This document shows positions 1 to 64,000 of a DNA stretch of 64,000 bases, piece by piece. Position 1 is the stretch's first letter, and each line of letters opens with the position of its first letter. Below the pieces are notes generated by a model. It saw nothing but the letters and a program-made list of their open reading frames with translations, did not search any database and had not been told where the DNA came from. Origin of the DNA: Escherichia coli (GTDB taxonomy: Bacteria > Pseudomonadota > Gammaproteobacteria > Enterobacterales > Enterobacteriaceae); assembly GCF_044324875.1 (NCBI RefSeq), contig NZ_CP172185.1; one strand, given 5' to 3'. The position numbers and the translations under genes were made by a program.

Positions 1-1221
1 AGTAACCCGAGCGTTATGTTGTTAAGCGCCGCCGTGCTCGGTTTACTCGGCCTGGTGCCTGGAATGCCGAACCTGGTATTTTTGCTGTTCACTGCCGGAT
101 TGCTTGGGCTGGCCTGGTGGATCCGCGGACGCGAACAAAAAGCGCCTGCCGAACCAAAACCGGTAAAAATGGCAGAGAATAATGCCGTTGTCGAAGCGAC
201 GTGGAACGATGTACAACTGGAAGATTCTCTGGGAATGGAAGTGGGTTATCGCCTGATCCCGATGGTCGATTTCCAGCAGGATGGTGAGTTGCTGGGCCGT
301 ATACGCAGTATTCGCAAGAAATTTGCCCAGGAGATGGGGTTTCTGCCGCCAGTGGTGCACATTCGCGACAATATGGATCTGCAACCTGCCCGCTATCGCA
401 TTTTGATGAAAGGCGTGGAGATAGGCAGTGGTGATGCTTATCCGGGGCGTTGGTTGGCGATTAACCCTGGTACCGCTGCCGGGACGTTACCTGGTGAGGC
501 GACCGTCGATCCGGCATTTGGCCTGAATGCTATCTGGATTGAAAGTGCGCTTAAAGAACAGGCGCAGATTCAGGGGTACACCGTGGTTGAGGCCAGCACG
601 GTGGTGGCAACGCATCTTAACCACCTCATTAGCCAGCATGCCGCAGAGCTGTTTGGTCGTCAGGAGGCGCAACAGTTGCTGGATCGCGTCGCCCAGGAGA
701 TGCCAAAGCTGACGGAAGATCTCGTTCCTGGCGTCGTCACGCTCACCACACTGCATAAAGTGCTGCAAAATCTGCTCGATGAAAAAGTGCCGATTCGCGA
801 TATGCGCACTATTCTCGAAACGCTGGCGGAACATGCGCCCATCCAAAGCGATCCACATGAATTAACCGCCGTCGTGCGCGTGGCGTTGGGACGGGCGATT
901 ACCCAGCAGTGGTTTCCTGGCAAAGATGAAGTTCATGTTATTGGCCTCGATACACCGCTGGAACGTTTGTTGCTACAGGCGTTGCAGGGCGGGGGCGGAC
1001 TGGAGCCAGGGCTGGCGGATCGTTTACTGGCGCAAACTCAGGAAGCGCTATCCCGTCAGGAGATGTTGGGTGCGCCGCCAGTTTTATTGGTGAACCACGC
1101 GCTGCGACCATTATTGTCTCGCTTCCTGCGCCGCAGCTTGCCGCAGTTAGTGGTGCTGTCGAATCTGGAACTATCTGATAACCGACATATCCGCATGACG
1201 GCGACAATTGGCGGTAAATGA
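1..1221 (+). CDS. flhA: Flagellar export apparatus protein FlhA, C-terminal part (5' end lies outside the window)
   Basis: ORF 16..1221 is open in frame back to position 1; translation matches the FlhA C-terminal cytoplasmic domain as I remember it; followed by flhE with a 4-nt ATGA overlap. Confidence 0.9.
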   Translation, partial: SNPSVMLLSAAVLGLLGLVPGMPNLVFLLFTAGLLGLAWWIRGREQKAPAEPKPVKMAENNAVVEATWNDVQLEDSLGMEVGYRLIPMVDFQQDGELLGRIRSIRKKFAQEMGFLPPVVHIRDNMDLQPARYRILMKGVEIGSGDAYPGRWLAINPGTAAGTLPGEATVDPAFGLNAIWIESALKEQAQIQGYTVVEASTVVATHLNHLISQHAAELFGRQEAQQLLDRVAQEMPKLTEDLVPGVVTLTTLHKVLQNLLDEKVPIRDMRTILETLAEHAPIQSDPHELTAVVRVALGRAITQQWFPGKDEVHVIGLDTPLERLLLQALQGGGGLEPGLADRLLAQTQEALSRQEMLGAPPVLLVNHALRPLLSRFLRRSLPQLVVLSNLELSDNRHIRMTATIGGK

Positions 1222-1613
1222 TGAGAACCTTATTAGCAATATTATTGTTTCCGCTGCTGGTGCAAGCCGCCGGGGAGGGGATGTGGCAGGCGAGTAGTGT
1301 GGGCGTTACGCTGAATCACCGTGGTGAGTCGATGTCGTCAGCGCCTCTTTCTACTCGACAACCTGCTGCAGGATTGATGACGCTGGTGGCGTGGCGTTAT
1401 CAGCTTATCGGCCCGACACCTGCAGGACTGCGGGTTCGCTTGTGTTCACAATCTCGTTGTGTCGAATTAGAAGGGCAGAGTGGAACCACCGTGGCCTTTT
1501 CCGGTATACCGGCGATAGAACCGTTGCGATTTATCTGGGAAGTGCCTGGCGGTGGGCGGTTAATTCCGCCGCTAAAGGTACAACGGAATGAAGTGATTGT
1601 GAATTATCGTTAA
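1218..1613 (+). CDS. flhE: Flagellar protein FlhE
   Basis: 131-aa ORF with signal-peptide-like N-terminus (MMRTLLAILLFPLLVQA); position after flhA; start overlaps flhA stop. Confidence 0.9.
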   Translation: MMRTLLAILLFPLLVQAAGEGMWQASSVGVTLNHRGESMSSAPLSTRQPAAGLMTLVAWRYQLIGPTPAGLRVRLCSQSRCVELEGQSGTTVAFSGIPAIEPLRFIWEVPGGGRLIPPLKVQRNEVIVNYR

Positions 1614-1652
1614 TGATAAAAAAGCCGATGTCTGCCATGACATCGGCTTTTG
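1614..1652. terminator. Bidirectional hairpin terminator between convergent flhE and argS
   Basis: Perfect stem GCCGATGTC (1624-1632) / GACATCGGC (1639-1647), A-run upstream and T-run downstream. Confidence 0.6.
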
Positions 1653-1665
1653 CCGTATAACGCGA

Positions 1666-3399
1666 TTACATACGCTCTACTGTCTCAATACCCAGCGTAT
1701 CCAGACCCAGTTTCAGCGTCTTCGCCGTCAGTTGTGCCAGTTTCAGACGGCTGTTACGCACTTCTTCGTTTTCTGCGCTGAGGATCGGGCAGTGCTCGTA
1801 GAAGCCAGAGAACAGACCAGCCAGATCGTACAGGTAAGCACACATCACATGCGGCGTGCCTTCACGGGCAACCACGGTGAGGGTTTCTTCAAACTGCAGC
1901 AGGCGAGCTGCCAGTTGCGCTTCACGATCTTCACGGATGATAACCGGAGCTGCAGCCAGTTGCTCTTCGTCAATTTCTGCTTTACGGAACACGGACAATA
2001 CACGCGTGTATGCATACTGCATGTATGGCGCGGTATTACCCTCAAACGCCAGCATGTTGTCCCAGTCGAAGATGTAGTCCGTGGTGCGGTTTTTGGAGAG
2101 ATCCGCATATTTCACCGCACCAATACCAACTGCGTTAGCCAGTTTTTCCAGCTCGTCGGCTGGCATATCCGGGTTCTTTTCTGCCACCAGACGACGTGCA
2201 CGCTCCAGGGCTTCATCCAGCAGATCGGCCAGTTTCACTGTACCACCCGCGCGGGTTTTGAACGGTTTGCCGTCTTTGCCCAGCATCATGCCGAACATGT
2301 GGTGTTCCAGCGGTACGGATTCCGGTACATAGCCTGCTTTACGGACGATAGCCCACGCCTGCATCAGGTGTTGATGCTGACGGGAGTCGATGTAATACAG
2401 CACGCGATCGGCATGCAGTGTTTCATAACGATATTTCGCACAGGCGATATCAGTGGTGGTGTAGAGATAGCCACCATCTTTCTTCTGAATGATCACGCCC
2501 ATCGGTTCGCCTTCCTTGTTTTTGAACTCATCAAGGAATACGACGGTCGCGCCTTCACTTTCTACTGCCAGACCTTTGGCTTTCAGGTCCGCCACGATAC
2601 CCGGCAGCATTGGGTTGTAGAGACTTTCACCCATGACGTCATCGCGGGTCAACGTCACGTTCAGACGATCGTAGGTGATCTGGTTCTGCGTCATGGTGAT
2701 GTCGACCAGTTTGCGCCACATCTCGCGGAAATATTCGTCACCGCTTTGCAGTTTGACTACGTAGTTACGTGCACGCTCGGCAAACTCTTCATCTTCGTCG
2801 TAATGCTTTTTCGCATCGCGGTAGAAACCTTCAAGGTCAGCCAGCTCCATTTCACCGGCGTTTTCTTGCTGCTGCTTTTCCAACCACGCAATCAGCATAC
2901 CGAACTGAGTACCCCAGTCGCCGACGTGGTTCGCGCGAATCACTTTGTGACCGAGGAACTCCAGAGTACGCACTGCCGCGTCACCAATAATGGTAGAGCG
3001 CAGGTGACCGACGTGCATCTCTTTCGCCACGTTCGGAGCGGAGTAGTCAACCACAATGGTCTGTTTTTCTGGCGTAGCAACACCGAGACGATCGGACGCC
3101 AGCGCCTGCTGAACATGATCAGCCAGGAAGGCTGGATCAAGAAAAATGTTGATAAAGCCTGGACCGGCGATCTCAACTTTGCTGGCGATACCGTTAAGAT
3201 CCAGATGAGTCAGCACCTGCTCTGCTAATTGTCGCGGTGCCATACCCAGTTTTTTAGCAACTGCCATCATGCCGTTAGCCTGATAGTCGCCGAACTGAAC
3301 TTTTGCTGACTGACGAACCTGCGGTTCGCAATCCGCAGGCGCGCCTGCCGCAATCATGGCCTGACGGACTTTTTCTGAGAGAAGAGCCTGAATATTCAC
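1666..3399 (-). CDS. argS: Arginine--tRNA ligase
   Basis: 577-aa ORF, translation [21 protein letters not shown]... with HVGH class-I motif; length matches ArgS. Confidence 0.95.
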
Positions 3400-3614
3400 C
3401 GGAATACCTTACATTGATGAAGCGAGCAAAAATTGCCCGCACCAGTTAAAGAAATTAGGGCGGGAGTATACTGCAAATGGCTGTTTTCGTCAGCAACGTG
3501 CGCGTGGCGTATTGCCGTTTTCACTATTGCATCAGAAGCGGCGTGAAATCAGCGGTTGGTTGGCGCAGGGCAACAGGGTAAATTAACGCTTTTACTGAAA
3601 GACGAAGAGTGATT

Positions 3615-4181
3615 ATGGCGAACTGGCAATCTATCGACGAGTTGCAGGATATTGCATCGGATTTACCGCGATTTACCCACGCATTAGATGAACTTTCCCG
3701 CCGTCTGGGGTTGGATATCACTCCGCTGACTGCCGATCACATTTCCTTGCGTTGCCATCAAAACGTCACCGCTGAACGCTGGCGTCGCGGGTTTGAACAG
3801 TGCGGCGAGCTTTTGTCAGAAAATATGATCAATGGCAGACCGATTTGTCTGTTTAAATTGCATGAACCGGTACAGGTTGCGCACTGGCAGTTTTCCATTG
3901 TGGAGCTACCGTGGCCCGGGGAAAAACGTTACCCGCACGAAGGTTGGGAACATATTGAAATCGTTCTGCCGGGCGATCCAGAAACGCTGAATGCCCGTGC
4001 GCTGGCATTGCTTTCTGATGAAGGACTCAGCCTGCCGGGGATCTCAGTTAAAACCAGTTCGCCAAAAGGTGAGCATGAGCGATTACCGAACCCGACGCTG
4101 GCGGTCACCGATGGCAAAACGACCATTAAATTTCATCCGTGGTCCATTGAAGAGATCGTTGCCAGCGAGCAGTCAGCGTAA
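3615..4181 (+). CDS. yecM: YecM, putative metal-binding enzyme
   Basis: ORF 3609..4181; ATG at 3615 chosen to give the remembered 188 aa; synteny argS-yecM-cutC. Confidence 0.8.
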   Translation: MANWQSIDELQDIASDLPRFTHALDELSRRLGLDITPLTADHISLRCHQNVTAERWRRGFEQCGELLSENMINGRPICLFKLHEPVQVAHWQFSIVELPWPGEKRYPHEGWEHIEIVLPGDPETLNARALALLSDEGLSLPGISVKTSSPKGEHERLPNPTLAVTDGKTTIKFHPWSIEEIVASEQSA

Positions 4182-4185
4182 TTAA

Positions 4186-4941
<756 letters not shown>

Positions 4942-4987
4942 TTTTTACCGTTGCATCATGTCGCCCAATATGATGCTTGCTCGTACC

Positions 4988-5021
4988 AGGCCCCTGCAAT
5001 TTCAACAGGGGCCTTTTTTTA
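4988..5021 (+). terminator. Rho-independent terminator after cutC
   Basis: Stem AGGCCCCTG / CAGGGGCCT followed by a T7 run. Confidence 0.6.
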
Positions 5022-5275
5022 TCCCCGAGAAGTATAAAAAACGAACGATTTCGGTGATCAGTTGAGCGCGTGACAGTGCGCATAGCGTTGTGCTAAAAAT
5101 TTTTATACATTCATATTAATTATGTAATTTAAATTACTAAAACTGACAAATATATATTCTAAATAACAACTGGGTTATTCTTTAGCAATTAATGATTACA
5201 TTGTAATAAATCATATTCTTGGTGATGCTGCCAACTTACTGATTTAGTGTATGATGGTGTTTTTGAGGTGCTCCA

Positions 5276-5551
5276 GTGGCTTCTGTTTCTATCAGCTGTC
5301 CCTCCTGTTCAGCTACTGACGGGGTGGTGCGTAACGGCAAAAGCACCGCCGGACATCAGCGCTATCTCTGCTCTCACTGCCGTAAAACATGGCAACTGCA
5401 GTTCACTTACACCGCTTCTCAACCCGGTACGCACCAGAAAATCATTGATATGGCCATGAATGGCGTTGGATGCCGGGCAACTGCCCGCATTATGGGCGTT
5501 GGCCTCAACACGATTTTACGTCACTTAAAAAACTCAGGCCGCAGTCGGTAA
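5276..5551 (+). CDS. insA: IS1 InsA
   Basis: 91-aa [46 protein letters not shown]... identical in character to IS1 InsA (zinc-finger N-terminus). Confidence 0.9.
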
Positions 5552-5973
5552 CCTCGCGCATACAGCCGGGCAGTGACGTCATCGTCTGCGCGGAAATGGA
5601 CGAACAGTGGGGCTATGTCGGGGCTAAATCGCGCCAGCGCTGGCTGTTTTACGCGTATGACAGGCTCCGGAAGACGGTTGTTGCGCACGTATTCGGTGAA
5701 CGCACTATGGCGACGCTGGGGCGTCTTATGAGCCTGCTGTCACCCTTTGACGTGGTGATATGGATGACGGATGGCTGGCCACTGTATGAATCCCGCCTGA
5801 AGGGAAAGCTGCACGTAATCAGCAAGCGATATACGCAGCGAATTGAGCGGCATAACCTGAATCTGAGGCAGCACCTGGCACGGCTGGGACGGAAGTCGCT
5901 GTCGTTCTCAAAATCGGTGGAGCTGCATGACAAAGTCATCGGGCATTATCTGAACATAAAACACTATCAATAA
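5470..5973 (+). CDS. insB: IS1 InsB reading frame (expressed as InsAB' transposase by -1 frameshift)
   Basis: 167-aa ORF in the -1 frame overlapping the insA 3' end; matches IS1 InsB as I remember it. Confidence 0.85.
5525..5533 (+). other. IS1 programmed -1 ribosomal frameshift motif TTAAAAAAC
   Basis: A6C slippery motif sits in the insA/insB overlap, where the IS1 frameshift is known to occur. Confidence 0.7.
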
Positions 5974-6103
5974 GTTGGAGTCATTACCCATATTCTTTAT
6001 CGATTATTTCAGGCAGTGTTGTGCCGAATTATGCAAGCGGTCAATTCGTTGTATATTTAATTATACAATGATTTCGGTGTTCTGGAATTAATTAGAGGAA
6101 TCT

Positions 6104-7204
6104 ATGCGAGGGAAAAAACGCATTGGGTTAATGTTTTTGCTGATAGCGGTTGTGGTTGGTGGCGGCGGGTTATTGCTGGCGCAAAAAGCCTTACATAAAA
6201 CGTCGGATACCGCATTTTGCCTTTCCTGCCACTCGATGAGTAAACCTTTTGAGGAATATCAGGGAACTGTCCACTTTTCGAACCAGAAAGGGATACGTGC
6301 GGAATGTGCCGATTGCCATATTCCAAAGTCAGGGATGAATTATTTATTTGCTAAATTAAAAGCTTCTAAAGATATTTATCATGAATTTGTTAGCGGCAAA
6401 ATAGACAGTGACGATAAATTCGAAGCGCATCGTCAGGAAATGGCCGAAACAGTATGGAAAGAATTAAAAGCAACTGATTCTGCAACGTGTCGTAGTTGCC
6501 ATTCTTTTGATGCCATGGATATTGCCTCGCAAAGTGAATCTGCGCAGAAAATGCATACCAAAGCGCAAAAGGACGGCGAAACCTGTATCGATTGTCATAA
6601 AGGCATTGCCCATTTTCCACCAGAAATAAAAATGGATGACAACGCGGCGCATGAGCTGGAAAGTCAGGCCGCTACTTCAGTTACCAATGGCGCACATATT
6701 TATCCTTTCAAACCTTCCCGCATAGGCGAACTGGCCACTGTGAATCCTGGTACCGATCTCACCGTCGTTGATGCCAGTGGCAAACAGCCGATCGTTCTGT
6801 TGCAGGGTTATCAAATGCAGGGCAGTGAAAGCACGCTCTACCTGGCGGCAGGTCAACGTCTGGCGCTAGCCACATTAAGTGATGAAGGTATCAAGGCGCT
6901 GACGGTAAACGGGGAATGGCAGGCTGACGAATACGGCAATCAATGGCGTCAGGCGTCTTTACAGGGTGTGCTTACCGATCCCGCATTAGCGGACCGTAAA
7001 CCGCTATGGCAATACGCTGAAAAACTTGACGATACCTATTGCGCTGGTTGCCATGCCCCTATTGCCTCCGACCATTACACCGTCAATGCTTGGCCGTCCA
7101 TTGCCAAAGGTATGGGGGCGCGAACCAGCATGAGCGAAAACGAACTGGACATTTTGACGCGGTACTTCCAGTACAACGCCAAAGATATTACCGAGAAACA
7201 GTGA
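6104..7204 (+). CDS. torY: Pentahaem c-type cytochrome TorY (NapC/NirT family)
   Basis: 366-aa ORF with N-terminal membrane anchor and multiple CxxCH haem motifs (CLSCH, CADCH, CRSCH, CIDCH, CAGCH). Confidence 0.9.
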
Positions 7205-7228
7205 TCCTCGTTGATCAGGGAGGAAGTT

Positions 7229-9658
7229 ATGACATTAACAAGACGTGAATTTATTAAACACAGCGGTATTGCCGCTGGGGCGCTGGTGGTGACATCGGCT
7301 GCACCGCTACCCGCATGGGCAGAAGAGAAGGGTGGCAAAATCCTCACCGCGGGCCGTTGGGGAGCGATGAACGTAGAAGTGAAGGACGGCAAGATTGTTT
7401 CTTCGACAGGCGCGCTGGCGAAAACCATACCGAACTCCTTACAGTCTACGGCGGCGGATCAGGTACACACCACGGCGCGTATTCAGCATCCGATGGTGAG
7501 AAAAAGCTATCTCGATAATCCACAGCAACCGGCGAAAGGTCGTGGCGAAGATACCTATGTACAGGTGAGCTGGGAACAAGCATTAAAACTGATTCATGAG
7601 CAACATGATCGTATTCGTAAAGCTAACGGACCATCGGCCATTTTTGCCGGATCTTACGGCTGGCGCTCTTCTGGCGTGTTGCATAAAGCGCAAACCTTAC
7701 TGCAACGTTATATGAACCTGGCGGGCGGTTATTCCGGGCATAGCGGCGATTATTCAACCGGTGCGGCACAGGTGATCATGCCGCATGTGGTGGGTTCCGT
7801 GGAGGTGTATGAACAGCAGACCTCCTGGCCGCTGATTCTGGAAAACAGCCAGGTTGTGGTGCTGTGGGGGATGAACCCGCTGAATACCTTAAAAATTGCC
7901 TGGAGCAGTACCGATGAGCAAGGGCTGGAATACTTCCATCAGCTGAAAAAATCTGGCAAACCAGTGATTGCCATTGATCCTATCCGCTCCGAAACCATCG
8001 ACTTCTTTGGCGATAACGCCACATGGATCGCCCCAAATATGGGTACCGACGTGGCGTTGATGTTAGGGATTGCGCACACCTTGATGGTACAAGGTAAGCA
8101 CGATAAGGCCTTCCTGGAAAAATACACCACCGGCTACCCGCAGTTTGAAGAGTATCTGGCAGGCAAGAGCGATAATACGCCGAAGAGCGCGGCCTGGGCG
8201 GCGGAAATTACTGGCGTACCGGAAGCGCAGATAGTCAAACTCGCTGAACTGATGGCGGCGAATCGCACAATGCTGATGGCAGGCTGGGGAATTCAGCGCC
8301 AGCAATATGGTGAACAGAAACACTGGATGCTGGTGACGCTGGCGGCGATGTTAGGGCAGATTGGTACACCGGGCGGCGGTTTTGGTTTCTCTTATCATTA
8401 CTCCAACGGTGGTAACTCGACGCGTGTTGGCGGCGTGCTGCCGGAAATGTCTGCGGCGATTGCCGGACAGGCCAGTGAGGCCGCTGATGATGGCGGAATG
8501 ACGGCGATTCCTGTTGCCCGTATCGTCGATGCGCTGGAAAATCCTGGCGGAAAATATCAGCATAACGGTAAAGAACAAACGTATCCGAATATCAAAATGA
8601 TCTGGTGGGCGGGTGGCGGTAACTTTACCCATCACCAGGATACTAATCGTCTGATCAAAGCCTGGCAGAAACCGGAGATGATCGTCGTTTCTGAATGCTA
8701 CTGGACCGCAGCTGCTAAACATGCAGATATCGTATTACCGATCACCACATCGTTTGAGCGCAATGACTTGACGATGACCGGTGATTACAGCAACCAGCAT
8801 ATTGTACCGATGAAGCAGGCTGTCGCTGCGCAATTTGAAGCGCGTAACGATTTTGACGTGTTTGCCGATCTTGCTGAATTACTCAAACCTGGCGGAAAAG
8901 AGATCTATACCGAAGGTAGAGATGAAATGGCGTGGCTGAAATTTTTCTATGATGCCGCTCAGAAAGGTGCCCGTGCGCAACGCGTGACTATGCCGATGTT
9001 TAATGCCTTCTGGCAGCAAAATAAACTGATCGAAATGCGCCGCAGCGAGAAGAACGAACAGTACGTTCGTTATGGTGATTTCCGCGCCGATCCGGTGAAA
9101 AATGCGCTGGGTACGCCAAGCGGCAAAATTGAGATTTACTCCAAAACGCTGGAAAAATTTGGCTATAAGGATTGCCCGGCACACCCAACCTGGCTTGCGC
9201 CTGATGAGTGGAAAGGTTCCGCCGACGAGAAGCAGTTGCAGCTTCTGACCGCACATCCGGCACACCGTTTACACAGTCAGCTTAACTATGCGGAACTGCG
9301 TAAAAAATATGCGGTTGCCGATCGTGAACCGATCACTATTCACACCGAAGATGCTGCTCGCTTTGGTATTGCGAATGGCGATCTGGTGCGTGTCTGGAAC
9401 AAACGTGGTCAGATTCTGACAGGCGCGGTGGTGACTGACGGGATCAAAAAAGGCGTGGTATGCGTGCATGAAGGTGCATGGCCAGATCTGGAAAATGGCT
9501 TGTGTAAAAACGGCAGTGCGAACGTGTTAACGGCGGATATCCCCAGCTCTCAGCTGGCAAATGCCTGTGCCGGTAACTCTGCGCTGGTGTATATCGAAAA
9601 ATATACGGGCAATGCACCGAAGTTAACGGCGTTTGATCAGCCAGCTGTTCAGGCATAA
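7229..9658 (+). CDS. torZ: Trimethylamine-N-oxide reductase 2, molybdoenzyme TorZ (BisZ)
   Basis: ORF 7211..9658; ATG at 7229 preceded by GGGAGGAAG; twin-arginine signal (TRREFIK); about 809 aa as expected for TorZ. Confidence 0.9.
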
Positions 9659-9767
9659 GACGTGAAAAGCGCCCGGAAATGGGCGCTGAGGTTATGCAAA
9701 CGTAAAACTGCCTGATGCGCTATGCTTATAAGGCCTACATAGTCCCTGCAATATATTGAATTAGGAA

Positions 9768-9808
9768 GGTTTTGTAGGCCGGATAAGGCGTTCACGCCGC
9801 ATCCGGCA
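9768..9808. repeat. REP (repetitive extragenic palindrome) element
   Basis: GTAGGCCGGATAAGGCGTTCACGCCGCATCCGGCA matches the E. coli REP consensus; a second REP-like copy lies at about 9711-9740. Confidence 0.6.
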
Positions 9809-9822
9809 GTAATACCAGACCT

Positions 9823-11970
<2,148 letters not shown>

Positions 11971-12022
11971 ACAAACTCCCTTTAAAATGGCCGATGGCAC
12001 CTGTCTATGATAGGTGGCAAAT

Positions 12023-12841
12023 TCAGAAAAGAGAAGATTGCTGTGGAATAGCCGGAACTGCTCCGATCTCTGGAAGCGTTTTACGTAAGTCTTCCCACAG
12101 GGTATGTACCAGTTCCGGGGCCTGGGCAATATCTGGCGTATGTAAAAAAAGATAAGGCGTAGTGGTCTGATGCCACTGCGCTAATTTTTGTAACCAGACC
12201 TGAAATAATTCCCGGTTTTGCGTCATATCATCACTACCGATAAAACGGATCAGCGGATTTGTCGCCGTCAGTACAGCATGTACCGGAACCTTAGGTTTTT
12301 TTCGTTGAGCGTCGCGAATAGCTTCACTGTGTGGACGTGCTGCATGAACCGGGCGGCTGTCTAAAATCACCCGATTAACGCCGCGCTGATGTAAACCGCG
12401 ATTAAGTGTTTGTTCCTCTTCCCCTTTGGCGAAAAACTGTGGATGGCGAACTTCCACACCATAATTAAACTCGCCGGGAAGAGAGTCGAGAAAATGCCAA
12501 AGCGCAGGCAGATCCCGTGGGCCAAATGTGGCAGGCAGTTGCAGCCAGTATTGCCCAATGCGCGGCGCTAACGGTGACATGCGGGTCAAAAATTCAGTCA
12601 CTAAATCATCGCAATGCCGTAATGCTGCCTGATGCGAAATGGTCGCCGGAAACTTAAAACAGAAGCGGAAGTCATCTGTGGTCTGCTCACGCCAGCGTAG
12701 GACAACCTCGGATTTCGGCAGGGCGTAAAGCGTGGTGTTGCCCTCCACACAGTTAAAGTGGCGGGCATACTCTTCAAGGCTGGTGATCCCCAACCGCACC
12801 CATTTAGGATGCGACCATTGCGGCAGACCGATGTAAATCAT
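12023..12841 (-). CDS. yecE: YecE (DUF72 family protein)
   Basis: 272-aa [44 protein letters not shown]... Confidence 0.85.
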
Positions 12842-13404
12842 AACGCGTGGAGGATCTCTTCCACACTGCGCACACGGGCGATGCGTGGGTAGATATGGTT
12901 GATGCTGTTATTGTGCTGCTCGGCGCTGGCGGCGCTGCAGGCGTCTTCGGCAATCACCAGATTAAAACCGAGTTCCCAGGCATTGCGGGCGGTGGATTCA
13001 ACACCGATATTGGTCGAGATCCCACATAATACTATTGTATCGATACCCCGGCGGCGTAATTGCAACTCCAGATCCGTACCGTAAAACGCACCCCATTGAC
13101 GTTTGATGATTTCGATATCGCTGTCGGTTGCACCTAATGCAGCAGGATGTTGCCACCAGTTTTCGGGTAACACTTTAGCGGGGGAGGGGACATCAACCGG
13201 CTGTTTTAATGCTTCGGCATAATCGGCAGACCAGCCAACGCGCACCAGAAACACGGGCTGACCGCTCGCGCGAAATTTCGCCGCCAGCTTCCCGGCGCGA
13301 TTAACCACCTCATCGGCAGTATGTGGACCTCCGGCAAAAGGTAAGATGCCTTCTTGTAAATCAATCACCACCAGCGCAGTGGTTTTAGCATTAAGTTCAA
13401 GCAT
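12838..13404 (-). CDS. yecD: Isochorismatase-family hydrolase YecD
   Basis: ORF 12838..13419; start placed at the second Met ([19 protein letters not shown]) for 188 aa; alternative start 13419. Confidence 0.8.
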
Positions 13405-13713
13405 GATGACTCCTGACAAAACAAAATCGTGCCTCTCACCTTAATGCGATTAGCCGATGGCGGAACGACAAATTTTGTTAATTTTTATGAGTTCGGGCAA
13501 CACCTTTATAGCAAACTGGCGTAGAGTCTGATTTCAGGCCCGATATAAAGTGGTAACGAGGTGTTCCAGCGCGGGCCAGGCTCTTACGGTGCGGCAGAAT
13601 TTCCAGTATAATAGCCGCCTTTTTTCATTCAGTTGTGACATACAGCTAACGCTGCGACTTGGTCACCTGCGCAGCAGGGGGCATCCGCCGGCAGCTAAGT
13701 TAAGGGATATCTC

Positions 13714-27585: not shown

Positions 27586-27922
27586 GATGTAAAGAGACTC
27601 ACGGGTAATGACGATTTCCGCACTGAAAGAAATCGAAATGCAGTTTTGTCAGATATTACGCCTGTGTGCTGTGTTAATGACAAAAGCAGATAAAAAAGTT
27701 GTTATTTTTTTTCATAACATGATCAGTGTCAGATTTTTACCCAATGGAATACGATGATTTTTTTATCAGTTTTGCCGCACTTTGCGCGCTTTTACCGTAA
27801 TCGCACGGGTGGATAAGCGTTTACAGTTTTCGCAAGCTCGTAAAAGCAGTACAGTGCACCGTAAGAAAATTACAAGTATACCCTGGCTTAAGTACCGGGA
27901 TAGTTAACTTAAGGAGAATGAC

Positions 27923-29398
27923 ATGGCGGTAACGCAAACAGCCCAGGCCTGTGACCTGGTCATTTTCGGCGCGAAAGGCGACCTTGCGCGTCGTAAATTG
28001 CTGCCTTCCCTGTATCAACTGGAAAAAGCCGGTCAGCTCAACCCGGACACCCGGATTATCGGCGTAGGGCGTGCTGACTGGGATAAAGCGGCTTATACCA
28101 AAGTTGTCCGCGAGGCGCTCGAAACTTTCATGAAAGAAACCATTGATGAAGGTTTATGGGACACCCTGAGTGCACGTCTGGATTTTTGTAATCTCGATGT
28201 CAATGACACTGCTGCATTCAGCCGTCTCGGCGCGATGCTGGATCAAAAAAATCGTATCACCATTAACTACTTTGCCATGCCGCCCAGCACTTTTGGCGCA
28301 ATTTGCAAAGGGCTTGGCGAGGCAAAACTGAATGCTAAACCGGCACGCGTAGTCATGGAGAAACCGCTGGGGACGTCGCTGGCGACCTCGCAGGAAATCA
28401 ATGATCAGGTTGGCGAATACTTCGAGGAGTGCCAGGTTTACCGTATCGACCACTATCTTGGTAAAGAAACGGTGCTGAACCTGTTGGCGCTGCGTTTTGC
28501 TAACTCCCTGTTTGTGAATAACTGGGACAATCGCACCATTGATCATGTTGAGATTACCGTGGCAGAAGAAGTGGGGATCGAAGGGCGCTGGGGCTATTTT
28601 GATAAAGCCGGTCAGATGCGCGACATGATCCAGAACCACCTGCTGCAAATTCTTTGCATGATTGCGATGTCTCCGCCGTCTGACCTGAGTGCAGACAGCA
28701 TCCGCGATGAAAAAGTGAAAGTACTGAAGTCTCTGCGCCGCATTGACCGCTCCAACGTGCGCGAAAAAACCGTACGCGGGCAATATACTGCGGGCTTCGC
28801 CCAGGGCAAAAAAGTGCCGGGATATCTGGAAGAAGAGGGCGCGAACAAGAGCAGCAATACAGAAACCTTCGTGGCGATCCGCGTCGACATTGATAACTGG
28901 CGCTGGGCCGGTGTGCCATTCTACCTGCGTACTGGTAAACGTCTGCCGACCAAATGTTCTGAAGTCGTGGTCTATTTCAAAACACCTGAACTGAATCTGT
29001 TTAAAGAGTCGTGGCAGGATCTGCCGCAGAATAAACTGACTATCCGTCTGCAACCTGATGAAGGCGTGGATATCCAGGTACTGAATAAAGTTCCTGGCCT
29101 TGACCATAAACATAACCTGCAAATCACCAAGCTGGATCTGAGCTATTCAGAAACCTTTAATCAAACGCATCTGGCAGATGCCTATGAACGTCTGCTGCTG
29201 GAAACCATGCGTGGTATTCAGGCACTGTTCGTACGTCGCGATGAAGTGGAAGAAGCCTGGAAATGGGTAGACTCCATTACTGAGGCGTGGGCGATGGACA
29301 ATGATGCGCCGAAACCGTATCAGGCCGGAACCTGGGGACCTGTTGCCTCAGTGGCGATGATTACCCGTGATGGTCGTTCCTGGAATGAGTTTGAGTAA
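27923..29398 (+). CDS. zwf: Glucose-6-phosphate 1-dehydrogenase
   Basis: 491-aa [37 protein letters not shown]... with G6PD active-site motif RIDHYLGKE. Confidence 0.95.
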
Positions 29399-29477
29399 TA
29401 TCTGCGCTCATCCTTTATGGTTATTTTACCGGTAACATGATCTTGCACAGATTGTAGAACAATTTTTACACTTTCAG

Positions 29478-29512
29478 GCCTCGTGCGGATTCACCCACGA
29501 GGCTTTTTTTAT
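29478..29512 (+). terminator. Rho-independent terminator after zwf
   Basis: GCCTCGTG...CACGAGGC stem followed by a T7 run. Confidence 0.6.
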
Positions 29513-29632
29513 TACACTGACTGAAACGTTTTTGCCCTATGAGCTCCGGTTACAGGCGTTTCAGTCATAAATCCTCTGAATGAAACGCGTTGTGAATCAT
29601 CCTGCTCTGACAACTCAATTTCAGGAGCCTTT

Positions 29633-31444
29633 ATGAACCCACAATTGTTACGCGTAACAAATCGAATCATTGAACGTTCGCGCGAGACTCGCTCTGCTTA
29701 TCTCGCCCGGATAGAACAAGCGAAAACTTCGACCGTTCATCGTTCGCAGTTGGCATGCGGTAACCTGGCACACGGTTTCGCTGCCTGCCAGCCAGAAGAC
29801 AAAGCCTCTTTGAAAAGCATGTTGCGTAACAATATCGCCATCATCACCTCCTATAACGACATGCTCTCCGCGCACCAGCCTTATGAACACTATCCAGAAA
29901 TCATTCGTAAAGCCCTGCATGAAGCAAATGCGGTTGGTCAGGTTGCAGGCGGTGTTCCGGCGATGTGTGATGGTGTCACCCAGGGGCAGGATGGAATGGA
30001 ATTGTCGCTGTTAAGCCGCGAAGTGATTGCGATGTCTGCGGCGGTGGGGCTGTCCCATAACATGTTTGATGGTGCTCTGTTCCTCGGTGTGTGCGACAAG
30101 ATTGTCCCGGGTCTGACGATGGCAGCCCTGTCGTTTGGGCATTTGCCTGCGGTGTTTGTGCCGTCTGGACCGATGGCAAGCGGTTTGCCAAATAAAGAAA
30201 AAGTGCGTATTCGCCAGCTTTATGCCGAAGGTAAAGTGGACCGCATGGCATTACTGGAGTCAGAAGCCGCGTCTTATCATGCGCCGGGAACATGTACTTT
30301 CTACGGTACTGCCAACACCAACCAGATGGTGGTGGAGTTTATGGGGATGCAGTTGCCAGGCTCTTCTTTTGTTCATCCGGATTCTCCGCTGCGCGATGCT
30401 TTGACCGCAGCCGCTGCGCGCCAGGTTACACGCATGACCGGTAATGGTAATGAATGGATGCCGATCGGTAAGATGATAGATGAGAAAGTGGTGGTGAACG
30501 GTATCGTTGCACTGCTGGCGACCGGTGGTTCCACTAACCACACCATGCACCTGGTGGCGATGGCACGCGCGGCCGGTATTCAGATTAACTGGGATGACTT
30601 TTCTGACCTTTCTGATGTTGTACCGCTGATGGCACGTCTCTACCCGAACGGTCCGGCCGATATTAACCACTTCCAGGCGGCAGGTGGCGTACCGGTTCTG
30701 GTGCGTGAACTGCTCAAAGCAGGCCTGCTGCATGAAGATGTCAATACGGTGGCAGGCTTTGGTCTGTCTCGTTATACCCTTGAACCATGGCTGAATAATG
30801 GTGAACTGGACTGGCGGGAAGGGGCGGAAAAATCACTCGACAGCAATGTGATCGCTTCCTTCGAACAACCTTTCTCTCATCATGGTGGGACAAAAGTGTT
30901 AAGCGGTAACCTGGGCCGTGCGGTTATGAAAACCTCTGCCGTGCCGGTTGAGAACCAGGTGATTGAAGCGCCTGCGGTTGTTTTTGAAAGCCAGCATGAC
31001 GTTATGCCGGCCTTTGAAGCAGGTTTGCTGGACCGCGATTGTGTCGTTGTTGTCCGTCATCAGGGGCCAAAAGCGAACGGAATGCCAGAATTACATAAAC
31101 TCATGCCGCCACTTGGTGTATTATTGGACCGGTGTTTCAAAATTGCGTTAGTTACTGATGGACGACTCTCCGGCGCTTCAGGTAAAGTGCCGTCAGCTAT
31201 CCACGTAACACCAGAAGCCTACGATGGCGGGCTGCTGGCAAAAGTGCGCGACGGGGACATCATTCGTGTGAATGGACAGACAGGCGAACTGACGCTGCTG
31301 GTAGACGAAGCGGAACTGGCTGCTCGCGAACCGCACATTCCTGACCTGAGCGCGTCACGCGTGGGAACAGGACGTGAATTATTCAGCGCCTTGCGTGAAA
31401 AACTGTCCGGTGCCGAACAGGGCGCAACCTGTATCACTTTTTAA
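29633..31444 (+). CDS. edd: Phosphogluconate dehydratase (Entner-Doudoroff)
   Basis: 603-aa ORF, IlvD/Edd family; synteny zwf-edd-eda. Confidence 0.95.
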
Positions 31445-31480
31445 GACGACAAATTTGTAATCAGGCGAGAGAAAACTCTG

Positions 31481-32122
31481 ATGAAAAACTGGAAAACAAG
31501 TGCAGAATCAATCCTGACCACCGGCCCGGTTGTACCGGTTATCGTGGTAAAAAAACTGGAACACGCGGTGCCGATGGCAAAAGCGTTGGTTGCTGGTGGG
31601 GTGCGCGTTCTGGAAGTGACTCTGCGTACCGAGTGTGCAGTTGACGCTATCCGTGCTATCGCCAAAGAAGTACCTGAAGCGATTGTGGGTGCCGGTACGG
31701 TGCTGAATCCACAGCAGCTGGCAGAAGTCACCGAAGCGGGTGCACAGTTCGCAATTAGCCCGGGTCTGACCGAGCCGCTGCTGAAAGCTGCTACCGAAGG
31801 GACTGTTCCTCTGATTCCGGGGATCAGCACTGTTTCCGAACTGATGCTGGGTATGGACTACGGTTTGAAAGAGTTCAAATTCTTCCCGGCTGAAGCTAAC
31901 GGCGGCGTGAAAGCCCTGCAGGCAATCGCGGGTCCGTTCTCCCAGGTCCGTTTCTGCCCGACGGGTGGTATTTCTCCGGCTAACTACCGTGACTACCTGG
32001 CGCTGAAAAGCGTGCTGTGCATCGGTGGCTCCTGGCTGGTTCCGGCAGATGCGCTGGAAGCGGGCGATTACGACCGCATTACTAAGCTGGCGCGTGAAGC
32101 TGTAGAAGGCGCTAAGCTGTAA
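31481..32122 (+). CDS. eda: KDPG/KHG aldolase
   Basis: 213-aa [54 protein letters not shown]... Confidence 0.95.
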
Positions 32123-32127
32123 AAGTC

Positions 32128-32158
32128 AAAATGCCCGATCCTCGATCGGGCATTTTGG
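32128..32158. terminator. Hairpin terminator between convergent eda and purT
   Basis: ATGCCCGATC-CTC-GATCGGGCAT followed by TTTT; A-rich on the other side. Confidence 0.6.
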
Positions 32159-32176
32159 TAGCGTTTTTCGCCGGGG

Positions 32177-33355
32177 CTAAGCTTGTACTTTTATCTGTGC
32201 TGCGGCGTGCTTTGCGCGCTCAATCGCTTCATCAACACTCTCTGCAGTAGCCAGTGCCACCCCCAGACGACGGCTGCCATCAATTTCCGGCTTACCAAAT
32301 AAACGAATCTGCAAACCTGCGCCTACGGCATTCTGCACATTATCAAACGTGACATTCTCACTGGTCAGTTGTGGCAGGATAACGGCAGAAGCTGCAGGAC
32401 CATACTGACGGATCCCGCCAACCGGAAGTCCGAGAAAGGCTCGCACATGCAGGGCAAACTCCGAGAGATCCTGAGAAATTAACGTCACCATCCCGGTATC
32501 ATGTGGGCGAGGGGAGACCTCACTGAAAATCACCTCATCACCACAGACAAACAGCTCGACACCAAACAGACCATAACCGCCCAGTGCCAGCACCACTTTA
32601 CGGGCAATCTCCTGCGCACGTTCAAGGGCAAGCGGGCTCATTTGTTGTGGTTGCCAGGATTCACGATAGTCGCCATTTTCCTGGCGATGACCTACCGGTG
32701 CACAGAAATGGACGCCATCCACCGCGCTGACGGTTAGCAGGGTAATTTCGAAGTCAAACTTAACGACGCCTTCAACAATTACGCGGCCCGCTCCGGCGCG
32801 ACCGCCTTGCTGAGCGTACTCCCATGCTTGAGCAAGTTGCTCTGCAGAACGAATAAACGTCTGCCCTTTACCGGAAGAGCTCATCACCGGTTTAACAATG
32901 CAGGGATAGCCGATGTCAGCAACCGCCTCGCGGAAAAGGCTTTCGCTATCGGCAAAACGATAAGTGGAAGTGGGCAGCTGCAGCTCTTCTGCCGCCAGGC
33001 GACGGATACCCTCGCGATTCATCGTTAATTTCGTTGCGCGCGCGCAGGGGACAACATTCAGCCCTTCCTCTTCAAGTTGGATCAGCATATCGGTGGCAAT
33101 AGCTTCGATCTCCGGCACGATATAATGTGGTTTTTCCAGTTCAACCACACGGCGTAATGCATCACCATCAAGCATATTAATGACATGGGAGCGATGCGCG
33201 ACATGCATAGCTGGCGCGTCGGCATAGCGATCGACGGCAATCACCTCTACGCCGAGACGCTGACACTCGATTGCCACTTCTTTACCCAGTTCACCGGAGC
33301 CTAATAACATCACGCGAGTTGCTGCCGGACGCAGCGCAGTGCCTAATAACGTCAT
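32177..33355 (-). CDS. purT: Formate-dependent phosphoribosylglycinamide formyltransferase PurT
   Basis: 392-aa [47 protein letters not shown]...; ATP-grasp. Confidence 0.95.
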
Positions 33356-33392
33356 AACGAATATCCCCTGATTAATTCCGCGCGCAGTATAA

Positions 33393-33408
33393 ACGAAAAC
33401 GTTTGCGT
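33393..33408. promoter_or_regulatory. PurR operator upstream of purT
   Basis: ACGAAAACGTTTGCGT fits the PurR box consensus (A-G-AAAACGTTT-C-T palindrome). Confidence 0.6.
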
Positions 33409-33451
33409 GTGTCTTTATTGTTGATGTTGATTTCCCAACCGAGAAGAAATA

Positions 33452-33470
33452 TACTGTATAAAATCACAGT
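33452..33470. promoter_or_regulatory. LexA (SOS) box upstream of yebG
   Basis: TACTGTATAAAATCACAGT with CTGT-N8-ACAG, about 20 bp upstream of the yebG start. Confidence 0.7.
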
Positions 33471-33488
33471 TATTATGAGAGGCTGCAA

Positions 33489-33779
33489 ATGGCGGTTGAA
33501 GTTAAATACGTAGTCATTCGTGAGGGCGAAGAGAAAATGTCGTTTACCAGCAAAAAGGAAGCCGATGCTTATGACAAAATGCTTGATACGGCGGATCTGC
33601 TTGACACCTGGCTGACAAATTCTCCAGTGCAAATGGAAGACGAGCAACGTGAAGCCCTTTCGCTATGGCTGGCAGAACAAAAAGATGTGCTGAGCACCAT
33701 TCTGAAAACCGGCAAATTACCGTCCCCACAGGTCGTCGGTGCTGAATCCGAAGAGGAAGATGCCTCACACGCGGCCTGA
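33489..33779 (+). CDS. yebG: DNA damage-inducible protein YebG
   Basis: 96-aa ORF MAVEVKYVVIREGEEKMSFTSKKEADAYDKMLDTADLL... Confidence 0.9.
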   Translation: MAVEVKYVVIREGEEKMSFTSKKEADAYDKMLDTADLLDTWLTNSPVQMEDEQREALSLWLAEQKDVLSTILKTGKLPSPQVVGAESEEEDASHAA

Positions 33780-33797
33780 AGCAACTTGCGCTCCTGA

Positions 33798-34202
<405 letters not shown>

Positions 34203-34528
34203 TGGCTTCTGATAATTCGATTGACCGTTGGCGGATGCGGCGCGAATGCCTTGTCCGCCCCACAACGCACCACAATCGTAGGCCTGAGAAGACGCAACAG
34301 CGTCGCATCGGGCAATCAGCTTCAAACAGTGCCACTCAAAACGTCAAATTACTTTCACCTAAAATACCCTTATCACCTGATATACAGTGAATACCTTACC
34401 TGGCGCGAATTTCTTTGAATAACGGCCTACCGACCCGCTTATTTGCGCATCTTTTGTCTCGATATACATTTTCTGACATCCTCATCCGCTATGCTACAGG
34501 CACTAAAAATGGTTATTGAGGAGCAAAT

Positions 34529-35188
34529 ATGGCTAACTGGTTAAATCAACTGCAATCCTTGCTTGGGCAAAGCAGTTCTTCTGCCTCCTCGTCTGCGGAT
34601 CAGGGATTGGGCAAACTTTTAGTGCCAGGCGCATTAGGCGGACTGGCTGGGCTGCTGGTCGCAAATAAATCAGCACGTAAACTTCTTACGAAATATGGCA
34701 CCAACGCGTTACTGGTTGGCGGCGGAGCGGTCGCGGGTACGGTGCTGTGGAATAAATACAAAGATAAAATTCGCGCGGCGCATCAGGACGAACCGCAGTT
34801 TGGCGCGCAAAGTACGCCGCTGGATGAGCGTACGGAACGTTTGATCCTTGCGCTGGTCTTTGCCGCTAAAAGTGATGGTCATATTGATGCCAAAGAACGT
34901 GCGGCAATCGATCAGCAATTGCGTGAAGCCGGTGTGGAAGAACAGGGGCGTGTACTCATTGAGCAGGCAATCGAACAACCGCTGGATCCACAACGCCTGG
35001 CTACCGGGATTCGCAATGAAGAAGAGGCGCTGGAAATCTATTTCCTGAGCTGCGCGGCTATTGATATTGACCATTTTATGGAACGCAGTTACCTGAATGC
35101 ACTGGGTGACGCGCTGAAAATCCCCCAGGATGTTCGTGACGGCATTGAACGCGATCTCGAACAGCAAAAACGTACTTTGGCGGAATAA
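34529..35188 (+). CDS. yebE: Inner membrane protein YebE (DUF533)
   Basis: 219-aa [44 protein letters not shown]... Confidence 0.85.
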
Positions 35189-35351
35189 TTCCGCTCTCAG
35201 GATAGCCTGAAGTTGACTATTTCGGGCTATCCAGAACCGCACAGCCATTTGAACAGGCTGATTTTCTCTGTCTGCATAACATTCGATATCCGCGCCATTA
35301 CCTGTCATCATGTGACTGCTCCCCGCCCTGTCGGGCAAGGCTTCCCACTTC

Positions 35352-36521
35352 TTAAGCCGCAACCGTCTGTGCTACGGATTTATGCTGGCCTCCATGGGCA
35401 GAAACGACGAGTCCCGCCGCTTGTAATTCCAGTATGCCCTTGCGTTTGATGTTGAGCGCCGCGTTGATATCGCGGTCATGTTCAACTCCACACTCTGGAC
35501 ACTGCCAGATGCGCTTATGTAATGGCATCTCCGACATTTTGTGACCGCAGCAGTGGCAGGTTTTCGAACTGGCGAACCATTGATCCAGTTTCACCAGATG
35601 CACACCTTTCTCTGTTGCTTTGTATTCCAGTTTTGTGATGAATCCAGACCATCCAGCATCGCCTATCGCACGAGCCAGATGGTGATTTTTCATCATATTT
35701 GCCGTTTTCAATGTCTCGACAATTACCGCTTGGTTTTCGTCAACAATTGCGCGAGATAACTTGTGCTGGAAATCGGCACGGGCACTGGCTACCCGTTCGT
35801 GAACGGCTGCAAGTTGTATTCTGGCTTTGCGCCTGTTTGCGTTCCCTTTTTTCTTACGGGACAGTGCTTTCTGCTTCCGGCGAAGGTTGCGACTTGCATT
35901 GATTAGGTGGCGGGGACTGGCAATTTTATTGCCGTCCGATTTGATGACAAAATGCGCCAGCCCCATATCCAGCCCTGTCACATTTGATATCAGTGCAGGC
36001 TTTGCCGGCGCTTCCATCCCGTCGTCACAAAGTAACGACGCGTAGTATTTCCCGGTTGCGCTGCGGCTCAACGTGATACTTTTCAGCATTCCCGTAATTT
36101 CACGATGTAAACGCGCTTCAATCGGCAAGATTTTCGGTATTTTTATCGCACCATCAAGGACTTTTATGCCAACACAATGATAGCTCGATTGTCTGCCGTG
36201 TTTACTTTTAAAGGTAGGTTTACCTGCTTTCAGTTTCGGATTGAAAAAGTTAGAAAAAGCCACGTCGAGGTTAATTACCGCCTGCTGCAACGCAATAGAA
36301 TCATATTCTTTAAGCCATCCATACCGGCGGGATTTCTTCGCCACTGCAAGCAGTGGTTTGAGGTCTTTACGCGGGTTTAAATTTACGCGGTGCCGCTGGT
36401 AAGAATGTTTCTTGATATGCAGAGCTTTGTTGTACGCAAAACGCACTGCACCGAACTGGGCGTTGATAAATTCAGCCTGTTCTGGTGTCGGGTAGATGCG
36501 TACTTTTGTTGCTCTTAACAT
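35352..36521 (-). CDS. tnpB: TnpB (OrfB_IS605) RuvC-like putative RNA-guided nuclease
   Basis: 389-aa ORF; RuvC-like motifs TGLDMGLAHF, AVIVETLK and EHDRDINAALNI plus zinc finger CHCCGHK...CPECG; architecture typical of IS605/IS607 TnpB. Confidence 0.85.
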   Translation of the reverse strand: MLRATKVRIYPTPEQAEFINAQFGAVRFAYNKALHIKKHSYQRHRVNLNPRKDLKPLLAVAKKSRRYGWLKEYDSIALQQAVINLDVAFSNFFNPKLKAGKPTFKSKHGRQSSYHCVGIKVLDGAIKIPKILPIEARLHREITGMLKSITLSRSATGKYYASLLCDDGMEAPAKPALISNVTGLDMGLAHFVIKSDGNKIASPRHLINASRNLRRKQKALSRKKKGNANRRKARIQLAAVHERVASARADFQHKLSRAIVDENQAVIVETLKTANMMKNHHLARAIGDAGWSGFITKLEYKATEKGVHLVKLDQWFASSKTCHCCGHKMSEMPLHKRIWQCPECGVEHDRDINAALNIKRKGILELQAAGLVVSAHGGQHKSVAQTVAA

Positions 36522-36577
36522 AATCAGCGCTCATTGATATAATGCTTTTATTTTAACACTTTAGGTAAATATATCAA

Positions 36578-37003
36578 TTGAGTAATCATGATGATTTACT
36601 GGCGGGATTTCTCCGCAAACGACACAGTGTCAGTAAGCTGGTTGTGCACCTTATTTTTACGACAAAGTATCGACGCAAACTATTCGACAGTCAGATGATC
36701 GCTCAGTTGCGTGAGGCTTTTGGCTCCGCTGCGGCAAAGCTTGAATGCGAAATTATTGAGATGGACGGGGAGCCAGACCATGTACACCTGCTGGTTGCCT
36801 ACCCGCCAAAACTGGCGGTCAGTGTGATGGTCAATAATTTAAAATCGGTATCATCACGTTTGCTACGCCAGCAGAACGCGCATTTACGTATGCAGAGTAA
36901 AACGGGGCTTTTGTGGTCGAGATCGTACTTTGTCTGTAGCACCGGAGAGGCAACGATTGAAACGCTCAGAGCCTACGTTCAGAGTCAGTCAACACCTGAT
37001 TGA
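36578..37003 (+). CDS. tnpA: IS200/IS605-family Y1 (HuH) transposase TnpA
   Basis: 141-aa ORF with HuH motif HVHLLV and C-terminal Tyr region SRSYFVCSTGEATIE; ORF-track first codon is TTG and no in-frame ATG precedes the conserved N-terminus. Confidence 0.75.
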   Translation: MSNHDDLLAGFLRKRHSVSKLVVHLIFTTKYRRKLFDSQMIAQLREAFGSAAAKLECEIIEMDGEPDHVHLLVAYPPKLAVSVMVNNLKSVSSRLLRQQNAHLRMQSKTGLLWSRSYFVCSTGEATIETLRAYVQSQSTPD

Positions 37004-37132
37004 TCTTTAAAGCCCTGCGGGCTTTTCGCCTTATATCCCCGCCCGCATTGGGCGAGGGTTTACGGCGTTTTTCGCTAAGCAATGACTACCCTGTTTCGCT
37101 TGCATCTCCGGTGAGTTTTGCCACCCTTATAA

Positions 37133-39879
<2,747 letters not shown>

Positions 39880-39902
39880 GGCATGCTCCAGGCCGAAAAA
39901 GC

Positions 39903-40559
39903 CTAGCGTAATGGAATGATATCGCCTTGCCAACCCTGTGATGAACGCTGACCGACTAACAATAATGAACCACGATCGGCGCGAACGATGAGACGACCAT
40001 GTTCATCCCATAGTGCACTGTTACCACGGGCATTTGCCATCAGCACGGCAATCGAGTACTGATGTGAAAAAAATTGTAAGCGACGGGCCGACGCCAGCAG
40101 GTCGGGTTCTCCCAGACATTGCCCTGTCGTAAACAGTGAACAGGTCGGGTCCATATCCATACCTTGCGGTTGTTCATCGACCACCGTGATGGTTCTGGAA
40201 CGACGGCCCAGACATGCACCATGACTCTGATGGTAGATCCCAGGCGTTTTTCGCCACGGTGCGAACACCGCAATTCCACGAATAAAGCGATCGTTATATT
40301 CAACGGGAAGGCCGGCAATGATGGTCATTCGCCAGGTCGTTGCAGCATAACAAAGCGGGTCTAACAGCGAGAGATCGGGTGGGGCAGGAAGGGCACGTCG
40401 CGAATAATCACACCCCAGTAAAGAAAGCGATGGAAAAACTAACAGCTGACATTGTTGCCTGGCGGCGGCCCTCACAAACTCCAGATGATGAGCTACCTGT
40501 TCGGTCAGTGAGGTTTTACGAGGCTCATATTGCGCTGCTGCAACTTTCCAGAACGACAT
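39903..40559 (-). CDS. yobB: YobB (carbon-nitrogen hydrolase family protein)
   Basis: 218-aa ORF MSFWKVAAAQYEPRKTSLTEQVAHHLEFVRAAARQQCQLLVFP... Confidence 0.8.
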   Translation of the reverse strand: MSFWKVAAAQYEPRKTSLTEQVAHHLEFVRAAARQQCQLLVFPSLSLLGCDYSRRALPAPPDLSLLDPLCYAATTWRMTIIAGLPVEYNDRFIRGIAVFAPWRKTPGIYHQSHGACLGRRSRTITVVDEQPQGMDMDPTCSLFTTGQCLGEPDLLASARRLQFFSHQYSIAVLMANARGNSALWDEHGRLIVRADRGSLLLVGQRSSQGWQGDIIPLR

Positions 40560-40660
40560 AATGACTTCCTTTTCAAAATGACTGCAAATTATGGGTGCGG
40601 TTTAGAAAATACTCATAATTTAGCAGGCGTTATGTAAGAAAGTGTAACTCTGTATAAGTT

Positions 40661-40891
40661 TTATTTAAGTTTGGGCTCGTAAGGTAAACGTGACAGATTG
40701 ACCGAAGCCAAACGGTGGGCGATAAGCCGCTCGCGAAACCAGCTGCGCAAATGTTCAGGCTGTTCACGTTCAACCGCTTCAGCGATCACCGGCATATTGT
40801 AGCGTTCTTTAAATGCCACCCCGGCCGCCGCCAAATCGACATTCACTTTATCCATTTCTGTTTGATCCAGTTTAGCCAGATTCTTCAGCAT
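40661..40891 (-). CDS. holE: DNA polymerase III theta subunit
   Basis: ORF 40661..40978; internal Met at 40891 gives 76 aa [35 protein letters not shown]... Confidence 0.85.
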
Positions 40892-41029
40892 TCTTAATCT
40901 CCTCATCATTCGCGGGCAAAAGTTACTAAGAGTGAGCCTGGATGGCAAGCCGGAATTGATGATCCTCGACTCAGACATTAGACAAGGTTATGCTCTGTAA
41001 AAAAGTTATTACAAAAAGGAATAGATAAT

Positions 41030-41404
41030 ATGGCTTCAACTGCACGCTCCCTTCGCTACGCGCTGGCAATCCTGACCACTTCGTTGGTGACACCTTCCGT
41101 CTGGGCACATGCGCATTTAACGCATCAGTATCCTGCGGCAAACGCGCAAGTGACAGCTGCCCCGCAGGCAATCACTTTAAACTTCTCGGAAGGCGTTGAA
41201 ACAGGATTCAGTGGTGCAAAAATCACGGGGCCAAAAAACGAAAATATTAAAACATTACCGGCGAAGCGGAATGAGCAGGACCCAAAGCAACTGATTGTTC
41301 CACTGGCCGATTCGCTGAAACCCGGAACCTACACCGTTGACTGGCATGTTGTTTCGGTGGACGGGCATAAAACGAAAGGACACTACACCTTTAGCGTGAA
41401 ATAA
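41030..41404 (+). CDS. yobA: Periplasmic copper-binding protein YobA (CopC family)
   Basis: 124-aa ORF with signal peptide and mature N-terminal HAHL. Confidence 0.85.
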   Translation: MASTARSLRYALAILTTSLVTPSVWAHAHLTHQYPAANAQVTAAPQAITLNFSEGVETGFSGAKITGPKNENIKTLPAKRNEQDPKQLIVPLADSLKPGTYTVDWHVVSVDGHKTKGHYTFSVK

Positions 41405-41407
41405 ATC

Positions 41408-42280
41408 ATGCTGGCGTTTACCTGGATCGCGCTGCGATTTATCCATTTCACCTCGCTGATGCTGGTCTTTGGCTTCGCAATGTACGGTGCCTGGCTGGCT
41501 CCCTTAACGATTCGTCGCTTGCTGACGAAGCGTTTTCTGCGTTTACAACAACACGCTGCCGTCTGGAGTTTGATCAGTGCCACGGCAATGCTCGCCGTTC
41601 AGGGCGGGTTAATGGGAACGGGATGGACAGATGTATTTTCGCCAAACATTTGGCAGGCTGTTTTGCAAACGCAGTTTGGTGGCGTCTGGTTATGGCAAAT
41701 TGTTCTCGCCCTCGTAACGTTGATCGTCGCCCTTATGCAACCGCGGAATATGCCACGTTTGCTGTTTATGCTCACTACCGCGCAATTTATTCTGCTGGCG
41801 GGAGTCGGCCATGCGACGCTGAATGAAGGGGTAACGGCGAAAATCCATCAGACTAATCACGCGATTCACCTGATTTGTGCGGCGGCGTGGTTTGGGGGAT
41901 TACTGCCGGTGCTCTGGTGTATGGAACTCATCAAAGGCCGTTGGCGACACCAGGCTATTCAGGCGCTGATGCGTTTTTCCTGGTGCGGGCATTTTGCGGT
42001 GATCGGCGTACTGGCAAGCGGCGTGCTTAATGCATTGTTGATTACCGGATTTCCCCCCACGCTTACGACTTACTGGGGCCAACTCTTATTGCTCAAAGCC
42101 ATCCTGGTGATGATTATGGTGGTCATTGCGCTGGCTAATCGTTATGTTCTTGTACCGCGCATGAGGCAGGATGAAGATCGTGCGGCACCCTGGTTTGTGT
42201 GGATGACTAAACTCGAATGGGCGATAGGTGCGGTAGTGCTGGTGATCATCAGCCTGCTTGCGACTCTCGAACCTTTTTGA
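41408..42280 (+). CDS. yebZ: Inner membrane protein YebZ (CopD family)
   Basis: 290-aa polytopic membrane ORF immediately after yobA. Confidence 0.85.
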   Translation: MLAFTWIALRFIHFTSLMLVFGFAMYGAWLAPLTIRRLLTKRFLRLQQHAAVWSLISATAMLAVQGGLMGTGWTDVFSPNIWQAVLQTQFGGVWLWQIVLALVTLIVALMQPRNMPRLLFMLTTAQFILLAGVGHATLNEGVTAKIHQTNHAIHLICAAAWFGGLLPVLWCMELIKGRWRHQAIQALMRFSWCGHFAVIGVLASGVLNALLITGFPPTLTTYWGQLLLLKAILVMIMVVIALANRYVLVPRMRQDEDRAAPWFVWMTKLEWAIGAVVLVIISLLATLEPF

Positions 42281-42292
42281 TGGATTACGAAA

Positions 42293-42634
42293 ATGATGAA
42301 AAAAAGTATTCTGGCGTTTCTGTTACTCACCAGTTCTGCAGCGGCGCTGGCGGCACCGCAGGTGATTACCGTCAGCCGTTTTGAAGTGGGTAAAGACAAA
42401 TGGGCGTTTAATCGCGAAGAGGTGATGCTGACTTGCCGACCGGGTAATGCTTTGTATGTCATCAACCCAAGTACCCTCGTGCAGTATCCTTTAAACGATA
42501 TCGCACAAAAGGAAGTTACCAGTGGGAAGACTAAAGCCCAGCCCATTTCGGTGATTCAGATTGATGATCCTAACAATCGCGGCGAAAAAATGAGTCTGGC
42601 ACCGTTTATAGAACGAGCTGAAAAACTCTGTTAA
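42293..42634 (+). CDS. yebY: YebY (DUF2511 periplasmic protein)
   Basis: 113-aa ORF with signal peptide [22 protein letters not shown]. Confidence 0.8.
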
Positions 42635-42667
42635 TTACCTAAAATAACCTTTTGATTTCCAATAAAA

Positions 42668-42706
42668 AAACCGCCTCAGTTCTTTCACCAGAACGGGCGG
42701 TTTTTA
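42668..42706. terminator. Hairpin terminator after yebY, probably bidirectional (also ends RyeA)
   Basis: A-run, CCGCCTCAGTTC...GAACGGGCGG imperfect stem, T-run. Confidence 0.5.
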
Positions 42707-42792
42707 ACATTTAAGCTGATGACCACCGCGCTTTTTATTGACCATTTTGCACGCAAACTGGAAAACCTGGCGTCGTCATCTATTCTTAAAGG

Positions 42793-42896
42793 GCAAGGCA
42801 ACTAAGCCTGCATTAATGCCAACTTTTAGCGCACGGCTCTCTCCCAAGAGCCATTTCCCTGGACCGAATACAGGAATCGTGTTCGGTCTCTTTTTA
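42793..42896 (+). ncRNA. sdsR: sRNA SdsR (RyeB), RpoS-dependent Hfq-binding sRNA
   Basis: GCAAGGCAACTAAGCCTGCATTAATGCCAACTTTTAGCGCACGGC... ending in terminator hairpin ACCGAATACAGGAATCGTGTTCGGTCTCTTTTT; matches my memory of SdsR and its yebY-pphA location; ends approximate. Confidence 0.6.
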
Positions 42897-43029
42897 TCTG
42901 TTAAAAGCCAGAAGCATTCCCTTCGCTGACTTTATAGTCAACCATAACACACACTCTACTGTCTGAGTCCAGCGTTTTTTAACATTCTTGTTAAGATTAT
43001 GTGATCTTTAGCGCGGGAGGAAAATATTG

Positions 43030-43686
43030 ATGAAACAGCCTGCGCCCGTTTATCAGAGAATTGCGGGTCATCAATGGCGACATATCTGGCTTTCAGGCGA
43101 TATACACGGTTGTCTTGAGCAGTTGCGCCGCAAATTATGGCATTGTGGTTTTGATCCGTGGCGAGATTTACTTATCTCAGTGGGAGACGTTATCGATCGT
43201 GGGCCGCAAAGTTTACGTTGCCTGCAGTTACTGGAACAACATTGGGTTCGTGCGGTAAGAGGCAATCATGAACAGATGGCGATGGATGCGCTGGCATCCC
43301 AGCAGATGTCTTTATGGTTGATGAATGGCGGCGACTGGTTTATTGCGCTGGCAGATAATCAACAGAAACAAGCGAAAACGACGCTGGAAAAATGTCAGCA
43401 TTTGCCCTTTATTCTTGAAGTACACAGTCGCACCGGCAAACATGTTATTGCTCATGCCGATTATCCAGATGATGTTTATGAATGGCAAAAGGACGTTGAT
43501 TTGCATCAGGTCTTGTGGAGCCGCTCGCGATTAGGTGAACGCCAAAAAGGGCAGGGAATTACAGGTGCTGATCATTTCTGGTTTGGTCATACACCGTTGC
43601 GCCATCGCGTGGATATTGGCAACCTGCATTATATTGATACAGGTGCTGTCTTTGGGGGCGAACTGACTGTTGTGCAATTGCAATAA
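43030..43686 (+). CDS. pphA: Serine/threonine protein phosphatase 1 (PrpA/PphA)
   Basis: ORF 43027..43686; ATG at 43030 gives 218 aa; metallophosphatase motifs GDIHG, GDVIDRG, GNHE. Confidence 0.85.
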   Translation: MKQPAPVYQRIAGHQWRHIWLSGDIHGCLEQLRRKLWHCGFDPWRDLLISVGDVIDRGPQSLRCLQLLEQHWVRAVRGNHEQMAMDALASQQMSLWLMNGGDWFIALADNQQKQAKTTLEKCQHLPFILEVHSRTGKHVIAHADYPDDVYEWQKDVDLHQVLWSRSRLGERQKGQGITGADHFWFGHTPLRHRVDIGNLHYIDTGAVFGGELTVVQLQ

Positions 43687-43878
43687 TTAAAAATCACCGT
43701 ACTCCTGTGCAGGTCGCCAGAAACCATCTATAAAATCCTCAATCGGAAAACAACCGCCATGGCGGATCCGTTGATCGCTCATAGAATAAAGACACTGCTG
43801 TTCCGTGTTGTAGACATCCACAACAATATCTTCACAACCGCCATCCAGGTAGCAAACAAAAAGTACCAGCGCGAACAT
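43687..43878 (-). CDS. yebW: Small protein YebW
   Basis: ORF 43687..43962; internal Met gives 63 aa MFALVLFVCYLDGG...; length and position match the remembered yebW. Confidence 0.7.
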   Translation of the reverse strand: MFALVLFVCYLDGGCEDIVVDVYNTEQQCLYSMSDQRIRHGGCFPIEDFIDGFWRPAQEYGDF

Positions 43879-43982
43879 TTCATCCCCGAAGTGTGGTGCC
43901 GTACCGTTAAGTTTAGGAGAGATTTTACAACGGGGGAATAACCAGGACAAATAACCCGCCATGCCGACGGGTTCTTTTTGGA

Positions 43983-44219
43983 TTAGGCAAGACGCATAAT
44001 CCAGGCATCAGATTGTTGATCGTAACGGGTACGGTAAAGGACAGAGTGTTCGCCATTTAGCAGGGCAGGAATACTGGTTTCAGCATCCCAGGCATCCAGT
44101 TGCATACATAAATCGGGGTCTGATTTACAAGGAATGGTTAACGTTCGATCACCCGGCGATTCGCCGTGTAATTCGCCGTCGTCGATTTCAAAAGCGCCTA
44201 TGCGCACACTGGTTTTCAT
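43983..44219 (-). CDS. yebV: Small protein YebV
   Basis: ORF 43983..44234; Met at 44219 gives 78 aa MKTSVRIGAFEIDDGELHGE... Confidence 0.8.
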   Translation of the reverse strand: MKTSVRIGAFEIDDGELHGESPGDRTLTIPCKSDPDLCMQLDAWDAETSIPALLNGEHSVLYRTRYDQQSDAWIMRLA

Positions 44220-44336
44220 CTTCGTGCTCTCCATTTAGCTGCCGATTGTGGTACGACCAGTCCGATCGCACCATTTTTCAGCCTAGTTGAGGCAGCCGAA
44301 TGTGCCAGTCAAAAAGTGCGCTTTTTTTGTGCGCTG

Positions 44337-45782
44337 TCAGGCGTTACCGGTAAAAAGTTTCCCGTCTCGCACCAGTTCACGCGGGTAGCTGTTTTTCAGT
44401 CGCGAACCAATTCGTTTGGCTAAACCAATCGGCTGATGCTGGAAAGTAACCAATACATCATCCGCTACTGGCGCGGCTTGCGGGTAAACATCGCGCCCGC
44501 GATACCACTCTTCCGCTTCCTGCGGTGTCAGTTCAAAAGCGTTCACATTGTCGGGGGAGGCAAGGGCAATAACCGCTTCATGCTGCCAGCGATAACCTTT
44601 GTTGTGCGTTTCGGCAAGTTTAATCCCCAGGCGAGAAAATCGGACTTTACCGATCAGGGCTTCAATGTCTACCGGAAACAACCACACTTCTTTGTCGCGC
44701 TGCCAGAGTCGCAGGTTTTCATCCCAGTTTAAGCCAACACCTGCAGCCGCCTGACGAATTTGTCCAGCTTCGCGATCTTTCACCGGGCTGAACGGGAAAT
44801 TGCCCACTTTGTATTTTGGAGCGGGTAAGGCGGGAATCGCCTGAGTTTTACGCAGACGAGCAACGAAGAAGCCTTCGCAGTCGTAAATTTGTGGGAAAAC
44901 ATGCAAAAAGCCTTCCTCGGTCAGCGCCTTGTTTGCACCAGGGAAGAGATCGCCAAGCGGTAAAAACTCTACTGCGTCGGGGTAAGTCTCTTTCAGCCAC
45001 CGGCAGACGGCTTCATTTTCTTCCTGGTTTAAGGTACAGGTCGAGTAAACCAGCGTACCGCCAGGGCGTAATGCATGAAAGGCGCTGTCGATCAGTTCCC
45101 GTTGGGTAGCTGCGATTTCCTGATTGCTTTCGGGTGACCAGTTTTTTAGCGCATCGGGATCTTTACGCACCACGCCTTCGCCGGAGCAGGGAGCGTCCAG
45201 CAAAATGGCATCGAACATTTCTGGCAATGCCGCACCAAACACGCGGCCATCAAAATGTGTGAGCGCAACATTACGGATACCACAGCGGCTGATATTGGCA
45301 TGTAACACTTTTACCCGACTGGCGGAAAACTCATTGGCAAGGATAGCCCCTTCGTTATTCATCCGCGCGGCAATTTGCGTCGTTTTGGAGCCTGGCGCAG
45401 CAGCGACATCCATCACCCGCTGTGGTGCATTACCGTCAGCAAACAAGGCGGCGACGGGCAACATTGAACTGGCTTCCTGAATATAAAACAGGCCACTTAA
45501 ATGCTCGGCGGTACTACCCAACGGCAATGCATCTTCATCGTCGCGTTCAATCCAGAAACCTTCTTCACACCACGGAATTGGCGTAAGCGTCCAGCCATAA
45601 GGAGCGGTTAATTGCAGGAAATCAGCAACGGAGATTTTCAGCGTATTAACGCGAATGCTGCGGCGCAACGGGCGCTGACAGGCGGCAAGAAAATCATCAA
45701 AAGAGAGCGTCGAAGGCATCGCTTCGCGCATTTGCGTCAGAAAGGCGTCCGGGAAATAAACGGTGTGTTGGGCCACGAGCAT
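44337..45782 (-). CDS. rsmF: 16S rRNA m5C1407 methyltransferase RsmF
   Basis: 481-aa ORF; the remembered protein is 479 aa, so the real start may be the GTG at 45776. Confidence 0.9.
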
Positions 45783-45855
45783 ATACCACTGGCAAAAAAA
45801 CAGGCGCGCAGTTTAGCATAAACGCTCCGGCGCAGGCACGCCGGAGCAGTGGGCA

Positions 45856-48489
45856 TTATTTGGGAAGCGCAGTACCCCATTCACGCCACTCTTTCGGTTC
45901 ACTTTCCTGCAACAGGAAGTGCTTGCCTTCCTGGGCTTTCGGTGCCAGTGGCGTACCTGGAGGCGTGGCGAAGGCGATGCCGCCACGGATAAACTGGTTA
46001 AAGGTGCCGGTTTTCACGACGCCGCCCGTCAGACCAAAGTCCAGACTGTAACCCGATGCCAACCAGAAGACGGAATTGTTACGCACCAGGTGTTGATAGC
46101 GTTTACTGATGCGCATCGCAATCATCACGCGATCTGACAATGTCCCCAGCGTCATTCCGGTAACCGTACCGACTTCCAGACCACGGAACAGCACAGGCGT
46201 ACCGATGCCTAACGAACCGGCTTCCGGCGCTTCAACAATAATGCTTAAGCCATCCAGGTAACGCGAATCAGTTATGGTGGCCTCTTGTAATTCAAAGTCG
46301 CGGCGAGGATTGCCCCGGCCTGGTTCGACGTTGATATACGGCTGGAGGATAGTATCAAGATGCTCAACGCCAGCTGCCGAAATTTGCGGTGTGACCACTG
46401 AGAAGCGTGTACCACCGCGTGCAAAGGTCTGGACATATTCCGGGTAAAGTACCGCCTTTGCCTGTACTTCATTGCGCGCGGTAATCAGATCCAGCGTCTG
46501 GATTTGCCCGATATCAATACCGAGATAGCGAATTGGCATCCCGACCGCCAGTTTTCCGGCATCGAAAGCGTGAAGCGTAATTTGCCCTCCAACCGCACGG
46601 GCCGCTGTTTCGGAAGCATACAGAATACGCTTGTCGCCTTTACGCTGACTGGCGCTGGCACCGCTGAGGTTATCGAAGCTAATAGCCCCCTTTAATGCTC
46701 TGGAGAGCGGAGATGCCTGTACGGTTAGGCCGCTGCCATTCAGCTGAACTTTCGCCCCACCTTCTGCCCAGAACACGCTGTTGCTGGTCAGAAGGTTGCG
46801 ATACTCCGGCTTAATATGCAGATCGATATCAAACGCGTTAGCTCGCGGACGCACAGTAATAACTTCACCAACTTCAAATTTACGGTACAGCACTACCGAT
46901 CCTGCCTGCACATCCGGCAGCGTCTCTGCACTCAAACTCACGGTTGTGGTGGGTAAATCGCTAAGGCTGTTCTCCAGCGCTTTTTCCAGATTGGCATACA
47001 GTGGATAGCTGGCTTTCATCTCGCCTTTATCGCCTGGCAGAATACGTATCCCGCCGTTAATCCATTCTGAGGCGCTGGCACCGAGAAACTCAACGCCATC
47101 CAGCCCCACCTTCACGTCGACACGGCTGTTGACGACAAATTTGCTATCGCCTTTTACCAGTTCGCGATGCTGAGGCTCGATGGCGACGGTAAAGGTGACG
47201 CCTTTGCTGGTGAGTTTACGATCAATAACCTGGCCTACCTGCACGCCGTGAAGAATGAGCGGCTGACCAGCATCAATGCCGTAACTTTCCGGCGCGGTCA
47301 GGGTCAGCGTCAGAACATCCGGCTCATGGAGCAGGGCTTTTTCACCTGGCACAACAATAAACTCTTTACGTGGCTCGCCATCGCCGGGCACCAACTCAAA
47401 GGTTTTTCCGGTCAGCAGGGCACTGAGATTGGCATCGCTAAGGGATAATTTCGGGTTGCGTAATTCGATGCGGGTATTTTCACGAAGCAGGGTGACGACG
47501 CTGGGATCAACGGTCATTTCCCCAGTGACTTTACCACCAGGATTTAAATCCAGTTTAGTCAGCTGTCCGACTTCCAGCCCCTGATACATTAACGGCGTCG
47601 AGTCGGCGGTTAATCCGGCCCCACTCGGCAGTTCCAGTTTTATTATTACGCCACGCTGGCTGTGGGCGAGATCTTCATACAGACCAAAGGTATCTTCCGC
47701 CTCGGCAGGTTTCGACTCTTCAGGTGAATCGAAGGCAATCGCACCGTTAACCAGTGCCGCCAGACTTTCCAGTTTCACCTTCGCGCCACTGATACTGACG
47801 TTGGCATCAACGCCAGAAACGTTCCAGAAACGGCTACCTTTTTTCACCAGGTCGGTAAAACGCCGCTCGATCAGGACATCAATCACCACGCCTTGCTTGT
47901 TGGGATTGATGGCATAGTCGTAGACTTTTCCGACCGGGATCTTGCGGAAATAGACCAATGAACCGCTGTTCAGCGAACCGAGATCGGGGGCTTGCAGGTG
48001 GATCATCAGATCGCCGTTATCCAGCCGATACTTCGGTTGGGTATCGAGTGCGACAAAGTGATCCTGCTCCTTACCTTTACCTGGCATCATGCCGATATAG
48101 TTACCACCGACGAGGGCGTCCAGTCCGGAGACACCTGCCAACGAGGCCTTTGGCGTCACCAGCCAGAACTGTGTCTCTTCGCGCAGCGCATCTTTCATAT
48201 CGGACTTGATGCTGACCTTGACTTCAATCTTACGAAGATCGTCGCTCAGGCTGATATCCTGCACAGTTCCGACTTCAACGCCCTGATAACGAACAGGGGT
48301 GCGGCCCGGGACAATGCCATCCGCCGACATAAAGTCGATGGTGACGGTATTACCCCGGTCCTGATAACTATCCCAAATCAGCCAACCGGCAATCATTAGC
48401 GCGATGAACGGCAGCAGCCAGAAAGGTGAGATACGGCGTTTATTTTTAATCTGCGCTTCAGTCGTCGAAGCGGGCGTTTCCTGACTCAT
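45856..48489 (-). CDS. letB: Lipophilic envelope-spanning tunnel protein LetB (YebT), multi-MCE-domain protein
   Basis: ORF 45856..48531; start at [28 protein letters not shown] (877 aa); repeated MCE-like segments. Confidence 0.9.
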
Positions 48490-49741
48490 GTGCATCCCAA
48501 AGTAAGCGGCTGTCCAGCCATTCCACAGCAAGAATAGTCAAAATTACCGCTGCGCCGAAATAAAACGCAGCCGGTCCCATAGTAAAAGCGAGGATCTGAT
48601 CGCGATTAATCAGCGACATGGTTAAAGATATGACAAACAGGTCGAGCATCGACCAGCGACCAATCCAGGTCACCATCCGCAGTAACAGAATGCGTGTGCG
48701 TAAACCTTGCTGGCATTTAAAATGAATACTCAACAGTAAAGTGAACATGACGATCACTTTAGTAAACGGTACCAGAATACTGGCGATAAACACGATTCCC
48801 GCAACGGCAATGTTGCTACTTGCCAGCGACATAATTCCGGAAAGAATTGTATCTTCCTGCCGGCCACCATTCAGATAAATGATAGAAATAGGCAACAGGT
48901 TGGCAGGTAACAATAAAACGATTGACGCTAACAGCGCCGCCCAGCATTTTTGCAGACTATGACGGCGACGCAGGCGTAGCGGGATATGGCAACGCGGGCA
49001 GCGACCACGCTGATCAGGATAGCCGGTAAAATGGCACCCAAGACAGACACGGAGTTTCTCGTCTCTACGCGTAGCGGGGCGCTGTGGATAAAATCGCTCC
49101 CACAGTTCTTCGACATTGAGATGTGACAACGTCACCGTCGTTAAAATCACTAACGCCACAAAAGAGAACAAGCCGACACCCGCCTGGATATGGGCATAAT
49201 CCTGTACCTTTATAGAAGCAACGCCAATGCCGACCAGGTAGATATCGAGCATTACCCACTCTTTCAGTCGCTCAAGCATCAGCAATACCGGACGTAAATT
49301 CATTCCCAGTCGGTTACCAAACCATAAATAAGCTATGGAGGTCACCAGAATGAGGGGGGCACCAATAACGCAAAAAAAGACCATTGATCCCGTTATCGCA
49401 TCGCCCTGTTTGGTCATTTGCCAGATGCCTTGCATGACGTTGGCGTCAATACGAATGCCTAACAGCCAGATATGCAACAGCGGTTCGCCCCAGGCAAACG
49501 GCATAAGCAACAGCATAGCGAACGCCATTGCCGCCAGGCGCGTCAGCGACCAGTCGCGCCCGTCACGAATTTTTGCCTGACAGCGCGGACAATAGGCACT
49601 TTGATGAGAATTTATCTCAGGCAGGCTAAACAGCATGTCACATTGCGGGCAACGTTGGTAATCACCACGCGGCAGTTCCTCGCCCATTGCCCTCACTGTT
49701 ATCTTTTTTGTCGGCGTAATTTGTGGTGTGTTAAGAGCCAT
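48458..49741 (-). CDS. letA: LetA (YebS), PqiA-like inner membrane protein
   Basis: 427-aa ORF with two CxxC zinc-ribbon-like pairs; overlaps the letB start by 32 nt. Confidence 0.9.
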
Positions 49742-49870
49742 GACGTGCCAAATGTAATAAGAATTAACATTAATCTTAACCCATGATGGGAATGATCTTG
49801 AGCATTAACGCATTTAATGCTTATTTTAATAGGCTGGCAGTTCCAGGTAAGACAACCAAGTGATTATATA

Positions 49871-50368
49871 ATGAACAAAACAGAATTTTACGCGGATTTA
49901 AATCGCGACTTTAACGCGCTGATGGCAGGAGAAACCAGTTTTCTGGCAACGCTTGCTAACACCAGTGCGTTGTTATATGAGCGTCTCAGTGACGTTAACT
50001 GGGCAGGTTTTTATTTGCTTGAGGACGATACACTGGTGCTCGGACCATTTCAGGGCAAAATTGCCTGTGTCCGGATACCCGTCGGGCGCGGCGTGTGCGG
50101 CACTGCGGTTGCCCGCAATCAAGTGCAGCGTATCGAGGATGTTCATGCGTTTGACGGGCATATTGCCTGTGATGCGGCGAGTAATTCTGAAATTGTTCTG
50201 CCGCTGGTGGTGAAAAATCAGATTATTGGTGTTCTCGACATCGACAGTACCGTCTTCGGTCGCTTTACAGACGAGGACGAGCAAGGCTTACGTCAGCTTG
50301 TGGCACAGCTTGAAAAGGTGCTTGCAACGACGGATTACAAAAAATTCTTTGCGAGCGTCGCAGGATAA
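49871..50368 (+). CDS. msrC: Free methionine-(R)-sulfoxide reductase MsrC (GAF domain)
   Basis: ORF 49817..50368; Met at 49871 gives 165 aa MNKTEFYADLNRDFNALMAG...; alternative start 49817. Confidence 0.85.
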   Translation: MNKTEFYADLNRDFNALMAGETSFLATLANTSALLYERLSDVNWAGFYLLEDDTLVLGPFQGKIACVRIPVGRGVCGTAVARNQVQRIEDVHAFDGHIACDAASNSEIVLPLVVKNQIIGVLDIDSTVFGRFTDEDEQGLRQLVAQLEKVLATTDYKKFFASVAG

Positions 50369-50464
50369 TCAACGGATAACGTAGCATTTACTGATAGCGT
50401 CATTATAATGACGCCTGTTCATGCCTGCGCTTGTTGGCTACGTCCGTTGTAATCAGGAAATTTC

Positions 50465-51163
50465 ATGGAAAATCAACCTAAGTTGAATAGCAGTAAAGAA
50501 GTAATCGCGTTTCTGGCCGAACGTTTTCCCCACTGTTTCAGTGCGGAAGGTGAAGCGCGTCCGCTGAAAATCGGTATTTTTCAGGATTTGGTCGATCGTG
50601 TTGCCGGGGAAATGAACCTGAGCAAAACGCAATTGCGATCCGCTTTACGTCTCTACACTTCTAGCTGGCGTTATCTTTACGGTGTTAAACCCGGCGCAAC
50701 GCGTGTCGATCTTGATGGCAACCCATGCGGTGAGCTGGACGAGCAACATGTAGAGCATGCTCGCAAGCAGCTTGAAGAAGCGAAAGCGCGTGTTCAGGCA
50801 CAGCGTGCTGAACAGCAAGCGAAAAAACGCGAAGCTGCCGCAGCTGCTGGTGAGAAAGAAGACGCACCGCGCCGTGAACGCAAGCCACGTCCGACCACGC
50901 CACGCCGCAAAGAAGGCGCAGAGCGTAAACCACGTGCGCAAAAGCCGGTAGAGAAAGCGCCAAAAACAGTAAAAGCACCTCGCGAAGAACAGCACACCCC
51001 GGTTTCTGACATTTCAGCTCTGACTGTCGGACAAGCCCTGAAGGTGAAAGCGGGTCAAAACGCGATGGATGCCACCGTATTAGAAATCACCAAAGACGGC
51101 GTCCGCGTCCAGCTGAATTCGGGTATGTCTTTGATTGTGCGCGCAGAACACCTGGTGTTCTGA
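50465..51163 (+). CDS. proQ: RNA chaperone ProQ
   Basis: 232-aa ORF with FinO-like N-terminus, basic Ala/Lys/Arg-rich linker and C-terminal Tudor-like domain. Confidence 0.95.
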
Positions 51164-51182
51164 AACGGAGGCCGGGCCAGGC

Positions 51183-53231
51183 ATGAACATGTTTTTTAGG
51201 CTTACCGCGTTAGCTGGCCTGCTTGCAATAGCAGGCCAGACCTTCGCTGTAGAAGATATCACGCGTGCTGATCAAATTCCGGTATTAAAGGAAGAGACGC
51301 AGCATGCGACGGTGAGTGAGCGCGTAACGTCGCGCTTCACCCGTTCTCATTATCGCCAGTTCGACCTCGATCAGGCATTTTCGGCCAAAATCTTTGACCG
51401 CTACCTGAATCTGCTCGATTACAGCCACAACGTGCTGCTGGCAAGCGATGTTGAACAGTTCGCGAAAAAGAAAACCGAGTTAGGCGATGAACTGCGTTCA
51501 GGAAAACTCGACGTTTTCTACGATCTCTACAATTTGGCGCAAAAGCGCCGTTTTGAGCGTTACCAGTACGCTTTGTCGGTACTGGAAAAGCCGATGGATT
51601 TTACCGGCAACGACACTTATAACCTTGACCGCAGCAAAGCGCCATGGCCGAAAAACGAGGCTGAGTTGAACGCGCTGTGGGACAGTAAAGTCAAATTCGA
51701 CGAGTTAAGCCTGAAGCTGACAGGAAAAACGGATAAAGAAATTCGTGAAACCCTGACTCGCCGCTACAAATTTGCCATTCGTCGTCTGGCGCAAACCAAC
51801 AGCGAAGATGTTTTCTCGCTGGCAATGACGGCGTTTGCACGTGAAATCGACCCGCATACCAACTATCTTTCCCCGCGTAATACCGAACAGTTCAACACTG
51901 AAATGAGTTTGTCGCTGGAAGGTATTGGCGCAGTGCTGCAAATGGATGATGACTACACCGTTATCAATTCGATGGTGGCAGGTGGCCCGGCAGCGAAGAG
52001 TAAAGCTATCAGCGTTGGTGACAAAATTGTCGGTGTTGGTCAAACAGGCAAGCCGATGGTTGACGTGATTGGCTGGCGTCTTGATGATGTGGTTGCCTTA
52101 ATTAAAGGGCCGAAGGGCAGTAAAGTTCGTCTGGAAATTTTACCTGCTGGTAAAGGGACCAAGACCCGTACTGTAACGTTGACCCGTGAACGTATTCGCC
52201 TCGAAGACCGCGCGGTTAAAATGTCGGTGAAGACCGTCGGTAAAGAAAAAGTCGGCGTGCTGGATATTCCGGGCTTCTATGTGGGTTTGACAGACGATGT
52301 CAAAGTGCAGTTGCAGAAACTGGAAAAACAGAATGTCAGCAGTGTCATCATCGACCTGCGTAGCAATGGCGGTGGGGCGTTGACCGAAGCGGTATCGCTC
52401 TCAGGTCTGTTCATTCCATCTGGTCCGATTGTTCAGGTCCGTGATAACAACGGTAAAGTTCGTGAAGACAGCGATACCGACGGGCAGGTTTTCTATAAAG
52501 GCCCGCTGGTGGTGCTGGTTGACCGCTTCAGTGCTTCGGCTTCAGAAATCTTTGCTGCTGCCATGCAGGATTACGGTCGTGCGCTGGTTGTGGGTGAACC
52601 GACGTTTGGTAAAGGCACCGTTCAGCAATACCGTTCATTGAACCGTATTTACGATCAGATGTTACGTCCTGAATGGCCAGCGCTGGGTTCTGTGCAGTAC
52701 ACGATCCAGAAATTCTATCGCGTTAACGGCGGCAGTACGCAACGTAAAGGCGTAACGCCAGACATCATCATGCCGACGGGTAATGAAGAAACGGAAACCG
52801 GTGAGAAATTCGAAGATAACGCGCTGCCGTGGGATAGCATCGATGCCGCGACCTATGTGAAATCGGGAGATTTGACGGCCTTTGGACTGGAGCTGCTGAA
52901 GGAACATAATGCGCGTATCGCGAAAGATCCTGAGTTCCAGAACATCATGAAGGATATCGCGCGCTTCAACGCTATGAAGGACAAGCGCAATATCGTTTCT
53001 CTGAATTACGCTGTGCGTGAGAAAGAGAATAATGAAGATGATGCGACGCGTCTGGCGCGTTTGAACGAACGCTTTAAACGCGAAGGTAAACCGGAGTTGA
53101 AGAAACTGGATGATCTACCGAAAGATTACCAGGAGCCGGATCCTTATCTGGATGAGACGGTGAATATCGCACTCGATCTGGCGAAGCTTGAAAAAGCCAG
53201 ACCCGCGGAACAACCCGCTCCCGTCAAGTAA
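51183..53231 (+). CDS. prc: Tail-specific periplasmic protease Prc (Tsp)
   Basis: ORF 51135..53231; Met at 51183 gives 682 aa with signal peptide MNMFFRLTALAGLLAIAGQTFA. Confidence 0.9.
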   Translation: MNMFFRLTALAGLLAIAGQTFAVEDITRADQIPVLKEETQHATVSERVTSRFTRSHYRQFDLDQAFSAKIFDRYLNLLDYSHNVLLASDVEQFAKKKTELGDELRSGKLDVFYDLYNLAQKRRFERYQYALSVLEKPMDFTGNDTYNLDRSKAPWPKNEAELNALWDSKVKFDELSLKLTGKTDKEIRETLTRRYKFAIRRLAQTNSEDVFSLAMTAFAREIDPHTNYLSPRNTEQFNTEMSLSLEGIGAVLQMDDDYTVINSMVAGGPAAKSKAISVGDKIVGVGQTGKPMVDVIGWRLDDVVALIKGPKGSKVRLEILPAGKGTKTRTVTLTRERIRLEDRAVKMSVKTVGKEKVGVLDIPGFYVGLTDDVKVQLQKLEKQNVSSVIIDLRSNGGGALTEAVSLSGLFIPSGPIVQVRDNNGKVREDSDTDGQVFYKGPLVVLVDRFSASASEIFAAAMQDYGRALVVGEPTFGKGTVQQYRSLNRIYDQMLRPEWPALGSVQYTIQKFYRVNGGSTQRKGVTPDIIMPTGNEETETGEKFEDNALPWDSIDAATYVKSGDLTAFGLELLKEHNARIAKDPEFQNIMKDIARFNAMKDKRNIVSLNYAVREKENNEDDATRLARLNERFKREGKPELKKLDDLPKDYQEPDPYLDETVNIALDLAKLEKARPAEQPAPVK

Positions 53232-53238
53232 TATCAAT

Positions 53239-53268
53239 CAGGCACAAGAAATTGTGCCTGATTTTTTA
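53239..53268 (+). terminator. Rho-independent terminator after prc
   Basis: CAGGCACAA-GAAA-TTGTGCCTG followed by a T6 run. Confidence 0.6.
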
Positions 53269-53422
53269 ACAGCGGCAAGATGCCGTAAATCAGATGCTAC
53301 AAAATGTAAAGTTGTGTCTTTCTGGTGACTTACGCACTATCCAGACTTGAAAATAGTCGCGTAACCCATACGATGTGGGTATCGCATATTGCGTTTTGTT
53401 AAACTGAGGTAAAAAGAAAATT

Positions 53423-54304
53423 ATGATGCGAATCGCGCTCTTCCTGCTAACGAACCTGGCCGTAATGGTCGTTTTCGGGCTGGTACTGAGCCTGACAGGG
53501 ATACAGTCGAGCAGCGTTCAGGGGCTGATGATCATGGCCTTGCTGTTCGGTTTTGGTGGTTCCTTCGTTTCGCTTCTGATGTCCAAATGGATGGCATTAC
53601 GATCTGTTGGCGGGGAAGTGATCGAGCAACCGCGTAACGAAAGGGAACGTTGGCTGGTCAATACTGTAGCAACCCAGGCTCGTCAGGCGGGGATCGCTAT
53701 GCCGCAAGTGGCTATCTACCATGCGCCGGACATCAACGCTTTTGCAACCGGTGCGCGCCGTGATGCCTCTCTGGTTGCTGTCAGCACCGGTTTGCTGCAG
53801 AACATGAGCCCGGATGAAGCCGAGGCGGTAATTGCTCACGAAATCAGCCACATCGCCAATGGTGATATGGTCACCATGACGCTGATTCAGGGCGTGGTGA
53901 ACACCTTCGTTATCTTTATTTCCCGTATTCTGGCGCAGCTTGCCGCGGGTTTTATGGGCGGAAATCGTGATGAAGGTGAAGAGAGCAACGGCAACCCGCT
54001 GATCTACTTTGCGGTTGCAACGGTTCTGGAACTGGTGTTTGGTATTCTGGCGAGCATTATCACCATGTGGTTCTCGCGTCATCGTGAATTCCACGCCGAT
54101 GCGGGTTCAGCAAAACTGGTTGGTCGCGAGAAAATGATTGCTGCATTGCAGCGCCTGAAAACCAGCTATGAACCGCAAGAAGCAACCAGCATGATGGCTT
54201 TCTGCATTAACGGTAAGTCGAAATCGCTCAGTGAGTTGTTCATGACTCACCCGCCGCTGGATAAACGTATTGAAGCTCTGCGTACGGGTGAATACCTGAA
54301 GTAA
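53423..54304 (+). CDS. htpX: Membrane zinc metalloprotease HtpX
   Basis: 293-aa ORF with HEISH zinc-binding motif ([11 protein letters not shown]). Confidence 0.9.
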
Positions 54305-54320
54305 TATGAAGTAAATACTA

Positions 54321-54352
54321 AAAAGCGCGTCCTGATCGACGCGCTTTTTTTG
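54321..54352 (+). terminator. Rho-independent terminator after htpX
   Basis: GCGCGTC...GACGCGC stem followed by a T7 run. Confidence 0.6.
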
Positions 54353-54354
54353 TG

Positions 54355-55070
54355 CACAGAAAACCCCCAGCTAGGCTGGGGGTTCCGGAAAGCTTTCAGC
54401 TTTGAGCCAGTTATTAAAACCCCTTTTGATTTGTTAAAACACCTTGCGGTCTGGCAACTGCAAGTGTCAAACAAGTGTCAAACAAGAAATCAAAAGGGGG
54501 TCCCAATGGGGAACGAAAAGAGCTTAGCGCACACCCGATGGAACTGTAAATATCACATAGTATTTGCGCCAAAATACCGAAGACAGGTGTTCTACAGAGA
54601 GAAGCGTAGAGCAATAGGCTGTATTTTGAGAAAGCTGTGTGAGTGGAAAAGTGTACGGATTCTGGAAGCTGAATGCTGTGCAGATCATATCCATATGCTT
54701 GTGGAGATCCCGCCCAAAATGAGCGTATCAGGCTTTATGGGATATCTGAAAGGGAAAAGCAGTCTGATGCTTTACGAGCAGTTTGGTGATTTGAAATTCA
54801 AATACAGGAACAGGGAGTTCTGGTGCAGAGGGTATTACGTCGATACGGTGGGTAAGAACACGGCGAAGATACAGGATTACATAAAGCACCAGCTTGAAGA
54901 GGATAAAATGGGAGAGCAGTTATCGATTCCCTATCCGGGCAGCCCGTTTACGGGCCGTAAGTAACGAAGTTGGATGCAAATGTCAGATCGTGTGCGCCTG
55001 TTAGGGCGCGGCTGGTAAGAGAGCCTTATAGGCGCATTTGAAAAACCTCCGGCTATGCCGGAGGATATTT
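54355..55070 (+). mobile_element. IS200 insertion sequence (about 710 bp); ends approximate
   Basis: Left-end perfect hairpin CCCCCAGC-TAG-GCTGGGGG (54364-54382), tnpA ORF matching IS200 TnpA, right-end hairpin CCTCCGGC-TAT-GCCGGAGG (55047-55065); size matches IS200. Confidence 0.8.
54506..54964 (+). CDS. tnpA: IS200 transposase TnpA (Y1 HuH)
   Basis: 152 aa from ATG at 54506: MGNEKSLAHTRWNCKYHIVFAPKYRRQVFY... with HIHMLVEIPP HuH motif; ORF track extends upstream through the leader (54350). Confidence 0.9.
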   Translation: MGNEKSLAHTRWNCKYHIVFAPKYRRQVFYREKRRAIGCILRKLCEWKSVRILEAECCADHIHMLVEIPPKMSVSGFMGYLKGKSSLMLYEQFGDLKFKYRNREFWCRGYYVDTVGKNTAKIQDYIKHQLEEDKMGEQLSIPYPGSPFTGRK

Positions 55071-55071
55071 A

Positions 55072-56445
55072 TTATGCCCAGGCTCGTGGCTGAGTGATAC
55101 GTAAACCACTGACACAGGCAGCAATTACTGCCAGAATAGCCGCAGCCATCAGCGAGACGTGCGTACCATTATCACCAAACTGATTTAGCATCAGCGCCAC
55201 CAGCGCCGCGCCACTACTCTGACCCAATAGACGAGCCGTCCCTAACATGCCACTGGCCCCACCGCTACGTTCGCGCGGAGCGGAGGTTATAATGGTGTGG
55301 TTATTGGGTGACTGGAATAAGCCAAATCCAGCGCCACATAAGATCATCGGCCAGATAATATTGATATCCGCAGGTGACGCGGGCAGCAGAACCAGGGAAA
55401 AAAGCCCCGCAGCCATGATGAACAACCCTAAAGCACCCAGCAATCCTGCATGTACGCGTTCAATCAAATAGCCTGCCAGCGGAGCCATCACCATCGTTGC
55501 TAACGGCCACGGTGTCAGAAGTAAACCTGTTTCGACTTCACTACGCCCGAGCACGGTTTGCAGGTAAAAGGGCAGGGAAACCATTGCCAGCATTTGTGCG
55601 CAGAAAGAGCAAACAGATGTGCAAATAGAAAGTGAAAACAGCGGGATACGCAGTAAATCCACCGGTAGCAGCGGTACGGGAAGAGAAAGCTGGCGGCGAA
55701 TAAAGAAAATACCAACGACAACCATTACCACCAGTTCCGCACCAATCAATGTCAGCGATTGCCCCTGAGCGAAACCACTCAACGCAGTGATAAGCAGGCC
55801 GAAGGTTAACGCGTTCATCACGGCGCTGGGCAGGTCGAAACGGGGTTTACTGGCGCGAGAACCATTGGGTGGCAGAAAACGCATTGCCAGAAGCAGGGCG
55901 ATAATACCCAACGGTACGTTGATTAAAAATAACCATTTCCAGGATGCGATGGAGAGGATTGCTGCAGCAATTGTCGGCCCGGCAGCAGAAGAAACGGCAA
56001 CAATAAACGAGTTTATGCCCATCCCTCTACCCAGAAAACGTTGTGGATAGATCAGGCGGATAAGTGCGGTATTAACGCTCATCAACGCTGCACCGCCGAA
56101 ACCTTGTATGACACGCGCAAGGGTGAGCATTTGCAGCGAATCAGAAAGGGCGCAGAACAGTGAAGACAACAGAAAAACGACCAGACCGCATTTATAAATA
56201 CGTCGATAGCCAAACATATCGCCCAGAAACGAAAACGAGAGCAGGGAGATGACAATGGCGATTTGATAGGCGTTCACTACCCAGATGGAACTGGCTGGCG
56301 TGGCATGAAGGTCCGTGGCGATTGTTGGCAGGGCGACGTTGGCGATTGCGCCGTCAAGGACAGCCATCGAAATACCAATCACAATGGTTAATATCGCACC
56401 GTATCGCTGGGGCAATGGCAGGCCGTCGGCCTGAACTTTTGGCAT
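55072..56445 (-). CDS. yebQ: MFS transporter YebQ
   Basis: ORF 55072..56556 (494 aa); internal Met MPKVQADGLPLPQRYGAILTIVIG gives 457 aa; 14-TMS MFS-like. Confidence 0.85.
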   Translation of the reverse strand: MPKVQADGLPLPQRYGAILTIVIGISMAVLDGAIANVALPTIATDLHATPASSIWVVNAYQIAIVISLLSFSFLGDMFGYRRIYKCGLVVFLLSSLFCALSDSLQMLTLARVIQGFGGAALMSVNTALIRLIYPQRFLGRGMGINSFIVAVSSAAGPTIAAAILSIASWKWLFLINVPLGIIALLLAMRFLPPNGSRASKPRFDLPSAVMNALTFGLLITALSGFAQGQSLTLIGAELVVMVVVGIFFIRRQLSLPVPLLPVDLLRIPLFSLSICTSVCSFCAQMLAMVSLPFYLQTVLGRSEVETGLLLTPWPLATMVMAPLAGYLIERVHAGLLGALGLFIMAAGLFSLVLLPASPADINIIWPMILCGAGFGLFQSPNNHTIITSAPRERSGGASGMLGTARLLGQSSGAALVALMLNQFGDNGTHVSLMAAAILAVIAACVSGLRITQPRAWA

Positions 56446-56621
56446 AGGAATTTTATATCTTTGGTGAATAATCAACAGGGGTATGATTCTAGCACTGATA
56501 TTCACGGTGGATGTCGCAGAATTGTAACTAACCGGCAAAAGATGGATTGCGACCACCCAGGTGCGAAATTATAATAAAAAACAGTTCTGATTTTTATAAA
56601 ACACTCGCAATGAGGTGATAA

Positions 56622-57413
56622 ATGGCTAACGCAGATCTGGATAAACAGCCTGATTCTGTATCTTCCGTGCTAAAAGTTTTTGGCATTTTGCAGGCGCTGG
56701 GTGAAGAGCGCGAAATAGGGATAACCGAGCTGTCGCAGCGCGTCATGATGTCAAAAAGCACCGTTTATCGCTTTTTACAGACCATGAAAACCTTAGGTTA
56801 TGTGGCGCAGGAAGGGGAGTCGGAGAAATATTCCCTGACCCTGAAATTGTTTGAACTGGGCGCTCGCGCGTTACAAAACGTCGATTTAATTCGTAGCGCA
56901 GATATCCAGATGCGTGAGATCTCCCGCCTGACCAAAGAAACTATCCACCTCGGCGCACTGGACGAAGACAGTATTGTTTACATTCACAAAATTGACTCTA
57001 TGTACAATTTGCGCATGTATTCACGGATTGGGCGTCGTAATCCGCTGTACAGCACCGCGATTGGTAAGGTACTGCTGGCATGGCGCGATCGCGATGAAGT
57101 GAAGCAAATTCTTGAGGGCGTGGAGTATAAACGCAGTACCGAGCGGACCATCACCAGTACAGAAGCGTTATTACCCGTTCTGGACCAGGTGCGTGAGCAG
57201 GGGTATGGCGAAGATAACGAAGAGCAGGAAGAAGGACTGCGTTGCATTGCGGTTCCGGTATTTGATCGCTTTGGCGTGGTCATTGCCGGTCTTAGCATCT
57301 CCTTCCCGACGTTGCGTTTCTCTGAAGAGCGTTTACAGGAATATGTCGCAATGTTGCATACCGCGGCGCGCAAAATTTCTGCCCAAATGGGTTATCACGA
57401 CTATCCATTCTGA
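56622..57413 (+). CDS. kdgR: IclR-family transcriptional regulator KdgR
   Basis: 263-aa ORF MANADLDKQPDSVSSVLKVFGILQALGEEREIGITELSQRVMMSKSTVYRFLQTM... Confidence 0.9.
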   Translation: MANADLDKQPDSVSSVLKVFGILQALGEEREIGITELSQRVMMSKSTVYRFLQTMKTLGYVAQEGESEKYSLTLKLFELGARALQNVDLIRSADIQMREISRLTKETIHLGALDEDSIVYIHKIDSMYNLRMYSRIGRRNPLYSTAIGKVLLAWRDRDEVKQILEGVEYKRSTERTITSTEALLPVLDQVREQGYGEDNEEQEEGLRCIAVPVFDRFGVVIAGLSISFPTLRFSEERLQEYVAMLHTAARKISAQMGYHDYPF

Positions 57414-57422
57414 TGAGAGTAA

Positions 57423-57458
57423 GAACCTGTCTGAATATCAAACAGACAGGTTCTTTAT
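57423..57458. terminator. Hairpin terminator after kdgR
   Basis: GAACCTGTCTG-AATATCAAA-CAGACAGGTTC followed by TTTATT. Confidence 0.55.
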
Positions 57459-57556
57459 TGAGCATGAGAAAAATAAAGTTGAAGGTGGCGTTATATTAAA
57501 CGCACTTGCGATAAGAATATTTTACTCATGAGTGAGAATCTGGTTATTTATTACCC

Positions 57557-57796
57557 TTAACCATTATCGACCACAATATTGCTTTTACGTAACAACGGGC
57601 AATCTGTTATCCCCAGAAAACCACTTTTAGTGTGCAGGTATTGTACCGTGCTGGTGCCTCTGGCGGTCAGATAGGTACATTGCAAACCTAATCCCGCGGC
57701 ATTCTCTTTGCTTCCAATCAAAACGCCATATCCGCTGAGTAATAATCCTATCCATACCAGTGCTATCAGCATAACTGTGCGAATGATGAATCGCAT
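57557..57796 (-). CDS. yobH: Small membrane protein YobH
   Basis: 79-aa ORF MRFIIRTVMLIALVWIGLLLSGYGVLIGS... Confidence 0.8.
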   Translation of the reverse strand: MRFIIRTVMLIALVWIGLLLSGYGVLIGSKENAAGLGLQCTYLTARGTSTVQYLHTKSGFLGITDCPLLRKSNIVVDNG

Positions 57797-57954
57797 TACA
57801 ACCTCTTCTCTTTTTATGTTCGCTTAATCGTAGCGGCAATATGCGCTGAAGCAAGCGACTCATTCTGAAAAAGCACGAATATCGACATAGTTAGGCGCTG
57901 TTTAACTAACGCATGCTAGTTTAATGACATAAGGTAGGTGAAACGGAGATTGGA

Positions 57955-58098
57955 GTGAAAAAGTTTCGATGGGTCGTTCTGGTTGTCGTGGTGTTGGCTT
58001 GCTTGCTGCTTTGGGCGCAGGTATTCAACATGATGTGCGATCAGGATGTACAATTTTTCAGCGGAATTTGTGCCATTAACCAGTTTATCCCGTGGTGA
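57955..58098 (+). CDS. mgrB: PhoQ-inhibiting small membrane protein MgrB
   Basis: Not in the ORF track (under 60 aa); GTG start, 47 aa (M)[46 protein letters not shown] read directly from the sequence. Confidence 0.85.
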
Positions 58099-58172
58099 TA
58101 TCATTTTTTCAGCACTAGATTTTCTTCCTCTCCAGCAGTGGTAGAATAGCGCCTCTACTCAGAGGTGGTGAA

Positions 58173-58460
58173 ATGAACGAAGTTGTAAATTCAGGCGTGA
58201 TGAACATTGCGTCTTTGGTTGTATCGGTGGTGGTTCTTTTTATCGGGCTTATCTTGTGGTTTTTTATCAATCGTGCCAGTTCACGGACTAACGAACAGAT
58301 TGAACTGCTTGAGGCGTTGCTGGATCAGCAAAAACGTCAAAATGCTCTGTTACGTCGTTTGTGCGAAGCAAACGAACCTGAGAAAGCAGATAAAAAGACC
58401 GTTGAGAGTCAAAAATCGGTTGAAGACGAAGATATTATTCGTCTGGTCGCCGAACGATAA
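58173..58460 (+). CDS. yebO: Small membrane protein YebO
   Basis: 95-aa ORF with N-terminal TM helix. Confidence 0.8.
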   Translation: MNEVVNSGVMNIASLVVSVVVLFIGLILWFFINRASSRTNEQIELLEALLDQQKRQNALLRRLCEANEPEKADKKTVESQKSVEDEDIIRLVAER

Positions 58461-59129
58461 TCCTTCCTCAATCTTGAGTAACCCCGTCGTTGAAGGGTTA
58501 CTCAATTCATCCTGATTATACGCACTGTCATGGTGCAACTGCTTCAAATTAAAACTCTGGTCTGACTTCAAATAATTATCATATTATTTATTTGCGTAAC
58601 GGGATATCAGAAAAAGATATTTAGCCCATTAATTTATTAGGATGTTTACATCGGATTTGTGATTAAGCGTGGTATTATTTATTAGCGAAACGTTTCTCTC
58701 TTGATTTTTTTGCGCATTTATCAATTTTTCTTATTTTAAATTTACAATACCTTTGGCGATTGACTTCTCTTTGGGGTGATCTATAGCCGTTAACTGACTG
58801 TTTTATGAGAAAAAGTGATATAACTTTTTATTCATTGCATAGCAGAAAATGTGATATTGCACGCACTATGTAATAACTTCTCCCACTGGCCTGGAACAAC
58901 TGAACTTATTGAACTATGTTAGAAAATACGTCAGTTTAAGTATCTGCCTGAACTGGCAAGGTTAAGCACAATGATATATCGGCGCGTATTCCGTTGCATA
59001 AGTGTGCAAAAAAAGTGGAAGACGTATCGAGATTTGTGCGTCTGATCGAGACATGTTTAAAAATGGCTTGCCATAATTAACGTTGTATGTGATAACAGAT
59101 TTCGGGTTAAACGAGGTACAGTTCTGTTT

Positions 59130-59273
59130 ATGTGTGGCATTTTCAGTAAAGAAGTCCTGAGTAAACACGTTGACGTTGAATACCGCTTCTCTGCCGAGCC
59201 TTATATTGGTGCCTCATGCAGTAATGTGTCAGTTTTATCTATGTTATGCCTGCGGGCGAAGAAAACAATCTAA
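59130..59273 (+). CDS. yobF: Small protein YobF
   Basis: Not in the ORF track; 47-aa [50 protein letters not shown] read from the sequence, immediately upstream of cspC. Confidence 0.8.
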
Positions 59274-59285
59274 GGAATTTTTCAA

Positions 59286-59495
59286 ATGGCAAAGATTAAA
59301 GGTCAGGTTAAGTGGTTCAACGAGTCTAAAGGTTTTGGCTTCATTACTCCGGCTGATGGCAGCAAAGACGTGTTCGTACACTTCTCTGCTATCCAGGGTA
59401 ATGGCTTCAAAACTCTGGCTGAAGGTCAGAACGTTGAGTTCGAAATTCAGGACGGTCAGAAAGGTCCGGCAGCTGTTAACGTAACAGCTATCTGA
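59286..59495 (+). CDS. cspC: Cold-shock-domain protein CspC
   Basis: 69-aa ORF with RNP motifs KGFGFI and VFVHF. Confidence 0.95.
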
Positions 59496-59541
59496 TCGAA
59501 TCCACTGATCTGAAGTGTGAATACGCTTCAATCTCGCTATA

Positions 59542-59568
59542 AAGCCTCGTCGAATGCGAGGCTTTTTA
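59542..59568 (+). terminator. Rho-independent terminator after cspC
   Basis: AAGCCTCG-TCGAATG-CGAGGCTT followed by a T-run. Confidence 0.55.
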
Positions 59569-59660
59569 CTTTGCTTTATCTTCGCTCCAGTCGTTCGGAT
59601 ATTTGCCCGCCGCGTGATTCGCGTTACACTTGCGGCCTTTAGTGTCCTGCCGGAGTTGTC

Positions 59661-60470
59661 ATGTCGTTTTCCTGTCCACTTTGCCATCAGCCTCTTTCGC
59701 GTGAAAAAAACAGCTATATCTGTCCCCAGCGACATCAGTTTGATATGGCGAAAGAAGGGTATGTCAATCTGCTGCCCGTTCAGCATAAACGGTCTCGTGA
59801 TCCGGGGGACAGCGCGGAAATGATGCAAGCACGCCGCGCATTCTTAGATGCCGGACATTATCAGCCGCTGCGTGATGCAATTGTCGCTCAACTGCGGGAA
59901 CGGCTTGATGAAAAGGCCACAGCGGTGCTGGATATTGGCTGTGGTGAAGGGTATTACACACACGCATTTGCCGATGCGCTGCCCGAAATCACCACGTTTG
60001 GCCTGGATGTCTCGAAGGTAGCGATAAAAGCGGCGGCGAAACGCTATCCGCAGGTCACTTTTTGTGTTGCTTCCAGCCACCGTTTGCCGTTTTCCGATAC
60101 CAGTATGGACGCCATAATACGTATTTACGCGCCGTGTAAAGCAGAAGAATTAGCGCGAGTAGTGAAGCCTGGCGGTTGGGTCATTACTGCCACGCCGGGA
60201 CCGCGACATTTGATGGAGCTGAAGGGGCTGATTTACAATGAAGTACATCTTCATGCACCACATGCAGAACAACTGGAAGGTTTTACATTACAGCAGAGTG
60301 ATGAGTTGTGTTATCCGATGCGTCTTCGCGGTGATGAAGCCGTCGCATTATTGCAGATGACGCCGTTTGCCTGGCGTGCGAAGCCAGAAGTCTGGCAAAC
60401 ACTGGCAGCAAAAGAAGTGTTCGACTGCCAGACGGACTTTAATATTCACCTCTGGCAGCGTTCTTATTAA
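59661..60470 (+). CDS. rlmA: 23S rRNA m1G745 methyltransferase RlmA
   Basis: 269-aa ORF with N-terminal Cys4 zinc finger (CPLCHQ...CPQRH) and SAM-binding motif [10 protein letters not shown]. Confidence 0.9.
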
Positions 60471-61033
60471 CCGTGGAAGTGCGTCCAGAGGATCTGGACG
60501 CCGATGCCGATCAGCACCAGCCCGCCGAGAATTTCCGCTTTTTTCCCAATAATTGAGCCGATAAAGCGACCAACCATCATCCCTAATGTCGACATAATCA
60601 AGGTTGCACAACCAATGGCCAATGCGGTCGCGATAATGTTGACCTGAAGGAAAGCAAGACCAACACCCACAGCCATGGCATCCAGGCTGGTGGCAATCGC
60701 GGTGGTTACCAGTAGCCAGAAACCGTGCCGACGGCGCGGCTCTTCATCTTCATCATCAGCGCCACGAAAACCCTCAATAATCATTCGCCCGCCGAGGAAT
60801 ATCAGCAGCACAAACGCAATCCAGTGGTTCCATTCAAGGACAAACCGGCTGGCTAACATGCCCATTCCCCAGCCGATCAGCGGCGTCAGGGTTTCGACAG
60901 CACCAAAAATAAGGCCGGTTCGCAACGCTTCAGAAAATTTCGGTTTATGGAGGGTGGCACCTTTACCGATTGATGCAGCAAATGCATCCATCGACATACC
61001 AAACGCAAGAAGAATAGTAGCAGTGATATTCAT
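60467..61033 (-). CDS. mntP: Manganese efflux pump MntP
   Basis: ORF 60467..61087; internal Met [25 protein letters not shown] gives 188 aa; stop overlaps rlmA stop. Confidence 0.85.
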
Positions 61034-61039
61034 GACAAC

Positions 61040-61258
61040 GTCCTGACCGGGGTATCCATAAAACACATCATCGCCCCCAGCAAACATGCATACATGAACG
61101 ACAAACCGCGATGGTTTTCGCGTTCATGCAGGCATAGCGATTGATGTGCATATGGTCTCGCCTGACTGAAAGTGTTCAGTCCGTACGTGCCACGTTTTGC
61201 AACGAGTATGTTGACACGTACATTTCCGGAATCTGGAAATCGGCTACTCCCCAAATGA
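61040..61258 (-). ncRNA. yybP-ykoY manganese riboswitch in the mntP 5' leader; ends approximate
   Basis: Minus-strand sequence contains GGGGAGUAGCCGAUUUCC near the 5' end, typical of the yybP-ykoY aptamer; the E. coli mntP leader is known to carry this riboswitch. Confidence 0.65.
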
Positions 61259-61461
61259 GGGCGCAACCTTAACATATTTTGAGAATATAAAACAACTGTT
61301 GGAATATATTATTTCATTGCTTTATTGATAACGATTTTCATTTAGATTTATATATCAATGAAACGTTAAAATAAATAACAAATAAGGGAAGGGGTAATAT
61401 AGCCTAAGCTATGTCTGATTATTAAAAATACACTAAACATAGCTTTGGCTAAATTGATAAC

Positions 61462-61920
61462 TTATTGAGTTGAAACGAGAAGCTTATAAATTTTTTCCAG
61501 ATCGTCGATATTTCGAACGCGGATTAACAGCCGACGCTGTTCTAATTGCATCACCAACACGCCATCTTCCGACAAGTTCATCGCTTTGATTCGGCTATAT
61601 TCAATCCAGACATTGGCGAAGAAAAAACCTTTTTGTTTAAAGATGATCTTCGGAACGCGGATCCAGAATATATAAAAACCCATCAGAGCCAGTGCACTTA
61701 ATAACCATGTTGTTATTAGCGCGCCATGATTCGTGACGTTGTTATAGATAAGAATGACAATCAATCCGACGAAGATAACGCTATCGATGCGACCACGCCG
61801 GAGCAAAGGAATTGCCAGCAGAGTGAGGCCGTTACGGCGGGGCATGATGAACTGATCGTAGATCGCGAAGGCCAGGAGTGCGGCGATGAAAAGAATCAGT
61901 ACCAGGTCCGTGATTGTCAT
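61462..61920 (-). CDS. yobD: Inner membrane protein YobD (DUF986)
   Basis: 152-aa [34 protein letters not shown]... Confidence 0.8.
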
Positions 61921-61930
61921 TAATCCTCCA

Positions 61931-61960
61931 GATAAAAAAACGGGGCCAAAAGGCCCCGGT
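61931..61960 (-). terminator. Rho-independent terminator after manZ
   Basis: Minus strand reads CGGGGCC-TTTT-GGCCCCG followed by a T7 run. Confidence 0.6.
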
Positions 61961-61974
61961 AGTGTACAACAGTC

Positions 61975-62835
61975 TTACAGTCCCAGCAGGCCGCAAGCGT
62001 AACCAGCGATACCGATGACGAAGAAGCCAACGATGATCCACAGCGGGTTAACTTTTTTGCGCAGTAGCCACATACAAGCAAAGGTCAGCAGCAGTGGTAC
62101 CAGGCCTGGCATTAACTGGTCCAGAATAGTCTGGACAGTGGTAACGTGTTCTTTGCCCGTCTGGTCAGTAATGCGAGAGACCACCAGCGGGATGTTGACA
62201 TGTGTCCACTTGTTAACCAATGCCCCCATGACAAACAGGCCGAGGATAGACGCCCCTTCCGTCAGTTTTTGCAGGAAGCCACCACCCATATCTTTAACGA
62301 TATCGATACCTTTGGAGTAACCATACGCTACGCCGTAGTAACGGGTTGCCAGACGCACCAGGTTAAACAAGATGAAGAACAGCAGCGGACCTAACAGGCT
62401 GCCGCTCATTGCGATACCGGCACCCAGCGCTGCAAATACCGGACGTACGGTTCCCCAGAAGATCGGGTCGCCTACACCAGCCAGCGGCCCCATCAAACCG
62501 ACTTTGATACCGTTGATAGCACCGTCATCGATCTCTGCGCCATTAGCACGCTGTTCTTCCAGCGCCAGGGTTACGCCGAGAATCGGCGCAGCCACGAACG
62601 GCTGGGTGTTAAAGAACTCCAGGTGACGGCGAATAGCTTGTTTACGAGCTTCGTTGTTCTCAGGGTAGAGGCGACGAATTGCCGGTACCATAGAGAAGCA
62701 GAAACCCAGTGCCTGCATACGTTCGAAGTTCCATGAACCCTGGAAGAGGTTAGAACGCAGGAAGACGCCACGAATATCACTTTGAGTGAGTTTTTTCTCG
62801 GTGGTAGTTTGAGTTGTATCAACCATTTCGCTCAC
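61975..62835 (-). CDS. manZ: Mannose PTS EIID component ManZ
   Basis: 286-aa ORF MSEMVDTTQTTTEKKLTQSDIRGVFLRSNLFQGSWNFERMQALGF... Confidence 0.9.
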   Translation of the reverse strand: MSEMVDTTQTTTEKKLTQSDIRGVFLRSNLFQGSWNFERMQALGFCFSMVPAIRRLYPENNEARKQAIRRHLEFFNTQPFVAAPILGVTLALEEQRANGAEIDDGAINGIKVGLMGPLAGVGDPIFWGTVRPVFAALGAGIAMSGSLLGPLLFFILFNLVRLATRYYGVAYGYSKGIDIVKDMGGGFLQKLTEGASILGLFVMGALVNKWTHVNIPLVVSRITDQTGKEHVTTVQTILDQLMPGLVPLLLTFACMWLLRKKVNPLWIIVGFFVIGIAGYACGLLGL

Positions 62836-62838
62836 CTG

Positions 62839-63639
62839 TTAGTCCAGTTCGTTATCGAGATCGTTGTTACCAGCTGCCTGAGCAGGCGCACCGGCTACGC
62901 GGTTGTATTTCGGGCTAAGTTGGATGTAGAGGACTGCCATAACAGTACCAATCACACCCAGAGCAACCAGGTTAAAGTTGGTGAATGCTGCGGTTACGAA
63001 GCCGAGGTAGAAGAACGGCATCAGGTAGCCAGCACGCATCATGTTGATAACCATCGCATAACCAACCACCACGATCATGCCACCGGCGATATTCAGACCA
63101 TTGGTCACCACTTCCGGAATCGCGTTCAGCATGTTCTGTACTTCGCTGGTACCAACAGACAGCGCAACGATGACGGCCGGAATAGCCACACGCATTGCTT
63201 GCAGGAACAGAGAAGAAACGTGGATCCAGGAAATCGCTGTCAGGTTGCCGTTATCAGCAGCCTTATCCGCAGCGTGCTGGAAAGCAACGGTAATAGTACG
63301 AACGATGATGGTCAGTACCTGGCCCGCAGCGGCCAGAGGGATTGCCAGTGCAATACCTGCACCAATGCTCTGATGACCTGCGATAACCAGAATGGTAGAA
63401 ATGATGGAAGCCAGAGCGGCGTCAGGCGCAACTGCAGCACCGATGTTCATCCAGCCCAGCGCGATCATTTCCAGCGTACCACCGATAATAATACCGGTTT
63501 TCATATCGCCAAGAACGATACCCACCAGGGTACACGCGATTAGCGGACGGTGAAACTGAAATTCATCGAGGATTGATCCCATACCTGCGATACAGGCTAC
63601 GATAAATACCAGCACAATTTGAAGAGTGGTAATCTCCAT
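62839..63639 (-). CDS. manY: Mannose PTS EIIC component ManY
   Basis: 266-aa ORF MEITTLQIVLVFIVACIAGMGSILDEFQFHRPLIACTLVGIVLGD... Confidence 0.9.
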   Translation of the reverse strand: MEITTLQIVLVFIVACIAGMGSILDEFQFHRPLIACTLVGIVLGDMKTGIIIGGTLEMIALGWMNIGAAVAPDAALASIISTILVIAGHQSIGAGIALAIPLAAAGQVLTIIVRTITVAFQHAADKAADNGNLTAISWIHVSSLFLQAMRVAIPAVIVALSVGTSEVQNMLNAIPEVVTNGLNIAGGMIVVVGYAMVINMMRAGYLMPFFYLGFVTAAFTNFNLVALGVIGTVMAVLYIQLSPKYNRVAGAPAQAAGNNDLDNELD

Positions 63640-63701
63640 TGTACTTCTCCTGTTTACGTAAGACTAAAGTGTGAAAACTGAGTGATAATCAACACAATAC
63701 G

Positions 63702-64000
63702 TTACTTATCGATTTTGCTGATCAGATCCATCATTTTCAGTTTCGGATCGGTGGAAACCTTACGGACTTCCAGCTCAATACCGCGCGCATTCAGTTTCTT
63801 GAACGCCTCGATATCTTTTTCATCAACCGAAACCGCGTTATTCACCTGGGTTTTACCCTGACGGAATGCCATACCACCGACGTTAACAGAGGTGATTTTC
63901 ACGCCGCCTTCAACGAGACGCTCTACATCTGTTGGATTGGTAAATAACAGCATTACGCGTTCGCCAGCATATTTCGGGTTGTTGTAGACGCGAATCATTT
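63702..64000 (-). CDS. manX: Mannose PTS EIIAB component ManX, C-terminal part (5' end outside the window)
   Basis: ORF 63702..63998 translation ends ...RVYNNPKYAGERVMLLFTNPTDVERLVEGGVKITSVNVGGMAFRQGK... (IIB domain); runs off the window end. Confidence 0.9.
   Translation of the reverse strand, partial: MIRVYNNPKYAGERVMLLFTNPTDVERLVEGGVKITSVNVGGMAFRQGKTQVNNAVSVDEKDIEAFKKLNARGIELEVRKVSTDPKLKMMDLISKIDK

Follow-up and report, generated by a model that had tools for sequence, protein, structure and literature searches.

The RNA chaperone CspC affects RpoS, PhoP-dependent virulence and the use of succinate, and the yobF-cspC operon is hit repeatedly by adaptive mutation (PMC13162491, PMC8599858, PMC10965054). 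Two promoters upstream of yobF, yobFp1 and yobFp2, are recorded in RegulonDB/EcoCyc and described as sigma70-type (cited in PMC13162491). The yebO-yobF spacer was named as an example of the 'type-B spacers' found by gSELEX, which are AT-rich, H-NS-associated and carry several RNA polymerase sites; more than two RpoD-holoenzyme peaks were located in 'the 670 bp spacer', which is flagged HNS in the published table (PMC3946193). The cspA thermoregulator (RF01766) controls a gene of the same family as cspC, and a Term-seq study has catalogued premature-termination and processing 3' ends in 5' UTRs (PMC7815308).

The yebO-yobF interval was analysed in a 64,000-nt stretch of Escherichia coli DNA (the window), where it is ordinary, largely known regulatory DNA and not a hidden gene. 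The gap extends from 58461 to 59129 (669 bp), just after the yebO stop (58460) and up to the yobF ATG (59130). It corresponds collinearly to K-12 MG1655 1907592-1908260, from which it differs by 11 SNPs and no indel. In 5423 of 5426 E. coli genomes it occurs once, and no RefSeq feature lies inside it in K-12 or in strain MEW, which is 100% identical. The sequence-only reading had described an AT-rich stretch upstream of yobF-cspC with no convincing ORF, and both parts of this description were borne out. The GC content was 35.4% for the entire gap and 34.6% for 58500-59129, compared with 50.3% for the window; the AT-richest 630-bp stretch of the window lies in the gap, and equally AT-rich 630-bp segments, which made up 0.06% of the total, all fell within the gap. 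The longest complete ORF on either strand was 31 aa, compared with 55 ± 16 aa in 500 shuffled sequences, 1% of which were equally ORF-poor.

Alignment of 72 Enterobacteriaceae loci from more than 20 genera, a comparison that the same reading had proposed, identified five conserved islands but no conserved small ORFs. The islands are near-fixed relative to the yobF ATG (-98, -134, about -222, about -300 and about -391 to -477) and are separated by unalignable spacers. The features of the interval are as follows.

58473 to 58509, + strand: yebO terminator hairpin and RNA 3' end (sequence, Term-seq)
58510 to 58650, strand not applicable: AT-rich spacer that aligns within Escherichia only
58657 to 58745, + strand: island 1, the distal module, with a candidate function only (alignments)
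58826 to 58865, + strand: island 2, upstream of P2 (alignments, motif positions, CRP-pattern scan)
58892 to 58928, + strand: promoter P2, yobFp2 (published start site, promoter scan, conservation)
58928 to 59005, + strand: 5' part of the long leader, the implied RNA of about 78 nt (P2 start to Term-seq 3' end)
58975 to 58980, + strand: -10-like TATATC, preceded by TG in E. coli (RpoS-holoenzyme peak, conservation)
58996 to 59008, + strand: island 4, GCATAAGTGTGCA (motif positions in 72 loci, alignments)
59032 to 59104, + strand: promoter P1, yobFp1, in island 5 (alignments, start-site mapping, promoter scans)
59104 to 59129, + strand: 26-nt yobF 5' UTR from P1, with the Shine-Dalgarno sequence GAGG at 59113-59116

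P1 is the main yobF promoter and P2 is the second. P1 consists of TTGCCA (59068-59073), a 17-nt spacer and GATAAC (59091-59096), with an A/T tract upstream and a start at G 59104, and is overlapped by a GAGACA-18-CATAAT match. Its start site was mapped at v2 1905641 with 249 reads (PMC3415461) and is independently supported by tagRNA-seq start sites at 1907615-8 (PMC7075262) and by a SMRT-Cappable-seq unit from 1907617 to 1907153 (PMC6131387); TTGCCA-17-GATAAC is also listed by RpoD gSELEX (PMC3946193). P2 consists of TGGAAC (58892-58897), a 17-nt spacer and TATGTT (58915-58920, preceded by C), with a start at A 58928. Its published start is K-12 v2 1905817 (107 reads, 202-nt UTR; PMC3415461), and the 50 nt upstream of that start are identical in the window. 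Both promoters were within the top five + strand candidates of the PWM scan, and their -35/-10 hexamers, of the sigma70/sigmaS type, predicted starts near 59103 (P1) and 58927 (P2). Start sites 59104 and 58928 are yobFp1 and yobFp2, an assignment made via genome-wide start-site tables and not via database coordinates. The start-site data used cover few growth conditions, and no opposite-strand start sites were mapped in the gap in M9, exponential phase (PMC3415461).

The leader sequence anticipated by the sequence-only reading is present in part, as the 202-nt 5' UTR of the P2 transcript, but the main transcript, from P1, has a 5' UTR of just 26 nt, which is the published pairing region of the small RNAs OxyS and CyaR (PMC10965054, PMC5861431). 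Transcription of yobF-cspC does not depend on a single promoter near 59100, because P2 is mapped at 58928; the roughly 470 bp upstream of both start sites (58461-58927) comprise the terminator, the spacer and conserved DNA modules. A cspA-like leader was not found in the interval. RF01766 does match this locus (139 bits, against a gathering score of 78), but unlike the cspA leader the match, at 59110-59570, covers yobF itself, the yobF-cspC spacer, and cspC with its terminator and not the AT-rich interval, where no above-threshold match lies and only the first 20 nt of the match overlap. The yobF ORF sits where a csp gene would be expected to have its long leader.

Downstream of yebO, a hairpin at 58473-58504 (GAGTAACCC...GGGTTACTC) is followed directly by AATTCATCC. 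This is not the GC-rich hairpin and U tract of an intrinsic terminator, and the consensus terminator scan made no call here because the U tract is absent. Term-seq located an RNA 3' end at 58509 (K-12 1908212/3) in all three conditions (PMC7815308), and SMRT-Cappable-seq reported a read-through unit, yebO-yobF-cspC (PMC6131387). The yebO terminator of the sequence-only reading is thus a hairpin with an observed 3' end, and it is leaky. In the adjoining spacer, 58510-58650, blastn coverage was restricted to 3 of the 72 loci, there were no conserved features or mapped start sites, and promoter-like hexamers occurred at chance level only. The AT richness of the yebO-yobF spacer as a whole would fit its published association with H-NS.

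Island 1 contains a palindrome, AGCGAAACGTTTCTCT, at 58684-58699 and a promoter-like element composed of TTGCGC (58710-58715), a 16-nt spacer and TATTTT (58732-58737), a block that is invariant in Escherichia, Salmonella and Citrobacter. Of 73 sequences, 67 contained the core CGAAACGTTT, and in all but one locus it lay between -391 and -477 relative to the yobF ATG. The E. coli palindrome is identical to the K-12 rbsD operator GCGAAACGTTTCGC at 15 of 16 positions, as are those of Salmonella and Citrobacter, and the rbsD operator (AGCGAAACGTTTCGCT) is likewise a 16-bp palindrome with a central CG. That operator is presumably the site of the LacI-family repressor RbsR and resembles Cra and PurR boxes too. 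A full-text literature search by the palindrome sequence returned nothing relevant. The promoter-like element scores as high as P1 and P2 in the PWM scan. The published tables (PMC3415461, PMC6131387) give no start site for it, an observation that runs against viewing the interval as a composite control region.

The conserved block of island 2 is TTTAT.CATT..A.GCA.AAAA.GTGATAT. In E. coli it includes a CRP-like sequence, TGTGATATTGCACGCA (58850-58865), with two mismatches and a centre at -70.5 from P2. The majority of the 72 loci keep the P2 island itself, CTGG...TTGAgCTATGGTA, at -222 ± 2. Island 4 is a 13-mer, GCATAAnTGTGCA, located at exactly -134 from the yobF ATG in nearly all loci. A second copy of this 13-mer is carried by island 2 of other genera (at about -293 to -303, in at least 13 loci); in several genera the two copies are about 166 bp apart and bracket P2. 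The paralogue cspE has no such motif upstream. From a reading of the sequences, we rejected base pairing between the island-4 motif and the stretch that separates the Shine-Dalgarno sequence from the yobF ATG (ACAGUU): the middle base varies, which disrupts the pairing in E. coli as well as in other genera. We know of no convincing match between islands 2 and 4 and the consensus sequences of CytR, AraC/MarA-type regulators, DnaA, IHF, Fis or KdgR. Island 5 has the conserved sequence ATTTGTGCG.C.GATCGAGACA, including GATC at 59044-59047, with about 90% identity in all 72 loci, and its upstream half is centred at -61.5 from P1. The segment from P2 to island 4 is near-invariant in length, 76-81 nt in most loci, and its sequence is not conserved. 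Simple independent binding sites in a composite region do not explain this fixed length, which could reflect a constraint at the RNA level.

Published binding data for alternative sigma factors also fall in the interval. An RpoS gSELEX peak at v2 1905768 corresponds to window position 58977 (PMC5493296), and a sigmaS ChIP-seq region corresponds to 58961-59198 (PMC4447067). The TATATC element at 58975-58980, whose ATATA does not vary among Escherichia, Salmonella and Citrobacter, is a candidate for an additional promoter, with no mapped start site in published data. RpoN/NtrC binding by gSELEX, with repression, has been reported as well (PMC8743547). A canonical sigma54 promoter behind this binding was rejected, as no -24/-12 core (GG-N10-GC; TGGCAC-N5-TTGCA) was found at up to four mismatches on either strand of 58461-59200, and RpoN binding where such a core is absent does not fit easily with the composite view.

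An RNA 3' end was reported at 59005 (K-12 1907716, score 264852) in LB at OD600 2.0 only, and was classed as 'orphan', 125 nt upstream of yobF (PMC7815308). This end falls inside the island-4 13-mer, with GCATAAGTGT before it and GCAAAAAAAG after it, and has the context G(-10), T(-1), G(+1). Such a context fits what we take to be the elemental pause site, G(-10), Y(-1), G(+1), of the NET-seq consensus. The signal at 59005 was about 9% of that of the cspC terminator and more than five times that of the yebO terminator in the same sample, and the RNA ending there is therefore not mainly yebO read-through (264852 versus 46490). The P2 start at 58928 and the 3' end at 59005 together imply a P2-derived RNA of about 78 nt. 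No terminator-like site was found near 59005 in the terminator scan. The fold energy of 58928-59005 was -15.8 kcal/mol (z = +0.25), and RNAalifold gave no consensus structure for the P2 leader (-1.1 kcal/mol, 6 pairs); a conserved secondary structure of this leader was not supported, the single-sequence z-scores being near zero. Because the end at 59005 has neither a terminator nor a conserved fold, attenuation or pausing at this site is likelier than a small RNA. The abundance of this end would also be consistent with a discrete RNA product that is stable, a further observation at odds with the composite view.

The sequence-only reading had suggested that the interval could hide a small RNA. 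An uncharacterised short species from P2 to 59005 is indeed implied, but it matches no Rfam family, and it is unlikely, although conceivable, that this stationary-phase RNA acts alone, either in trans as a small RNA or sponge or in cis as an attenuator with a dedicated signal. It would have a mapped start of its own, supported by a promoter motif, and a strong, condition-specific end 78 nt downstream, within a 13-mer whose distance from yobF is fixed, and its length is maintained across loci despite the unconserved sequence. A 5' hairpin is predicted at 58930-58957, where the SNP between the window and K-12 at 58931 preserves the pairing, and the first 38 nt of the leader fold better than shuffled sequences across loci (mean z -0.84, compared with -0.09 for the rest). 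The last 8 nt are predicted to be mostly unpaired (0.15-0.34), and on the small RNA reading this conserved single-stranded tail, AUAAnUGU, would be a functional element. On the other hand, the end lacks the hairpin and U tract of a Rho-independent terminator, the RNA as a whole folds no better than shuffled sequences, there is no consensus structure, and the pause-like context means that the end may belong to a paused or terminated leader, observed in one dataset under one condition. The body of the RNA is nearly unalignable between genera, unlike that of seed-bearing small RNAs. Searches with Rfam 15 found no family within the gap, either in the window (E up to 1) or in seven loci from six other genera (E up to 0.5); a known RNA family was rejected, the only matches being the downstream cspA model and a 15.6-bit psRNA2 chance match on the yebO hairpin. 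We propose only tentatively, and with doubt, that the 13-mer is a dedicated stationary-phase stop for P2 transcripts at 59005, which would make the RNA of about 78 nt an attenuator of CspC synthesis or a small RNA derived from the 5' UTR.

That the interval hides a small protein gene, the other product that had been suggested, is barely credible. Several ORFs of 20-31 aa are present in the gap, but the gap is ORF-poorer than chance and no ORF of at least 8 aa on either strand is intact in both Escherichia and other genera. A minus-strand ORF of 22 aa (58999-58931) is intact in four Escherichia lineages but has no Shine-Dalgarno sequence, encodes a freely divergent peptide, contains stops in Salmonella and Citrobacter, and lies on a strand with no mapped start site. 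Island 1 is spanned in many other genera by an open frame, M..(C/S)H(H/K)nFIILV(Q/H); in E. coli only 9 codons of this frame are left, its phase relative to the adjoining conserved block is not maintained, and it shows no codon periodicity (0.82/0.69/0.86), whereas the controls did (yebO 0.75/0.31/1.33, cspC 0/0/0.35). Its apparent (A/T/G)TG start is the TTG of a -35-like hexamer located 16-17 bp upstream of CATTAT. An origin of the interval as a scar left by gene loss or horizontal acquisition, either as a decayed metallo-beta-lactamase-fold remnant or as foreign AT-rich DNA, is also very unlikely. In 29 of the 72 loci a gene for a 331-aa Lactamase_B_2 protein lies between yebO and island 1, E. 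hormaechei has a weak C-terminal trace of it (E = 0.037), and 58510-58650 is alignable within Escherichia only. However, tblastn with this protein found nothing in the E. coli gap, which led us to reject such a remnant for E. coli, and about 520 bp upstream of yobF are present and conserved whether or not the Lactamase_B_2 gene is there. The gap has no homology to phages or true plasmids: the phage search gave zero matches, and the 'plasmid' matches were only four E. coli records of 0.42-4.9 Mb, which are taken to be mislabelled chromosomal sequence. A mobile-element origin was rejected on these negative searches and on the distribution of the gap, which is not patchy in the species. Little probability is likewise given to an antisense or divergent minus-strand transcript as the functional product. 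In vitro run-off microarrays gave a sigma70-preferred signal for an opposite-strand probe set, IG1905616_1906284-f, and for a probe antisense to cspC (PMC3141248), and there are promoter-like matches on the minus strand, such as TTGCCA-15-TAAACT at 58959-58933. The run-off assay, however, was done on naked DNA lacking H-NS, the spacer of the best minus-strand match is 15 bp long, and the in vivo datasets contain no minus-strand start sites or 3' ends in the gap (PMC3415461, PMC7815308, PMC6131387).

The most satisfactory account of the whole interval, in which we have good though not full confidence, is that it serves yobF-cspC as a composite, non-coding control region. It has its direct basis in composition, conservation, promoter motifs, the lack of a coding signal, and published start sites, 3' ends and polymerase binding. 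From 5' to 3', the region comprises the leaky yebO hairpin, a lineage-specific AT-rich spacer of about 140 bp, and five islands with freely diverging spacers between them; two of the islands are the mapped promoters P1 and P2. The remaining conserved elements are most likely protein-binding DNA: island 1 has a LacI-family-like palindrome adjoining a promoter-like element, islands 2 and 4 carry the repeated 13-mer flanking P2, and the upstream half of island 5 also belongs to this group. Since P1 and P2 are mapped and yebO is read through, yobF-cspC is transcribed from three sources. In stationary phase, a large share of the transcripts initiated upstream end at 59005, inside island 4, probably by pausing, premature termination or a roadblock, and this attenuation may limit read-through into P1.

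As a conserved, modular, multi-input control region, these 670 bp should be left non-coding by annotators, and the analysis offers precise elements for mutation, namely P2, the 13-mer at -134, the distal CGAAACGTTT palindrome and the stop point at 59005. The practical gain is modest, because public datasets already contain most of this; the implied short leader RNA stands apart as uncharacterised.

In comparison with described systems, the locus shares with the Term-seq catalogue of leader 3' ends a condition-specific end located in a leader; 59005 is an 'orphan, upstream of ORF' entry that has no intrinsic terminator and was not followed up, and the Rho-dependence data of the catalogue cover other conditions (PMC7815308). 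The two promoters agree with the yobFp1 and yobFp2 database entries, which, as far as they are visible, do not describe islands 1, 2 and 4 or the end at 59005. The island-1 palindrome differs from the rbsD operator in its distance from the nearest mapped start site, which lies about 240 bp downstream, and in its right half-site, which diverges (TCGAAACGTTTTTCT) in most other genera, where just CGAAACGTTT is kept. Finally, in contrast to horizontally acquired targets of H-NS, the yebO-yobF spacer is mostly vertically conserved throughout the family, in discrete islands.

The window is E. coli chromosome with 100% identity to strain MEW, and the segment is found in 5423 of the 5426 complete E. 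coli genomes. Its gene order is kdgR, yobH, mgrB, yebO, gap, yobF, cspC and rlmA. The gap (58461-59129, 669 bp) aligns collinearly to K-12 MG1655 1907592-1908260, differing from it by 11 SNPs and no indel; a window position p can therefore be converted to K-12 (v3) as 1966721 - p, on the minus strand of K-12. The description of 58500-59129 as AT-rich and ORF-poor in the sequence-only reading was borne out: GC content is 34.6% there and 35.4% in the gap versus 50.3% in the window, and this region is the most AT-rich single 630-bp stretch of the 64 kb. The longest complete ORF in the gap on either strand has 31 aa versus a mean of 55 +/- 16 aa in shuffles, only 1% of which were as poor, so that the gap is ORF-poorer than its composition predicts; RefSeq annotates no feature within it. 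The gap is a real compositional feature, and it contains a modular and conserved regulatory region with multiple promoters.

Two yobF start sites were mapped by genome-wide 5' end profiling in exponential phase in M9-glucose, and the 50-nt upstream sequences printed for them match the window exactly (PMC3415461).

Mapped yobF start sites
59104 (v2 1905641), + strand: P1 start, 249 reads, 26-nt UTR (PMC3415461)
58928 (v2 1905817), + strand: P2 start, 107 reads, 202-nt UTR (PMC3415461)

P1 is corroborated by tagRNA-seq (starts 1907615-8; PMC7075262) and by SMRT-Cappable-seq, in which a full-length unit spans 1907617-1907153 (PMC6131387). Part of the interval had been expected to be leader, which holds for the 202-nt UTR from P2 but for only 26 nt from P1, and the start at 58928 means that the promoter near 59100 is not the only one (PMC3415461). 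Under the same growth conditions, the position-sorted table of both strands contains no opposite-strand start inside the gap (PMC3415461). PMC13162491 uses the RegulonDB-derived names yobFp1, yobFp2 and cspCp8; three weak starts within yobF (59157, 59167 and 59174; 7-11 reads), assigned to cspC (PMC3415461), are probably the 'cspCp8' region.

When the gap was scanned with a simple sigma70 PWM, both mapped promoters were within the top five + strand candidates by score, with predicted starts near 59103 for P1 (TTGCCA-17-GATAAC; observed 59104) and near 58927 for P2 (TGGAAC-17-TATGTT; observed 58928). No canonical sigma54 element was found in the gap. A C, which is a sigmaS-favoured feature in this position, directly precedes the P2 -10 hexamer (CTATGTT or CTATGGT). 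A conserved TATATC (58975-58980) coincides exactly with the RpoS-holoenzyme gSELEX peak at v2 1905768, window 58977 (PMC5493296), and a SigmaS ChIP-seq region corresponds to 58961-59198 (PMC4447067). Other published data place RpoN/NtrC binding near 59093, with repression of the operon under nitrogen limitation (PMC8743547), put more than two RpoD-holoenzyme gSELEX peaks in the spacer, with TTGCCA-17-GATAAC listed and an H-NS flag (PMC3946193), and report pairing of the OxyS and CyaR sRNAs near the yobF Shine-Dalgarno sequence (PMC10965054, PMC5861431).

Conservation across Enterobacteriaceae, which the sequence-only reading had named as a check, was analyzed in 80 loci collected via YebO, in 72 of which the yebO-yobF interval could be defined. 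The interval is 441-706 bp (at least 588 bp in all but one locus) in Escherichia, Salmonella, Citrobacter, Klebsiella, Raoultella and some Enterobacter, and 1509-1581 bp in Lelliottia, Leclercia, Kosakonia, Phytobacter, Buttiauxella, Cedecea and other Enterobacter. The additional ~900 bp of the long class is a 331-aa Lactamase_B_2 gene (PF12706, metallo-beta-lactamase fold) immediately 3' of yebO, which separates yebO from the conserved block upstream of yobF; it lies at 3308-4303 of locus L010 and occurs in 28 other loci. Escherichia, Salmonella, Citrobacter and Klebsiella lack this gene, and two E. hormaechei loci (L074, L050) show a weak C-terminal trace of it. No trace of it was found in the E. 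coli gap, and an origin of the gap as a gene scar or as foreign DNA is unsupported. In both size classes, five conserved islands lie at near-fixed offsets from the ATG within ~520 bp 5' of yobF.

Conserved islands, numbered 5' to 3' toward the yobF ATG
58657-58745, island 1: mostly -391 to -477 from the ATG; CGAAACGTTT in 67 of 73 sequences, then near-invariant TTTCATTATTTTGGTGCA
~58826-58865, island 2: ~-300 from the ATG; second copy of the island-4 13-mer, in the same orientation, in at least 13 loci, degenerate in E. coli
58891-58927, island 3: P2, CTGG...TTGAgCTATGGTA; -10 hexamer at -222 +/- 2 from the ATG (-212 in Kosakonia and Phytobacter)
58996-59008, island 4: the 13-mer GCATAAnTGTGCA; exactly -134 in nearly all loci
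59032-59129, island 5: -98 to -1 from the ATG; P1 and its 26-nt UTR, ~90% identity in 72 of 72 loci

Across genera, the sequences that separate the islands can hardly be aligned at all, and the distance from P2 to island 4 is constant within a few nt despite the unalignable sequence. The first ~140 bp past the yebO hairpin (58510-58650) can be aligned within Escherichia only. Eight of the 11 differences from K-12 cluster at 58714-58782, where the spacer separating island 1 from island 2 is not conserved, in agreement with the cross-genus conservation map. Within island 5, the block ATTTGTGCG.C.GATCGAGACA, centered at -61.5 relative to the P1 start, is retained in practically every one of the 72 loci; it holds a GATC (Dam) site at 59044-59047. 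The promoter-like element of island 1 (TTGCGC-16-TATTTT in E. coli, TTG...-16/17-CATTAT in other genera) scores equal to P1 and P2 and has no mapped start in published start-site data. Outside the gap, GCATAACTGTGCG at 57769-57781, within the yobH start and ~150 bp 5' of the mgrB start site, differs from the 13-mer at one position; this match is probably due to chance (2 such matches in the window versus 0.57 expected, with at least 2 in 12% of shuffles).

The suggestion that the interval might hide a small protein found no support, and judging from the reading frames the gap does not appear to contain such a gene. No ORF of at least 8 aa is intact in both other Escherichia species and other genera. 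Within Escherichia a single ORF persists (58999-58931 on the minus strand, 22 aa); it is without a Shine-Dalgarno sequence, encodes a freely diverging peptide, and is interrupted by stops in Salmonella and Citrobacter; its strand has no mapped start site. An open frame of island 1 in other genera (M..HHnFIILVQ) was rejected as well: it has no codon periodicity (0.82/0.69/0.86, with positive controls of 0.75/0.31/1.33 for yebO and 0/0/0.35 for cspC), is not preserved relative to the adjacent conserved block, and is cut to 9 codons in E. coli, and the TTG at which it would 'start' belongs to the -35-like hexamer.

A hidden small RNA had also been proposed. A Term-seq 3' end at K-12 1907716, window 59005, was detected only in LB at OD600 2.0, with a score of 264852; in that sample the cspC terminator scored 3055420 and the yebO terminator 46490. 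The paper classes this end as 'orphan, 125 nt upstream of yobF' without discussing it (PMC7815308). Another end at 59242 (K-12 1907479), inside yobF and 44 nt upstream of cspC, was detected in LB at OD 0.4 and in M63 and not at OD 2.0, and the two ends are thus reciprocal (PMC7815308). As the signal at 59005 is more than five times that of the yebO terminator, its main source must be a promoter within the gap; P2 is the sole mapped candidate source, which would imply an RNA of ~78 nt. To this extent the proposal stands, but Rfam gave no match in the gap of E. coli or in seven loci of six other genera, and it is unlikely that the RNA from P2 to 59005 is a free-standing sRNA. Three weaker signals do point to such an sRNA: the folding of its first 38 nt, which is better than that of shuffles in 58 loci (mean z -0.84, versus -0.09 for the remainder), its conserved last 8 nt, predicted to be mostly unpaired, and the SNP at 58931 between the window and K-12, which leaves a base pair of the predicted 5' hairpin intact. 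However, the RNA has no intrinsic terminator, does not as a whole fold better than shuffles (z +0.25), and yields no consensus structure from 21 sequences (-1.1 kcal/mol). Around 59005 the bases are G (-10), T (-1) and G (+1), which match the consensus for an elemental pause. Because of these features, we favor pausing, premature termination or a roadblock, encountered before P1 by transcripts initiated upstream.

The yebO hairpin (58473-58504) is without a U tract and was missed by a consensus terminator scan; a Term-seq 3' end lies just past it at 58509 (PMC7815308). SMRT-Cappable-seq identified a yebO-yobF-cspC unit from the yebO start site (58154), and likewise an mgrB-yebO unit (PMC6131387). 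Therefore, the yebO hairpin leaks and the entire gap is transcribed at some level, and PhoP-activated mgrB-yebO transcription could feed into cspC. Transcription of the opposite (minus) strand of the gap is suggested only by an in vitro run-off array signal (PMC3141248); in vivo, the published start-site and 3'-end datasets compared contain nothing that corresponds to it.

Downstream of the gap, yobF (59130-59273) displays no relaxation of third codon positions, unlike yebO and cspC (entropy 0.33/0.28/0.31 in 33 distinct Enterobacteriaceae sequences), and the YobF C-terminus is variable, with tblastn matches limited to aa 1-37/39 in many genera. Conservation of the yobF ORF seems to concern chiefly the nucleic acid, i.e. 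its role as the cspC leader, although production of the YobF protein has been shown in published work.

Comparison with known systems concerns both the leader and island 1. Unlike what would be expected of a leader located in the gap, the Rfam cspA thermoregulator (leader) model aligns at 59110-59570, spanning yobF and extending over cspC. The palindrome AGCGAAACGTTTCTCT of island 1 (58684-58699), invariant in E. coli, Salmonella and Citrobacter, agrees with the K-12 rbsD operator region sequence tcaGCGAAACGTTTCGCtga, the RbsR operator, at 15 of 16 positions. The right half diverges in most other genera (TCGAAACGTTTTTCT), and therefore only CGAAACGTTT is family-wide; by its sequence, the palindrome may be a LacI-type operator. 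P1, P2, the multiple polymerase sites, the H-NS flag and sRNA pairing at the UTR, the main elements of the region, are already found in public databases and papers. Four features have not been described before: islands arranged alike and at fixed spacing throughout the family; the 13-mer repeated on either side of P2; the distal module with CGAAACGTTT; and the stationary-phase 3' end that coincides with the -134 element. They are modest leads and do not amount to a novel type of system.

Follow-up and report, generated by a model that had tools for sequence, protein, structure and literature searches.

What occupies the 428 bp between mntP and yobD (61034-61461), two genes that are both on the minus strand of the 64-kb stretch of Escherichia coli DNA that we analyzed (hereafter the window)? 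The coding sequence of mntP (60467-61033, minus strand), so named in RefSeq, encodes a 188-aa protein that matches the Mntp family (Pfam PF02659, E 1.3e-55), and on the other side of the gap lies yobD (61462-61920, minus strand; Pfam DUF986, YobD). The gene order is rlmA-mntP-yobD-manZ, with rlmA at 59661-60470 on the plus strand, and the window is inverted relative to K-12. The initial annotation found no credible protein gene in the gap, and none is annotated between mntP and yobD in the K-12 RefSeq record. The region is not peculiar to this strain, with bases 60900-61600 showing 100% identity to E. coli 2012C-4502 and being found in 5422 of the 5426 complete E. coli genomes. Our analysis leads us to conclude that the gap is, with high confidence, the complete cis-regulatory region of mntP, laid out on the minus strand and devoid of a protein gene. 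For its elements, described below, we directly observed presence, position, conservation and covariation.

As for the immediate surroundings of the gap, mntP (minus strand) and rlmA (plus strand) are convergent and overlap by 4 bp at 60467-60470, with their stop codons sharing the palindrome TTAA, which is likewise the case in K-12. At 59110-59570 on the plus strand, there is a strong Rfam match to the cspA thermoregulator (RF01766; 139 bits, E 8e-37), which spans the leader and the coding region of a cold-shock-family gene adjoining rlmA. This gene is cspC in K-12, and its product is named CspE by PGAP in 2012C-4502.

The aptamer of the mntP leader

The initial annotation placed a yybP-ykoY Mn riboswitch in the 5' UTR of mntP, and this assignment holds on three counts, namely, a match to RF00080, covariation in four stems, and near-identity to the K-12 leader. 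The aptamer, delineated using RF00080 and covariation, is a four-way junction that extends from about 61149 to 61257 on the minus strand, immediately 5' of the gene for the Mn2+ exporter (PF02659). Its hallmarks, all on the minus strand, are the 5' strand of L1 (GGGGAGUAG, 61252-61244), L3 (CAACAUAC, 61214-61205), and the 3' strand of L1 (GAGACC, 61159-61154). The L1 motif, searched as GGGGAGTAG, has a single occurrence in the 64-kb window, precisely at 61252-61244 on the minus strand, for a chance expectation of 0.17 per window.

The Rfam scan gave a mixed answer. When matches were selected by E-value, RF00080 (Manganese, yybP-ykoY) matched 61164-61260 on the minus strand with 41.9 bits (E 7e-10), the model alignment ending short of the 3' strand of P1, but at the gathering threshold of 45 bits there was no yybP-ykoY match in the gap. 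Since the experimentally characterized K-12 mntP element scores 41.6 bits, and is thus likewise below 45, the shortfall reflects the model and not the element; in other words, the sub-threshold score is a property of the current Rfam model and not counter-evidence. Scores for other mntP leaders are 44.2 in Salmonella, 44.0 in Klebsiella, 40.9 in Enterobacter and 45.9 in Citrobacter, with 46.4 and 53.1 in two Cedecea species. This is of practical value for annotation, as a validated mntP riboswitch is missed by the current Rfam model at default thresholds.

Comparative evidence for the fold comes from 50 distinct enterobacterial leaders, which we aligned and scored for the four-way junction defined from the E. 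coli sequence. In helices P1.1, P1.2, P2, P3.1, P3.2 and P4, 95.9% of the cells are paired and 18 of the 31 pairs have changed on both sides, with covariation in all four stems of the aptamer. All five measures of pairing beat those obtained with 500 of 500 shuffles, and controls in which the structure was slid along the alignment were 23-45% paired. The two strands of L1 and the L3 segment are invariant, or nearly so, across the same leaders.

The closest known system is the leader of K-12 mntP (also known as yebN), which belongs to RF00080, occupies the same locus, displays the same architecture, and scores almost the same (41.6 bits, versus 41.9 for the window). The two aptamers differ at one base in the P4 loop, and the remaining differences are a few changes in the hairpin of the expression platform and one near the Shine-Dalgarno sequence. 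The mntP leader in the window is therefore a strain-level allele of the K-12 element, and nothing substantive differs. It is on this K-12 leader that the published riboswitch experiments were done (PMC11647493, PMC12153347), and Mn2+ binding and expression switching have been reported for it (PMC11647493, PMC9603457, PMC12153347). Taken with the Mn binding established in K-12, our results support the notion that the gap carries the Mn2+ riboswitch of the mntP leader. A second E. coli representative, the Mn/pH riboswitch of alx (ygjT), has an aptamer of the same family and likewise acts at the level of translation; a pairing of its disrupted P1.1/L1 with the ribosome-binding site has been proposed (PMC12153347). 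However, the junction of alx is three-way and its multi-helix platform contains an intrinsic terminator stem, whereas mntP exhibits a four-way junction, also apparent from covariation here, and a single platform helix (PMC12153347).

Expression platform and ribosome-binding site

Downstream of the aptamer, the minimum-free-energy fold reveals a long helix in which 61155-61137 pairs with 61074-61056 (minus strand). The 5' strand of this switch helix, which would form in the Mn-free state, overlaps the 3' strands of P1.1 and L1, and its 3' strand is GCGAUGAUGUGUUUUAUGG. Covariation is again extensive, with 96.8% pairing across the 50 leaders and two-sided changes at 9 of the 17 pairs. In K-12 without Mn, a competing pairing in the expression platform was described to disrupt P1.1/L1 when the transcript is ~205 nt long (PMC12153347), and our switch helix matches the alternative pairing reported there for P1.1. 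Between the two strands of the switch helix, an inverted repeat and the predicted fold define a variable platform hairpin (61086-61135, minus strand), which is missing or different in many genera. Its apex contains ~12 nt (~61109-61120) that other Escherichia species lack, and even within E. coli there is a 1-bp polymorphism in the run of A followed by CC (~61113-61118), where AAAACC becomes AAAACCC. Folding of the single platform helix of mntP was reported to begin at ~175 nt (PMC12153347).

Translation signals are found at the end of the leader, on the minus strand. The start codon of mntP (61033-61031) is preceded by a Shine-Dalgarno AGGA (61044-61041) and, 2 nt 5' of it, by a C-tract CCCCGGU (61052-61046), which together form a segment conserved across the 50 leaders (61041-61052). 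The C-tract is complementary to two other portions of the leader, the 5' strand of L1 and an invariant internal G-tract CUGGGG (61081-61075). Its pairing with the L1 strand (UUGGGG) is possible in 95.4% of cases, covariation being impossible here as L1 is invariant. For the helix between the C-tract and the G-tract, pairing reaches 97.7% and one clade shows compensation at two pairs: the two tracts change together in four species, from Cedecea, Buttiauxella and Enterobacter sp. R1, with ACUGGG/CCCGGU replaced by GUUGGG/CCCAAC in the Cedecea/Buttiauxella clade. This helix and the switch helix are topologically exclusive.

How the aptamer communicates with the ribosome-binding site is less clear-cut. 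Three thermodynamic predictions, obtained with or without constraining the aptamer, disagree on the ribosome-binding site and draw no consistent picture of its occlusion, and no clear Mn-dependent change in reactivity was seen around this site in vitro (PMC12153347). Although we regard it as rather unlikely, the link might be a three-way competition instead of a two-state switch, in which the C-tract would pair either with the 5' strand of L1, once P1.1 has been invaded in the Mn-free state, or with the G-tract. If true, the latter could act as a decoy helix and explain why, in published probing, the ribosome-binding site did not respond to Mn in a simple way. The exact contact that would hide this site is something we infer.

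Promoter and operators upstream of the leader

While the initial annotation dealt with the riboswitch, the MntR-like palindromes and the 81-aa ORF, the gap contains more than these, namely, a conserved Fur-like box, a near-invariant core promoter, an AT-rich setting, and the switch helix described above. The core mntP promoter corresponds to 61260-61296 (minus strand), which is near-invariant across 77 species, with a probable -10 element (TATGTT, 61276-61271, minus strand) and a weak -35. A 229-nt UTR was reported for mntP (PMC11647493), which puts the transcription start at 61262, and the A11/A48 numbering used in another study (PMC12153347) fits a start at 61258. A simple scan with the sigma-70 consensus, whose four weak matches do not surpass those in shuffles, did not call the mntP promoter, which is consistent with activator dependence. 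The G+C content in the promoter region is 22-28%, and according to the literature, activation of mntP by MntR and Fur works through relief of H-NS repression (PMC8632737, citing Dambach 2015).

A Fur-like box is found at 61327-61345 (minus strand CTAAATGAAAATCGTTATC), with 14 of 19 positions matching the Fur consensus GATAATGATAATCATTATC and further, overlapping matches at 13/19 when the register is shifted by 6 bp. Alone, a 14/19 match is weak, as equally good ones occur in 3-5% of shuffles. The box lies inside TAAATGAAAATCGTTATCAAT, a block in which conservation mostly reaches 95% or more in 77 species, and Fur regulation of mntP has been reported (PMC11647493, PMC8632737). As judged from the motif and its conservation, 61327-61345 may well be the Fur site. 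A further short block between this box and the MntR boxes (TTAACGTTT, 61361-61369, minus strand), at least 95% conserved in 77 species, might represent a second Fur contact or an H-NS contact.

As for MntR, we searched for what we take to be its operator consensus, an 8-4-8 palindrome of the form AACATAGC-N4-GCTATGTT. This consensus matches the upstream region of K-12 mntH with no mismatch and the start region of K-12 mntS/rybA with three. When up to three mismatches are allowed, there are only two matches in the 64 kb, both in the gap, for 0.28 expected. The proximal box (61396-61415, plus strand AATATAGCCTAAGCTATGTC) and the distal box (61436-61455, plus strand AACATAGCTTTGGCTAAATT) each have two mismatches and are centered ~144 and ~184 bp upstream of the transcription start, respectively. 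The TAGC-N4-GCTA core of the proximal box is kept in all of the 78 species compared, and that of the distal box occurs at this position in 70 of them. Both boxes are nearly fixed in distance from the L1 motif of the riboswitch, and 40 bp apart here (40-45 bp elsewhere). The half-sites (ATAGC / GCTAT) are conserved at 95% or more, and the 4-nt spacer varies freely. Eight of the 78 species have no recognizable distal box at the expected position; in Escherichia albertii, the spacer is 5 nt instead of 4.

These boxes are related to, but not the same as, what the initial annotation described, which was two half-palindromes at 61406-61449 resembling halves of an MntR operator. Both nonamers that it quoted are present and MntR-like (AAGCTATGT at 61406-61414 and ACATAGCTT at 61437-61445, plus strand), which means that the interval given ended 4 nt too far, and both lie in a 19-nt inverted repeat with 89% complementarity. 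However, while the motif supports MntR-like sites, these do not form one split palindrome with a 22-bp gap, but two complete 20-bp operators. Each box has one degenerate half, with the weaker partner located 4 bp from the well-matched one, and our results support a reading in which the half-palindromes would be the better halves of two complete MntR operators at 61396-61415 and 61436-61455. Motif and conservation are what identifies the mapped boxes as probable MntR sites, and MntR is known to activate mntP (PMC11647493, PMC8632737). The outcome of the comparison is a clean two-operator map, conserved across ~78 enterobacterial species. The same 8-4-8 palindrome, AACATAGC-N4-GCTATGTT, is common to these boxes and to the operators of mntH and mntS. 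Whereas the latter genes have a single box at the promoter or start site, which according to the literature is used for repression, mntP has two boxes 144-184 bp upstream of the start, which are associated with activation. In K-12, the gene for a small protein, YpeD, is now annotated across the MntR operator of mntH, outside the window.

Together, these elements suggest how mntP would be controlled. Upstream, two MntR operators 40 bp apart, ~144 and ~184 bp from the start site, would be followed by the Fur-like box, ~75 bp from it, and then by the weak, near-invariant core promoter in DNA with 22-28% G+C. Transcription, according to the literature, would be raised by Mn-loaded MntR and by Fur, through relief of H-NS silencing. 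The resulting leader of ~225-229 nt would begin with the four-way-junction aptamer of the yybP-ykoY family. When Mn2+ is bound, L1 and L3 would dock, keeping the P1.1 helix closed. When Mn2+ is absent, the strand at 61074-61056 would invade the 3' strand of P1.1/L1 (61155-61137), forming the long alternative helix, which would leave the 5' strand of L1 free and the translation of mntP low. Rho would then terminate transcription in the untranslated leader, as published work has shown that it does unless Mn turns on translation (PMC11647493). In this scheme, Mn binding, the action of MntR, Fur and H-NS, and Rho termination would carry over from the published experiments on the near-identical K-12 region; the mntP riboswitch, control by MntR and Fur, silencing by H-NS, and Rho termination are already published for E. 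coli K-12.

Leader translation and RNA hairpins as alternative readings

Could part of the leader instead be translated, as a leader peptide coupled to mntP? Three products come into consideration: an 81-aa ORF (61030-61275, minus strand), the TGA of which overlaps the mntP ATG as ATGA; a 40-aa "hypothetical protein" (WP_000547919.1) that PGAP places over the leader, and RefSeq lists, in about 3 of 12 sampled genomes; and a nine-codon ORF that starts at AUG 61059 and whose stop overlaps the mntP start (AUGA). In addition to the existence of these frames and overlaps, 75 of the 78 species have an AUG 26-28 nt ahead of mntP. However, none of the three withstands comparison. The 81-aa ORF would start (ATG at 61275) upstream of either candidate transcription start and is broken in most genera: across 78 species, the stretch open in the same frame ranges from 0 to 103 codons and reaches at least 80 almost only in Escherichia, and the P2 loop, the P4 loop and the platform have indels whose lengths are not divisible by three. 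Even in E. coli, a 1-bp insertion in the hairpin apex shifts the frame in strain CFSAN061771. Variable columns are spread evenly over codon positions 1/2/3 (31/34/35), unlike in the first 243 nt of mntP from the same genomes (36/14/73), and the codon-like substitution across 61030-61275 that, according to the initial annotation, would have spoken for a gene is not seen. There is no Pfam family for this ORF, nor for a plus-strand 43-aa ORF, and no annotation in K-12. Frame breakage and the lack of codon-position bias thus vindicate the earlier view of the 81-aa ORF as non-coding; this frame does not represent a gene and should be ignored in ORF tracks. The 40-aa protein has a simple origin, since it is the 1-bp insertion converting AAAACC to AAAACCC that joins two frames and makes PGAP call it; it exists only through this insertion, and annotators should be aware of it in strains carrying it. 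As for the conserved AUG, each of the three possible frames relative to mntP is represented (in 28, 22 and 25 species), which excludes a conserved upstream ORF, and this AUG lies within the covarying switch helix, where UAUGG pairs with CCAUA. A leader peptide or upstream ORF coupled via the ATGA overlap was rejected on these grounds, and we consider translation of any part of the leader extremely improbable.

The remaining alternatives invoke hairpins. The inverted repeats upstream could be an RNA hairpin, e.g., a terminator or stabilizer of yobD, and not protein operators, since the two boxes form a 19-nt inverted repeat directly 3' of the yobD stop codon and there are weak matches to hairpin-type Rfam families such as mir-282 (E 0.02-0.09). 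We dismissed the weak miRNA-family matches (61385-61466) as artifacts of the inverted repeat generated by the two MntR boxes. An RNA hairpin is hardly credible on several grounds: there is no U-tract after the repeat, no terminator is called there, the motif also occurs at the mntH and mntS promoters, and the fixed distance to the riboswitch ties the boxes to mntP. Moreover, half-sites that are conserved in sequence and do not covary, free spacers, and a fixed distance are the signature of a protein site, not of an RNA hairpin. A different hairpin would be at play if the riboswitch acted mainly via an intrinsic terminator in the leader, not via translation and Rho. A hairpin resembling a terminator (CGCGAAAACCAUCGCG, then GUUUGUCGUU) is indeed called at 61122-61107, but it lies within the ~12-nt insertion missing from other Escherichia species, in a segment absent from many genera, its U-tract is poor, and a translational switch with Rho-dependent termination has been published (PMC11647493). 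This makes an intrinsic terminator very unlikely as the main output of the riboswitch, and the hairpin at 61122-61107 was rejected as a conserved feature, as it sits in an E. coli-specific insertion. We therefore retain the reading of the gap as the cis-regulatory region of mntP, with two MntR operators upstream and a riboswitch that would act on translation.

The frame of mntP itself is open for 18 codons further upstream, up to an ATG at 61087, which produces a mechanical ORF of 206 aa (60467-61087, minus strand). The start of the 188-aa protein nevertheless appears to be the credible one, because the extension overlies a strand of the switch helix and the Shine-Dalgarno sequence, and its frame is not conserved. 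In 22 species (Enterobacter/Lelliottia and others), the AUG of the switch helix, located 27 nt upstream, is in frame with mntP. Nineteen of these read through into mntP, with three stopping after 5 codons, and automatic annotators could add a false nine-residue N-terminal extension to MntP (MDIPGLDAV-MNIS...) in those species.
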